From contig CP075493.1 of the NCBI GenBank assembly GCA_021613535.1, positions 12,648,001 to 12,712,000 on the forward strand: a stretch of 64,000 nucleotides of DNA, written 5' to 3'. This document shows, one piece after another, positions 1-64,000 of the stretch. Positions within the stretch are counted from its first letter, which is position 1. Each line of letters starts with the position of its first letter. The notes under the pieces were generated by a model. It saw nothing but the letters and a program-made list of their open reading frames with translations, ran no database searches and was not told the origin of the DNA. This DNA is from Adineta vaga. Lineage: Eukaryota > Animalia > Rotifera. The position numbers and the translations under genes were made by a program.

Positions 1-436
1 CAGGTTCACGAATCCGACAACGAATCCTATATCTTCTTCGCTTATACCCTCACGCACACGCACACGCACACCCTCAAGTAGGTGGCAACATTGAAGTGCG
101 CAAAGATTATCTATGACTTTACAATTGTTAAATTTAATAAAACATCAACATATATTTGTGCTAGGACTAAAACATGTTGGAGCAATTGATCCAACTCTAT
201 ATATAAATAAATCAAAGTAATGTCGGATTAAGCGATATCAACATTTGTAAATATTCTTTTTGAAAACAAACCATTTAATAATTTATAGTTAACAAATAAA
301 ATTAGAATACAGACTTTTATGACTTTGTTTGAATACTATACGAATGAAGTTTTGATAAACTATTTTACCTGTTGAAATTTTAAAGCAAAAACTTATCACC
401 AAAAAAGATAAAAACTCACACTCGCAAAATGCTTCA

Positions 437-1181
437 TTACTCGATAGCTTGATCATTTTTTTTTAATTTCATTTCAAATTTATCCTGCCCACTGTATTTA
501 TTCGTTTTAACAAACCATTTTCCTTCAAATTGATGTTGACTTGAATTCCAAGAGAGTTGAATGATGACATTGTGTCCAAGATTCTGCCTGAGATCACCTG
601 TTCCCTTTCGATATGTCTTTATCAAGCCCATTCGATTTGTTTTTGTTGAATAGATACCTTCAATGGTATATTGGCCAATATCATCAGAGCCATTACCAAT
701 CACTTTCGACATTTCCGAATCGAATTTAAGTGAACATTGATATGGTCCATGCCATGAACTGTATTGATAATATTGACTTATCCAAAAACCAGATTCAAAT
801 TGATTTACATTTTGATATTCAATTTCAGTCGAAGGTAATTGAATATAGACTTCATTCGAATATTTTGGTTTTCCTTGTTTCGATATATAATAGAAACCGA
901 GAAAAAATAGAGCACATATAGAACTTATAGTAATATATTCTGTCGTTGTAGTTTCTTTTTGTGGACAGTTGTCACCTGTACACGTCTGTCCTGTACGGTA
1001 AAAATTAGCTATAAACAGAATATATTCATTTGATCATTTTAATTTCTTTCAAAATAGAAAAATTATACTTACTTCGTATACTTCGACTTCGGCTACTACT
1101 TCTAGAACCACCACCACCCTGACAATGAATAACAACGGTCAGAATTATGAAAGTGACTAGTATGCGCAGAATAAGATGCAT
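437..1181 (-). CDS. Single-pass membrane protein of unknown function (signal peptide, TM, C-terminal beta-rich domain); 2 exons
   Basis: ATG at 1181 gives MHLILRILVTFIILTVVIHC (signal-like). A GT-AG intron at ~1009-1072 joins it in frame to an exon with a hydrophobic stretch (ITISSICALFFLGFYYI) that runs into ORF 437..712 (GNGSDDIGQYTIEG...FEGKW). Confidence 0.75.
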
Positions 1182-1620
1182 TTTTTGTATTCTGTCCAAA
1201 TCAAAGACACATTGAAGACAGTTTATTTTATAGCGAGTGAATATTTCAAACGTACAGTATGGCTTAGAAGGTAGTTTTTATTTATTCGTTTTCATCATTA
1301 AGACTATACACATGGAAAGGAACGAAAAAATGATGAAATACAGCGTCGAACATCATAATTATTACTCATATTTGCATTAAAAACAAAACGAAAAATATAC
1401 GACGTTTCTCGTCAATTGCCGTTCGTCAATAAAATAACTAAATAAATGCGAATCAAAAAGGAAAGTACATATACGAATACAAACTAATTACTAAGAATGA
1501 ATCATTCTTTTCCATATATGTTTTAATAGGAATATGTACGGTAAATCGCAAGAATTATATAAGAATGTGTATTATCATACTTTTTTTCTAAATTAAAAAG
1601 AATTCTACTATTGTTATTAT

Positions 1621-1747
1621 TTGAGGGTGTGGGTGTGAAGTGCAATGCTGCCACCTCTTTTGCTTTTTGAGTGTGTAGGTGAGAGTGTGAGTCTTATTCG
1701 TTAATATATACCTACCCTCACCCATATTGCCATACCCACACCCTCAA
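1621..1747. repeat. Telomere-like hairpin element (long or compound copy)
   Basis: TTGAGGGTGTGGGT at 1621 and ACCCACACCCTCAA ending at 1747 form a perfect 14-bp inverted repeat. Confidence 0.8.
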
Positions 1748-1916
1748 AAAAAGAATACACAAATATATAAGTAGAAAACGTAATAATAAGAGATAGACAT
1801 CAGATTTGTCTCAAGTTAAAATAATCTTGTTTATTTATTTTGAAAAATACGTTTCAAAAAGAAAGAAAATCCTAATGATGTAAGTTGATACTTGGTCTCC
1901 ATCTTCCCATACTTAA

Positions 1917-2643
1917 CTAACGTTTGCCTCATACGAATTGGGTTGTTCACTTAAACTTTACGTACGATAGCTTGTTCGATTGCTCCCATTTCTTTTTCGT
2001 CATTCATATAAGCTCCTACCGTATTTCGTGAAATACTATCGAAACCGAGTGATCCATCCTTTTTTTGGGAGAATCGGCATAAGTTCGAGAATACCATTGC
2101 AATAATTGATTATGCTGTGTACCATCACTTGATTGAATACAATACTAGACCGGTTTTTCGTCCTCGACATTTACAGTTATGCGATGATAAACCAAAACGA
2201 CTTGAGATGGGATGTTGTTGTCTATTTCGATCGATTGCAATATACTTGCCATTCATTTGTCGACTGATTGGTGCAAAGCCACAGACACCAAGTGATAGGT
2301 CACGATCATTCTTTCCGAAAGGAAACATATTTTCTAAATTTTTGGAAAGATTTTGAAAGTTTTCCTACTGATATATACTGCATTCTCTTTTTTATTGGGT
2401 AGTTTCTTTCTCAATTTGCTGGATTTCTCCAATGTCGATATTGCGCAGTCAATATTGACAATGAGTGTTAAACTTCATATACACAATATCACCATATGTA
2501 TCAAAGTGAATTGTTTCTCTTTCTTTGATAAAATGTTTTTGCTTTAGTCTAATTTTTCCTACAACTATAGATATATAATTTTCATTTCCAAATGTGATTA
2601 TTTTTGATCCATTTTCAAGATGAGTATTCAAAATTTTTATCAT
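1917..2643 (-). pseudogene. Disrupted paralogue of the Cys/His protein at 34559..35038
   Basis: Shares SSHNCKC.GRKTGLVLY, GTQH.QLL.WY, DGSLGF.S and EQ.IVRKV with 34559..35038, but has two internal deletions, frameshifts and a stop. Confidence 0.75.
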
Positions 2644-2667
2644 TCTATTAGGTCTGAAAGTATTTCT

Positions 2668-4598
2668 CTAACTCATAGGATAATCAGTAGCTTGTACAGA
2701 TGTGTCCAGATCAATATCAGAGTCTTTAAATAAAATATCGAAGAACGCAAATGTACTGGAGATAACAGCAATGACTATGATGAGCAATTGATACTGAAGA
2801 CCAAGTGACGATGCATACATATAAGCAATTGCTGATGCAACACCCTGAAATTTATAAAAATTGATAGAATGATTTAATAAATACTAGGCGAGCAATACCT
2901 GAACTAATTGAAATATAGCAAACGCAGAAGCACTCGTTGCTTTATATCGACTAGCTAAGATATATGTAACTATAAAACATAAAGAAAGTTTTTCATAAAT
3001 TAAACTATATGTACAGATATGTAATAGACCTGAGTATTGAAACAACTATCACCAAAACCAACTATAAACGAACCAATAAAAGTAATAAGTTGACTGTTAG
3101 ATGAGCTATTACAAATAAATTATTTTCAAATATTGTGTTTTATTTCAATATGAAGTTTATTTACGTTAAATCAAAATAAGGTTGACGATCCGTTTCTTTT
3201 GCCGGTGCATCAAATGGATAATTAACAAATACTGAATAATAGAAAATTAGTTGTAAAATACAACCGATCAATATGATCAAAGAACGTTGAGATGGTGTTT
3301 TTGGTTTAGTAATAATTCCAAACAGACCACCACCTACATATAAATATCTTATCGGTCATTTCGTATCATCTTTCATCCATTTATAAACTTACCTAAAATT
3401 TCACCAATACCCATCACAACACCATGTAAACCAATCAATCGTTTTCGAATAGCTAAAAAGAGAAAAATCGTTTGAAACTCTTCCAATTAATATATATAAA
3501 TCAAAATCGAACCTCCATACTTAATATAATGACCAATACAAGTTGAATAAACAGTTTGAAAAAATGTTTGTGAAAAACCTTGAAAAAATTCATATTGATA
3601 TAGATGAGTTTTCGTCAATGTAAACCTGTATAAGCAAATGGAATCAATAGAAGAAGCATATTTCGAGTTTTCATCAATCGAAAAGCAATTTTCAATGTTT
3701 GAATAATATCATTTATTGTAGTTTTTTCGTCCGAATTAGATGACAATAAAGAATTTGCTTGACGTCGTCGTTCAATCAATCGACGCCAAATCAACAGAAC
3801 AAAAACGACAAGACCCACAACCGAAATAATAGAAAAAACAGCAAATAATGGATATCGTGTTGATCGAGTGATTATTTCAGTATCAATTGATAAATACATA
3901 TAGAGACTTCCCGGAAGAAGACTATGATCGAAACAATAGAAAGTCAACATTTCAAAATGAGAGATCAATCAAATGAAATCTACCTTGCTTGAAATAAAGC
4001 CCAGAAAATACCCGCATTACGACCAGCTGTTAATTCATTCGAATGAAATGCAAGATATGCACCTTCTGCTGTCCAAAGAATAGCTGCACCAATACCAAGT
4101 AAAATCGATACGAGATAAAATGACCAAACTCTTGGCGACAGAAATGAAATAACATATACACTGAAAATTAATCAGAAATTTTTTTGCAATACAAGATCAA
4201 AGTAGAAATACTGACAAATAAGTTGTTGCACCGATAAACATAGATAATGTTAGCCCCAAAATAGAAACAACAACTGGTGCAAATATATTCGCAACTGCTC
4301 CAAATGCATAAACAATGGCGAGACTATGATACAATTTATAATATTTATATACAAATGAATTTGACCATATAGTTTACCTAATGTAACCACTACCTTGAAA
4401 ATCTCTTCCATCAGATGTTTCATTTTTGAAACCTTCTAGTACACTTTGCTGATGGTTTCAAAAGAAAGCAATCGATCATTACTAATATTTATAGATTAAA
4501 AAAATATTTACCACCACCATTCCTGTAGCCTGAAATGCAGTAAATAAAATCATAAAGGCTAAACCAAGTAAAATAACATTAGTTAGATGACGATCCAT
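2668..4598 (-). CDS. MFSD11: UNC-93-like MFS membrane protein (MFSD11-like), multi-exon
   Basis: Spliced N-terminus MDRHLTNVILLGLAFMILFTAFQATG...GSGYISLAIVYAF, WTAEGAYL..S...AGRNAGIFWALFQAS and LGFGDSCFNTQ motifs. About 10 short GT-AG introns; TAG at 2668-2670. Confidence 0.85.
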
Positions 4599-4776
4599 AA
4601 TTTATGGCAAATGAAATTGATGCAAAGTAATTCAATAATAACAACACTGTGACATGTTAAAAATATACTGTTTGATGAAAGATAAGAACGCAAAAAGATA
4701 ACAATATTCAGTTATATACTTTAAACTTCAATTAAAAAGACGACTAAAAGATTTTATTTCGAGAAAAAAAACATGA

Positions 4777-6426
4777 TTATGGATTGTTTTTCTTGTGAAT
4801 TAATGTTGTTATAAAATCAGGTGCTCTTGTTAATCCACCTCCAGCAGCGCCATATTGAATAAAAATATTTTTCAATGGTTCAATCCAATTAATTTGTCCA
4901 TATTGACTCACTTGCCGATTACAACCATAAACAAAAACGGGTTTGACTTGACAATCTTTTCCTAAAGCTTTTCTAACCGATGTAACTAAACCTGTTGCAA
5001 TCGTTCCATCATAGAATGATGTATATTTATCAGAAACATTCGGTGTAACACAAGCACCTGCTGTAAATCTCATTAGATATAAATCTTCTTTTTCATTAAT
5101 TGAAATCGGTTGTGTAGATAATTTCGTTGCATGATTTGTACCTCCACAAACAAGAACAGGTGGAAGTTGAAAACCTTTCGGTAAATAAACATGTGCTAAC
5201 ATTGAAACACCTCGTGCTGAAACGACATCAAATAATCGTTTATTATTTTGATTGAATATCTCTTGACTTCCTAATGATAAAATTAGACGAGAGAATTTTA
5301 TCGATTTTTCTTCACCTAATCGATTTTGGAATAAAGCAATTCCTCCTCCTCCATTATCATCATGATAAATCATTTTCAATGTTCCATCGATGACACTTGC
5401 ACCTTGTTTAATTAAATATTCATTTAAAATTTTCATAAAATCAGCAACTAAAACTCGATCATGAAGTTTTTCACCAAAAACTAAACCATTTGGAATAAAA
5501 CCATAACGATTTAAAATCGTTTTTTTCGATAAAATGTTTATATTTCGTCCTTCAGTAATTAAGTTCTTTTTCAATTCATCTAAATCATTAATTTCTTGTT
5601 TATTTCGTGCAATAATAATCGAGCCATGTTCTTCGAGAAGAAGTTTCTTATTTAAATTACCATCTAATTGATCGAAAAACTTTTCATTAATAAAACATTG
5701 TTTTGCAACATCATTCAAAAGATTTGGTCGATCATGAGTCATTGTAAATACCTGATATTTTGCTAAGAGTTTAAAACCACGATACCAATGTTCAGGATGT
5801 GATATCCATCCAATCCAATCAATAGTTCGCCAAGGAAATTCACCTGTTATACTAATTTCTTTGAAAGAAACATTATCAATAAAAAGACGTTTTAATTGAT
5901 CACGAAAAAAACTTGTTGGCTTATAATTTGTTGGTGCTTCGGTATGTGCATCTTGTTCTAAATGCCAAGCAGAACCATTTGCAATTGGAATTCTTTGAAA
6001 ATTATTTAAATAAATTAAATTTTTATTCTTATTTTCAACTAAATGAACAGCACTGATTAATGCTGGTGGACCTCCAACGACTAATGTTTCAACGGTTTGA
6101 TCTGTTCTATTGTGTTGATGATAATCTTTCAAAGATTTAATGTAAACAGGTGTTTTTAATGCATGTTTTTCTTTGATGTCATCAAGATTATCGCCAACTA
6201 GAAATTCATATTGAGAAAAATGCTTTTGAAATAAATCCAATTGTTGAATATCATTCGTTCGGAAAGGATGATGCATTCCAGAAATGAAATACTTCTTATG
6301 TTGTTCATTTGTATAGATACTAAATTCCTCATCATCTTCAATGATATCATTGTATCGTGTATGACATTTTTTTATTGTTATTGCAGTTATTCCAAATGCG
6401 CCGAGGTAAGTTAATCGACGATACAT
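4777..6426 (-). CDS. FAD-dependent oxidoreductase, DAO/glycine-oxidase-like, intronless
   Basis: 549-aa ORF with variant dinucleotide-binding motif LVVGGPPALISA, S..NGSAWH, LILSLG and C-terminal YGAAGGGLTRAP. The N-terminus is basic and presequence-like. Confidence 0.7.
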   Translation of the reverse strand: MYRRLTYLGAFGITAITIKKCHTRYNDIIEDDEEFSIYTNEQHKKYFISGMHHPFRTNDIQQLDLFQKHFSQYEFLVGDNLDDIKEKHALKTPVYIKSLKDYHQHNRTDQTVETLVVGGPPALISAVHLVENKNKNLIYLNNFQRIPIANGSAWHLEQDAHTEAPTNYKPTSFFRDQLKRLFIDNVSFKEISITGEFPWRTIDWIGWISHPEHWYRGFKLLAKYQVFTMTHDRPNLLNDVAKQCFINEKFFDQLDGNLNKKLLLEEHGSIIIARNKQEINDLDELKKNLITEGRNINILSKKTILNRYGFIPNGLVFGEKLHDRVLVADFMKILNEYLIKQGASVIDGTLKMIYHDDNGGGGIALFQNRLGEEKSIKFSRLILSLGSQEIFNQNNKRLFDVVSARGVSMLAHVYLPKGFQLPPVLVCGGTNHATKLSTQPISINEKEDLYLMRFTAGACVTPNVSDKYTSFYDGTIATGLVTSVRKALGKDCQVKPVFVYGCNRQVSQYGQINWIEPLKNIFIQYGAAGGGLTRAPDFITTLIHKKNNP

Positions 6427-7050
6427 GTTTAAGTTTATTTTTCACTACGTTTTATCAAAAATGGTAATATATTAAAATATGAAAGAAGTATGTTATCTTT
6501 TTTTTTCTTATTTATTTACCGATATATGAAGTAAGAGAGAGAGAGAGTGTGTGTTTCACAGTAAATAGAAAAGCTTGTCACATGGTTATACAGATTCATC
6601 TTTTCTTTTTTCTTTCTCTCGTGAATGTCGATGATATAAGCATATTTTATATTGTTTGTCAGTCATCGAACGTCCAGAATAAATTGATGCATTTTATCTT
6701 TTCCTTACACACCCCTTTAAACGATACAGTAGAGGTTATTGCGGACATTGAGAAACAACTGTTTTTTCTCGTTCTCATGATGCTTCTGAATTGGAGAGTA
6801 TAAAGTTATCAATTTGACCGAAGAAAACGATGAAATATCAAATTTATTCTTTCTCTTATTTTTAGTAACGATTCTTCTCGGTCATGAACTTGTCCATCGC
6901 ATGTATAAATACAGCTTATCCTCACTGAATACATCATTGAATAACATTCTTCGTTTAATGAACACATCTTCGTCCGAAGAGAGCAAGTAAGTTTTTCTGA
7001 TAATATTGTATACAAGAGATATTTATAAATTTATAATCTTAGACGTCAAC

Positions 7051-7869
7051 ATGGAATTCAAGAATTTGACAGACAAATTCACAAAGACGACATGTGAAAT
7101 ACAGGTACAAATCGGATTTAATATTATTGTCTCATGAATATGATGTCAAATTTAGAAATGTTCAGATGTTGCGAAACTATTTGATGAAGTTTGGAAAGAA
7201 AATAAATACAAAGGTTTTAGTCATCGTACAGCAGGTGAAAATAAAACACCATTTTTGAATCAGTTCATTGGACAATTACCAATTGATGCTCGAGTTGTTG
7301 AACTCGGTGCTGGATCATTTGATCATGCTTTTCGAATGGCAAAAGAAAATAATATTATTAAAGAAGTTCTTGCTATTGAATATAGTCAAACAGCTGTTAA
7401 TGATGCAAAAGAACGAGCAACGCATCTTGATGAACATATTCGTTCACGTTTAACAATTCAATGTAATGATCTATTCAAATGTTTAAATCAAATGAAAGAA
7501 AATAGCCTTCAAGGTATTTATGCTAATTCAGTCTTTCATTTTCTTACAAAAGAACAACGTGAACAAGCTTATAAGCAATCATTTAAAATCTTATCTGCTG
7601 GTGGAGTTATTGGTGTTTCATTTAAATTTCAAGGTGATGCATTATTTAAATCAGGTGAATTTGTTGAACAAACTGATGCAGGAATTATTCTTTGTGATAA
7701 AATCGATCATATTAATCGTTTATTTGTTTCACCAACAGGTGTTGATGTTCTAGCAGATGAACTTCAATCAGTTGGATTCAATGTTGATTCAATTATTCGT
7801 TGGTCAGTTCCAAATTATAATATCGAAGGAGATAACGGATTATTTGTTGGATTCATAGCCAAACGTTAA
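7051..7869 (+). CDS. Class I SAM-dependent methyltransferase, 2 exons
   Basis: ATG at 7051; intron ~7105-7155 joins in frame to ORF 7255..7869. Motif I VVELGAGS, LAIEYS, IYANSVFHFL, LSAGG. Confidence 0.85.
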
Positions 7870-7975
7870 ATTTCAACTAACTGACATTTCATATGAACTT
7901 TAGATTGCTTCTTTAGAATCGTAGTGTAGATGATTTTTCATTAGAAATAAATAAAAAAAAAAAATTGAATCAATA

Positions 7976-8029
7976 TTAGGGTAGGTGTGAATGTCTCTTC
8001 TTCTACCTCACTCACACCCACACCCGCAA
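7976..8029. repeat. Telomere-like hairpin element
   Basis: TTAGGGTAGGTGTGA..TCTTCTTC..CTCACACCCACACCCGCAA, lying between convergent genes. Confidence 0.7.
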
Positions 8030-8052
8030 GATAAAAACATTTGATCTACAAA

Positions 8053-9756
8053 CTAATGAATCCATACCAAAACGTTGTTATCATTGAGTTTATACGTTAG
8101 GCATCCTGCTTGTTGTCTATCATTCAACCAAACTTCAACAGAATCTGTATTTTCACGTTCAATATATATTTTTATAAAGGATAAATGCTCGAATACATTG
8201 ATAAACTGTTGCACTATTTTGAATGAAGTTTTTCCATAAAAAATGAACTCTTTGAGTTTTGAACAATTTGCATATAATGAACCACTAAGTGATTGCCATG
8301 AAACACCGGTTAGCTGTGTTAATGAATTGATTTTTTCTAGACAAGTCGGAGAATAGCTACGTGCCACGTTTAATACGTCTGAAAAATAATCACATTCTAC
8401 TCGAATCGATATTTGAATTGAACGATATTTAAGTATATCACAAAATAAAGTAGGGTTGATTTTTTCAATAATATTCATCTTTTGAACTGATGAAATATTT
8501 AAAAATTCATTTAATTGTTCATACGTTACTTCATCATCTATTTTGTATACAGAAAGCGATTGAATAAAATTGAAATGTCGTTTGAAATCAAAAAGTTGTG
8601 TACTAATCGTATCTATATGTAGTTGTTGAACATTTATTGCACTTTGTGAGCTTGATGATATTCTGTTGTATGGTTGAAGATAGATTAGTTCCTTTTTGAT
8701 ACAAGGAAGTGTATAGAGAAATAATCGATAACCAGTGAGATAATCACTATTAACAAACCATTTCTTGTCTTTCAACCAATAATTAGACTTGAACGATTCG
8801 ATGAGATTTTCATATGGTTTGGGAACTAGTCTCTCATCAACAGCAAAAAAGAATCGAAACGTTTTCAATTGAGAAAGATAAGTGTTTATGACATGTTCCC
8901 ATTGATAACCAAAGATGTAATCATCTCTACCTAATTCACCTTCTAATTCTAAGTGATTCAATTGAGTTAAACATAATAATCGTTTGAATAAAAGTGGAAT
9001 GTTATCAAATCGAGAAATATCATGAAATTTTAAACAAGTTATTGTTTCAAATCTTTGTATTTTAAGATTATTAAAATCAAAAATAAAATTTCGAATAGCA
9101 ATTGATTTGATATTTCTTGAATATAAATTCAGCCAACTTAAATCATCATAACACATGAGTTTAAATTCATAATATTCGATTGTTGATTTATCATCGGATA
9201 TTGTTATATCTTTTCCAGTAAAAAATGACGAATCAATATTCCATGTAAATGATTTTAATGTTCGAATTTTAAATAATATGATACAACGAAGTAGATTTAA
9301 ACGTGCATTTGACATGTGAAATTGACAATTATATTTTCGAAGTGATAAGGATAAGTATTTCAATCGTTGAAAATTTGGTAATAAGAAAATAAAAGATCGT
9401 AATTGATTACTATCAGTACCAGTGAATGAAAATAGTTGTAATGTGGAATAATGTAAATGCATTGGATAGAATGATAAATATTGATCAATATCGATACATG
9501 AATATTGATTTGAACATAATCTTAATGATTTTATTTGAGAAATATTGATGGGTAATTGTTGAATAGAATGAAATTTCGATTTATCTCTCATAGTAGATAT
9601 ATCGAAAGAATATTGTTGATAGGAATATAATAAAGATTGAAAACGAGAATTAAGTTGTTGAAATGCATCAATTATATCAGAACAAGATAAATAATCGAAT
9701 ATGTTGAAGATTAATTCATTTGATAGTGTTTCGAAGTGTGATTTTGATGCGAACAT
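8053..9756 (-). CDS. F-box protein with degenerate LRR-like region
   Basis: N-terminal F-box FETLSNELIFNIFDYLS..DII.AF..LN.RF; family motifs G..WE..I..YL..LKTF.F and F...YW...KWFV. Confidence 0.85.
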   Translation of the reverse strand: MFASKSHFETLSNELIFNIFDYLSCSDIIDAFQQLNSRFQSLLYSYQQYSFDISTMRDKSKFHSIQQLPINISQIKSLRLCSNQYSCIDIDQYLSFYPMHLHYSTLQLFSFTGTDSNQLRSFIFLLPNFQRLKYLSLSLRKYNCQFHMSNARLNLLRCIILFKIRTLKSFTWNIDSSFFTGKDITISDDKSTIEYYEFKLMCYDDLSWLNLYSRNIKSIAIRNFIFDFNNLKIQRFETITCLKFHDISRFDNIPLLFKRLLCLTQLNHLELEGELGRDDYIFGYQWEHVINTYLSQLKTFRFFFAVDERLVPKPYENLIESFKSNYWLKDKKWFVNSDYLTGYRLFLYTLPCIKKELIYLQPYNRISSSSQSAINVQQLHIDTISTQLFDFKRHFNFIQSLSVYKIDDEVTYEQLNEFLNISSVQKMNIIEKINPTLFCDILKYRSIQISIRVECDYFSDVLNVARSYSPTCLEKINSLTQLTGVSWQSLSGSLYANCSKLKEFIFYGKTSFKIVQQFINVFEHLSFIKIYIERENTDSVEVWLNDRQQAGCLTYKLNDNNVLVWIH

Positions 9757-10175
9757 CGTTTTGAAATGGAGAAGAATATGTGAAAATGTGTATTTGTATT
9801 GGATTTATATGAGTTGATAAGAATGAATGATATGGACTTCTTTTGGTTGATGATAAGAGAAACCAAAGTTGTATTTTTCCAGTTTAACTTGGAAAGTTGG
9901 AAAAATAGATTTTTTTATATCAAAGAAACATAATTTGAATTAGATAAGAATATTCTAATCGATTACTAAATGTTTGTTTTTATGTTCGAGTCTTGAACAA
10001 CCATAAAGTGACTAAACACAGAACGAAAAAAACAATTTTTCAAGGTTGCAATTGTTCTGTCACAGCATACTGAATAATCCGTTTAGAAGTACTATTTATT
10101 TTTGCTATAAGCACGTTGATTTCTCGCATTTTTTTTTCTTCACAGTAACGAAATTCACTGTAAAAAACTTGCAAT

Positions 10176-11262
10176 ATGTCGACATATAATTTTAAAAATC
10201 AGTAATTATAAAGTTTATTTCTTATAACGTGATCTAATCGATTTGTTTTTGCTCTAGTAAAATTAATTTCTTAATTTTTTTCATTTTACTTTTTGGGACT
10301 TCGATAATTATATATTTTAATAACACAAAGTCGAGAGAACTACTCTCTTTTCTCTTTCAAAAATCATCGATTTTAAATTCATCATCGATAATTTCCAATA
10401 CTAATCAAAGTAAATGGAAAAAGAATAAACTTGTAATTATTCCAGCTGTATTTACGGAAATTGATTGGTATAAACCCTTAACTTGGCCGAATTGGTTACG
10501 TGATGGACTTGGTTTATCGAATAGTAGTCGTTCACCACCGTACGATGTTTATTTATATCAACGTTTAGATGCGAATTCTAAATCACCTTTTAATTGGCCT
10601 TATTGTAAAAATGTTCATGAAGAAGCAGGTGTTTATTTGAAGTTTATTTATGATTTTTATTATGATTTACCTGATAAAATGTTATTTATTCATGCAAAAC
10701 CCGAACGACATTCACTCTATCCAATTGAATCAGCACAATGTATTCGTGATGATGTTTTTTATGTAAGTTTAAATAATATTTGGTTTGGAAATCGACCATG
10801 GATTGCACCAAATCCTGATCCAATTGATAACATCACATTAATGTATAAATGTGCAAAACGTATCTTAAGTTTCTTTGGTTTCGATGGTGAAGCTCAATTA
10901 AATCCAACAAATAGAAAACAAAAAGATTTGAGTGTTTTTTCAACTATGTGTTGTGCACAATTTTATGTACGAAAAGAACGCATTCATCATTATACATATG
11001 AACAATGGTCCTTAGCTTATAATGCAAGTCTGAACCCTATTGTACATCGCCTCTTGATCGTGAAATTCCTGGAGTACCAGGAGTGAAATCATTTGGAAGT
11101 GGCATTGAATTTCTTTGGCATATTATTCTTGGACTTGAATCATCTAATATGCCGATACCGACTGCAAAGACAAACTCAGATTTATGTCATTCATTTCGTC
11201 CATCATGTTTTGGAACGTTGTGTAATGCAGTCTTCAGTAGAGTTATAAGTTCACCCATGTAA
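10176..11262 (+). pseudogene. DUF3431-like protein (frameshifted)
   Basis: KNVHEEAGVYLKFIYDFYYDLPDKMLFIHA, CCAQFYVRKERI, and after a 1-nt frameshift near 11030, GSGIEFLWHIILG. The 5' part is also interrupted. Confidence 0.7.
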
Positions 11263-11357
11263 ATGAAGTTAATTTCATGATAGACTCGCTTGTATGAAAC
11301 AGAATATACAAAGGAAACTTTGAATATCTTATTTTATTCAGTTCTAGTTCAAAAAAG

Positions 11358-12092
11358 TTAAATGCGATTGAAATCAAAATCAGCTCTTAAACCAAAATGA
11401 TCAGATATTAATATATCTCCATCCGATGCAGGTTGATCGCCATATGTTGGTGTTTCTTCAATAGGTTTATTGCCAATAATTCGAATTTTAGTCGGTATGA
11501 CATGAACAAATCGAACATTTGTATGTGTTATTCCACGATCATCAGAACCATTCAGTGCAGGCCATAGATCAGTCCAACATTGGAGAAAATTCATTTTTGA
11601 AGTATTTTCAAGTCCATGTCCATCGAAATTAAAATCTCCTATTAAAAAAAGAAGCGACATTGGAACGATTTCCTATATATCTATTGAAGACTGATTGACA
11701 TATTTGTAATTGATGCGATCATAAATCTTCATTTTTTCGTATTGATTCCAAATGAGTAATACCTATAAGAAAAAATTCGTTTCGTAGTTGTATCTGTGAA
11801 AATAAGAATTGCCTTCCTTTGTTCGTTGGGAATGCAAATATCGTAAGTTCACGTCAACCTACACGCTTATCTATTAACATGACAATACCATAGTTACGTG
11901 GACTATGTAAAAATGTTCGTCCCTCAATATCACTTAACATATATCGACATCGAATCCATGGTTGAGAAATTAGATGTTGTAACATATACTTCGTCGCTAA
12001 AACTCAAAGTACTAACTTTCTGTGCATCATTCAAGCTTTTGATTTGCTTACTTTCTTGCAAACATACTATATGTGGATTAGAACGATGAAGA
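11358..12092 (-). pseudogene. EEP-family (TDP2-like) phosphodiesterase remnant
   Basis: PHIVCLQE, YGIVML, THLES, LIGDFN, WTDLW...DRGIT and SDHFGL motifs spread over several frames. The 5' end is missing. Confidence 0.75.
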
Positions 12093-12094
12093 AG

Positions 12095-12250
12095 CTCCGG
12101 GCGAAAGCACCCCATCGGATCCTTTCGGACCCCTGAATAATCCGACATCATCTGACAGTCGGAACATCCAGGATTTCGACAATAGGATCCTCTCATTTCT
12201 GGCAACTGGAACCTATCGGCTCCGATTGTCGGAATATGTGGGATTCAGTC
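12095..12250. mobile_element. GC-richer non-coding repeat or MITE-like remnant
   Basis: Local GC rise with repeated TCCGAC/GTCGGA and GGATCC inverted motifs. A similar motif (AATCCGACAA..AATCCTAT) occurs at 11-30. It truncates the EEP gene. Confidence 0.45.
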
Positions 12251-12329
12251 GTGTATCATACCATCAAGTATTGCATGGGTGTGGATAATATTTTTCCTCT
12301 CACCCACTCATACGCTCACACCCTCAAAT

Positions 12330-12620
12330 CATCATTCGATTATTTATGGAATTCGTCAATTAAATATCGATGAAATGAATGAATTTTGTTTTGAGAAAAT
12401 CTCATTCAATCCAAGTTTAATAAACTTAAAACGTTCTTGGAAATTTTCATCTAATTATCTTATAAGATTTTATCAATCAGCTTGTTTTTATCTTGATTTA
12501 AATAATAATTGGAAATCAGATGGTTTAGTGTTGGACCATTATCAAATCCGTATCGTACACAATGTTTTTCAACACATTTAACAACATTTACAAGTGCTTT
12601 TATTTATCAATCATTTCAAA
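12330..12620 (+). pseudogene. PKD1/REJ-like GPS (GAIN) domain fragment
   Basis: IYGIRQL...IRFYQSACFYLDLNNNWKSDGL, then after a frameshift VGPLSN..RTQCFSTHLTTF (GPS C-x-H-L-T motif). No upstream exons. Confidence 0.7.
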
Positions 12621-13010
12621 ATTTAGAAAATAATTCAAGGAAATCGAATGATCAAGTATTTCTTCTTTTTCTTTTCAATAGATTTTCATTCTCTGTTTCT
12701 GTTTATTGGTTTAGTATAAAATAGATCATATTATGGATGAAATTTGTCAAAAAAAATGAATAATTTGATATAACTGACAACTCGATCGACAGATTTATCT
12801 ATTTGTTTTCGAATGATCATCATTCCTTGATAATATTATACATTTATATCGCTGCTTTTTGTCTTGAATGTGCTTATTATTAATCCGAGCATTGTTGAGT
12901 AGATTTTATTTCTCAATAAAATATTATTTATTCTTTTCAATGTTTATCGAACCAGAGGTGTAGGTATCAATTGAGATTCAAGACAAACAACAACTGTCAA
13001 TGAAATAATC

Positions 13011-13069
13011 ATTTGAGGGTGTGAGTGTGGGCTAAGAGAATACCGACAACCACACCCACAACCTCAAAT
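13011..13069. repeat. Telomere-like hairpin element (best short copy)
   Basis: ATTTGAGGGTGTGAGTGTGG...CCACACCCACAACCTCAAAT, an 18/20 inverted match around a 19-nt loop. Confidence 0.85.
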
Positions 13070-13211
13070 CATCTAAAAGATGAATTCATACCAATTTTTA
13101 TTTGAAGATAAAGTTATAGTTTTAACACAATAGACTACTTTTGAAAATTCGTCGTTTCTCTCGCATGACTGTACAACTTTTATACTAAGAACTTTTTTTG
13201 TTAAGAACTAG

Positions 13212-14870
13212 TTACTTAATTGATCCAAGAAGTATTAGAATGTTACTGGTTCCTGTGGCACCAATGGCCATATCGAGAATCCCATCATTATTAACATCTT
13301 CGACAGCAAGGCCAGTGGCAAAACCAGTAGATATAGAGCCGCATAAAATACTTGTGATAAACGAACCAGTTGCATTGCCTAAATGAAAAACTTCAGATAG
13401 AAAAGAAAATCTTTCATAAAAACAATTAACCTAGAAGAAGCGTATAACAGGTACTACCACTCAAAAGTAAAAGATCAGAAAAGCCATCTCGATTAACATC
13501 AACAACATTGAGAACAGCAGTCGTGCCTACAGTTGAATAAAGTGCTGGTGAACCTAAATGACCATTTCCATCACCAAATAGAATAGCTACTGAAAAACTA
13601 TCAGCATTTGTTACGGCTATATCCATATGCCCATCTCCATTTGTATCGAATGCAACTATCGATGATACCCAACCAGTAGTGCCACCGGTTGGATAAACTA
13701 GTGGAGAATACAATCTTCCATTCCCATAACCAAAGTAAAGTACCACAGTGCCATTTTTAACTGCGACTGCTACGTCAAGAAATGAATCACCATTGAAATC
13801 AGCTGCAACTGATGATACCGGAAAGGAGCCACTAAACGACATTATATTTATATTAATAATAATGAATTATTTAAATTAGTTTTTCATTATAGCGACAAAT
13901 CTTAACATACTTGACACTACTAAACATATAGGAAGTATTGGATACTAATGCAAATTGAGTTTCATTACGATAACCTTGATTGAGCAAGATACTGATATAA
14001 GGTGAATATATATCAGCTGTAACGATATCAATCAATCCATTTCCATCGATATCGGCGAGAGTCATTTGTACAGGATATGAACTACTGCCGGTGGAATCAG
14101 TTATCTACAAAAGAAATCGTTGAATTTTTGTTACATTAAAAACTTCACTAACGGTGTATATTTTAAGTTATTTATACCTGTTTACGAAAAAAGATGCCGC
14201 TACCCTGATTTATAAATAGATTGAGTTCGGATGCAGCATAGCACATGACAATAATATCCAGTTGGCCGTCACCTGTTAAATCAGTTATTGACAAGTCATA
14301 AGGTTTCACACTAGTTGCGTATGGTGTTCCTCCAACAAATGTTCCATTGCCATTGCCCATCCAGACAACAAGATTATTGCTCTGTCGATAAACGGCAGCT
14401 AAATCAGTAACTGAATCACCATTCAAATAACCGATAGCAACTGCATTCAGATAAGAATAATTGGCAATTGATTGTGGTATAGCGACTGACATTTGTGTAA
14501 AATTTACATCTAAAATCATTTGATTACTCAAACGTATTGATATTTCGATTTACTTACTAGGAAATGTTTTATTTCGGAAAGTAAGAACACTTGAATTGAA
14601 CATAGTAAATTCCATTTTTAATTGATCTCGTCTTAATAATGCGAAAAAGAGTGTACACGTTTGATTAACACTAATGAATGTAGCCGTAAAACATTTTGTT
14701 GTGTTTAAACATCGACAAGCACATTCACTTTGCGAAGTAATCAAAGATAAATCAACTAATTTATCGTTTGAATTGAATGGAACGAATTTTGCATTGTTAT
14801 AGATGGTCATCGGCATCGCCGATATCGATAAATAACATGTATACAAGAATATCATTGTTTGCGAGAACAT
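13212..14870 (-). CDS. Secreted PAN/apple-domain + FG-GAP (VCBS) repeat protein, multi-exon, possibly frameshifted
   Basis: Signal-like start, apple-domain cysteines (ECACRCLNTTKC...TCTLF), then repeats DLTGDGQLDI, DIDGNGLIDI, DFNGDSFLDV, DTNGDGHMDI, DVNRDGFSDL, DVNNDGILDM. Confidence 0.75.
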
Positions 14871-15705
14871 GATTTCAATAGTTTGCTTCTTTAGAACAGT
14901 TTTCTTTATGAAAAACAAGAAACTTTATAGAGTGGAAAAAAACATTTAGATGCTAATGGATCTATCAGTTAACTTGGAATGATAGATGAGTGAGCGATCG
15001 TTAATATTTATGATAAAACAGCAAGTACACTTAACAACTGTATCTTGAAACTAATTACTAATATTTTTGACAGTTTTTATAAGAGTACGGTGTTCTACAT
15101 TTTACCTATGAATAATACTTGAAGAAAAATTTAAAAAATGTTTCCATGATTTTATATCTTTTTAAAGTGTATCTATCGAAGAAGAAGTGTACTCATTAGG
15201 CATTATATTAATGACAAGAAAAAACTAAACATTTCTTTCTTGAGAATTATATAGTCGTATGTTGATTATTCCTTTGACTGGATATCACACGCATCTCGTG
15301 TCCTAAAGATATGAATAGAATTGGAAAAAAACATGCATTAGCGCTCGAGTGAATATTCTTAGATGTTTGACCAATTTGAAGTCGAGATTTAGCGCGTTTA
15401 GTAGATCTGAGGAAAACGGATGTATGCCTTGCACATATTACACAACTCTACTGCTTCTGACTATGAGTATGATAGACTCTAAAAATTATTCGCACAAGCA
15501 TTATTGCAGTGATCATTTTACAAAATCAAATACTTTTATTACTTTTCACCTATCCAAATGCGTATTAAAAAAAGATAGCTAAAGTATATTCGTGGATTTT
15601 GTTCCGCAGAGATATGCATTCATCTGTTTGTAGGCATTTGTGTTGTTTTCATTGTCGATATTTTGAATTTTGACGTTATCAAGGGAAATCATGTCGGTAG
15701 TGAAT

Positions 15706-15857
15706 TGATATCGATGATAAGTATCGACAATGTTGTTGAGACGTTAACAGACATCTCGAATCGAACATATAAGTTTGAAATCACTGACATGATCCAATAT
15801 TCGATAGACAAGATCTATCGGTAATGTAACGAAAGAAGCGTTGCTTTTAATGAACAT
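15706..15857 (-). pseudogene. Isolated F-box exon with internal stop
   Basis: SFVTLPIDLVYRILDHVSDFKLICSIRDVC*RLNNIVDTYHRYQ. Confidence 0.65.
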
Positions 15858-16027
15858 AACTGAAGATTGTTGAAATATGTTTAGAAAATGATAAAGCCTT
15901 GTTTTCCTTTTTTTCATTTTTAAATAAGTCAATATTTAATTGAGATGTGCCATAGATTTCATATGATGCCGTAAATTTTAATTGTAAGAAAGAAAAACAT
16001 TAGATAATATCGACATTGTTGTATCTT

Positions 16028-16513
16028 CTAAAAAACAATACAATTTAGATTTGTAACTTGTAAAATAGACAAAAGTCCATTAGCGCACGGTCTAGGCGAT
16101 ATTGACGAATTGGAACATTCAACATCCAAAAGACATTTTGTACAATAGGTTGCACTCGGTTGAATATTATAATAACCTTTTGGACATGAATGACATTTGA
16201 CTTGTTCATAGAGATCAGCATATGTTCTGGCAGGACAAAGTTGTGGTAATTGTTTAGCGTTTGGACAAAATTCTCCGAGGCCATAACGAATACATGTTGT
16301 TTGACCTGTTCGAATTTGATACCAACCGCTACGACATCGACGACAGACAGATTGCTCATAAAGATCAGTATAACTACCTGGAGGACAGTAGGACCCTATG
16401 TTACATTTATGACAGAAAGTTCCACTATGGTAAAAATCAGGAGTACAAGATAAAGACTGAGAAATAGCAGGTACAGTTATGGAAGAAAAAAAGAAAAAAA
16501 GAATGAAAAACAT
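16028..16513 (-). CDS. Small secreted Cys-rich protein with ephrin-receptor-like (GCC2/GCC3) repeats
   Basis: Signal peptide and repeated C..C.G.Y....Q..C..C motifs. Some cysteines are lost, so it may be degenerate. Confidence 0.65.
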   Translation of the reverse strand: MFFILFFFFSSITVPAISQSLSCTPDFYHSGTFCHKCNIGSYCPPGSYTDLYEQSVCRRCRSGWYQIRTGQTTCIRYGLGEFCPNAKQLPQLCPARTYADLYEQVKCHSCPKGYYNIQPSATYCTKCLLDVECSNSSISPRPCANGLLSILQVTNLNCIVF

Positions 16514-17302
16514 TTGAATTTTTATTCACGAAAAATTGAGAATGCCGATGATGATGAAAATTTCTCTCTTTTAAAGTTTATCGTTTATACATGTTTTGCG
16601 CAGTTTCCTTATTTTTTATATGAAATTGACGTAAATCAGATCAAGTCGGAAAAGGAGAAGTAAAGGAATAGGAGAGAGAGAGGTAATAAAAAAATTCTTT
16701 TTGATTTAATTCATAAATACTTTATTAGTAAGTTGGAAAGAAATAAGAAAAATAAATTCAGATTTCGGTTGAAAGTTTTATTCTCTTTGAATTCTCTAAT
16801 AGATTCATTTAAAAAGGTCAGAAATCGAATTTCAAATTACGAGACAATAATGCACACCGACACTCTCATCCTCAAGATGGTATAGGCATGAATCACTATT
16901 GACCATGAGTTTGATCTTCTTCAATAACCAAACAATCAACACTTACAGATGCATTGAGCATCAGCATTTATGTCAAAAATCATCCGAAGAATTTTGAAAA
17001 CTGGGTATGAGAGTGTGACTCTAAGATAGATACGCCCACACCCTTATTTGCACTTGGTGCAAACGACATTTTTGTTATTTTCAATAGTTTATCATCTTCT
17101 TATAAAATAAAATTGAAACTATTGATAAAGGATTAGTTTTCATGTCGATATATCTTCTACTCTACACTATTTAGCTTTAGCTGAAAGTCGTATTTTAAAG
17201 TAGTCTAAATGATGTCAATAAAACTTTTCTGAAAAAGAACGGATTTCTCAAAGAATGATTTATTATTTTCAAATCGAAAAATTGTAGATGTTGAAATAAA
17301 CA

Positions 17303-18520
17303 TTAAAATTCCAATGGAAATGATGCTTGATCATTTTCGAATGTACCACTTTTTTTCATAAAAAGAAAATTTCCTTGATTTTTATTTCTATTTGAAGAAT
17401 AAACTCCAATATGATCGACTAGATCTGGTATAGCATGACATTGTAAAAAAGATGAATGATATTTTTGAAAAAATTGATTTAATTGAATATCAATTGGTAT
17501 TGATTGATTAGAATTAATTTGTTTTAATAGAAAAAATTTCAATGGTTTAATAATTTTTGATGAATATAATTGTGCAAGTGTTCCAGATGTTGATGATTTC
17601 ATTACATGTATTCCATGTTTAAAAGGGAAAATAAATTGAAAATTTTGACGATTAACTGATAATAATATAATAAGAATAAATAAAAACCATAAAAAAGAAA
17701 ATAATAAACAAATTGATCGTAAAGATATTTTTTTATCAATTAAAAGAAAAATGAAATTAATTAATAATGATAAAAATAAAGAAAAAAGAATTAAAAATGC
17801 TCCATCTTTTCTTTCCCATCCATCCCAATAATCTGTTTGAAATAATTTAATTAAACTACACTGTTCATTATTATTAGAAATTATTATTCGTAATTTTTTA
17901 AAAAAATTCTTTGTAAATATTAAATCATCTTCAAGAATTAATATATTACTTGAATTTGTTTTTTCACATACTGATAAAGCAATTAGATAATCAATAGTTT
18001 CATCAAATGCCCATTGATCTGATTGAGAATTGAATTTGATATTTTGATGAATAGATTTGTAATCAATTGAAGAAGAATTAATAACTTCAAGAAAACTAAT
18101 TTTTACTTGAGATAATTGTTCAGCATAGTTATGAAATGATGATGGTTTAGCTGTATTATAAATAAATATTTTTCTTCTCAATTTATCTTCAAATGTCATT
18201 GATGAGAGAAGTGAAGAGAGAGTATAATGTAATGTTGGATGTTGATGGCGAGGTGAAGTTATTAAAATTGTACAAATATCTGAAGTAAAATTTGAAATTG
18301 AATACAATTCTTGGCTTTTTATTAATTGATCCCAATAGATTTGTGCATATCGAAATTGTTTATTCATTTCAATATGTAGATCATTTTCATTTGTATTATA
18401 TCGATAGTACCATGTATAACGATAATTAATTAAATAAGTATATGCAAATAATATCCAAAGTATTATTGATACAAATAATCGAATAAAGTTTTTTTTCATT
18501 CCATTTAATAATAAAGACAT
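17303..18520 (-). CDS. PGAP4/TMEM246-like GT-A glycosyltransferase, intronless
   Basis: N-terminal TM, ILILEDD, IKLF...WDGW followed by two internal TM helices, and LVDHIGVYSS. This layout is characteristic of PGAP4/TMEM246. Confidence 0.7.
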   Translation of the reverse strand: MSLLLNGMKKNFIRLFVSIILWILFAYTYLINYRYTWYYRYNTNENDLHIEMNKQFRYAQIYWDQLIKSQELYSISNFTSDICTILITSPRHQHPTLHYTLSSLLSSMTFEDKLRRKIFIYNTAKPSSFHNYAEQLSQVKISFLEVINSSSIDYKSIHQNIKFNSQSDQWAFDETIDYLIALSVCEKTNSSNILILEDDLIFTKNFFKKLRIIISNNNEQCSLIKLFQTDYWDGWERKDGAFLILFSLFLSLLINFIFLLIDKKISLRSICLLFSFLWFLFILIILLSVNRQNFQFIFPFKHGIHVMKSSTSGTLAQLYSSKIIKPLKFFLLKQINSNQSIPIDIQLNQFFQKYHSSFLQCHAIPDLVDHIGVYSSNRNKNQGNFLFMKKSGTFENDQASFPLEF

Positions 18521-20651
18521 ATTAGATGATAGAATTCAGATATGTGTCATTACTTGTCTTAGTATCGACACTCGTTCTGAATGAAAGTGGCGCCTAACAT
18601 TTCAATATTTGAATTTTCTCATTTAGAATCGTCTTGCGTTTGAAATAGGTTCTTTTTGTAACTTACTGTTCATAAGATTATCGCGTCGCAGAAAAGAAAT
18701 GTGTACGCCAAGAAAAAACAAAGAAAACTCTCGATCGACTACAAGGACGTAATTTTTCTCAAATAGTAATAAAAAAATGTCTATATTTATCACATCTCAT
18801 ACCAATTTCTTTAGTATGTCTATTTGCTCTTTGTGTTTTTTCTTTCCTTATCGATGTTGATTTTAATATATTCGACGCGAGTCAGTTTCCTTTGTTATAT
18901 TGATTTACATCATGAATTTACATAACAAATGCGCATAGTCGCCTTTTTATTCTTTTCTTTGCATCATCACATAATGAGTCATTCCTTCCATAGATGGCGG
19001 AATACTTTCATTTTAGGGAAGGCTAAAAGAAATTGAAAGCGATGATCATAGAACGAAACAAAGGTTATGCTTAACTCTTAGAATTCGTAAGATTCTAATA
19101 GAAAACTCTTTACATAGTATTGTTGACATTATGTTTCCTAATCTTTCGACAAACAGAACTTTCACAAGATGACTGACTGTCCAATCTCCTTTGCGTTTGG
19201 ACTTCGTGCAAAAAATAGAACAAAATAAGATATGAAAAAGCTCAAAATATCAAATGCCTTGAGAATTTCAGTTGATAATAATGTTCTCGTGGCAAGATTG
19301 TTAAGCTCTATAAATGACTAATGTAACACTAAGCGATATTAAAACTTTCTGTTTTTGGACACTTGATTATATCCAGAAGAAACCAGTCTTTCCAACTGAA
19401 AGTTTCAAGGTATTCTATTCATACATAGATGTGTCTGTGGACAACGTCTCAAATAGAAATATCGTCATTCGATTTATTGATGATTACTATGGCATAAATG
19501 AGACTATAATTCTGGATAAAAGATATAAATTTACGCATGAAAACTATACATTTTGAAGAGTAAAGGTATTTTTCTTCAATGAAAACAAATAAATCGATCA
19601 GAATAAATGCTTCTAAACTTGTTTATCTCGGAAAAAAATTTATACGATGTTAATATGTATGCTTTTGTGTCTTATGTGTTTAATTTTTTGTTTCTTCTCT
19701 ATGTGAGTAGGCGAAAAGTAAAACAAATCGCTGAGTTTTATTCGTCCCCTCAATCTGTGTGATGTTGTCCGAATTAACTGTAGCATGATTTATAACTTCT
19801 GATAGCGATAGCTGTCAAACGTGACTGAATTTTGAATTTTTTCCTGAAAAAGACAATATTTAATCAGTTTCTCATGATGTTGTTAAAGCTCTCTCGGAAA
19901 CATAGGCCGTGTTCAGCTTTGCTAAGCCTTCCTAATCCTAATGGCTGCGCCGCCTATATCATTAAATATGATTAATAGGTGTTCCATAATAACTGAGAAT
20001 AATTTCTAATTCATATTTTCATACTTCTATTCAATTTAGGAAGCTGAAATCTTTATCATATGTATATCTCATCATAATCTTCTATTTCTGAAAGTTTTAG
20101 CTTTCTAGCTTAAGTCGATAATAAAATACATTGAAAAGACTGAATAGATAAATTTTCGTAGTTACTTTTTCAATATATTTTATGAACTAATAACTATCAA
20201 AGGATTTTAATGACAAAAGGTGTGGGCGGCTGAAGAGACTAACGACACACACATCAATCTCCATCCTCACGCTCTTTCTGTATTGAAAATTTTGTAGTGT
20301 ATGAGAGAAACGAAAGTTACTACGTTGGTTATGTTTTCAGTTTTGTCGTTCTTTCGAAAAGAAACCGTCGCATTGAAGCGTAAACAAAAATATGTAATGT
20401 AATGTAATAAAAAATTAGACTTTTTATTATCGGCGTGTTGTGAAAATTTTATGTATTTATTTTCGTAGCTTTGAAACGATCATCTTTCTATTTAGTCGAC
20501 AGAAACTAATAACGGTTGAATAAGAAAAGTTGCAGACGTTCATAATAACACATTCTCTTACTGGGCTTTTTCCCATTCTGTGAAAAGAATATATGTATAT
20601 ATATATCGATGCAAATATAGAGAAATGTTTTTTTAGAAATTCAACTATTCA

Positions 20652-22726
20652 ATGGGTATTCGAGGTTTAGAAACATTTATTCGACACACATTTGATCAAT
20701 TCGAAAAAATAAAATTACATAATTGTAATGTTGTTATCGATGGTGATTCAATTTTTCATCAAATGTATAAAGAATGTGAATTAACATGTGTATTTGGTGG
20801 AGAATACGATGAATTTTATCAATTATGTAAGCAATTATTTGAATCGTTCAAAAACTGTCAAATCAAGTCAGTAGAAATATATACTTTCCTATTTTCTTTC
20901 TATGATGTCTTCTTTTTTCAAAGTGCATTCGTGGTCTTTGATGGAGCACAACTTGATCATCGAAAAGAATCAACTATGATAAAAAGAGCCAAAGATAGTA
21001 TTACCCAATCAACGACTAATGATTCAATAGTTTCCATGCATCCAGCATTACTTCGTCAAACATTTATCAATCTACTCGATACAATGCAAGTTCCATATAT
21101 TTCAGCACTCGGCGAAGGTGATGATGAATGTGTCTCATTAGCAAATCATTTGAATTGTTATTTAATGGCAACTGATAGTGATTATTTTTGTTATAATCTT
21201 TATCGTGGATATATTCCATTTGAATCTCTTGATATACAACCGAGAGAAAAACATGGACGTGTTTATTTAACTGCACAATTATATCGTATTAATTCATTAC
21301 TTGAAAAATTCAAAGGTTTACAACCAAAAACTTTAGCTTTGGCTTGTTGTCTTTGCGGAAATGATTATATTGAGAGAGATATAACGATTAAACTTATTAG
21401 ATATATGAATGATAATTTGGAAACCGAAAACATTCCATAAAGATCAACCAAGACAAACACAAAATCTTTGGAATGCTATGGAATGGATGAGAAAAATGAA
21501 TGACGTTGATGAAGCACTTGATTTCTTATTAGAAAAAGTTCATTTGAATTCAACATATGAATTAAGAACAAAGATTGAAGAAGCAATATTATGTTATTTA
21601 GAACCATCTGATACATTAATCTATCGATTTCATTCAACACATAATTCTAATCCAAATCTTCTTAAAAATCCTGTTTTTGTTCAACTTGCTCAAACTTATC
21701 TTAATACACTTGATATGGTAAATCAGATATTTTCTCGTACACAGAATACATTTTTCTTTGTTTTAGAATGATAATCAAATCGAAGATTCTATAAATGAAG
21801 TTTCACAGAATATCAAAAGTAAATGTGATCATTCTTTACCTTTATTTCTTGGCAATGCTGTAACTAATTGTCATCTATCATCATCATTCATCGAGATATT
21901 TATTCGTCGACAATTAATCTGCAGAGCACTTATTGAAGTTAAAGAAAAACCATCGATTTTTACTTATGCTATTCCTATTGTCTTACCATGTTTTTCTATT
22001 TTATTCAAATATGAACAAGAACAAAATGATTTATCGATCATTTTTTATCATCGTAAAATAGATCAATTAGAAAAAGATGAATATGTAATAAGTACTCATG
22101 CTGATGATATTCCTGAACTTGAACAAATTTGGACAACAATGTCTGTTTATGAACGTCAAAACTGTATAAAAAAATATTTGAAAATACCTGATGAATTTGT
22201 TCAGCGTTTAGAAAATATTCCTTCAGAATTTCATTTATGGTTAATGATTATTCATTATTGGTACGTTCAATGCAATATTTCATCTGTTTATCTTTATGCA
22301 ATGTTTTCTTTTAGAATGAATTTTTCTCTTTTTCAAAAAATAATCATCATTTAATCAATCAACAATTTTAAAGAAAACAACAAATTTTGAATTGAATTCA
22401 AGATTATGAATCTGAAATTTTTCTTCAATGTTGAGAAACTTTTACGACGAACAACTTATGAATTGAATTGTCTTCAAGTTATCTACCTGTATACTCAACG
22501 ACTGAACGACTTTTTCAATAGACCATTTCATTGTCCTATTTATCCACAAGATTTTATATCTGGATCATTATTCTATGGTTTTGTAAAATATTGTCAAAAG
22601 CACCAAGACGTATTCAATATGAGCAATTCTATCAAAATTCTTTTTGGAAATAAAACATCTCTTGTCGATCTTCTAAATAACCTATACAATCTTGTTACAT
22701 CAAACAATCCAGAAAATGATGGTTAA
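20652..22726 (+). CDS. ASTE1: Asteroid homolog 1 (XPG/PIN-fold nuclease); apparent frameshift near 21430
   Basis: MGIRGL, VVIDG, GGEYDEF, VVFDG, GEGDDECVSLAN..NCY.MATDSDY and LCGNDY motifs. Introns at ~20868-20922 and ~21717-21767. Confidence 0.8.
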
Positions 22727-25429
22727 AGTCAAGTGGATGAAAAGACGTTTTTTTCTTCATTCTATTAGTTCTTTATCAATAAATTTTCATGATCTTTAAC
22801 AAATGTTGTATTTTTCATACTTCTAAGGACGTGAGTGTTCGAAAAGATGAATTAGAGACATTTACACTCTCATTCTCTACAAAAACGTAAGAACAGATAA
22901 GATGCATGAGGGTGTGGGTGAGCGTGTTGTAAGTTGTAGTAGAAAAATCTAGGACTTAGAATGGCTGTCGCCAAGTCTGTGGAACTAAAATAGGTTTTGG
23001 ATTTTTCTTTAGAACCTAAAAAAAGTCTGAGGATGCTACCCAAATCTAGAGCCATAAGAGAAGTTCTAATGCTTCGGTAAAACCATTTATGGTTCACTAT
23101 GGTACCTTTTGTTTCTAAAGAGTAGTACCCTTTTATTATCTGATTATTCTTTTCGAATGGATTTGTTTAATAAGTAAGGTGTCAGCAGTTGTTAGCGGAG
23201 ATTTTAGTAATAATGCAAGTAAAATAAGATGGTCCGTTTATACTACGAAAGAGGATCGGAAGCGTTCCTTATTAACATACATAAATGCCCGCATCCGTCA
23301 TAGATTCTATTCCTATGGTGTGAGTGTGCGTGAGCATAAGGAAGACGTGGATGACGATAAGGACGCTACTACGGAGGTTTCTCAGACAGGATCATCCATT
23401 TCAAGTTTGAAATGAAAGTTTTGGCTAAGGTAGTTCAATTGGAACTTTAACTGAAACTGTGCGTTTGAAATGAGTTTAAGTATCAAGTTTAGAATAACTG
23501 AATAGTTGAATTCAACTTTCGACTATGACGCTACTATGTTACTTATATGACTGAGGCCTTTAAACATTCAGGAGTAGGATTGGAATCAGGTTCCTTATTC
23601 TTATTCATATATTTCTGCTAAAATTACTTTAAAAAATCCGACTTATAGTTGTCAATAGTATTCAGATTCCCTGATGTCTAGTTTCCATGATGCAACTAGT
23701 ATTAACCGTGACCCCTCAAAATCAGAATTACTAAATAGTTCTAAAGACACATATTCCAACGATGAGCATTATCCAATATATTACCTCTGATTCAGATTTG
23801 AAACAGAAAGTTATGTAAACGTTTTTTTTTCAGACCGAACACAACAGAATCGCTCAACCACAGCGAATCAGAAAGTAACTTCAAATTCGAGTTTCTCAAT
23901 CCCGATTACTCTTCAGTCAACCCTTATAGATAAACGCACAAACTTTAAGCATTTTTAACGACCCTATAATAACCCTTTCGTTCAGAAAAGGGAACAATGA
24001 TAAAGAGAAGTTCCAAGTCGAAGTAATTCTTTTTAATTAAACAACAAATTCAATTTTATTTTATCTTTTAACGAAAAGAAAAAGTATTTCTCCCAAGATA
24101 CTATTCTGTCCATGGAAAGAAAGGAATTATCCAAATTCTATTTAAATATTAATAATAGATATTGTGGTTTGTACGAATATCTATTAATTCGTGTCCTGTA
24201 TTCAAATTTGATCCATAGTTTTACATCAAACAATTATCGACGCGAAGAGGCAAAAAGTCACCACCTTTTTTCTTTAAAATTTCACATATTTAAGAACAAG
24301 AAGTATTATTTCTCTCGCTACAATTATCCCATTGTATCCCTAAGATTGTCTAGTTTCATTCTTTAATATTGTCTTTTCTCTCTTTCTTTTATTGAGGATG
24401 AGCGCTCCTTGACTTTTCTCGTTGAATCTGTCATTTTCTATAATCTTTCACTCTCTCTCTCTCTGATTAATCCGTTGCATATAGAAAATGTTTTTTTCTA
24501 GTGTTTGGCAGGAATACAACAAATAAGAACAAAATATTGTCACGACGATGATAATTATTTTCTTTTTTATTAAAATTTACATTTCTCCTTCTCTCTCTCT
24601 TTGCCTTGTTATTTTCCTGATAATCATCTATCACTTGATCGTTGAAGTTACAATTTCTGTCACTCCCTGTATGGTAACTAGATCAGTTCTGGAAGTATTG
24701 AAAAGATTTAAAAAATACAATTCAGATTGTCTTTTTTAAACCAATACAGATTCAGAAAAATTAGGTTCATGCAATATAAACAGATATTATTGTGTAGAGT
24801 GGTGACTGCTACGTCCAAATTCATGTTTAAGTATAATCTAAATACTTTAATTTTTAATAATCTATAAATAACATTGACTAACGGTTGAGAGTTGCATAAG
24901 ACAAAAAGATTTAAAATACTTAACGAATGTGTCAGTCAATGTTGACCGAGAAAAATCTGTTCATCTTATAGACGTTGCCATCGAGTGAAAAGTCAAGTCA
25001 TATCTTTTTTTTCTTTGGACTTATCCAACCATATGTCTTTCAATGTTTCTCTTTCTGTCTTCATAGTGTGATTTATCACTGCAAAAATTGAATGCAGAGT
25101 AAACGACAAATATTTTTGTGTTACACTGTTTTCTTAAAATGTTCTCCAATACTCAACATATGAATCACTGATCTTCTCTTTGTATAATTGCTCATTTTCC
25201 GATTTAATGTCATATGTGAAATATATTTCTACACACATTCAAGACCTTTGGATTCTTTCAACGCCTCATGTCAGGAAAGTGTCTATGCATTTCTGTTTCA
25301 CATTACGATACATCGATATTTTGATTGAATACGTCGTCAGTAAATTCTTTTTCTTAATATAAAAAAAGAGATTAATTTTCTGTTTAGTCGTTATCATTCT
25401 AGAGAATCTTGTGTCGATTACAATCTTTG

Positions 25430-26413
25430 ATGGCTAATGAATTCAATGTAACAGCCCATACAAACGTTAGTTGGTGGGTGATGCCGCTAGAATTGCTCCA
25501 ACTCACGTTTAGCGGTGTTGGTCTACTCAGCAGTATTGTGTTCATATCAATCGTTGTCAGTCAACATGAGCTACGACAGAATCTGGCTTTACTACTCGCA
25601 GCCAATTTGAGTATGAGCGGACTTGTATTTTGCGTTCCATTCATGATTCAAGTTTTCTACATGTTAACTAACTCTGTACCAGACAGATTCTGTCCGTTTC
25701 GAGGTTATTTATACGTGACTGGTCTTGTCTATACATTTCAAGCAACTACATTGCAAACTTTACATCGACTCTTCGTTACGGTATTCGTTCATCATCGTCA
25801 ATTACAAAACCGTTGGCTGTTCTTATTCTTAGCTTTGATACAATTCTTGGTTTCCCTTGCAGCACTATTGCCATTGTTATTCAGAGGTCATTTTCCATAT
25901 TTGCACGATGGTAAAGTGTGTTACATAGCTTTCAATGATCTTTTCGGTATTTTATATCCATCGTCTATTTTTTACTTTTTTCCATTAATTGTTCAATTAT
26001 TATTATCTTGTTGGATACTTCGACACATCTCACATGAAGCGCAAGCAGGTCGCGCGCATATCAACGTTATGAGACGCGTCCGGAAAGAGCGACGAGTTTT
26101 AATTCGTCTGGCTATACCAGTTACTCTTATACTCGGTGTCGGACTTATTTATTTTGTGTTCGTTTTTGGAACATTAGTCACCAGTTCATCTTGGAAAGCT
26201 CCACCCTATGCGCTCCATCTCAGTTTAATGGGCATTTCTGCTGCGACGGGTGCAGGCATGTTGACTAACGCGATTATTAACAAAAAAGTTTGGAAAACTA
26301 TCTATTCGATTTTCCAGTGTTCCATTAACTGTCGTCGACAAAATACCGTTCATATCATCGTTCAACAGCGTATTACAGCTCATCAAAGAACTCAAATAAG
26401 AACCGATAATTAA
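25430..26413 (+). CDS. Orphan class A (rhodopsin-like) GPCR, intronless
   Basis: Seven hydrophobic segments, LLAAN, FCPFRGYL (TM3 Cys), divergent DRY motif (HRL), and an ECL2 Cys. Confidence 0.8.
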   Translation: MANEFNVTAHTNVSWWVMPLELLQLTFSGVGLLSSIVFISIVVSQHELRQNLALLLAANLSMSGLVFCVPFMIQVFYMLTNSVPDRFCPFRGYLYVTGLVYTFQATTLQTLHRLFVTVFVHHRQLQNRWLFLFLALIQFLVSLAALLPLLFRGHFPYLHDGKVCYIAFNDLFGILYPSSIFYFFPLIVQLLLSCWILRHISHEAQAGRAHINVMRRVRKERRVLIRLAIPVTLILGVGLIYFVFVFGTLVTSSSWKAPPYALHLSLMGISAATGAGMLTNAIINKKVWKTIYSIFQCSINCRRQNTVHIIVQQRITAHQRTQIRTDN

Positions 26414-26935
26414 ATTATTCAAACAAGAGCACATCATTTTACTAAATAATAAAATTCTTTTAAAAATATTTCATTTGACTTGTTTGAATCTATGTACATC
26501 ATATAAAATACTTCAACTAAAGTTAAATCTATAGCTGTTACATCAATTAAATTGTTTTTTAGAATAAATATAAAAGATTGAAGAATAAATTAATCAAACA
26601 TTATTTTAAAATATATCTAATATCGTGTATGACGTAGGGATCCATAAGATGAATAATTTGTATCAGTCCATATCTGAACAAGTGATCTCGATCTAGAAAG
26701 AAACAAAGGATAAATTATATTATTATTATATAAGAAGAACAAGAGAACAAAATGTTGAATATATATTTAATAACAGAGAACTAGTTTATCATTCGTCACT
26801 CAATAGAAATCTAAAGATACTAATAAAATAAAATTGAAAAAGAAAAGAATATTATTATTGATAAAGTAAGGCAAAGTTAGATTTTTTCAAATAAAAAGTC
26901 TTTCTTTTGATTATCTTTACGAGAATATAATATTG

Positions 26936-27007
26936 TCCGCGGTAGTATAGTGGTGAGTATCCCCGCCTGTCACGCGGGAAACCGGGGTTCGATTCCCCGC
27001 CGCGGAG
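26936..27007 (+). tRNA. tRNA-Asp (GTC)
   Basis: 72-nt cloverleaf TCCGCGG...CCGCGGA-G with anticodon loop CTGTCAC and GTTCGATTC T-loop, followed by an oligo-T Pol III terminator. Confidence 0.97.
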
Positions 27008-27132
27008 TAATTCTTTTTTTTTCTTTTTCTTATTATTTTTAGAAAACGAAATGAGACGTTATTTAATTTAGAGTAAATGTTTTTCATTTCTCAATGATTA
27101 GATTAAATTAGTTAATGAGAAGGTCATTGATC

Positions 27133-27204
27133 AGCAGCGTGGCGCAGTGGAAGCGTGCTGGGCTCATAACTCAGAGGTCGGTAGATCGAAACTACTCGCT
27201 GCTA
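27133..27204 (+). tRNA. Initiator tRNA-Met (CAT)
   Basis: AGCAGCG...CGCTGCT-A with A1:U72, eukaryotic initiator T-loop GATCGAAA and anticodon CAT, followed by a T-rich terminator. Confidence 0.95.
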
Positions 27205-27787
27205 TTTACTTTTTCTTTTCTTTTCTCTTAGAAGGAAGCAAGAGCAAATAATTCTAGTTTCATAGTTTTGCATCATAAGAACAATATGTAGAAGTTTGTT
27301 TTTGTTAAATTAGTTTGAAAATTGATTCAAAATCGATGTTCACTACTTCTACAAATAAAATTTGATACCAAAATCTTTTTTCTTTTTATTTGAGTTTCAA
27401 TCTCGTATTTCTTTTGTTGAATTTTGTCGATAGTTTGTAGAAAAATATTTTTTCAATTCAGAGTTTTATTACAGTTTGATTTTATGTATGAAGATTGTTA
27501 CAAAGCTTAGAAAATTGTGAATTTGAAATAGCATTTAAAAAACTGTGCGATTATGGATACAACGTACTTTACCTTTGAAGTGTTGTTAACATGTAGTTTC
27601 AATAGCAAACATAATAAAACACGAGATCTTTTCAATCAGAATATCAATATTAGAAATAAAAAAGTAAAAGGAAAATAAATATAAATACAATTCTTAAACA
27701 AACAATTTTATTCTTGTTCAATTAATATAAAGAAGAATAAATCTAAAAAATCCAACATCATCGTCAAAGTCAAACTCTAGATAATTC

Positions 27788-27841
27788 TTGAAGGTGTGGA
27801 TGTGACTGATGATCTTCTTCTGCCTTTAACCCACATCCTCA
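27788..27841. repeat. Telomere-like hairpin element
   Basis: TTGAAGGTGTGGATGTGA..TCTTCTTC..ACCCACATCCTCA. Confidence 0.7.
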
Positions 27842-28243
27842 TATTAGTTTGAATTTAGATTAATCTGTAAGAATTTTAAAAAGTATTGTTTGCTACTGAG
27901 CGCAATGAAACTCTTTCTGAGTAATTACATGTTGTCAAACTTTATTCTGACAAAATATTATTGAATGAATAGACGATGAAAAGATGTACGAATAAATCAT
28001 ACTGCAATATTTTAATAACTGAACTGATGTCTTTTCGATCATTTTATTTTCGTCATTTTTTACGTGTCGTTTATCATATCGATAGATAAAAAAAAAGATT
28101 TTCCAACTATTTGACTAATAATTGTAAAAACCTACTTCTTAAATAAATCATTCTTTTCTTATCATTAGTGATAAAAACAGGACTCTTCTTCGTTTCTCAT
28201 TCACCACATAGTTATTCTCCATTTACTTAGCTGACTTGTTTCT

Positions 28244-29026
28244 TTGTTTTCAAGCAGCAAAATATTGTCTTGTGGTGAGACGGGTAATCATCAAGGATGT
28301 CCTTTAATGAAAGTCATCGAAGCCTATATGGGTCCTATTTTTCCTGCTGGGTTCTCAGATGGAGATCATCCAACGGTTGGTCTCATCCTTCTCCGAAATA
28401 CAGGTATAGGCAAATCATTTCTTGCCAATATTTTAATCGGCATAGATACCTTTGAACATCGATGTGGTACAAACAGTGTCACTCACGAAACATGTTGGGA
28501 TAGCTTCCTCGCTTTTGGACGAGTTTATATGGTCTTCAACGTATCCGGACTGATTGAGTGTGACCAAGCAGCGATCGAGCGCAATAAAATTCAAATTCAA
28601 AGAGCATTTGAAAAACGCCCTGATTCTTTCGTTGCATCCATCTTCGCTAATGGCGTCGGTGGACGTCTACGTGACGAAGATCTTGTTGCTTTCAACGCTC
28701 TTACCGATGTCTATCATTTTCGTCCTCAGTCATTGTTATTCATCATCAACGATCTTCCATCGAATCATTCCTCTTACTACGAAGGCGAAGCAACTGCTCG
28801 GCTGAATCATCTTTTAGGGATGAGAGCGGTGAAGATATCTTTCGTTGATCGTATAGATACGAAGAGTTGGTTGCAAAGAGGACAGTTACGCATGAAACAG
28901 CTCCAAGAGGAGATAAGTAGAAAACAAGACGCTTTCGAGGCAAAAAATCGTGAACTGCAAGCACTGCAAACGACAACAAGAAATGAGAAGACATGGTATT
29001 TGCGTCATTCTCTAATTTCAAGTTAA
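28244..29026 (+). CDS. AIG1/G-domain-like P-loop GTPase with C-terminal coiled coil, possibly degenerate
   Basis: LLRNTGIGKS (G1 with Gly-to-Arg), SVT (G2), FNVSGL (G3-like), FIIN (G4), and a coiled-coil tail. Confidence 0.6.
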   Translation: MFSSSKILSCGETGNHQGCPLMKVIEAYMGPIFPAGFSDGDHPTVGLILLRNTGIGKSFLANILIGIDTFEHRCGTNSVTHETCWDSFLAFGRVYMVFNVSGLIECDQAAIERNKIQIQRAFEKRPDSFVASIFANGVGGRLRDEDLVAFNALTDVYHFRPQSLLFIINDLPSNHSSYYEGEATARLNHLLGMRAVKISFVDRIDTKSWLQRGQLRMKQLQEEISRKQDAFEAKNRELQALQTTTRNEKTWYLRHSLISS

Positions 29027-29195
29027 CCAAGAAATTATTTTAATGTCGAGACAATGCTTCGGGATTTTTTTTCTCTTCCTAATGATGAAACAAATAAAAA
29101 GCTCAATTTCTGATCTCTAATAGAATGATTTTGTCGCCAGGGTCAAATATTCCGCATTTTGGAGACGCACCCACACCCACCCCATATCTACTTTT

Positions 29196-30333
29196 TTGTC
29201 ACTGGAACAGCTCATTACATCTTTTTCGGGTCTCAATTCTTACATCAATGCATTAATTCGATATAATGATATCAATATTCTACGATCATTTCCTACTGTA
29301 ATTGATCGCCTGAAAATTACAAATGATAAACTAGTTGATTTAACACAATTAACCGATTTGCATAGACTTACATTGGAATACGGTACTCAGACACAGTTCA
29401 ATAGTAGTATTCGTTCGCAATTTTTGCCCATACTTGAAATTCTTCATATTCAAGGTAATAAACTACAATAAAAAAAAGTAATAACTTTAATCTTATCTTA
29501 TACGTAGGAGTTCATACGACTTCACGTGAAGATGCAGAAACAATAAGTAATTTATTCAAAATTGTTTTATCTAATGGTTTTCCACGACTTCGAACATGTA
29601 TAGCATTAGATATTGGAACTTTTACATATAATGAAACATGGATAGAAACACCAAACCTTCGTACTCTTAATCTGGCAATAGCGACAAACGAAGATAGGGA
29701 AAAACTTCAAACAAAATTTTCATATATACATCAAATCATACATTACGAACATTCATTATCCAATCCAGGTATGAGTCTTCTAATCTCCTATAAAATCACC
29801 AAAATGAATATCATATAAGTATAAAAATATTGAATTTTGTTTCATTGTTTTTCTTGCAGATAATCCTCACAATCGAAGTCGCCGTTTTCGTTCAGAATAT
29901 CAAAAACTTCAAGCATTAGAATTGGAAAATAAGTTCATACTTGATGTTTCTCCTACAAAGCAGTATTTCGATGGTTATAATCCACCACCTCTTTTTAAAA
30001 ACTCAAAAATCACTCAACGACCTACTTACCCAGATAACACAATCATCTTAGGTCGCATTACCGCAAGAATTTCCATTTAGACCTCCCAAAATAACATGTT
30101 TGGATCGTCTCTACCATCCATAAGTTGAAACGTCAGGCAAATTATGTGGCTGCAGAGCCGGTTTTCGTTATGAAGAAGTTTTCACACCATCAAAAACACT
30201 GCGGAGTATAATTGAAACTATTATTGAAATAATTGATGGTCCTTATACAGATGAGTCATCTCACAATTTCGAATGTCATCAAGAATATTGCAATGACTAT
30301 CCAACATTCTGTAAGAAAGCATATTCGAAATGA
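29196..30333 (+). pseudogene. F-box/LRR-like region fused to a UBC (E2)-like domain, disrupted
   Basis: SLEQLITSFSGLNSYINAL (second half of an F-box), LRR-like exons, then RRFRSEY...ILGRI / LPQEFPFRPPKI...LYHP*VETSGKLC...TLRSIIETII. Introns at ~29455-29507 and ~29769-29859. Confidence 0.7.
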
Positions 30334-30774
30334 ATTAAAAAATTATATTTTTATTCGTTTTCTCTTTAATAAAAAAAAGTTAAAATCACGTTGAACTTTT
30401 AAGGTTGTATAATTATGGAACCTATTTTGATACTATTCCTTGTATTGCTAATTATGAATCTTTACATTGCAAAATGTTTTGAATATAAAATCGAAACTGA
30501 TCATCAGTCCTATTGCACTATTCATCTTATCGATGTCCATGCTTGTTTATTACAACATTGCCTGGATGCGTGAAAATTTTACAGAATTTATGGTTTATTT
30601 CTTTTCTTAGCAACGACAAACAAATTAATAATCAATTATTCAATGAATCTAATAACAGAAATTGTTTATTTGACGATATACAGGTGCCTTCTCTATGCTT
30701 TATTACATGGAAAGCAAGTAAGAATGTAAATATTATCTCTAATTTTCATTTTGATGCGAATTATGCAAAGCATT

Positions 30775-31280
30775 TTATTGTTTTAACGTGTTCTTTGACG
30801 CAAATGCCTGATCCATTCTTATCATCGTCGGTTGTGACACAACTACATCTAGAATAATAATAGAAATACTAAATAATATATAACACTTATTGTTGAAAGT
30901 ATACACACTTGAAGATGAATTCAAACGAAAATCAAGTTCACGTGCTTCTTGACATATAGCACACGAAGAACAAAATGTTGTTACCAAACAATCATCACAA
31001 TCTTCTTGAAGATCAAACCGTTCACGTAAAGCTTTTCGTTTAGTCATATGTACTAGACAGCAAAAGCTATGTTCTGATAATAACCAATATATAAAGCATG
31101 AACCAAAACAACTACTTCCATCGATACGTTCAGCATTTTGACCGTAGAGGCACAATGAACAAAAGCAACCATAAAGACAAATACTACCATCATTAAAACA
31201 ATCGAAAAGACCACCTAATGAATTTTTTATTATATATTGATTGAATTCAATTCAATTAACTTACTACTCCATTGGTTCAT
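30775..31280 (-). CDS. PLAC8/cornifelin family Cys-rich protein, 3 exons
   Basis: MNQWSS|GLFDCFNDGSICLYGCFCSLCLYGQNA...RKALRERF....DDCLVTTFCSSCAICQEAREL. Confidence 0.9.
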
Positions 31281-31669
31281 CTTTCGACTTGTTTAATAAA
31301 CAAAAGTAAAATATTACTTTGAGTTGAAGTTAATAGTAATATGATTATTGTAACGTAAATAATTTCAATTCATACGAAGTACATTACACGTCCTACTTTC
31401 TTTCACACTGCTCACGCTCTGTCTTTCCTTTTACAATTCTTCTTCCTTCTATACATCGGTCAACTTCAGATGAAAGGGAAATTAAGTAGAGGATAGAGGA
31501 AAAAGACAGAGTCAATATGATACACACACGTACAAATTTATACGTTAATCAATACAATGACGTCCGTCATTCGATCGATTGTTTGACTTTTTCTCTCCAT
31601 TAAATGTTTACACATGTATTGAGAGAAAATTGAGTATAGCTCAAACTATTAAAAGGTTATGGTATTAAT

Positions 31670-32620
31670 AAAGGGACATACGTCATCCCGTAAGATGCAG
31701 ATTATCAATGATGTATAAATAGAAAAATTCTAGTTGAATTCGTTTTCGAGATCAAGATCATATTCGATTATAATCGAACATTTTTCAAGTTCTGATGCCT
31801 GAATTTTTAATAGATTAATTAAAGATCTGTAAGAGGTTCTTAATGACGATATACTTCGTGCTATAGCTGAAATAATTTCAATACTTCCCAAAGGAAAACG
31901 CAAGTTAAATTATTCAATTTCATAATGAATATTCGAAAGTATTTGTTAAACATAGTGGATAAGACGGTATAGTATAAATGTGAATAGCTCATTTTGATAA
32001 TGCATATTCAACACATCATTTATGTTGTTGATGCCAAAAATCATGTTGAAATCACAGAAATCTCTGTCCAAATATCATCATCGACTTTTTCAAGAAAAGA
32101 AACAGAAAATTTGAATTTAAAAACGTTTAGCAAAGATAATGAAAAACGTAATTAATCGTTCCCAACAATCACCATCAATGATATATTCATCTCTATCGAT
32201 ACCATGTGATATTATTAAATTTTTTAAATTTGGCATTTTCTTCAGCATTACTTCGAGAGATTCAAATCGACTGATAAATTTAGAGAGATCGAGTAATATT
32301 CAAATATATTTTCAACTTTGAATACAGTACGCTTTGCACACAATGGTTATCAATGGCAAAGTCTCACTTCTCAGTATCTATCTAAACTCGAAGAGTTTGA
32401 TTTTCTAATTCATTACATTACCACTTGTTTTAAAGATCAAATATTCAACCATTGTATTTTTCCAAGTCGAATTCTTCTATATTGACACTTTTCAAAAGAT
32501 AATCATTAAAATCAATTATATCCAATAGATGAATTCTCAATATCAACGCCGTTTATCACAATAACTGAATGAAGATGAAAGAATAGAAGTTCTTAGTTAT
32601 ATTTTACACAAGAAAATATT
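31670..32620 (-). pseudogene. Decayed F-box/LRR-family gene
   Basis: Residual motifs LEVMLKKMPNLKNL and IIDGDCWERLI among many stops and frameshifts. Confidence 0.55.
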
Positions 32621-32905
32621 TAATTTACTAGTAATTAAATACAAATATAGACTCTAATATAAACTTACAAACTGCACTTTTCTTCTGTTGATTATAATGG
32701 AGCTTTTTTCCATTTAATTTACGCATCGTATCATACATATTCATCAAGAACGACCGAAATAGTCCATCCCGCTGAATGGTATGTCAGATTTGATCTTTAA
32801 AAAACGTATAAAAATGATCTAATAAATAAACTCATTTCATTTTATCTACGACTTACACAACTTTATTTTTATGTCTAATTATGATGAGAGTACATTTTTA
32901 TTAAT

Positions 32906-33846
32906 ATGAAATTGTTTTACGATGTTCTACAATTGGTTCTGTATACTGGTTATTTCTTGCTTTTCGCAGGTATCATTGGTAATGGTATCAATATTTTAGT
33001 CTTTTCAAAAGTGCGTAGTTATCGTGCTAGTCCCTGTGCATTCTATTTTCTTATTGGTTCAATCGATAATATTCTATACATATCACTCAATTTAACAATT
33101 CGTATTCTAAGTATAGGTTACAATATTGATACTATGGATACATCAAATGCGTGGTGTAAGATACGACAATATTTTCTAGTTATACCTGCGATAATATCTG
33201 TAACTTGTTCATGTTTAGCTACAATTGATCAATTTTTGATTACATCGAAAAGTGTCTTTCTTCGACGTTATAGTCAAATTAAATGGGCTCATCGAATTGC
33301 ATTTATTGTTATCGTTATTTGGTTTCTCCATGGAATTCCTTTTCTTCTATTTTATAAAATATCATCAATTACTAATACTTGCGTAAATACAAATGCTGCT
33401 TATCAAATTTATGCATTAATATATCTAATTGGTATTATTTCTTTAATACCCACTGTAATAATGATTATATTTGGATGGTTAACTTACCATAATATTCATC
33501 AAAGAATAAATCTTGCTGAATTACAAATTGATCGTCAATTAATAAAAATGAGTTTAATCCATATTGTACTTGTTAAAATTAGTTTACTTCCATACGGTAT
33601 TTACAATGCTTATAGTTTAATTACTAAAAATTTTGTCAAAAATATTGATGAACAGTTGAAAGAATATTTAGCTTCTTCGGTTTTTACAATGGCAACATAT
33701 TTATATTATACTGTATGTTATTTAATTAATATAATTGATGGTTTTATATTTGACTTTTTTTGTTTTAGGGAAGTTGTTATACATTTTTGATATCATCGAA
33801 ACGATTTCGACAAAAAGTGAAAGAACTATTATTTTTCTGTCGATAA
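32906..33846 (+). CDS. Orphan class A GPCR, 2 exons
   Basis: GIIGNGINILVF, PCAFY, WCKIRQY, CLATIDQF, and a last exon GSCYTFLISSKRFRQ after an intron at ~33713-33768. Confidence 0.8.
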
Positions 33847-34558
33847 CAAAACCAAATATTTCCCGTTTAAGTATAGACTATGTGTTTCATGTCCATTGAA
33901 ATTATGAATTATTTATCTTATGAGCATTATCAGTTTTTAAATATATATGAAATGTAATTCTAGCGGAAGATTTGCAAATTATGTCAGATTATAATTGGAT
34001 TTTGTTGAAAAATGGATGATGAAATTTTTATAAATATCCATAATAGCATTTCAATAAGAAATTTCTGGTGTCCGTCCGTTTACTTCGTAACTTTGGAAAG
34101 ATTCTAATTGCAAGTATAATCTAACATAATCTGATCGAGGTTGACACTTTTCAGTAAGATGAAAATTTTAATACTTTATTTGTTTCAAAGAAGATCATAA
34201 GCGAAATGTATTTATATCAGAACTACAATTAAAAAAATAACTAAAAGGAACTTATTCTCTATAGAATCCATGAAATAACGATTTTTATCGTGACAAATCA
34301 CGGTTATTTATTTCTAGATCTTTTTATTTCTCATATTTGTTCTTTCAAATTCATTAGTATGACATGGTTATATGATGCTCAACAGTTTACACTATATTTT
34401 TCTTTGACATCAACATTTATATTTGCATTCATTCATTCAATGGTTATACTATAGCTCTTATTTATTTGTAAACGTGTATATCGAAACAAACTACAGGTAT
34501 TAGTATTATCAAAAGTGAATGGCCAATAAAAGAAAACATAAATAGTAAAGATAAAGTG

Positions 34559-35038
34559 TTATGCTTCATAGGAATGAAGTTGTTCATGCACAACTTTTCG
34601 TACGATTTCTTGTTCGAGTTGACTCATCGTATTTATATTATCCGTATAATAACCAGTAGTATTTTGTGAATAACTATTGAATCCAAGTGATCCATCGACT
34701 TTTTGAGAGAATCCAGATACACAACGAAATCGTTTTGAATCACCATAGATTCGATAGTACCATCGTAATAATTGATCATGTTGTGTACCACCATTTCGTT
34801 GATAATCGTAACAATTTTCACAAACAAGTAATACAATGTTTTTATAATCGGTATCAAATGGATATAGTACTAGACCTGTTTTCCTTCCGGGACATTTACA
34901 ATTATGTGATGACCAACCATAACGATTTGAAATAGGATATCGTGTTCCATTTCTATGAGTTACTGTCAAATTACCATTATTTTCACGATTAATACGAACC
35001 ATATAGAGTGGATCTTCTTCTTCAAAGTGATTCATCAT
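34559..35038 (-). CDS. Uncharacterised Cys/His-containing protein
   Basis: Intact 159-aa ORF with HNCKC and CENC motifs. A paralogous pseudogene at 1917-2643 supports coding status. Confidence 0.75.
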   Translation of the reverse strand: MMNHFEEEDPLYMVRINRENNGNLTVTHRNGTRYPISNRYGWSSHNCKCPGRKTGLVLYPFDTDYKNIVLLVCENCYDYQRNGGTQHDQLLRWYYRIYGDSKRFRCVSGFSQKVDGSLGFNSYSQNTTGYYTDNINTMSQLEQEIVRKVVHEQLHSYEA

Positions 35039-35530
35039 TGATCAAGTTTTATTTGTCTATGAAATAAACAGAATATAACTGTTTCGTATTAAGCGTTCTT
35101 AAACAGTTAGAGACAAAATCTCGTAATTTTTTTTCAAAATTAACTGGAAATGTGAAGTCAATACATATGGGTCAATTTTACTTACCCTTGAATAATATCC
35201 AAATGTGAATAATAAAATGAGAAAAGTATCGCCTTTTATCCTCTTTAATCTACTTTAGTGATTACTGATGCATAAATTGTTTACTTTTGAAATTATTCAA
35301 AATCAAAGGATGAGTCAACATCGAAATGAATCAAAACGACATACATTGTAGGTGTGATGTATCTTAGTCAATGTGTATGCAGAGGTGTTATATCTACAGT
35401 CAATACAGGAAAAGACAAAACAATAAGATACATATTACTCATCTTGTATTATCGGCAACATACTACATTAAAAAAAAATTATTCATAGTTATGAATCAGC
35501 GTGGGGGAACTAAGAATAATGCTGTATTCA

Positions 35531-36025
35531 TTAACGAAGCGAACGAACTAGAAAAATGGTTTCTTCAAGTGGAGTGTCATAGTATGCTTTCGTTTCTACA
35601 AATCCAAGTTTTTTGTACAATCCGATAGCAGCTTCCATGTTTGGCAATGTATCTAATTTAATCTCGTGATACCCTAAAGTACGCGCTGTATCAAGAATAG
35701 CCTTCACTAAAGCTTTACCAACACCAAAACCACGTGCTTTAGGCAATATATAGAGACGCTTCATTTCACAGCATCGAGATCCCGATGAACCAAGCGTACG
35801 CAGACCTACACAACCTATTGGTTCACCTTGTAAATCGCGGGCTAGCAGCAGTTCACCAGTTGGAGGAATATATTTTCCAGGCATAGTAGCCATCTCATTT
35901 TCGAAGTTTTGAAACGCTAGGTTGATACCAAGAGATTCTGCGTAACTACGAAAGAGATTCACTGTAGCCTCCAGATCTTCAATGCTACGAACTGGAACTA
36001 TGTTGAACAATGAATTGTTGCTCAT
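35531..36025 (-). CDS. GNAT N-acetyltransferase, microbial type, intronless
   Basis: YAESLGINLAFQNFENEMATMPGKY, CEMKRLY..P.ARG.GVGKAL, LDTLPNMEAAIGLYKKLGF. Confidence 0.9.
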   Translation of the reverse strand: MSNNSLFNIVPVRSIEDLEATVNLFRSYAESLGINLAFQNFENEMATMPGKYIPPTGELLLARDLQGEPIGCVGLRTLGSSGSRCCEMKRLYILPKARGFGVGKALVKAILDTARTLGYHEIKLDTLPNMEAAIGLYKKLGFVETKAYYDTPLEETIFLVRSLR

Positions 36026-36411
36026 CTTGTCGATCAATGAATTGATAATCGTTTTGTTTTCGTGATTGTGTACGAGAGAAGAGATGATGAATTGTAGTAA
36101 CTTTTTTTCCACATGTGCTCTAAGATAAGATTTTCACATAAAAAATGTAAAGGTGAGTTAGACTACCATTATCATGAATTCATTTTTTCAAGCTGGAAGA
36201 ACTTAAAGAAAAAGAACAAAATTCTTGTTTGTTCTTAAAGTTCGCACTTTAAGTTCGCACTTTAAGTTTATTGGTTCGTTCTTATCGCTCTGCAGATTAT
36301 AAATACCTATGAAAAAAATTTGTTTTCATTGGAATCGAATACAATGTGAGAGAGTTAAATGTACGTTTATTTTAGATATATATTTCATTTATCATTTAAA
36401 AAATAGTATAC

Positions 36412-37179
36412 ATGTCTTCTTCATTTAATGGAAAAGTCGTGATTGTTACAGGATCGGCCAGTGGACTAGGGAAAGTAATTAGTCAACATCTTCTTATCGC
36501 TGGTGCACACGTTGTTTTATGTGATGTCAATGAAGCAGCTCTAGAAGCAGCATACAATGAGCTAAAAGAACATGGGACATGTACAGCTATAAAAACGGAT
36601 GTCTCGTCATCTTCATCAATACAGGAACTCTTCGAGAAAACAATTGCTCACTTCGGAAAAGTCGACATTCTCGTTAATAATGCAGGCATCATGGATAAAC
36701 TTGATGGTGCAGCCGATTGTGAAGAAGATTTATGGAATCGAGTATTAGCAATCAATCTGACCGGTCCATATCTAACTACGAAACTCGCAATTAAACATTT
36801 TCTGGCACGAAATAGTCCAGGTGTCATTGTGAATATTTGTTCTTTGGGAGGCATTTTAGGTCATCGAGCAGGAGCAGCATATACAGCAAGTAAACATGGT
36901 TTAGTTGGATTGACAAAAAATACCGCTGCAGCCTATGGTAACAATCAAATTCGTTGCAATGGTATTTGTCCTGGTGCAATGGAAACGAATATATCTGTTG
37001 CATTAGCAAATGGATTTCATCAACAGGGTATGGCAATTCTTCAGAAGGCCTTAGCTACCAATCCTGGCTTATGTAATCTTGATGAAATGGCAAAGCTTGT
37101 AGTGTTTCTTTGTAGTCAAGACTCAAATGTGTTAAATGGTGCTATCATCAACGCTGATATGGGATGGAGTGCTGTTTAA
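36412..37179 (+). CDS. Classical short-chain dehydrogenase/reductase, intronless
   Basis: TGSASGLG, NNAG, catalytic YTASK, ICPG, INADMGW. Confidence 0.93.
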   Translation: MSSSFNGKVVIVTGSASGLGKVISQHLLIAGAHVVLCDVNEAALEAAYNELKEHGTCTAIKTDVSSSSSIQELFEKTIAHFGKVDILVNNAGIMDKLDGAADCEEDLWNRVLAINLTGPYLTTKLAIKHFLARNSPGVIVNICSLGGILGHRAGAAYTASKHGLVGLTKNTAAAYGNNQIRCNGICPGAMETNISVALANGFHQQGMAILQKALATNPGLCNLDEMAKLVVFLCSQDSNVLNGAIINADMGWSAV

Positions 37180-37407
37180 AACTAAAAATATTTCAGAATA
37201 AGAAGGATTCTGTGAATGGCGGATGAATATTATATAGAACTTTATTAAAGAATAATAGCTTAATGAAAATGAAACATGTCTGAAAACTCGAAAGCTTCTA
37301 CAAAAAATTGTTAAGTAAATACTAGATATAATTAAATCAATGATATTCGATTATATTTCTAAGTTTGATCAAAAATAAAAAAATTCTTAGAGTAAATCAT
37401 GTTTATA

Positions 37408-40400
37408 TTAAGGTTGTCGTATGATGTATACCGTATAATCTCGTGCTTCACCATGACCACCATTGTGACAAGGCTTACGATTGTATGAATCTCTAGATAA
37501 CATCACACGCATTATATGAGGTTCATCGATCATATTGTATCTATTAATCACAGGAATATCAATATTCAAATCATAAATACCATTGATATAGCCGGTATTA
37601 CGATGCTCGTCAGTCAATAATCGTTCTCTAGTTTCATCGAATTGACCGTCATTGTCTAGATCCATCCACACATCAAGATAATGCGGTATATTGCAATTCG
37701 TAGTCACCGATGATCGATCTATTCTATCAGAATTTGTGTAACTCCATGGTTCCACACAATATAATTCAATTTTAAGCATATACATTTTGTTTTCGAATAA
37801 TTTCACACTTAGACGACTTTGATCATGATAATTATCGGTCGCACTACATCGTGTCATTTCATCGTGAAGCAATGTGTTTTGTTCGCCCAATAATTTCATC
37901 GATAAAATGGCATTACTACCCGCTGAACACATCAGATTGCCAGGCAAACAAAGTGTTGATTCAGTCGCAGCTAAAACAAAGAGGCAACTAGTAGTGAATA
38001 TTAACGACCTAAAGATATAACAAACCTGCTACGAGATGAACTATGAAATCTGGTTCTGAATTTGGTTCTGGTTCATTGACATAACCAGCATCTAAATATA
38101 GAATTATATGAATATATAGTAATCAGTTAGTATATAAAGATCTTACCTGGACATCTTTTCCTTGGAATAATATTAACGTTATATTCTCGTATTTCACTAT
38201 AATCTGTTTTACCACATTCTCTTTGATAAGCATCACTTCGTATCAATCGAATACGCATGAGATGTAACCCTACTTTGACATTTATACCATCAATTGCAGG
38301 TATAGAAACTTGCAAATCATATCCATGTTCAAATGTTTCACTATCGATTCGTGATCGACGATGAATTCGATTTTCAAATGTATCAAATTTCCCATCACCA
38401 TTTAAGTCAATCCATACGTCTGGGTGGTAGACAAGAGCACAATCGTTATCAAGAACATCTTGATTATATTGTTGAGGACAGTCCAGTTGAATTCTTATTA
38501 TATAGACCGTATATCCATACCATGTAACACTAAGATGATGTCGATTTTGATATGCACTGACAAGCATACCACTTGGTGTTTCGTCTCTAATTTGTGTTGC
38601 TTGTTCTCCACCAATATGAACAAACGTAATTTTTGCAGGATTGGAAGTACATGTAAATGTTTTTGTTGGAATAGTCAAAACGGGACAAGCCACTAGAAAC
38701 ATTAGTTAATCGATATAGAACTGTATTGAAACGAAATTTTCTTACCTCCACACATTGCTTTTGGAAGGATGTTGACCATGTATTCTCGTACTTCGCTGTA
38801 ACCACTATTTTCACAATCTCTTTCATAATCACCATTTAGTGTAAGACGAACGCGCATACGATGTTGTCCATTTCTTGTATTAATATTGTCAATCGATGGT
38901 ATACACACTTCTAAATTGTATTCACCTCGTGAATTTTGATTATGACTGAGTGAGTGATGAAGAACTCGATTCTCAAATTCATCGAATACTCCATCGTCAT
39001 TGAAATCAATATGCACATCCACACTATATCTAAGATTACAGCCATCATCGTACGAATTATCCCGAGATTGTCGTCCACAATCCAATTGAAGATGTAACAT
39101 ATTCACGCTACTTTCACATAATGAAACACTGATATATTGTCGTTGTTGATAGTCATTGATTGCAGTATGTAGAGGTGTTTGATCCCGAAGTTCTGTATTT
39201 TGTTGACCAACCATTGAAATAGACATGATTTTAGCAGGATTCAAAGAACAGACTGGCTTGATTACTGCAAGCGGTGGAATTGTTGTAGTCACTACTAGCA
39301 AAGTATAAATAGAGATTAAGATATTATCCATGTTTATTGAAATTTTACCTGGTTGTCTGATAACTTGGACAATGTTGAGGGTATATTTACGTGTCTGGCT
39401 ATAATCAGAGAAACCACATCTTCTATTATAATAGTCACTTGGTCTCAATTGAAGTTGCATTTCATGTAATCCACTGATCATATTTCGATCATCGACCGGA
39501 GGTATCGAAATTCTCAAACTAGATGTACCTCGTGACATTTCATTATTAGTAGATGATTGGTAATAAATTCTATTTTCTGTTTCACTAAATCTTCCATCAT
39601 TATTTAGATCAATCCAACCATCTATATGATAAGCAAGACCACAATCATATCCAAGTGAAGTACTACTCGTTTGTTGAGGACAGTTTAGTTGAATACGTAT
39701 ATCGTTTACAGTATCTTCATAAAATGTCATGGTACGATCTTGTCGATTATTGTAGTCATTGATCATTGCATTTATCGGTATCTCGTCACGAATCTCCATT
39801 CCTTGTCTATCATCCGTTAGAATAAGTATCAGATGACTAGGAATCAATAAGCAGAATGAATCAACCGATACTCTGGTTGTAGTTAAAGGACTGACTATAA
39901 ATACAAATTATATTTCATCATTAAACATAGTTTGTTCAGATCGTCGATAGCACGAAATTAAGAACTTACTTGGCTCAGTAACCGGTACGAACATCATTGG
40001 TTTTTTTGTTGTTTTCGGCTTTCTTCTTGCTGCTTTTCGACTTACAGTAATCGTCGTTGTCGATGTTGTTGTTGTTGTTCTTGTTGTTGTTCTTGTTGTT
40101 CTTGCTGTTGTTCTAATTGGTTTTTCTATTACGGGTGTAGTAATTGGTTTTTCTATGAACAGCTCTTCTGCTTCTGTATAAATATTGAAAAAACAGATTG
40201 TGATGTTTTAATAGTATTTTCTTACTTTTCAATTCTTTAAGAGCACATAGCTTCATACTAATATTTGAGAATCGATCATCAACAAACTGAATTATCATAG
40301 GAAAATAGACAATTCGATCGATTTTGTTTTTAAAATTTTCCACGAATTTGTTCACACATATTTCGTCTGAAGAAGCACATTGATCTGTGAGTGAAGTAAC

Positions 40401-43400
40401 AAAATGCAATAGAAGAATATTTCCATACAGTGAATTTCTACAGATTTTCCTTGAAAAATAGTGAAATATGAATGAGAAAAAGAGAACAAATTATTAATAC
40501 TAACCAGCGATATCGATTTGATAGTGAAGTATTGTAAAAAAATCCATCAATAATACGTATTTTATGATCGTTCAGTTTCATATTCAACTACAAAGAGCGA
40601 TAGAAAGTTATGAAAATAAACTGTATTCAAACAAGTATTACCTGCTCAGTAAGATCATCGATATCTATTATAGTTTCTGCATAATTTCTGTCTTCCAAAA
40701 TATAACTTGTAGCAAACATTGCTTTGAGTGCTATTTCTCGTTTATCTATATATTTACAAGATAAATATGATTATGAATGTGAGATTTCAATTAACCCTTT
40801 TCTGTGATAACTGTTACGGCAGCTGTTCTTCGAATTTGTGGTAAATATTTCCATGCAACACAAATGATCAATAGCGCAAGAAGACACGCAAGTAAACAAC
40901 AAATACCGACGCAAATGAGATATAATCGACGCCTAATTTCGTTCAAAAAAGAAAAAGATATTACTGCACAATAGTATCAATATTATTATATTTACGAGCG
41001 TTTTGGTTCTAATCTTCTATTACGAGTTATTGTTTGTGTTTCGAAATCTTCCTTTGTATACGGGGGCGTTGTTATCTTGATTTCAGACTCCTAAAAATGT
41101 ATCGATGTGTGAGACACAGAGAAAGATATTACAATAATAGTTTACTGCTGATTTCTGATCCAGTTGTAAACGCTTTTCTGCCGTTGAAGATGAAATTTCA
41201 CCAGTCTGCTCGATACTTTCACCACTTGTATGTTGAATCTTTTGTCTCTCATCTGATGTGGTAGATGATTCTTTGTAACCTTCTGCTTGTGCAATTCTCT
41301 TTCGAGTATTTTGCTGATCAATACTACGGGATTGTCCGGATGTACTTTCTGTGACTACAACATCTACAGCCCTCGTACCAGCACTGTATTGGGATGATTG
41401 CTGACTGTTTGATTTGCTGCAGGCTCCACTTTTAAGAGATGTTTGTTCGTTACCAGCCTTTGCACTAAATTGAGCCGATTGTTGACCACTTGATTTACTG
41501 TAGCTTCCACTGGCTATCATCATTTCTTTGCTACCTGACTTTCCAATAGATTGAGTTGATCGATGACCACTTATTTCAGCTGATGTAGCACCTGCGATGG
41601 ACATCTGTCCACTAGTTGATTTACTGTAGCTTCCACTTGCTATCATCATTTCTTTGCTACCTGTCTTTGCAATAGATTGAGTTGATCGACGACCTCTTAT
41701 TTCACCTGATGTGGCACCTGTGATGAACATTTGTTCACCACTTGCTTGAGCAATGTGCCCAGCTGAGTGATGACCACGTGATCCAACAATTGTAGTCGCT
41801 TCCCTTGTAATTAGATTTACTAATATGGTAAAAGAAAACATTTTATTAATTCAAAAATTCGCGAAAACGATGTGTGTTATGTTTTTCTTCTCGCTGTACA
41901 TGAACATCCTACGTAAAATGACTTTCTATGGCAATGAAAATATTATGAAGACACCGTTAAGATGGATCTTCTTACAAGTATTTTGATAATATCTAATTCT
42001 CTCAAACATAGCAGAAGTATAAATATATGTCTCCAAAGAATATAGTAGTCAGTTGATTCTACAAGATATCTTTTAATTAAATCTGACATCTTTATCCATA
42101 TCAAAAGTCAAATAAATTCTGATTAAAAAAAGTATTCCTTGATTAATAAACCCGATCTTCCCTATTTTGAATAGTAGATCAAAACAATTCTTACCTGTTG
42201 ACCAAGCTGCAAAGCATGAAATGCCACCACTGATCACTTCTTGAACACCATTCATAGTAATAACTTCACCCGATGATGAGAGAATTATTAAATATGGAAT
42301 GGCTGTCACACTATATTTACTACATAGTGCATCCTTTCGAGCTCGATCTAGCAGGACAAAGAAATATCATCCTATTGTTTCATCTTTCCAACAAATTAGT
42401 TTATTACCTGCATATGGTAATGCATACCATGGCATTTCATTATAATAACTATTAAACTCATTTTCATCTCTGTCAAAAGATACAAATACAATTTCAAAGT
42501 TCTCTCTCATTTCTTGAGACATGCTGTTGTAAAGTTCGATGAGCTTCAGTGTAAATTTTTGGGAAGGAGGACACCAGTGACCACTAAAAAAGTAAGTACG
42601 ACAATGAATATAAACGAGAATGAGACTTTAAACTTACGAAAAGTAGAGACCAATATTTTTGCGTGCAAGCTGCGCGGTAGAGATATATGTGACGATCTCA
42701 GCATTGCCATAAGTATCGTGGTAAAGTAATTCATCGCCCAGTAATTCGAAATATATTGCTGATGATATTTGATTATCGTTCTTATGAGCACTGTGACGGG
42801 AATATTGATATCTGCTTGATTCACCGGATGTTCCCCGAGTCATCGCTATTTGTTGGCCACCTACAGCAGTATGATGGTGATCTACTTCATCAGCAAATCT
42901 GACTGTTGTCATCGTGATTTCACTTGCTAATGTAGAAAAATAGAAAAAAAATCTTTCGGAATATCTTCACTGAATCGAAAGTGTTGTACACCTACTGCAA
43001 GGGAGCAACTATATATCCTTTACAGTAATTGCTATACATATTTTTGATACTTTTAGATTATGATTATCATCATTTAGAGAAATCAATTTTGATAAAATCA
43101 GATCATAGGTATATTTTTGTTTGAAATTGCTAATCATATTTATCAATGATATCCTTTTATACGTAAGCATATTTTAGTATTTAACGTATCATGGTTTAAT
43201 GTTCTTATGTACTTATGTCGTACGGCGAGAACATAGTGTGATCATTTATTTACAAATATTCGATGAAGTGAAAGGAAGAATCGAATTTCGTGAATTTGTA
43301 ATGAGTGATCATATATCTCCAGAATGAAACCAAAAATAAATATTATTGTTTATCTAAGAATATTGAGTTAAATCAAAACCACAAAAGACGATAGAAATAT

Positions 43401-44347
43401 CAAGGACACAAATCACTCTACGATGTTGATACAAAATCTTACTAAGTATCTGTGCTCACATCATGGTTTAGTATTAGTATCAAATTACTTCCATAGATTG
43501 CCGATCGACATCAGAACGAAATTGCCAAACGTTCTCTTACCTGCAAACCAATTTCGAACATAATCGAAATTACCACTATACACTTCCTGAACACCATTCA
43601 CAGTGATAATTTGACCAGACGGTGAAAGAATTATCAAACATGGAATGCCTTTTACACTATATTTGCTGCTCAATACATCCTTTCGAGTTCGATCTAACAT
43701 GAAAAAGAAATATCATCCTATTGTTTCATCTTTCCAATAAACTAGTGTATTACCTGCATATGGTAATGCATACCATGGCATTTCATTATAATAACTATTA
43801 AACTCTTTTTCACTGTTATCGGATGATACAAATACAATCTTAAAATTTTGTTTCATTTCTTGAGACATATTGGTGTAAAGTTCGACCAGTTTAGGTGTGA
43901 ATTGTCGAGAAGGAGGACACCAGTGACCACTAAAAGAAAAAAATTAGTAATACTTAGAATACGATAAAAGAGTAAAACATACGAAAAGTAGAGTCCAACG
44001 ATTTTATCTTCGAGTTCAGTCGTAGCTATGTAAGTAATAGTTTTGATATTGGTATTAGCATTATGGGAGAGCAATTGATCACCTAGCAATTCTGAAAATA
44101 TAGACGTGGTTATCATGATATGTTGACCGTCCGTAATACTATCGTGATCATGCTCTTCATCGTGAGAATATTCGCTAGATGTTTCTGTTACCATCATGAA
44201 TTCATGTCCTTGTGTACCACTAATGTGATGGTCAAACTCCTGTACACTTGCATTGCCGGTTGCTGTTGTTGTCGTCCATGTTGTTACAGTGTATTGACCG
44301 TCCGTATCAAACACTTGTTGATGTAATTCTTCGTGAGGTGATGCCAT
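37408..44347 (-). CDS. ~1,700-aa type II membrane protein: 2x nucleoredoxin-like (WCPPS), Ser/Gly repeats, TM, Cys-containing domain, Thr-rich stalk, 4x GEVED-like; 18 exons
   Basis: Every junction checked by hand has GT-AG sites and keeps the frame (e.g. WFA G|CA SEITMTT; WST G|TA NLITREA; KSA|ESE; KRS|RRLYLIC; EP A|TC SPL). No in-frame stop from ATG 44347 to TAA 37408. Confidence 0.75.
41470..41745 (-). repeat. Coding tandem repeat (~41-aa unit, 2+ copies) within the large gene
   Basis: GQM.I.GATS.EI.G.RSTQSI.K.GSKEMMIASGSYSKS repeated with near-identical DNA. Confidence 0.85.
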
Positions 44348-45396
44348 TATTATCACAATCTAGATCACTAATATGAAAAAGTAGAGAACATTAATGATTC
44401 AGATAAAACAGAGGGCAAAGAAGAAAAGAGACGTTTGGTTCGTTCGAAAAATACCTTTGTATTTGTGTAGACGATAAAATATTTATAGTGTATTAAATTT
44501 GTGGTAAAAATCTCATATTTCGACGTTTTTCGTCGGAAGAAATATGATCGTTTAACAAATATCAAGAAAAAGGAATATTTTAATCGACTTCTGATATATA
44601 CGAGAGAGAGAGAGAATCAACGCATAGTGCAGACTGATTTCTATTTTCACATTTATCAACATCCATTCACCCACACTGTATCTATACGAAATGAAAGTGG
44701 TTTGGCTTTTCTCCTGCGGCCTTTTTATTCATTGATAGAGTAACGTGTGGGAACAGATGTTGTCTCATTTATTTTTACAAGATAAATATGAAAGATTCCC
44801 TGTTTATTGCATGTTAATATACAGACTCACCTGTGTTGATCCGTGAAGAAACATCGGGGGTTTTCCCTCTTTCATCAATTATAATTTTTTAAATATTTAC
44901 TTGGGAAAGAAAAATTCGTGCAAATACCAATATCTTACCTGAATGAGAGAGAAGAATGCTCTATCACAAGTGTTGTATGACTTAATTCCTAGTCATAATA
45001 GGCAAAATGAAAAACAGATATTTCGGATTGGTTAACCGTCAGAATAAAAAGATATTTTAATTATATGATGATTTTATTGATTGATTTAAGCTATACACAA
45101 CTATTTAGAATGACTTTTGTGGCGCATTTTTCTGTGAATTAAATCAAATTAAAAATAATCATGTAGTCTTTCACATATATTCTGAAGACTAAGTTTATCA
45201 TTTCTCTTAGCCATATTGCAAAGACATCAAATAAACCAATCAAAAATATACTCGAATATATGATAAGAACGTTTTCTAATTCTATATCACGATAACATGT
45301 TCTTTATGAAAGAACTCGATGGTGTGAGGGGGGAGGGGGGAGGCGGGTATATCTAATCCACGCACACCAGAATAAAGAATATAGTTTTTTTACTAG

Positions 45397-46566
45397 TTAA
45401 TTGGTTTGAATCCATTTGTTAATATTGTCAAGTGTATTTCTTGCTTCTGGATAATAAAGAAAAAATATTGGATAAATATGCATCATGTATAAACCTTCTT
45501 CAAGGGTTACATCGACACCAGCTTCTTGTGCTTTCTTGACGACTAATCTTCCTTCATCTTCTAATAACTCAGCTGTACCTACATTGATATACATTGGTGG
45601 AAAACCTTTAAATGAGCCAAAAAGAGGACTGAATATCGGACTCTTTGGTGATAGTTGCGAATGATTAGGTCCTAATACTTGTCGAATCATCCATTCGCTA
45701 TTGTCAGGACTAACCATGATATCAGTAAGACGATTTCGTTTGTAACTTTCACCAGATGCTGACAGATCAACCATAGGTGATAGAGCAATAAGACCATGAG
45801 GAATAGGTAATCCCTGTGTGATTAAAGCTTGAATTGATAGTAATGACAAACCACCACCAGCTGAATCACCCATAATGATTAATTGAGATGGTAAAATGTT
45901 TTCTCGCAATAGAGCACGATATAATGCAACTGTATCTTCGACTGCTGCTGGCATTGGATATTCAGGACAAAGACGATATTCTACGTGAAGAAAAGTTGTG
46001 TTAAAAAGATGTGATAGATGACATTCAAATCTTTCATAACCTATTTAAAAAAATTTCTAAAATTTAAGAAGGAAAATAACAAATGCATTACTGTGGATAT
46101 CCCCTAACATGTATCCTCCGCCATGAAAATAAAGTATGATTTTATCAGATTTTCTTTGAAACTTATTTTGATGATTGTTAATCCAATAGGCATCTACTGT
46201 GTGTCCATTATATTCGAAGACTTCTTTGTTTATTTTGCATGAAGATAATTTAGGAAGTATTTCACTAGCGGCGAATGCAGCGCGTTGTTCTTTGATCATA
46301 GTGAGTGGATCGGCTGTTCGATCAAATTCTGCGATAGGATTCATACGAATCAAATCTTGAAAAGCATGATAACCTGCACTCACTGGTGCTCGTGCTGGAT
46401 CTGGTAGAATCGTATGTTTTAACGATAGTATCGAATGTAAGACACGAATAGTAAGATAAGTAGGATTCGTTGAACCATAATATAGAGGAATAGCAATAGC
46501 CACAATTAAAATGAATATCACTAATTTCTTCAATAATTCGAATAAATCATTGATGAATATTGGCAT
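45397..46566 (-). CDS. HSL-family alpha/beta hydrolase (esterase/lipase) with N-terminal anchor, 2 exons
   Basis: YFHGGGY, VEYRLCPE.P.PAA.ED, GDSAGG nucleophile elbow, E and H catalytic region. Intron at ~46041-46091. Confidence 0.9.
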
Positions 46567-47100
46567 AGTTTGATTTTTCTGAAAAAGAAAAAAACATCGT
46601 GTTTTCAACATTCAAAACAATTACAGTAAATATGCTGTGTAACCTTTCCTATTACTTATGTGTTGTCAAAAATATGTTTTTCGCTTTTCTTTTACATTCG
46701 TTGACGCTTATTTGCATCGTGTCGTAGAAAAGGTGAAAAGAAGAATATGAAAGTATGAATCATACGGCGACAAATACACAGGAAGAATGTCAATATTTTC
46801 GTTTTATTTGGCGTAGATCTTTAATCGGAATGATCTTCTATCAAGGAAATATTGGCTTGCAATGAAAATATTTGCAAAATTGAATATTATTTATGATATA
46901 AAAGATTTTTTATTATGATCTTTGCGTATGTAGTGGAGGACCAATCTTTAAGTGAAACTATAGGTTCTCACTCTATTTTTTCATCCTATGAAGTGAATGC
47001 CATCCTTTATTATTCTCTCAAAAGAAAAATCGATTTATACAAAGAAAAACTCGCTGGTTTATTAAAATTTCTTGATTTAATAAGAAAGTACAATAGTCTG

Positions 47101-48486
47101 CTACACCATATTGGGTACTGAGCAATCATGTCCAGTAAAACCGGGTTTACATGTGCATAAACCGTACTGAAAGTAACCAGTAGGTACGCATCGACCATGG
47201 CATGCGTCTGTACAATCGTTCACACATCTAGTCAATGTTTGATTCCCATCAAATTTTGCCCATACTAATTCGATAAGTCTGGCCTTATCTTCAATAAACG
47301 GATCTAATGGAAAGCGCGTTTTGGTCAAAAGTTGCGTCAATCGATTTATTCGCATGCGTGTAATTACTGGATTGTTAGGCACTGTTTTAAACCATTCATT
47401 CAGTCGATTTGTTTTGGTTGTTTGATTTTGCACTGAATTGTCGAATGGCTGGCCGCCTGACGTCGACGCATATATGTGCTTAACATAAGTCATAAATTTA
47501 CTATGATTTCCCTTGCTGTGTGATTCACTTTCTTTCATTTCAAAGGATATTCCGAAAGAGATGCCTGCTTCGTTTTCGCTGTTGAAGTTTTCTTGATACA
47601 TTTTTTCGATATCAGAGCTATTGATTGTAATAATTTGTTGTGCCACTCCACCTAAAATTAATATCAGAAATGTTAACTTGCATTCAACGATCATTATCTA
47701 AATTTTAATTATTCACATCAATACATTATACATCAAACCATAACATCTGAATAACAAATACTGCTTACCAAGTATAATTTCATTGATATAGCTATATCCA
47801 AACTGTTCGAAAATAAATTTTCGAATGTATAATTCAGTTGTTTCACAGCCAATATGGCAACACGGCATAGCATCAATTGCTGCTCGAAATTCTTCAGTTA
47901 ACTCCAATTTAGGTTCGAATAGTGTAAGTTTCACGAATGAGATTTGAACATATGTGTAATACATTGTATAATTATATTTATAGATATTGTCAAGCATCCA
48001 TGACGTTTCAGTAGATGATCCAAAACTAATTGGGCCCAAGTCAAAACCCGAACTCTCACTCTTTTTATAACTTTCTTTGTACTCATAAAATGTGCTAATC
48101 TTTTCAGTTTTAGCTTTAACTTCGGAAGCCGGTATGCATATAGCCTATGTAAAAGAGAATGAATATACAAATCATTATCGATCAAAAATATTTTCTACTT
48201 CGACGTGGGCAGGTAATAGTTTTGTTGTACAGGAACCAGTAGCTCGTTTGGTATAGTTAAGTTGGAAGATTGGTGCACCGAATCCATTCATTACACAATC
48301 ACCTGAATAACATATAGGATTCCCATGTGATGGACTGTAGCCCAGTGCAAGTTTGTTACTGTTTGGTAACCAATCGGTGTCTACTTGATCTTGTTTTAGG
48401 CTCATACATGATGTGGTCCTCAATATTACCAAAGCGCACGAACACAAAAATACAGCCATGAAACTCATACTATTCAATAAGAGCAT
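47101..48486 (-). CDS. Secreted MACPF pore-forming-domain protein with C-terminal EGF-like domain (copy A), 3 exons
   Basis: Signal peptide, LGYSPSHGNP, MACPF-signature-like FGYSYINEIILG|G, GG, W..TVPNNPV, and C-terminal CHGRC...CTCKPGFTGHDCS. Confidence 0.85.
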
Positions 48487-48731
48487 TGAGTAAAATACGA
48501 TTGATTAAAATAGAATCTCTTATCGCTATTATAGTGAATAATTTGCTGAAGTATCTCATAAATCTATCGCACTCTAGATAAGAAAAATTAATGCTTCTCT
48601 AAAGTATTTGTACGTTTGTTACGAAACTTCTAGAATGTTCTGCAAATATTCTTATCAGTTGAGTATAAAAAAGTTCGTGTGACGATCTCATATGTAGTAT
48701 CTTATTTTTCTTGCAAGATAATCCAGTACGT
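48487..48731. promoter_or_regulatory. Putative bidirectional promoter of the MACPF pair
   Basis: 245-bp divergent intergenic region with GATA-type sites (CTTATC ~48518, AGATAAG ~48576, CTTATCA ~48651) and TATAAAA at ~48664. Confidence 0.5.
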
Positions 48732-50529
48732 ATGATGTGGAAATCTTTTGTAATTACGCTCACTTTCGTTGTAACCATGATGTCTGCTTATAAAATCGTA
48801 AGTGACACAGATGTTGAAGAAGCGAATCAATGGATGATATACGACAATGTTGGTCAGTATCTGGCATTGCAACCAATCACAAGAGCTGATAATATTAACT
48901 GGTTTCCCAATTCAAATAAAATTGCATTTGGCTATAATCCTGTAACTGATCAACAGAGAATGATGAACGAATTTGAATTTTATTTATTGTTGAATTTTTT
49001 TAGATAAGAGGTGATCCAGTTTGCTATACCGGTGATTGTCATATGAGTGGATACGGTCGAAGTGTCTTTCAGCTCGACTATTCAAATCCGCCAATAGGTT
49101 CTTGTACAACACAGCTGATTCCAAAACATGTCGAAGTAAGTCGTTTCAAACAGATCAATTTGCTGATGGATTTTTAAACTGAAATAGTTTTTATATTGGT
49201 CTATCTTTTCTCATATTTGTGTTCTTTTAACAGCTAGACTGTATTCCATCAACAGAAGTACGCGAGAAAACTCAGAAAATCTCTAACGTAAATGAGCTGA
49301 GAGAAAGTACTGCAAGTGGTATGAGCTGGGGTTTTGGCATCGATGTTCCTCTAACAACAAACCCAATTCTGAGTCTGGTGCTGAAAGCTTCTTTCAAATA
49401 TGGACAATCTGAACAGACAACAAAAATGATGAATCATATCTATCGAGATGCTTCGATTGTGTATCATACCTATGCTCGAGTATCTACGGTAAAACTGTCG
49501 CTATTTGCACCGAAGCTCGATTTGTCGGATAATTTTCGTTATGTTATTCATAATCTACCGACTGGTAGCTATACGCCAGCTGTAGCTAAGTACATTGCAG
49601 ACTATGTATTTAATTATTTTGGTTTCACATATACTACCGAAATGTTACTAGGTATGTCGAAAGTTTTACTTGTTGATCTATCACAGCTCAAGATTTGATT
49701 TTAGGTGGAATCGCCCAAATGATCACGGTAATAAATCAAACATCGATTCAACCAATAGAACAAGAATATCAGAGTGTTTCACATATGGCTGGATTATCGT
49801 TTGCTAAAGTTTTCAATTTTAACTATGCTGATAGTGAAAGTGAGAACTCAAGTAAATTACAAGGATTTCAAAAATATGTTAAATCGTCGATTGCAACTAC
49901 TGTTGGTAAATATTACATCTTCTAGACAGAAGACAGTCTGAACATTTCGAAAGTGATGAAGTATTCGAGTGAGACCTGCTTACTATTTCTCTCAATGTGC
50001 ATAGTCAAAGTCTCAAATAATCAGTGAGTTCTTTTTAATAAAGACTTTCGAACAGATGTCTGATAAACAAATAATTTTGACTTGTGAAGAATTAAATGAC
50101 TCAGTTTTGTCAGATAAATTGGAAAATTTTCATTAACAGAAATGATGTTTTCTTTTGTATGAAATATGCATAGGTGGTGCAATTTTTGCGGCAAACCAAA
50201 AGCTCAACGAATGGTTTCCAACAGTGAGCGAAAATCCGGTTATAATCAAGTTTACTCTTCAGCCAATTTTCGACTTAATCTCGAGTGAACGCTTTCCGAA
50301 TGACAGTCAAATTGATTTGAAAGCTGATTATATAAAACGAGCGCTTGAGGAATATCTTAATCAAACATCAGAGGTTTTTTGTGAAAATCAATGTACAAAC
50401 AACAGTCAAGGTGTTTGTCAACCATTGGACGCTTATGGATATGGATTATGCAAGTGTTTTAATGGATTTTATGGATTTGACTGTAGTAAACATTTTTCAA
50501 CGTCACCTCCTTCGCCACCAGTCCAATAA
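48732..50529 (+). CDS. Secreted MACPF + EGF-like protein (copy B), 5 exons
   Basis: Signal peptide, FGYNP|..GDPVCYTGDC, FGFTYTTEMLLG|G, VG|G, WFPTVSENPV, CKCFNGFYGFDCS. Confidence 0.85.
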
Positions 50530-51339
50530 AAATCGTCCGAATAGAACAACTATCATTAAACTTCTGAAATCATGAATCTAATTCAAAAAATTCTATTAAT
50601 CATGTATATTTTTTGTATATTTTAATCACGATAAATGAAAAGAGAATAAATATTCAATGTCCAATCAAATTATTTAGCTGGCACCTTGAGGGCATTGTTG
50701 CATTCAGATAAATAAACTTACGGTAGACAACGTTAGAAATAATATCTAACATTTTTCATCATCCCTAGGGTGATGATCTCGAATTTATCCCATTTTTTAA
50801 GGCCTAATTGAAAAAGTATCGAAGAATCTAGAAATTTAATATGCGCCATTCTTTATCTTGTATTTCTTTTTCCAGAAATTAATAATTACGTCGAACGTAT
50901 TAGTCATTTTTGATACTTTTAAAAAACGAAAGTTGATTTGCGTCGTTACATATTATCTTCTTCCTAGAGAAAGGAAAAAAACTATATTTATTAACATGAC
51001 GCATTACATTTATCAGTCTTTTATTGATAGGAATTTGATGATTTAAGTTGGATTCTTATGCGTTCTTCCTTTTCTTTTCGATTTTCGACGAACTGCAAGA
51101 TAAATCGTAATTGTACGACAAACAAGAATATGTACAACTTGACAGCGTGAATGTACTAGTAAACTGATATCGACATTTCAATTAAATTGAAATTATATAT
51201 GAAGAAGGCGAATTAGAATTAATCTGCTCAAATAGTATTCAAAACCACATTCATCCTGATGTGATGGTTAGAATCTTTTTCACACTCTGTCCATCTTATC
51301 GTTTATTCTCAATTATTTGTTGGAAAAAGAAAATCTATA

Positions 51340-53798
51340 TTAGTAATAAATTCGACTGTTTGGTTTTTTCATTTGTGATTCCATTTTGTATGAGATGATG
51401 TTGTTGTTATTCAGCCATATCAGTTGTATAAACTATATGCAAAGCAAAGAGAAAAAAAGAATAAATTCAAGAGACATACAAATAAAATTATTTACTGTAT
51501 TGTACTGTAATACATCAATGAAATATTGTGCTCCTATATTACTGATTTGATTGACTTGAAGAATCAGTGTTGTAAGAGTCTGTAAGAAATAAAAATACAT
51601 CATATTATACAATAAAATGATGAGATTTACTGTGTTATGTTGTAGAGCCTTCGCCAAATAATATGCCCCTTCATCACTGATTTGACTTTTAGCAAGATCG
51701 AGTGTATTGAGAGTCTATATATTGCCAAAATAATATATATGTAAAACTAGATAGCGAAGCAACTTACTGTATTTTGTAAGAGACTATCAGCTAGATATTT
51801 TGTTCCACCATCACCAATTAAATTATCGCAGAGAAATAGTTTAGTCAACGTCTATTTCAAAACGAATCAAATAGACTACACAAGATACGAAAGAATAAAA
51901 TTCACTTTATTTTTTCGCAAAACATCAGCCAAATATTGCGCTCCTTTTTCGTCAATTTTATTTACGGCTAGATATAGTTCAGTAAGTGCCTATACGAAAA
52001 AAACAATACCATTGATTGTACATACAAAAAGATAAAAACGACTTACATTATTCTCCTGTAAAGCATCAGCTAAATACTTTGTTTCTTCATTTCCAATTTG
52101 ATTTTCATTGAGTTCTAATGTTATAAGTGTCTACATGAATAAAAATAAAATTCAAAATTACATCAAAGGAAGATAAGTAATACTTCCTTCAAACTATTTT
52201 TATTCGTATGCATATTTTTTCTTTACTTGAAGCCTATGCGAAACTTACTGTATTATGTCTTAAAGCATCAGCCAGATATTTTATTCCTATTTCACCGATT
52301 TTATTTCGACCAAGATCCAGTTTTCTTAATATCTGTTTCCAAAAGAAATGTCTATATGAAAGTATATAAGAAAAAGTAATGCTTTGACATACGGTGCTTT
52401 GTCCTAAAAGATTAGCAATACATTTTGTTCCATCATCACCAATTTCATTTTCAAACAGACTTAGAATAGTGAGTGTCTACGTCAGAAAAAGACATGAGTG
52501 TATTTCAATGACAGATGAATTTATGAGACTTACTTCGTTAAATTGTAGAGCATCAGCCAGATATTTTGCTCCGATTTTTCCTATATGATTTTGTTGCAGA
52601 TTTAGTTTGATGAGTGTCTGTATAGAAAAGTAGTGCACAATAAAGTAAGAGACTTACAATAGACACTCACCTCATCTAACGTTGTATCAATCATTTGATT
52701 TAGCGGTCGTTTAGTTAAACGACAAATAGTGTCTTTCCATGTAACTTCACATCTAACTACTTCATCTTGTTTTGGAATGTTAATTGGTGATGTATAGATC
52801 TGAATGGTATTGGAACAATTAGGGACACATGCACAGGATACAAACCAGCGTTTATCGGTGACCCAAAAAGGTGTCCGGAATGGAGCCATCGCTGGTTCGA
52901 GGGGTATAGATTTATCTTTATGAAAATTCCATTTAGTAATGAAAAATTCAAGTTTATCTAATTGTGATAATTTAACTGATATGATTTGTTCCCAATACTT
53001 AGCATCAAACATAGAATCGCATGTTTCTCTCCGTGAAATCAGTTTAAGATGCCGAAGTGAAGGTATTGATAAAAGCAGTAACTCAAAATGTTCTGTAGAA
53101 GATTTTAAATTCGTAATAGTCAACGACTTCAATGAAGCATGAACTGATGTTAGTATGTTATCATCTGAATCCTTGATAGTACAATTCTTCATTACCAATT
53201 TTTGTAAATAAGGTAGTTGATGAAGAATAAGAAGATAGTCACTATAAATACAATCAGAAAACATCAACTCTTGTAGTCTATATTGATCTGGCCATGATAT
53301 TTGATTAGCCATATAATCCATATTAATCATACAGAGTTTTCGTAAATTCCATTGACCAAGGACTGATGACACATGAGCCCATGCTTTACTCGGTTCTTTT
53401 TCATTCGATTTAATTGTAAGTGATAACAGAGGAGCAGTAGTAAAAATCTGTAAGACATTTTTCAGTTCAATATCATTGATTCGATAAAGAGATAATGAAG
53501 AAAGTCGAGAAAATTGACTCTTGTTAAATAAAGAATGAAATAAATCAAATACATTTGCTTTGTAACTATTCGAAATAATCAATGTAGTAATACTTTCAAG
53601 TTGGATACGATGCGGAATTGATTTGATGAGGTTCCATGATTTGGAGTTGACGATAAGTTTAAATCGATTATAAGTATTCACAAGATTTGCAAATGTTTTG
53701 CAGACTAGACGAATAGAAAGTATTGTTTCGAAATCACAACGATCAAATATGACATGAATCAATTCAGGAGGTAGAATAAGAAGAGACGCTTTTACCAT
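51340..53798 (-). CDS. F-box protein with eight C-terminal RI/NLRC3-type LRRs, one 84-nt exon per repeat
   Basis: F-box LLILPPELIHVIFDRCD...LVCK, then exons such as TLIKLNLQQNHIGKIGAKYLADALQFNE and ILRKLDLGRNKIGEIGIKYLADALRHNT. TAA at 51340-51342. Confidence 0.85.
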
Positions 53799-54246
53799 TG
53801 AAATATCACTTGTATCAGATAATGATCTGCAAAAATCAGATGAGTTACAGATACAAAGTTGAGAATAATTTCGTACTGCACTTATCTAATGTTAAAAAAA
53901 ATAATAACATACGTATTCAATACTAGAAAATGTGAGGTTAAATATGCAATTAAAAATGTTTTTTTTTTATAAAGCAAAAGTATATCAGAAGGATTTTTCA
54001 TTTCTCGTTTCGTATTTTACGATTTATTCTCGAAACACGGGGATTCTTACAAAGAGTTGATTTATCGAATAAACTTTATTTGCGATTCTTATCGTCTTTA
54101 TTTGTTGGGATAAAAACCAATGTTAAAGGGATCTTCCTCTTTCAACGTCATTTTATCTGGTTTTTACCCAAGCAATTGAAATCTTTGCTGATATATATAT
54201 ATATATACATCATTCACTACTTTGAAACTTTTTCGACACATTTCAT

Positions 54247-54624
54247 ATGGCGAACAACGATGATCAAGAACAAACTTACGATGCAAGATTAGTGAAACAT
54301 AAACAATATTTTGCTGACCACTATGGTTGTTCGATTTCGCCATCCTTTTATTTTATTTCCTTCGATAATGGATATGCACATTGGAGCACTATGCCATGGG
54401 GTTGGAGTTTAAGTTCTTTAAATTTGAAAGATGGTGATTCAACACAATGTGGTAAAGGTATTTACAGTGGCATTGCTATCTGTAAAAAGTGTTATGCAGA
54501 TAGAGGCGATGAGATACGTAAAAAATGTCAAGAATTTAATAAAGAAATCAAAGAAAATCATCAAGAAGTAATTGACAACATCAAACAAAAAGGGCTGAAA
54601 ATTGGAATTATCACATATACTTAA
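54247..54624 (+). CDS. Uncharacterised small Cys-containing protein
   Basis: 125-aa ATG-initiated ORF with CKKC and other Cys/His residues. A TATA-like run lies upstream and AATAAA downstream. Confidence 0.55.
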   Translation: MANNDDQEQTYDARLVKHKQYFADHYGCSISPSFYFISFDNGYAHWSTMPWGWSLSSLNLKDGDSTQCGKGIYSGIAICKKCYADRGDEIRKKCQEFNKEIKENHQEVIDNIKQKGLKIGIITYT

Positions 54625-55481
54625 AATATGTGCAAAAGTTGTTGTTTTTTTAAATCTATTTTCATACTCATCGTTGATATATTCATACAATGGGAAAATT
54701 GTGATGTATTTCGTTTCTGTATTGAGAAAAGGATTATTTGAAAAATATGCATAATAAAAAACAAACAAGTCGAACATTTTGTCGCTATTTAAGAAAAAAT
54801 CGAATACAGTGGTGTGATATTCTTCACAAATGTAAATATAAGAGATAAGCTGGATTTTTTTGAACTTAAGTGTATAGTCTATTTATTTGATTCAAAATGT
54901 AATCGATATCCAATTCCAATAAATGCCTTGAAACACGAATACCTTAGTTTTGAATAAAGAATCATCAGAGTATTGTTATAAAAAAATGAAAAGATTTTAG
55001 ATCGATTTATTGGACATGTTTCTTTCTAGTCATATTCACTCCTATTACATTTATACTTTTTTTTCGCCTTACCGATTTACCATGTGACCCCACAAAAACC
55101 ATATGCATCTTCTTCTTTTTCTTACTTTCCTCCCATCTCAGTAGCGTGAGCATGTAATAAAATAATAACATCATATAACACTCACGCGTGTTATTCAGTA
55201 CAAATTATCTTTCAATGGCAAACATATTCAAGCTTCATTCGTTCAGTCTATATCTCTTTGATGAAAGAAGAAATTAGGCTAAATGAATCATTGTTTCATT
55301 GACTATATAGTTATATGATCTTAGTCATATGTCTCTATATATATATGCATACGCACTCTCTATCTACTTTAGACAATACTATTAAACTATTCAAAGATTT
55401 ATGTAAGTTCACTTTTCGAATGTAAGTAACCATACCGTATTTGAAACTAAAAGTTATTATTACTTTTTTACAGGCAATATC

Positions 55482-56768
55482 ATGTCCTTATCAGTAAAAT
55501 CCAACACGATGGAAATAATCATTGTTGGTGGAAGTCTAGCAGGGTTACTCGTAGGATTAGCACTCAAACGACATGGTCATCATGTTCATATCTTAGAAAG
55601 AAATTCTCTACCACTTTTCCAAGGCAATGGAGCAGGTATTTTTGCAGGTGATGAAACTCGTCAATACATGGAAAAGTTTGACAAATGCGGACGAAATTTG
55701 GTTATACCAACGATGTTTCGACATCATCTGGATATTAATGGTAATGAAATTTATCGAGAGAATGGAACTCATTATGCAACCAGTTGGGATCTATTGTACC
55801 ATATTCTACGAGCAAATTTCGATGGTATTGAGAGTGAATATTGTAAACTACCAGATCAAATTGGTGCAATGACGCATTATGATTACGATGCAAACGTGAC
55901 AGATATGAAAGTAGACAATAATGGAGTAACGATATTTTACGAACAAAAGAATGAGAAAAAATCTATTCAAGGCAATATCTTGATTGCAGCAGATGGTGCC
56001 TCAAGTTTTATTCGAACAATAGTGAATCCAAATGTAAAACGAGAATACGTCGGCTACGTCGTTTGGCGAGGAACAGTACCTGAGTCAGATATATCCGAAT
56101 CAATTGCATTAGCGCTTATTGGATGTATCACTTTCTTTCATGCACCGGGTATACAATTTGCTTCCTATACTATTCCAGGAAAGAATGGTACACTTGACCG
56201 TAGAGATCGATTAATAAACTGGGTATGGTATTACAATTATGAAGATCCATCAGAAATTCTCACTGATTGCAATGGAAGAAAGCATCGTTGGACAGTACCT
56301 CGTGACAAAATTCAGCCGAAAATATGGGAAAGTCTAAAACAATATGCAAATGACCATCTCCCTCCTCAATTTATCGAATTAGTCAATTTAACGCGCTCAC
56401 CCTTCGTGCAAGCTATCAGTGACGTTCTTTCATCACAAGCGACTTATTACGATGGGCGAGTGGTGTTTGTCGGCGATGCATTAGCTGGATTTCGACCGCA
56501 TACTGCTGGTGCAACGAGTCAAGCTGCTTTTCATGCTTTGAAATTGTGGGAAACTATGAAAAACTGGGATGATTGGATCAAGAATAAGAATTCATATGAA
56601 AATATTGTGATGGAATTTGCTAGACATGGTATTCAGCATGGACAAAAGTTAGGTAATGCATCTCAATTTGGACACCACAAGTTCGATGGAACGATGAAGA
56701 TGGGTTACCTAACAACACCTGACCATATGTCAAACTCTCATAAAGATGAACAACAATATGATAATTAG
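55482..56768 (+). CDS. Flavoprotein monooxygenase (2,6-dihydroxypyridine hydroxylase-like), intronless CDS
   Basis: IIVGGSLAGL, LIAADG, YVGYVVWRG, INWVWY, VGDA...RPHTAGATSQA. Confidence 0.9.
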   Translation: MSLSVKSNTMEIIIVGGSLAGLLVGLALKRHGHHVHILERNSLPLFQGNGAGIFAGDETRQYMEKFDKCGRNLVIPTMFRHHLDINGNEIYRENGTHYATSWDLLYHILRANFDGIESEYCKLPDQIGAMTHYDYDANVTDMKVDNNGVTIFYEQKNEKKSIQGNILIAADGASSFIRTIVNPNVKREYVGYVVWRGTVPESDISESIALALIGCITFFHAPGIQFASYTIPGKNGTLDRRDRLINWVWYYNYEDPSEILTDCNGRKHRWTVPRDKIQPKIWESLKQYANDHLPPQFIELVNLTRSPFVQAISDVLSSQATYYDGRVVFVGDALAGFRPHTAGATSQAAFHALKLWETMKNWDDWIKNKNSYENIVMEFARHGIQHGQKLGNASQFGHHKFDGTMKMGYLTTPDHMSNSHKDEQQYDN

Positions 56769-57018
56769 GGTGCGGCGTGTAGGAATTTTTGAAATCTGCA
56801 TTCATTTCCATACCCTCCACATGTAGTGATGCAATAATACTTGGTTATTACCAAGTATTTGTTTTTTTACCCTATCGTTTTTTTTCTTCCTGTGTTTTTT
56901 TCCTTCATTTTTCGGCATTCTGCTAGTATAAAAACGGTAGTATCTAATCAAATGACGCATTTTATGCATACGTTTTTCCTGCATCAGAACAATAACTTAT
57001 TTTAGACAATAAAAAAGA

Positions 57019-58677
57019 ATGGTAGGCTTCAAAATACAAAACAAAGATTCGATATTATCTAAATTCATATGTCCACAATGTTCACGGCTGCTGCGTAATC
57101 CTGTTCAATTAACTAATTGTGGTCATCGTATATGTCAGTCATGTACTGAGGAACAAGAGGGGTAGATTATATTGATTTGTGAGATAATGTTTTAAATTTG
57201 TTAGCTCTTTATATAGTGATATGATCATATGTGTGGAATGTCATGAGAAGATGTCTCGAGAAAAAGTACAATTTGATCGAGGTTTCAGAAATGAGATGCA
57301 GATGTTATTAATCGTTTGTGGATTTTGTAATTGGACTGATATATTGAAGAATTATCAAGTAGGTTTTTCCCTCTTTTTCTATTCTGAATAAAAATGGAGT
57401 TTGTTATTATAGAGTCATCTTAACGAGATTCATCCGAATCCAACATGCATTTATTGCGAAGAAAAATTTCTTTCAGTTTCTGATCTTGATCAACATGAAG
57501 TATATCAATGTCAAAAAGTCACTATTGATTGTCCATTAAAACAATTTGGATGCAAAGAAATGGTATATTCACATCGTCAATTGATTCGTTTAGTTGTTAA
57601 AATTCTTTTTATTTAGATATTGCGTGTCAATTTAAAACAACATTATCGAAGTTTAGAACATCAACTAGTATTCATAAATATAATTCAGTATCTAAAATCA
57701 ATCGAACGTTCGACTTTAGAAAATAATGCAATACAATTACAAGAAATACTTGAAACACTAGATATTTTATCGAATAGTCTAACAATCTTGCATGATGACT
57801 TAAAACGTCTTTGGAGTGAATCAAATCAATATGAAGTTACATTCGATCAGTTGAGACAAGATTTTTCAGCAATAAAAACATCTATTCAAGAACAATATGG
57901 TATTATAGATAGTGTAAAAATGAATCAAAATATTCTTGAACAAGATCTTAATTCAATAGAACAAAATATGAATGATATAGTACATGCTTCCTATGATGGA
58001 ACATTCATGTGGAAAATCACTGATGTACAATCAAAGATAAGTATGTCATCTAGATTTTGACGTGTGACATGTAAAAGTGTTTGAGATATGTAAGTTATTT
58101 ATATAAATTATAATTTGTCTATATAGATGATGCACAATTAGAAGAGCAAACATCAATTGATTCACCATCATTTTATTCATCCTCAACGGGTTACAAAATG
58201 TGTTTACGTATTTATCTAAATGGTGATAGAAATGGGCGAGGAAAATTTATTTCATTATTTTTTATTCTTATGCGTGGTGAATATGATGCTATTCTTAAAT
58301 TTCCATTTGATTTCAAAATAACCTTTTGTCTCTATGATCAAACGGATAAAAAGAATCACATTATCGATACATTTCGACCAGATATCAATTCTAATAGTTT
58401 TGAACGTTCACGATCCGATATAAACATTGCAAGTGGTATATCTTCATTTGCTTCTTTGACACTATTTCAACAACAAAATAGTCCATATGTTCGAGATGAT
58501 ACAATTTTCATCAAAGTGTTGGTTGATTTTAACGATACTCCAAAAGATCTATTACCTTATACATTTAATCTCAATGCAGGATTAACAAGTCAAATACAAA
58601 GCGCCAAGATTCGACAAGAAGTTGAAAAACCACAATCATCATCCGCTTCTACGACTATGAATATTGTTACAGATTGA
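57019..58677 (+). CDS. TRAF: TNF receptor-associated factor (RING, zinc fingers, coiled coil, MATH), 5 exons
   Basis: CPQCSRLLRNPVQLTNCGHRICQSC, CPLKQFGC, YDGTFMWKI, SPSFYSS.TGYKMCLRIYLNG, LMRGEYDAILKFPF, YVRDDTIFIK. Confidence 0.9.
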
Positions 58678-59050
58678 ACTATATAGTAATAATTCCATAG
58701 ATGTAGAGCGAAATTTCGTATATTCAGAACTTATTTGTAGTGTTTTTCTCAGAGAGCACATTGATGTCAACAATAGTAATAAGAATGTAATTAAACAGCT
58801 CGATACGTTTTCTTCTTTCTACGGGTGCTGATTATAAATAAACATGTCAATCTTGTATCTAATGACAGTGTTACTAATCAACGATAGATAAGATTAGAGC
58901 AAGTAAAAACAATAAAATGCACGCGTAACATGTAGCATATTTGGTAAAATTTACATTCTACTGATAGAGAACGAACAACGTGTTCTTCCCAAGAATATTG
59001 GTTGTACTATAAATAAACAACCGAATAACGAGTTGAAGCAATCATTTTTC

Positions 59051-59383
59051 ATGTCTACATTATTTTCATTTGAACAGAACTAACATATAGGACAGCAGCA
59101 CGCAAGAGCATAGAAGGATCTTCACATCAAATGCATCCATGATGCAGTATATATCTCTAATGTTACAAGCACGATAGTATGACATAGATAAATACATGTT
59201 CTGAATGTATATGTAAAGCATTCTTTTCTGCTGTCCCTGTATTATATGTAGCATTGAATTGTTATACAAATAATAAGACGTGTCGATTCTTTGCTAATTA
59301 TTCGTCAACAACAACAATGAAGATAGATCTTAACTCATCATTTATATTTACTCAATTGCCATCTTTGCAAATTATTACGACAG
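59051..59383 (+). pseudogene. PAN/apple-domain first-exon remnant
   Basis: NTCSECICKAFF....VALNCYTNNKTCRFFANYS ending at a GT donor. Stops upstream and no downstream exons. Confidence 0.55.
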
Positions 59384-59469
59384 GTAATTGTATTTTTTGT
59401 TTATCGTACAGATTCATCGCTATAAACACTCTCAAGATGACATGAAATGATTACTTTGAGAAAGAAAAC

Positions 59470-59887
<418 letters not shown>

Positions 59888-60439
59888 AATCAAACCAAAT
59901 TTTCCATAAATTTCTTCATGTAAAATTTTCGACCAAATTCTTTATTTTTGTTTCGGTAAAATTTCATTAAAAAGAATGACATGGTCCATCATACATTTTC
60001 TCATCAATATCTATTCAATTCATCTATCATTGAGTTTCGTAGAATTAGTTTTGAATTTCTTCGTTTTCACATTCGTAGAGTTCGACTTCGTTTCTATGAG
60101 GACATCAGTCCCACCTATTCCAATGCTCATTAATTATAAGTATTACAATTTCGTCGATCTATTTTACCAAACTTTCAGTGCACATCTTCGTTTCTATAAC
60201 GTATACTCTCTTTCTATATCAAAGAGTAAGATAAGTATAATGATTTTACGACGCCTGCATTTTTCTTTGTTTCTTTTTCTAACATACCAACATGGTTTTT
60301 TTAAGATAAGATAAGCAATGATTTTACGACCTATTTTTCTTATTCTCCTCTTTTTCTATAACCCGCACTATTTTTCTTATTCTTTAAATAAATATTATTT
60401 TCACCGATTCTATTTGAATATGCTTACACAAGTGAGAAT

Positions 60440-61105
60440 ATGATATTATTTATCATTGGAATATCTATGATATCATTGATTTGTCCGATAATATCTTTCA
60501 TATCTGTAGGATCTATATTATGTCATTGCACATTACATTATACATCGAACATATTTTCACATCAACATCATTTCATCGTGAGCAACATCATTGAATTAAA
60601 AAATCTCATAATATACAAATCTCTTATCACTGTTTTGCCACTACATACGACGAAAATAAATAAGTGACTATAAGTGATTATAAAAATCATGAGAAAAGTC
60701 CTTTTTCTTTTTGTTGTTATTTATGCATTACAGAATGTAAACTGAACGCATGGACGGAGTTATATGAAAGTGATTTGCGTGACAAGTTCTGTAGTACTTG
60801 AAATTTTCCTCATTTTAGATCGTATTGATACTGAAGTTGAACTGCATAGAAATCTAATAGCAAAACGTATGAATAGATTTAAAAGACAAATCTACTTACC
60901 GATCGATCGAAGCAAAAACAATAAACCACTTATTGTTGCTGCTAAAAAGTAACGTACACATGGATTTGAATGAAGTGTTCGACGTGTGAATACGTAAATA
61001 CTGCATGAATGACCAATAATACGCGGAATAAGTATGAAAAAAGACCAAAATCGAAAGAATATTTGATTAGCATATTCAATTGCATTGACTTCAGCAGAAG
61101 ACATA
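60440..61105 (-). pseudogene. Class A GPCR remnant
   Basis: IIGHSCSIYVFTRRTLHSNPCVRYFLAATISG, and ASVDRF-like plus SSTSVSIRS motifs, with frameshifts. Confidence 0.55.
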
Positions 61106-61705
61106 CTTGGGTTTGTTGAGTAGAAGTTCCAAATAATCAAAAGAGTAACAAATAATGTCATCTAATTGTATACTTGTCTGTATGACTTAAAAAAAAGTTA
61201 GATAAATTCATTACGTCAATTCATATTTTGTTAATAGAACTAATTTACATACATATTATAAGCACAATGGCCGACCTCGTTACTTTCATAATTTTTTTAA
61301 TCTTTTTACTGACATCACCCTTACTTCAACATACAAGGGAAAGAAAAAAATTAATAATCAACTTTTGTTCGTTATCAGGCCAAAAAAAGTATAAAAATTA
61401 CAGCACCTAAAGTGAGAAAGAGTGCATCAAAACAAACATTTATAAAATAAAGTAATTTTTCTAAACAAGAGTTGCAATATCTATGATTTGATAAAATACA
61501 TAAACTAACAACATTGCAGTTGACATCAATGGCTCGTCAACACATTTCCAAAGTTGACTTCATACGTCTTTTTTTGTATTTTTCTCGAATACTTATACAA
61601 GCATTTAATTATTAGCATTCTTCTATGAAACAAAACTATTTGTTAATATTTTATAGCAGAAAAAAAGAGTTTTCTTTTAATTCATTATTGTTCATTTACT
61701 GACCA

Positions 61706-61788
61706 TCATCAATCTTACCAAATGGAAAAGTATTATAGTTACTGGTGGACAGAATGGTACTTCTTTCGCAAGTGCTGAATTGTATTGA
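61706..61788 (+). pseudogene. Terminal kelch-repeat fragment
   Basis: SSILPNGKVL/VTGGQNGTSFASAELY* with a frameshift. Confidence 0.6.
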
Positions 61789-62397
61789 TCATTAGTGACA
61801 CAACGATATTGTTCTCCGATAAACTGAAATTCAAGATCTGTTTATGAATTCAATGGTGTAATGTTTGTTGAACAAACTTCAATTGATAATAGTCAGTTTT
61901 TTGTATATACAAGTTTTTTTTCTGAAGAAAAATGCATTTAATTATATGTATGTAAAGTGCTATATTATCATTTATATCATATCTCACATTTCTATATAAC
62001 AGCGCTTCGAAAAAAAGATGAACTGGTTTTCATAAAACTAGAATGAAGAATATGCATTTTATTTGAAAGTAACCTTTGCCTTTTCATGTGACTTCGGTAG
62101 ACACGTTTTTTTTATAATAACGGATAGACAGGGTAAGAAACTAGTGTCTATTCTTCTGTATCAATGATATGAAGTAAAATATACGATATATTTTCCACTT
62201 GCTCGACTACTTACATAGGTATTACATCAATAAAGCATGTGATTATGATATAGCGTTCTTTTTCACGTGTAATATTAAAATTTGTCGTTCTATGACGAAA
62301 TTCACAATCATGTGAATACTTAATATATGAGTACATTTATATGCTATCAATATTTTTAAAGTAAACGATATCTTTTATCTCTTATACTTATTCAAGA

Positions 62398-64000
62398 ATG
62401 TCTACTGTGGATTCTCTATCATTACCCGTCGAACTTCTTTATCGAATTCTTGATCATTTGGATTTTAAAAGCATTTTTTGTTCTTTTCGATGTGTTTGCA
62501 AACAATTCCATGCCACAAGTATTACTTACAATAAATTGAAGGTAGATTTTACCGCAATTTCAAAGTCCAATTTAGAACCCGTCTCTTATATTATTCAACC
62601 TGAAAACATCATTTCATTAGTTATTCCCAATAATTATGAGGGGAAATTAAGCAAATTTTTCTCAATTTATGACATTCATCGTTTTACACGAATTTGCTCA
62701 TTGACTTTTGATCGAATCGATCATGCGGATCTCGATCGATTCTTACAACATATCAATATTTTTACACTGGTTTCACTTTCAATGAATTCATGTGAATCAA
62801 ATACATCCAAAACACTGACTACTATTTTATCAGCTACCAATCGATGTCATTTAAAGAAGTTATGTTCCCATAAGTGTGATGATACAATCAAACATGTGTC
62901 ACAACCCGTTCAATATGCTTTACAACATCTGACTATTGGAATTTGTACATATTATGAGCTTAATTTGATTCTTTATCATTTACCTCATTTACGTACACTT
63001 GCATTGAAAAAATGTAATATGTTTAGTCTAGGCGGACCAAATATTGTACCTTCGGCTGACCTACACTATCCACAATTAACGTCACTAACGATGGAAAGTT
63101 GTCCATATTCTGCAGACCATCTCAAAACTATCCTTTCATTAACACCATCATTGATTCACCTTAAACTGAGTTCTCATGGACAATCATCGTTTTTTCTATT
63201 TGATGGTACCCTATGGGCCAAGTTTATTCAAGCAAAATTACCTCATTGGATAGATTCGAGTTTACGTTTTCTGCTTCTTTCTCTTTAAATTTTGATACGG
63301 ACAGTCCCAAATCACGAATACTTTCATTTCAAACACCATTTTGATTGGATGACAAACATTGGTTCGTTACTTGTGATTATTATCTTACAGGTTCGTGTGA
63401 ACATCGAATGGTAATCTACACATTACCAACATATACTACGATGGAATCAGGAATCATAGTCCGATATAAAGCATCATCAATCAATGATGTTCACCTTTTG
63501 AATAAAAACGTCATAGATGGAACTATTGTTACAGAAGATTTTAGTATAAAATAGTTTTCGATTTTAAAGTTCATTAGTTTTACGTAGATACTCACTACAC
63601 TCAATCTCGATGGCAAACAAATCACCGATATAATTCTAGTTTATTCTTTTCACATCTATTTTAATTGATTAACTTAGACGCTCAGTGCACTCTATCTTCG
63701 TGAAAGTTATATCCAAGATAATGAAATACAATATTTATCTGAAGCATTAAAAAATAATACGATAATTTATAGTTCTACTTTGTTTGTATATCTATCTTTC
63801 ATCTTTGAATGTATAGACACTCACCTTACTTTATCTTGAAAATAATCAGATTCATACGATTGGAATACAAGGCCTAACTGATATGTTGCGAAACAAAGTG
63901 ATATACTCTTTATTCTATCTCAACTTTCTCTTTCTACGTAGCCACTAATTACACTAGATCTTAAAAACAATCATTTCACAACTGAAGGAACACGATATCT
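62398..64000 (+). pseudogene. F-box + LRR-exon gene, disrupted, runs off the window
   Basis: F-box LSLPVELLYRILDHLD...CVCK; frameshift near 63250 and TGA in FQTPF*LDDKHWFV; downstream TL..L.L..N.I exons. Paralogous to 51340..53798. Confidence 0.75.

Follow-up and report, generated by a model that had tools for sequence, protein, structure and literature searches.

A single minus-strand gene (44347..37408) was identified on chromosome contig C1 of the bdelloid rotifer Adineta vaga, within a 64,000-nt stretch of DNA (hereafter, the window). The gene comprises 18 exons (Table 1) and is transcribed and spliced. Phase arithmetic gave a summed exon length of 5,103 nt, equating to 1,700 codons plus a TAA stop. 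No in-frame stops occurred in any exon, all intron borders were GT..AG (17/17) with compatible phases, and an in-frame TAG was located five codons 5' of the ATG at 44347. Fifteen introns were 50–75 nt in length and two were longer (614 nt and 375 nt). G+C content was uniform across the gene (~0.33–0.35), matching its flanks, and an independent DNA run from 2013 covered the entire stretch. The encoded protein is identical to GenBank UJR17248.1 ('hypothetical protein I4U23_004143 [Adineta vaga]', 1,700 residues). A preliminary description of this DNA had called the protein hidden, which was wrong because GenBank already holds this identical model.

Table 1 Exons, long introns and encoded features of the gene. 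Positions are those of the window.
Feature	Position	Strand	Evidence
Exon 1: ATG, His/Thr-rich leader, N-terminal strands of Trx domain 1 (ends ...VGLYF-S)	43983..44347	-	X4/X6 contigs cover 43983-44348; residues 1-121 of UJR17248.1
Exon 2: Trx domain 1 core (GHWCPPSRQF ... MPWYALPY)	43754..43929	-	Pfam Thioredoxin_8, 5.5e-17; loose end at 43929 matches end of exon 1
Exon 3: C-terminal part of Trx domain 1 (cis-Pro loop KGIPCLIIL)	43541..43693	-	Junction 43754/43693 in X4; weak match to Thioredoxin_8 tail
Intron 3 (614 nt), Trx unit 1 to unit 2	42927..43540	-	Junction in X4 and X6; zero depth
Exon 4: second His-rich leader and N-terminal strands of Trx domain 2; paralog of exon 1	42638..42926	-	RNA contigs; phases; UJR17248.1
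Exon 5: Trx domain 2 core (GHWCPPSQKF ... MPWYALPY)	42408..42583	-	Pfam Thioredoxin_8, 3e-16
Exon 6: C-terminal part of Trx domain 2 (TAIPYLIIL)	42195..42347	-	Phases; Pfam search
Intron 6 (375 nt), Trx tandem to Ser/Gly exon	41820..42194	-	X4 junction, side 20, and 8-nt loose end; zero depth
Exon 7: low-complexity Ser/Gly/Thr-rich spacer	41146..41819	-	Tandem repeat; no match in Pfam search
Exon 8: basic stretch before TM segment (...RNRRLEPKR)	40996..41090	-	Flanking junctions in X4 and X6
Exon 9: single TM segment (RRLYLICVGICCLLACLLALLIICVAWKY)	40796..40932	-	Kyte-Doolittle 19-residue mean 3.26
Exons 10-12, with two short introns between: ~140-residue juxtamembrane domain	40226..40745	-	Conserved in paralogs and orthologs; no match in Pfam search
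Exon 13: Thr/Arg/Lys-rich mucin-like stalk	39970..40173	-	Composition; codon repeat 40056-40112
Exon 14: GEVED module 1 (546 nt, phase 1 at both ends)	39349..39894	-	Pfam GEVED; junctions seen
Exon 15: GEVED module 2 (549 nt, phase 1 at both ends)	38746..39294	-	Pfam GEVED; junctions in X4 and X6
Exon 16: GEVED module 3 (546 nt, phase 1 at both ends)	38147..38692	-	Pfam GEVED, 1.5e-09; AF2 model
Exon 17: 22-residue acidic linker	38026..38091	-	Phase arithmetic; present in UJR17248.1; aligns with Rotaria ortholog
Exon 18: GEVED module 4 and stop TAA (37410-37408)	37408..37970	-	Pfam GEVED, 8.4e-12; 44% identical to last module of C5 paralog

Spliced junctions were detected in RNA contigs from two samples for 15/17 introns. 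These samples (runs X4 and X6) were taken as RNA-derived because their contigs were spliced; run X2 represented unspliced DNA. The last two introns (38146..38092 and 38025..37971), beyond the stretch that the RNA comparison covered, were supported by the public model and an alignment to the Rotaria ortholog. The junction joining the two thioredoxin (Trx) units (43541/42926) was strong, with sides of 153 nt in X4 and 84 nt in X6, and its spliced 60-mer was missing from the genomic window. The weakest junction connected Trx unit 2 to the Ser/Gly exon (42195/41819) and was present in X4 only, with a side of 20, and a second contig ended there with an 8-nt loose end at 41821 corresponding to the end of exon 6. 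RNA depth was zero within both long introns (43030–43429 and 41830–42029). Junctions 41146/41090 and 40996/40932 occurred in both X4 and X6. All four junctions named in the preliminary description were therefore found in spliced RNA contigs, and its proposal that about ten ORFs splice into one 18-exon ORF agreed with the phases, intron borders and RNA junctions. The mRNA as a whole was spanned by no single read or contig. Since the RNA evidence takes the form of assembled contigs, from which isoform proportions and transcript starts or ends are not readable, a shorter TM-GEVED isoform or a Trx-only isoform may accompany the full-length mRNA.

The N-terminal part of the protein harboured two Thioredoxin_8 domains (PF13905). 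Exons 2 and 5 scored 62.3 and 60 bits, respectively (cut-off 27), and the whole protein scored 190.6 bits over two stretches. The two core exons were identical at 149/176 nt, and NEMPWYALPY occurred in both units alongside a cis-Pro loop. Both active sites read WCPPS rather than the dithiol WCPPC (CxxC), confirming that both domains are monothiol, as had been suggested. This CxxS configuration was found in 9/9 active sites readable in the family (A. vaga, Adineta ricciae, Rotaria magnacalcarata, Rotaria socialis and transcript contig P0164); CxxC was kept in 15 of 19 other Thioredoxin_8 loci in the A. vaga genome. The attacking Cys, the preceding Trp, the cis-Pro loop and the MPW motif were all kept across genera. 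Tryparedoxins were the nearest solved sequences to exon 2, the best match being a WCPPS tryparedoxin II chain (1i5g).

The PF13905 match, W-C-P-P, MPW and the cis-Pro loop all liken this region to the nucleoredoxin/tryparedoxin family, and nucleoredoxins also carry tandem domain repeats, e.g. the plant and algal matches. However, the Trx-GEVED family differs in having CxxS in place of CxxC and in being membrane-tethered rather than soluble, and the A. vaga protein lacks the zinc-finger or other partner domain typical of nucleoredoxins. The thioredoxin-related TMX proteins similarly combine a single-pass membrane segment with a thioredoxin fold, and some members are non-CxxC. In contrast to the signal peptide and luminal PDI-type thioredoxin domain of TMX proteins, the A. 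vaga domains are N-terminal, nucleoredoxin-type and predicted to be cytosolic, with no signal peptide.

Downstream of the Trx tandem, the spacer encoded by exon 7 contained a 126-nt unit repeated twice (tandem repeat 41490–41738, 91% matches); a different, Lys/Glu/Pro-rich spacer occupied this place in the Rotaria ortholog. The TM segment was the sole strong hydrophobic segment in the protein, preceded by RNRRLEPKRSRR and followed by WKYLPQIRR, and was conserved in A. ricciae, P0164 and the DNA of the Rotaria locus. This hydrophobicity profile and the hydrophilic N-terminus bear out the earlier claim of one TM segment and no N-terminal signal peptide. Likewise, the proposed domain order (His/Thr leader, Trx1, Trx2, Ser/Gly, TM, Cys domain, stalk and four repeats) was recovered, with all quoted motifs present. 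Judged by sequence rules, the lack of a signal peptide, the single hydrophobic segment and the excess of basic residues on its N-terminal side fit a predicted type II single-pass topology, with the Trx domains cytosolic and the GEVED modules extracellular. The basic residues before the TM segment, the Thr-rich stalk and the conserved Cys in the modules also fit this orientation.

The juxtamembrane domain possessed four invariant Cys and an invariant GNIL.L motif, both kept in paralogs and orthologs. Its AF2 model (pLDDT 80; one of five models confident) most closely matched the SEA domains of TMPRSS6 (Z 6.6) and MUC16 (Z 6.5, 6.3 and 6.2), followed by Gpr126 (Z 5.8); the four best of 48,161 chains were SEA domains, all with Z values below 8, the line under which the tool advises caution. 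Foldseek returned nothing for this model at E 0.001 or better, and no Pfam SEA match was obtained for exons 10–12 or nine aligned homologs, even at E values up to 10. In the G-N-I-L-x-L motif, the Gly is not followed by a Ser, Thr or Cys that could act as a nucleophile, and the motif differs from the G|S-V-V-V autoproteolysis motif. Based on the model, the domain is possibly SEA-like. Type II SEA proteins (TMPRSS6 and other TTSPs, MUC16) share with the predicted A. vaga protein the order of a cytosolic N-terminus, a signal anchor, a juxtamembrane domain (for A. vaga, alpha/beta only as modelled), a stalk and repeated modules, whereas the fold similarity here is limited to Z 5.8–6.6 without a Pfam SEA match, G-N-I-L replaces the self-cleaving G-S-V-V-V and there is no protease domain.

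Four GEVED matches (PF20009) were located on separate exons/ORFs, scoring 39–69 bits (cut-off 24.4), with the whole protein scoring 117.5 bits over four stretches. The naming of the two families as Thioredoxin_8 and GEVED was hence correct, as Pfam found two and four domains, respectively, above the gathering cut-off. The repeats had been described as 'GEVED-like'; their number and position after the Thr-rich stalk stood, but '-like' did not, as these are true GEVED matches. In every case the match took in just the C-terminal half of a larger unit, a beta-sandwich module of ~180 residues for which a single symmetric phase-1 exon codes. The position of the GEVED motif was kept whilst its letters had diverged (DYSQTRKY, GYSEVREY, DYSEIREY and GHGEARDY). 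The AF2 model of module 3 was all-beta (pLDDT 73, pTM 0.71) and matched Ig-like sandwiches (best 9x1i, Z 9.7). Four Cys were conserved per module. All A. vaga modules contained a D-x-N-x-D-G-x-F-D-x-x-E loop, as did the bacterial relative. This loop resembles Ca2+-binding DxDxDG loops, and may therefore bind Ca2+; sequence similarity to dockerin loops was found in a sole case (E 0.75).

GEVED is otherwise described for bacteria (PMC10952558), including CshA-type fibrillar adhesins and giant T9SS proteins of Bacteroidota. In addition to the four Pfam matches, modules in giant proteins of bacteria aligned with the 180-residue module over its whole length at 24% identity, and the alignment took in both the D-x-N-x-D/N-G-x-F loop and the ...E.R.Y.V motif at the C-terminus. 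As in the bacterial proteins (PMC10952558), the modules are arranged in tandem on a stalk, predicted here to be extracellular. However, the A. vaga gene is an intron-bearing animal gene with introns at module borders, and its product is predicted to be held by a signal-anchor helix where the bacterial proteins use a signal peptide plus sortase/T9SS anchor, with no bacterial sorting domain and, relative to CshA, no NR2 ligand-binding domain. Further differences included the diverged motif (SE(V/I)RE, GEARD, SQTRK), the four conserved Cys per module and the predicted cytosolic domain.

The Trx plus GEVED architecture recurred in A. ricciae, R. magnacalcarata, R. socialis and P0164. This included a partial locus in A. 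ricciae (two Trx domains and the TM segment), four Trx and five GEVED domains in R. magnacalcarata (48% identity across modules), and two Trx and three GEVED domains in R. socialis (A0A818GBH8, an unreviewed entry auto-named protein-disulfide reductase). P0164 is an intron-free 3,076-nt contig from another organism, encoding one Trx (WCPPS), the TM segment, the juxtamembrane domain and three GEVED modules in one ORF. The number of Trx units thus varies among species (1, 2 or 4). Three A. vaga paralogs comprised the TM segment and GEVED modules without the thioredoxin tail. In the C5 paralog, the N-terminal tail ahead of the TM segment was short and contained no Trx, and the same juxtamembrane domain was accompanied by five modules; the two C3 paralogs had four modules each and no Thioredoxin_8 nearby, one of them with juxtamembrane exons. 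Altogether, GEVED-module loci in the A. vaga genome numbered four, on three chromosome-scale contigs.

Among non-rotifer matches to the 180-residue module that could be placed by name or gene context, the nearest were Bacteroidota surface proteins; most of the 150 module matches listed carry no taxon. Giant proteins gave whole-module matches: one carried a Por_Secre_tail and had bacterial genes as neighbours, and others bore the names Chitinophagia or GEVED/secretion-system sorting domain. In the protein atlas, the Rotifera cluster ranked first and Bacteroidota clusters next. That these Bacteroidota relatives are T9SS-type surface proteins suggests the GEVED modules are probably of bacterial origin. 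We infer that bdelloids possess a family of surface proteins combining a TM segment with GEVED modules, and that one subfamily of it acquired its cytosolic tail, of host nucleoredoxin type, before the split between Adineta and Rotaria.

Taken as a whole, the data are best explained by a transcribed type II protein with a CxxS Trx tail and a GEVED ectodomain, an explanation to which we assign a probability of roughly two in three; the mixed-disulfide mechanism proposed within it is of low certainty. The first ~690 residues would be cytosolic, consisting of two tandem nucleoredoxin/tryparedoxin-type folds (WCPPS) and a disordered Ser/Gly spacer. One signal-anchor helix would follow the cluster of basic residues, leading outside the cell to the Cys-containing, maybe SEA-like juxtamembrane domain, a Thr-rich and probably O-glycosylated stalk, and the four ~180-residue beta-sandwich modules. 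Tentatively, the ectodomain could bind an extracellular surface or ligand, as is thought for GEVED-bearing bacterial adhesins. As the attacking Cys is present and the resolving Cys absent, mixed-disulfide capture is possible rather than reductase turnover, and the CxxS domains might capture and hold partner proteins or glutathione in this way. Through such capture, the cell's thiol redox state would be linked to a surface protein, and the product may serve in adhesion or resemble a receptor, with a cytosolic tail that captures thiols.

The gene could instead be two or three neighbours (Trx unit 1, Trx unit 2 and the Ser/Gly-TM-GEVED part) normally expressed separately, with the long-intron junctions representing rare read-through or chimeras merged by gene predictors. 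The linking introns exceed the other 15 in length by a factor of 5 to 12, an in-frame ATG lies shortly after the acceptor in exon 4 and another ATG just upstream of exon 7, and the exon 6/7 junction is thinly supported. Unspliced, exons 3 and 6 would also run into stop codons after ~20–40 residues. We nevertheless consider this highly improbable: the junction between the Trx units was seen in two samples with long sides and no RNA depth in either long intron, the sequence joined upstream to the splice acceptor of exon 7 matches exon 6, P0164 places Trx, TM and GEVED in one intron-free ORF, and the same order recurs in A. ricciae, R. magnacalcarata and R. socialis. GEVED is otherwise described for bacteria, and outside rotifers the closest matches that have a name or a gene context are bacterial, which might likewise point to contamination or an assembly chimera, in which the GEVED part is not rotifer DNA. 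This was refuted by the GT..AG introns between the modules, whose splicing was seen in RNA, the uniform G+C and independent DNA coverage, the spread of module loci over three chromosome-scale contigs and the orthologs in several bdelloid species.

Other explanations accept one gene and concern the function of its tail. The Trx domains could be redox-inert scaffolds of a structural adhesion or glycocalyx protein, with neither thiol chemistry nor signalling. The loss of the resolving Cys from every family domain read, the three paralogs doing the extracellular job without a Trx tail and the variable number of Trx units are in line with this, and the truncated nucleoredoxin-like RdCVF acts without oxidoreductase activity. 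Yet retention across genera of the attacking Cys, the Trp before it, the cis-Pro loop and the MPW motif fits a functional monothiol site better than a decayed one, and the nearest solved sequence is itself a WCPPS tryparedoxin chain, making inert scaffolds rather unlikely. At the other extreme, the CxxS domains could be true monothiol glutathione-dependent catalysts (deglutathionylation or peroxidase support) anchored at the inner face of the plasma membrane and protecting it during desiccation and rehydration, with the ectodomain serving for placement only. The conserved attacking Cys would suit such a role, as would the heavy reliance of bdelloids on antioxidant systems and the strong induction of a different A. 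vaga nucleoredoxin after radiation (PMC10809525). Against this, the Trx-GEVED gene was not found in the accessible parts of the PMC10809525 tables, and a large, conserved, disulfide-rich ectodomain would be costly as a mere anchor; we regard this role as very unlikely.

The thiol-capturing type II protein may be one of a set of lineage-specific bdelloid receptors, in which Bacteroidota adhesin modules were joined to a host monothiol nucleoredoxin tandem. Binding or the Ca2+ state of the ectodomain would then drive mixed-disulfide capture, or cytosolic redox state would control surface adhesion, e.g. during desiccation and rehydration. This extension is speculative and distinctly unlikely in itself; if true, it would amount to transmembrane signalling through thiols, for which no animal example has been described. 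Should the preferred reading hold, the gene would be a clear example of a probably bacterial surface module that was domesticated, acquired introns, was duplicated by exon and was wired to a host cytosolic domain. The CxxS sites would provide a natural trap for thiol partners at the plasma membrane, and paralogs with and without the tail in the same genome would offer a built-in comparison for what the thioredoxin tail contributes.

Each of the two domain families is known. No searchable paper described them together in a single membrane protein, on predicted cytosolic and extracellular sides; the papers searched in full text discussed GEVED for bacteria only and contained nothing on a Trx-GEVED bdelloid family. 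In databases, the combination was present as unnamed or auto-named bdelloid entries only. The earlier statement that no protein of this architecture had been described thus held for papers but not for databases, where unreviewed Thioredoxin_8 plus GEVED entries exist for other bdelloids (A0A818GBH8).

The public Rotaria models of the Trx-GEVED family omit the small TM exon, though this exon is conserved in Rotaria DNA. Automated architecture searches therefore miss the membrane anchor, which serves as a practical warning for annotation.

We examined the A. vaga genome (100.8 Mb in six contigs), of which C1:12648001-12712000 is the window. Exon borders were placed on the minus strand from 44600 to 37200, in AT-rich sequence (window G+C 0.27-0.35), and then checked by phase arithmetic. 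The 18 exons sum to 5,103 nt, equivalent to 1,700 codons plus a TAA, with in-frame stops in 0/18 exons and GT..AG ends on all introns, 15 of which were 50-75 nt long. An in-frame TAG lies five codons 5' of the ATG at 44347. The top match of a 16-module profile searched against 1.84 billion representatives was UJR17248.1 ('hypothetical protein I4U23_004143 [Adineta vaga]', 1,700 residues). This protein contains all 18 exon translations in their genomic order, every junction of phase 1 or 2 leaving precisely one split codon, and GenBank labels the protein identical to the locus product Adineta vaga. The window was queried exon by exon, whilst whole-protein analyses were run on UJR17248.1. The phases, the open frames and the identity with UJR17248.1 confirm the single 18-exon ORF with frame-preserving GT-AG junctions put forward in the preliminary description; the protein it called hidden is already public as this gene model. 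On either side of the gene, we observed an alpha/beta hydrolase exon (Abhydrolase_3; 45397-45954, minus strand) upstream and, 229 nt past the stop codon, an apparently intron-free 255-residue short-chain dehydrogenase (36412-37179, plus strand; adh_short, 4.5e-54), which might be of foreign origin.

Long introns of the gene, GEVED paralog loci in A. vaga and relatives in other species
Feature	Location or identifier	Strand	Thioredoxin_8 units	Other features
Long intron	43540..42927	-		614 nt
Long intron	42194..41820	-		375 nt
GEVED paralog locus	C5 12.94 Mb			five modules
GEVED paralog locus	C3 5.20 Mb			four modules
GEVED paralog locus	C3 6.24 Mb			four modules
A. ricciae relative	P0160, partial model		2 (WCPPS)	TM
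R. magnacalcarata relative	P0162		4 (WCGPS, WCRPS, WCRHS, WCQPS)	5 GEVED; modules 48% identity
R. socialis relative	P0183		2 (WCRPS read in one)	3 GEVED
Relative	P0164, 3,076-nt intron-free contig, single ORF		1 (WCPPS)	TM, juxtamembrane domain, 3 GEVED

Four public sequencing runs were compared with 38430-44420. X2 was unspliced DNA covering all bins, and X1, a presumed RNA run, had no match in this interval. X4 and X6, two samples from a single 2025 study, were spliced and therefore RNA-derived. In both, depth fell to zero over 43030-43429 and 41830-42029, inside the two long introns, and their contigs contained 15 of the 17 junctions with minus-strand GT..AG ends. This included all four junctions at which RNA had been proposed as a check: 43541/42926 (X4 and X6, sides of 153 and 84 nt), 41146/41090 and 40996/40932 (both samples), and 42195/41819. 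The last is the weakest junction of the gene, seen in X4 only with a 20-nt side; a second contig stops at 41821 and its eight loose letters correspond to the end of exon 6. Exons 7-12 were contiguous in one RNA contig, and exon 14 to beyond exon 16 in two others. The last two introns, located outside 38430-44420, are supported by UJR17248.1 and by alignment of the Rotaria ortholog.

Cutting the locus into three genes would mean cutting exactly at the two long introns, and there are in-frame ATGs close to where exons 4 and 7 begin, as would be expected of separate genes linked by read-through alone. Spliced RNA crosses both introns, and we consider such separate genes unlikely; the single spliced gene is confirmed. 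Three odd joints were also present in the RNA contigs, namely skips of 1,399 and 1,406 nt and one that 'goes back 1,286', each linking equivalent points of thioredoxin units 1 and 2. These were rejected as exon-skipping isoforms and read as assembly cross-overs, because the two units have exact runs of 32, 52 and 50 nt in common, enough for a 31-mer graph, and because one contig orders exons 1-5-3, which is impossible for a linear transcript. In-frame skipping of one thioredoxin unit (618 nt) is possible. The X4 and X6 contigs both start exactly at 44348, one base 5' of the ATG and without loose letters. This start may reflect a genuine but very short 5' UTR, trimming of a spliced leader or an artefact of assembly.

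Kyte-Doolittle analysis identified a sole strong hydrophobic segment (residues 699-717, mean 3.26) and a hydrophilic N-terminus. Basic residues cluster immediately N-terminal to this segment (RNRRLEPKRSRR), and C-terminal to it lie a Cys-containing domain, a Thr/Arg/Lys-rich stalk and then the four GEVED modules. The single segment, the hydrophilic N-terminus and the preceding basic cluster support the type II topology read from the sequence in the preliminary description, and the architecture given there is supported too. With fair confidence, we infer that the thioredoxin domains are cytosolic and that the ectodomain is disulfide-bonded, probably glycosylated and Ca2+-binding. Pfam found no domain in exons 1, 4, 7, 8, 10-13 or 17. 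The juxtamembrane domain (exons 10-12) carries four Cys and a GNIL.L motif, invariant across paralogs and orthologs, and one of its five AlphaFold2 models was confident (pLDDT 80). The best four of 48,161 chains matched by this model were SEA domains (TMPRSS6, Z 6.6; MUC16, Z 6.5, 6.3 and 6.2), followed by Gpr126 (Z 5.8), all under the tool's safe level, and Foldseek returned no match for it at E 0.001 or better. This likeness is suggestive of a SEA-like fold, a reading that fits the domain's place beside the signal anchor.

Thioredoxin_8 and GEVED, the two families proposed for profile checks, were both recovered by Pfam well over the curated cut-offs (two and four domains, respectively). Among solved structures, exon 2 was closest to tryparedoxins, with 1i5g, also a WCPPS chain, as best match. 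Every one of the nine active sites that could be read in the thioredoxin-GEVED family was CxxS, versus 15 CxxC, three CxxS and one of neither type at the 19 other A. vaga Thioredoxin_8 loci; the monothiol state is therefore a conserved family trait and not the decay of a single copy.

Every GEVED module has one exon of its own, symmetric, phase 1 and 546-549 nt long, and contains a D-x-N-x-D-G-x-F-D-x-x-E loop as well as four conserved Cys. AlphaFold2, run on a 16-sequence alignment, predicted a single all-beta domain across the whole 181 residues (pLDDT 73, pTM 0.71), and Pfam GEVED therefore takes in just the C-terminal half of this bigger sandwich. The fold matched Ig-like sandwiches (9x1i, Z 9.7; RhoGDI, 9.0; transglutaminase N-domains, ~8), and Foldseek likewise gave generic Ig-like matches. 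The module profile found no solved relative among PDB sequences, its only matches being non-significant ones to dockerin loops (E 0.75). Outside rotifers, the profile matches listed were giant proteins, 2,000-7,600 residues long and matched in up to 28 stretches, with some matches covering the whole module. These included proteins named 'Chitinophagia bacterium' and 'GEVED domain/Secretion system C-terminal sorting domain', as well as one with bacterial housekeeping neighbours and a C-terminal Por_Secre_tail, which aligned over 178 columns at 24% identity, acidic loop and terminal motif included. A protein atlas ranked a Rotifera-only cluster at the top and Bacteroidota clusters after it, and the named eukaryotic matches listed were bdelloids throughout (genera Adineta and Rotaria). 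Gene acquisition from bacteria is common among bdelloids. Acquisition of the modules from bacteria, which we infer from sequence comparison, fits both the Bacteroidota relatives and the bdelloid-only named eukaryotic matches.

Within the A. vaga genome, Thioredoxin_8 adjoins GEVED at the present locus only. In the C5 paralog, a ~20-residue tail precedes the TM helix, behind which lie the same juxtamembrane domain and the GEVED modules; one subfamily has therefore gained the thioredoxin tail. The C3 paralog at ~5.198 Mb has an in-frame stop in the aligned region of one of its four modules (L014:3958-4428), and four stops interrupt a further GEVED fragment (C1:14852874-14853083); both may be decaying copies or contain unrecognised introns.

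Relatives in other species were found by a region search with UJR17248.1 and follow-up, and both the architecture and CxxS are kept across bdelloid genera. R. magnacalcarata P0162 as a protein lacking the TM helix was rejected; the locus DNA carries a TM exon in another frame (NRFCLLCLGIICLAIFLIALLLILIIWKVLPQVRK), and the public model is therefore mis-spliced, an annotation slip. The model omits this small exon and reads the wrong frame (L020:9100-9235, contig CBCPNK020000802.1). The R. socialis models had no hydrophobic segment. Automated surveys of architecture or topology would thus overlook the membrane anchor of this family. The claim that no protein of this architecture had been described held for the full texts searched, where GEVED appeared in bacterial contexts only, but not for databases, in which annotated models exist in other bdelloids. 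The only rotifer nucleoredoxin that these searches turned up is another gene, FUN_020174 of A. vaga, which is induced by radiation and carries a ZZ finger (PMC10809525). The architecture combines known domains in a new way; it is conserved among bdelloids and known as annotation only.

On the model of bacterial adhesins with GEVED domains (PMC10952558), we tentatively propose that the ectodomain might bind an external surface or ligand. The CxxS domains keep the attacking cysteine and lack the resolving one. Conceivably, they could retain partners or glutathione as mixed disulfides, and such holding would, equally tentatively, couple the surface protein to the cellular thiol redox state. Alternatively, the thioredoxin domains may be redox-inert scaffolds or a true monothiol catalyst, glutathione-dependent and membrane-anchored.

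The two thioredoxin units looked homogenised (42195-44010, spanning exons 1-6 with introns 1, 2, 4 and 5), exons 2 and 5 being identical at 149/176 nt and even introns 2 and 5 at 54/60. In A. ricciae, the two units likewise have motif strings in common that differ from those of A. vaga. This points to gene conversion between the tandem copies or to duplications that arose independently in each species. Another WCPPS nucleoredoxin-type domain lies in an identical stretch at C3:17505670-17505846 and C3:19523768-19523944. The 17.5-Mb copy has the same three-exon layout at ~55% identity, with no TM or GEVED exons in the 10 kb examined. A third CxxS-type site, WCPSS, adjoins a WCPPC domain at C2:1.274 Mb. 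Finally, the cytosolic spacer linking the thioredoxin tandem to the TM helix was not conserved in sequence (residues 439-693 of the A. vaga protein versus 560-650 of P0162). In A. vaga it is rich in Ser/Gly and contains a 42-residue repeat, and in Rotaria it is rich in Lys/Glu/Pro, with repeats of the EKPVKKV type, which suggests that its length or disorder alone matters.
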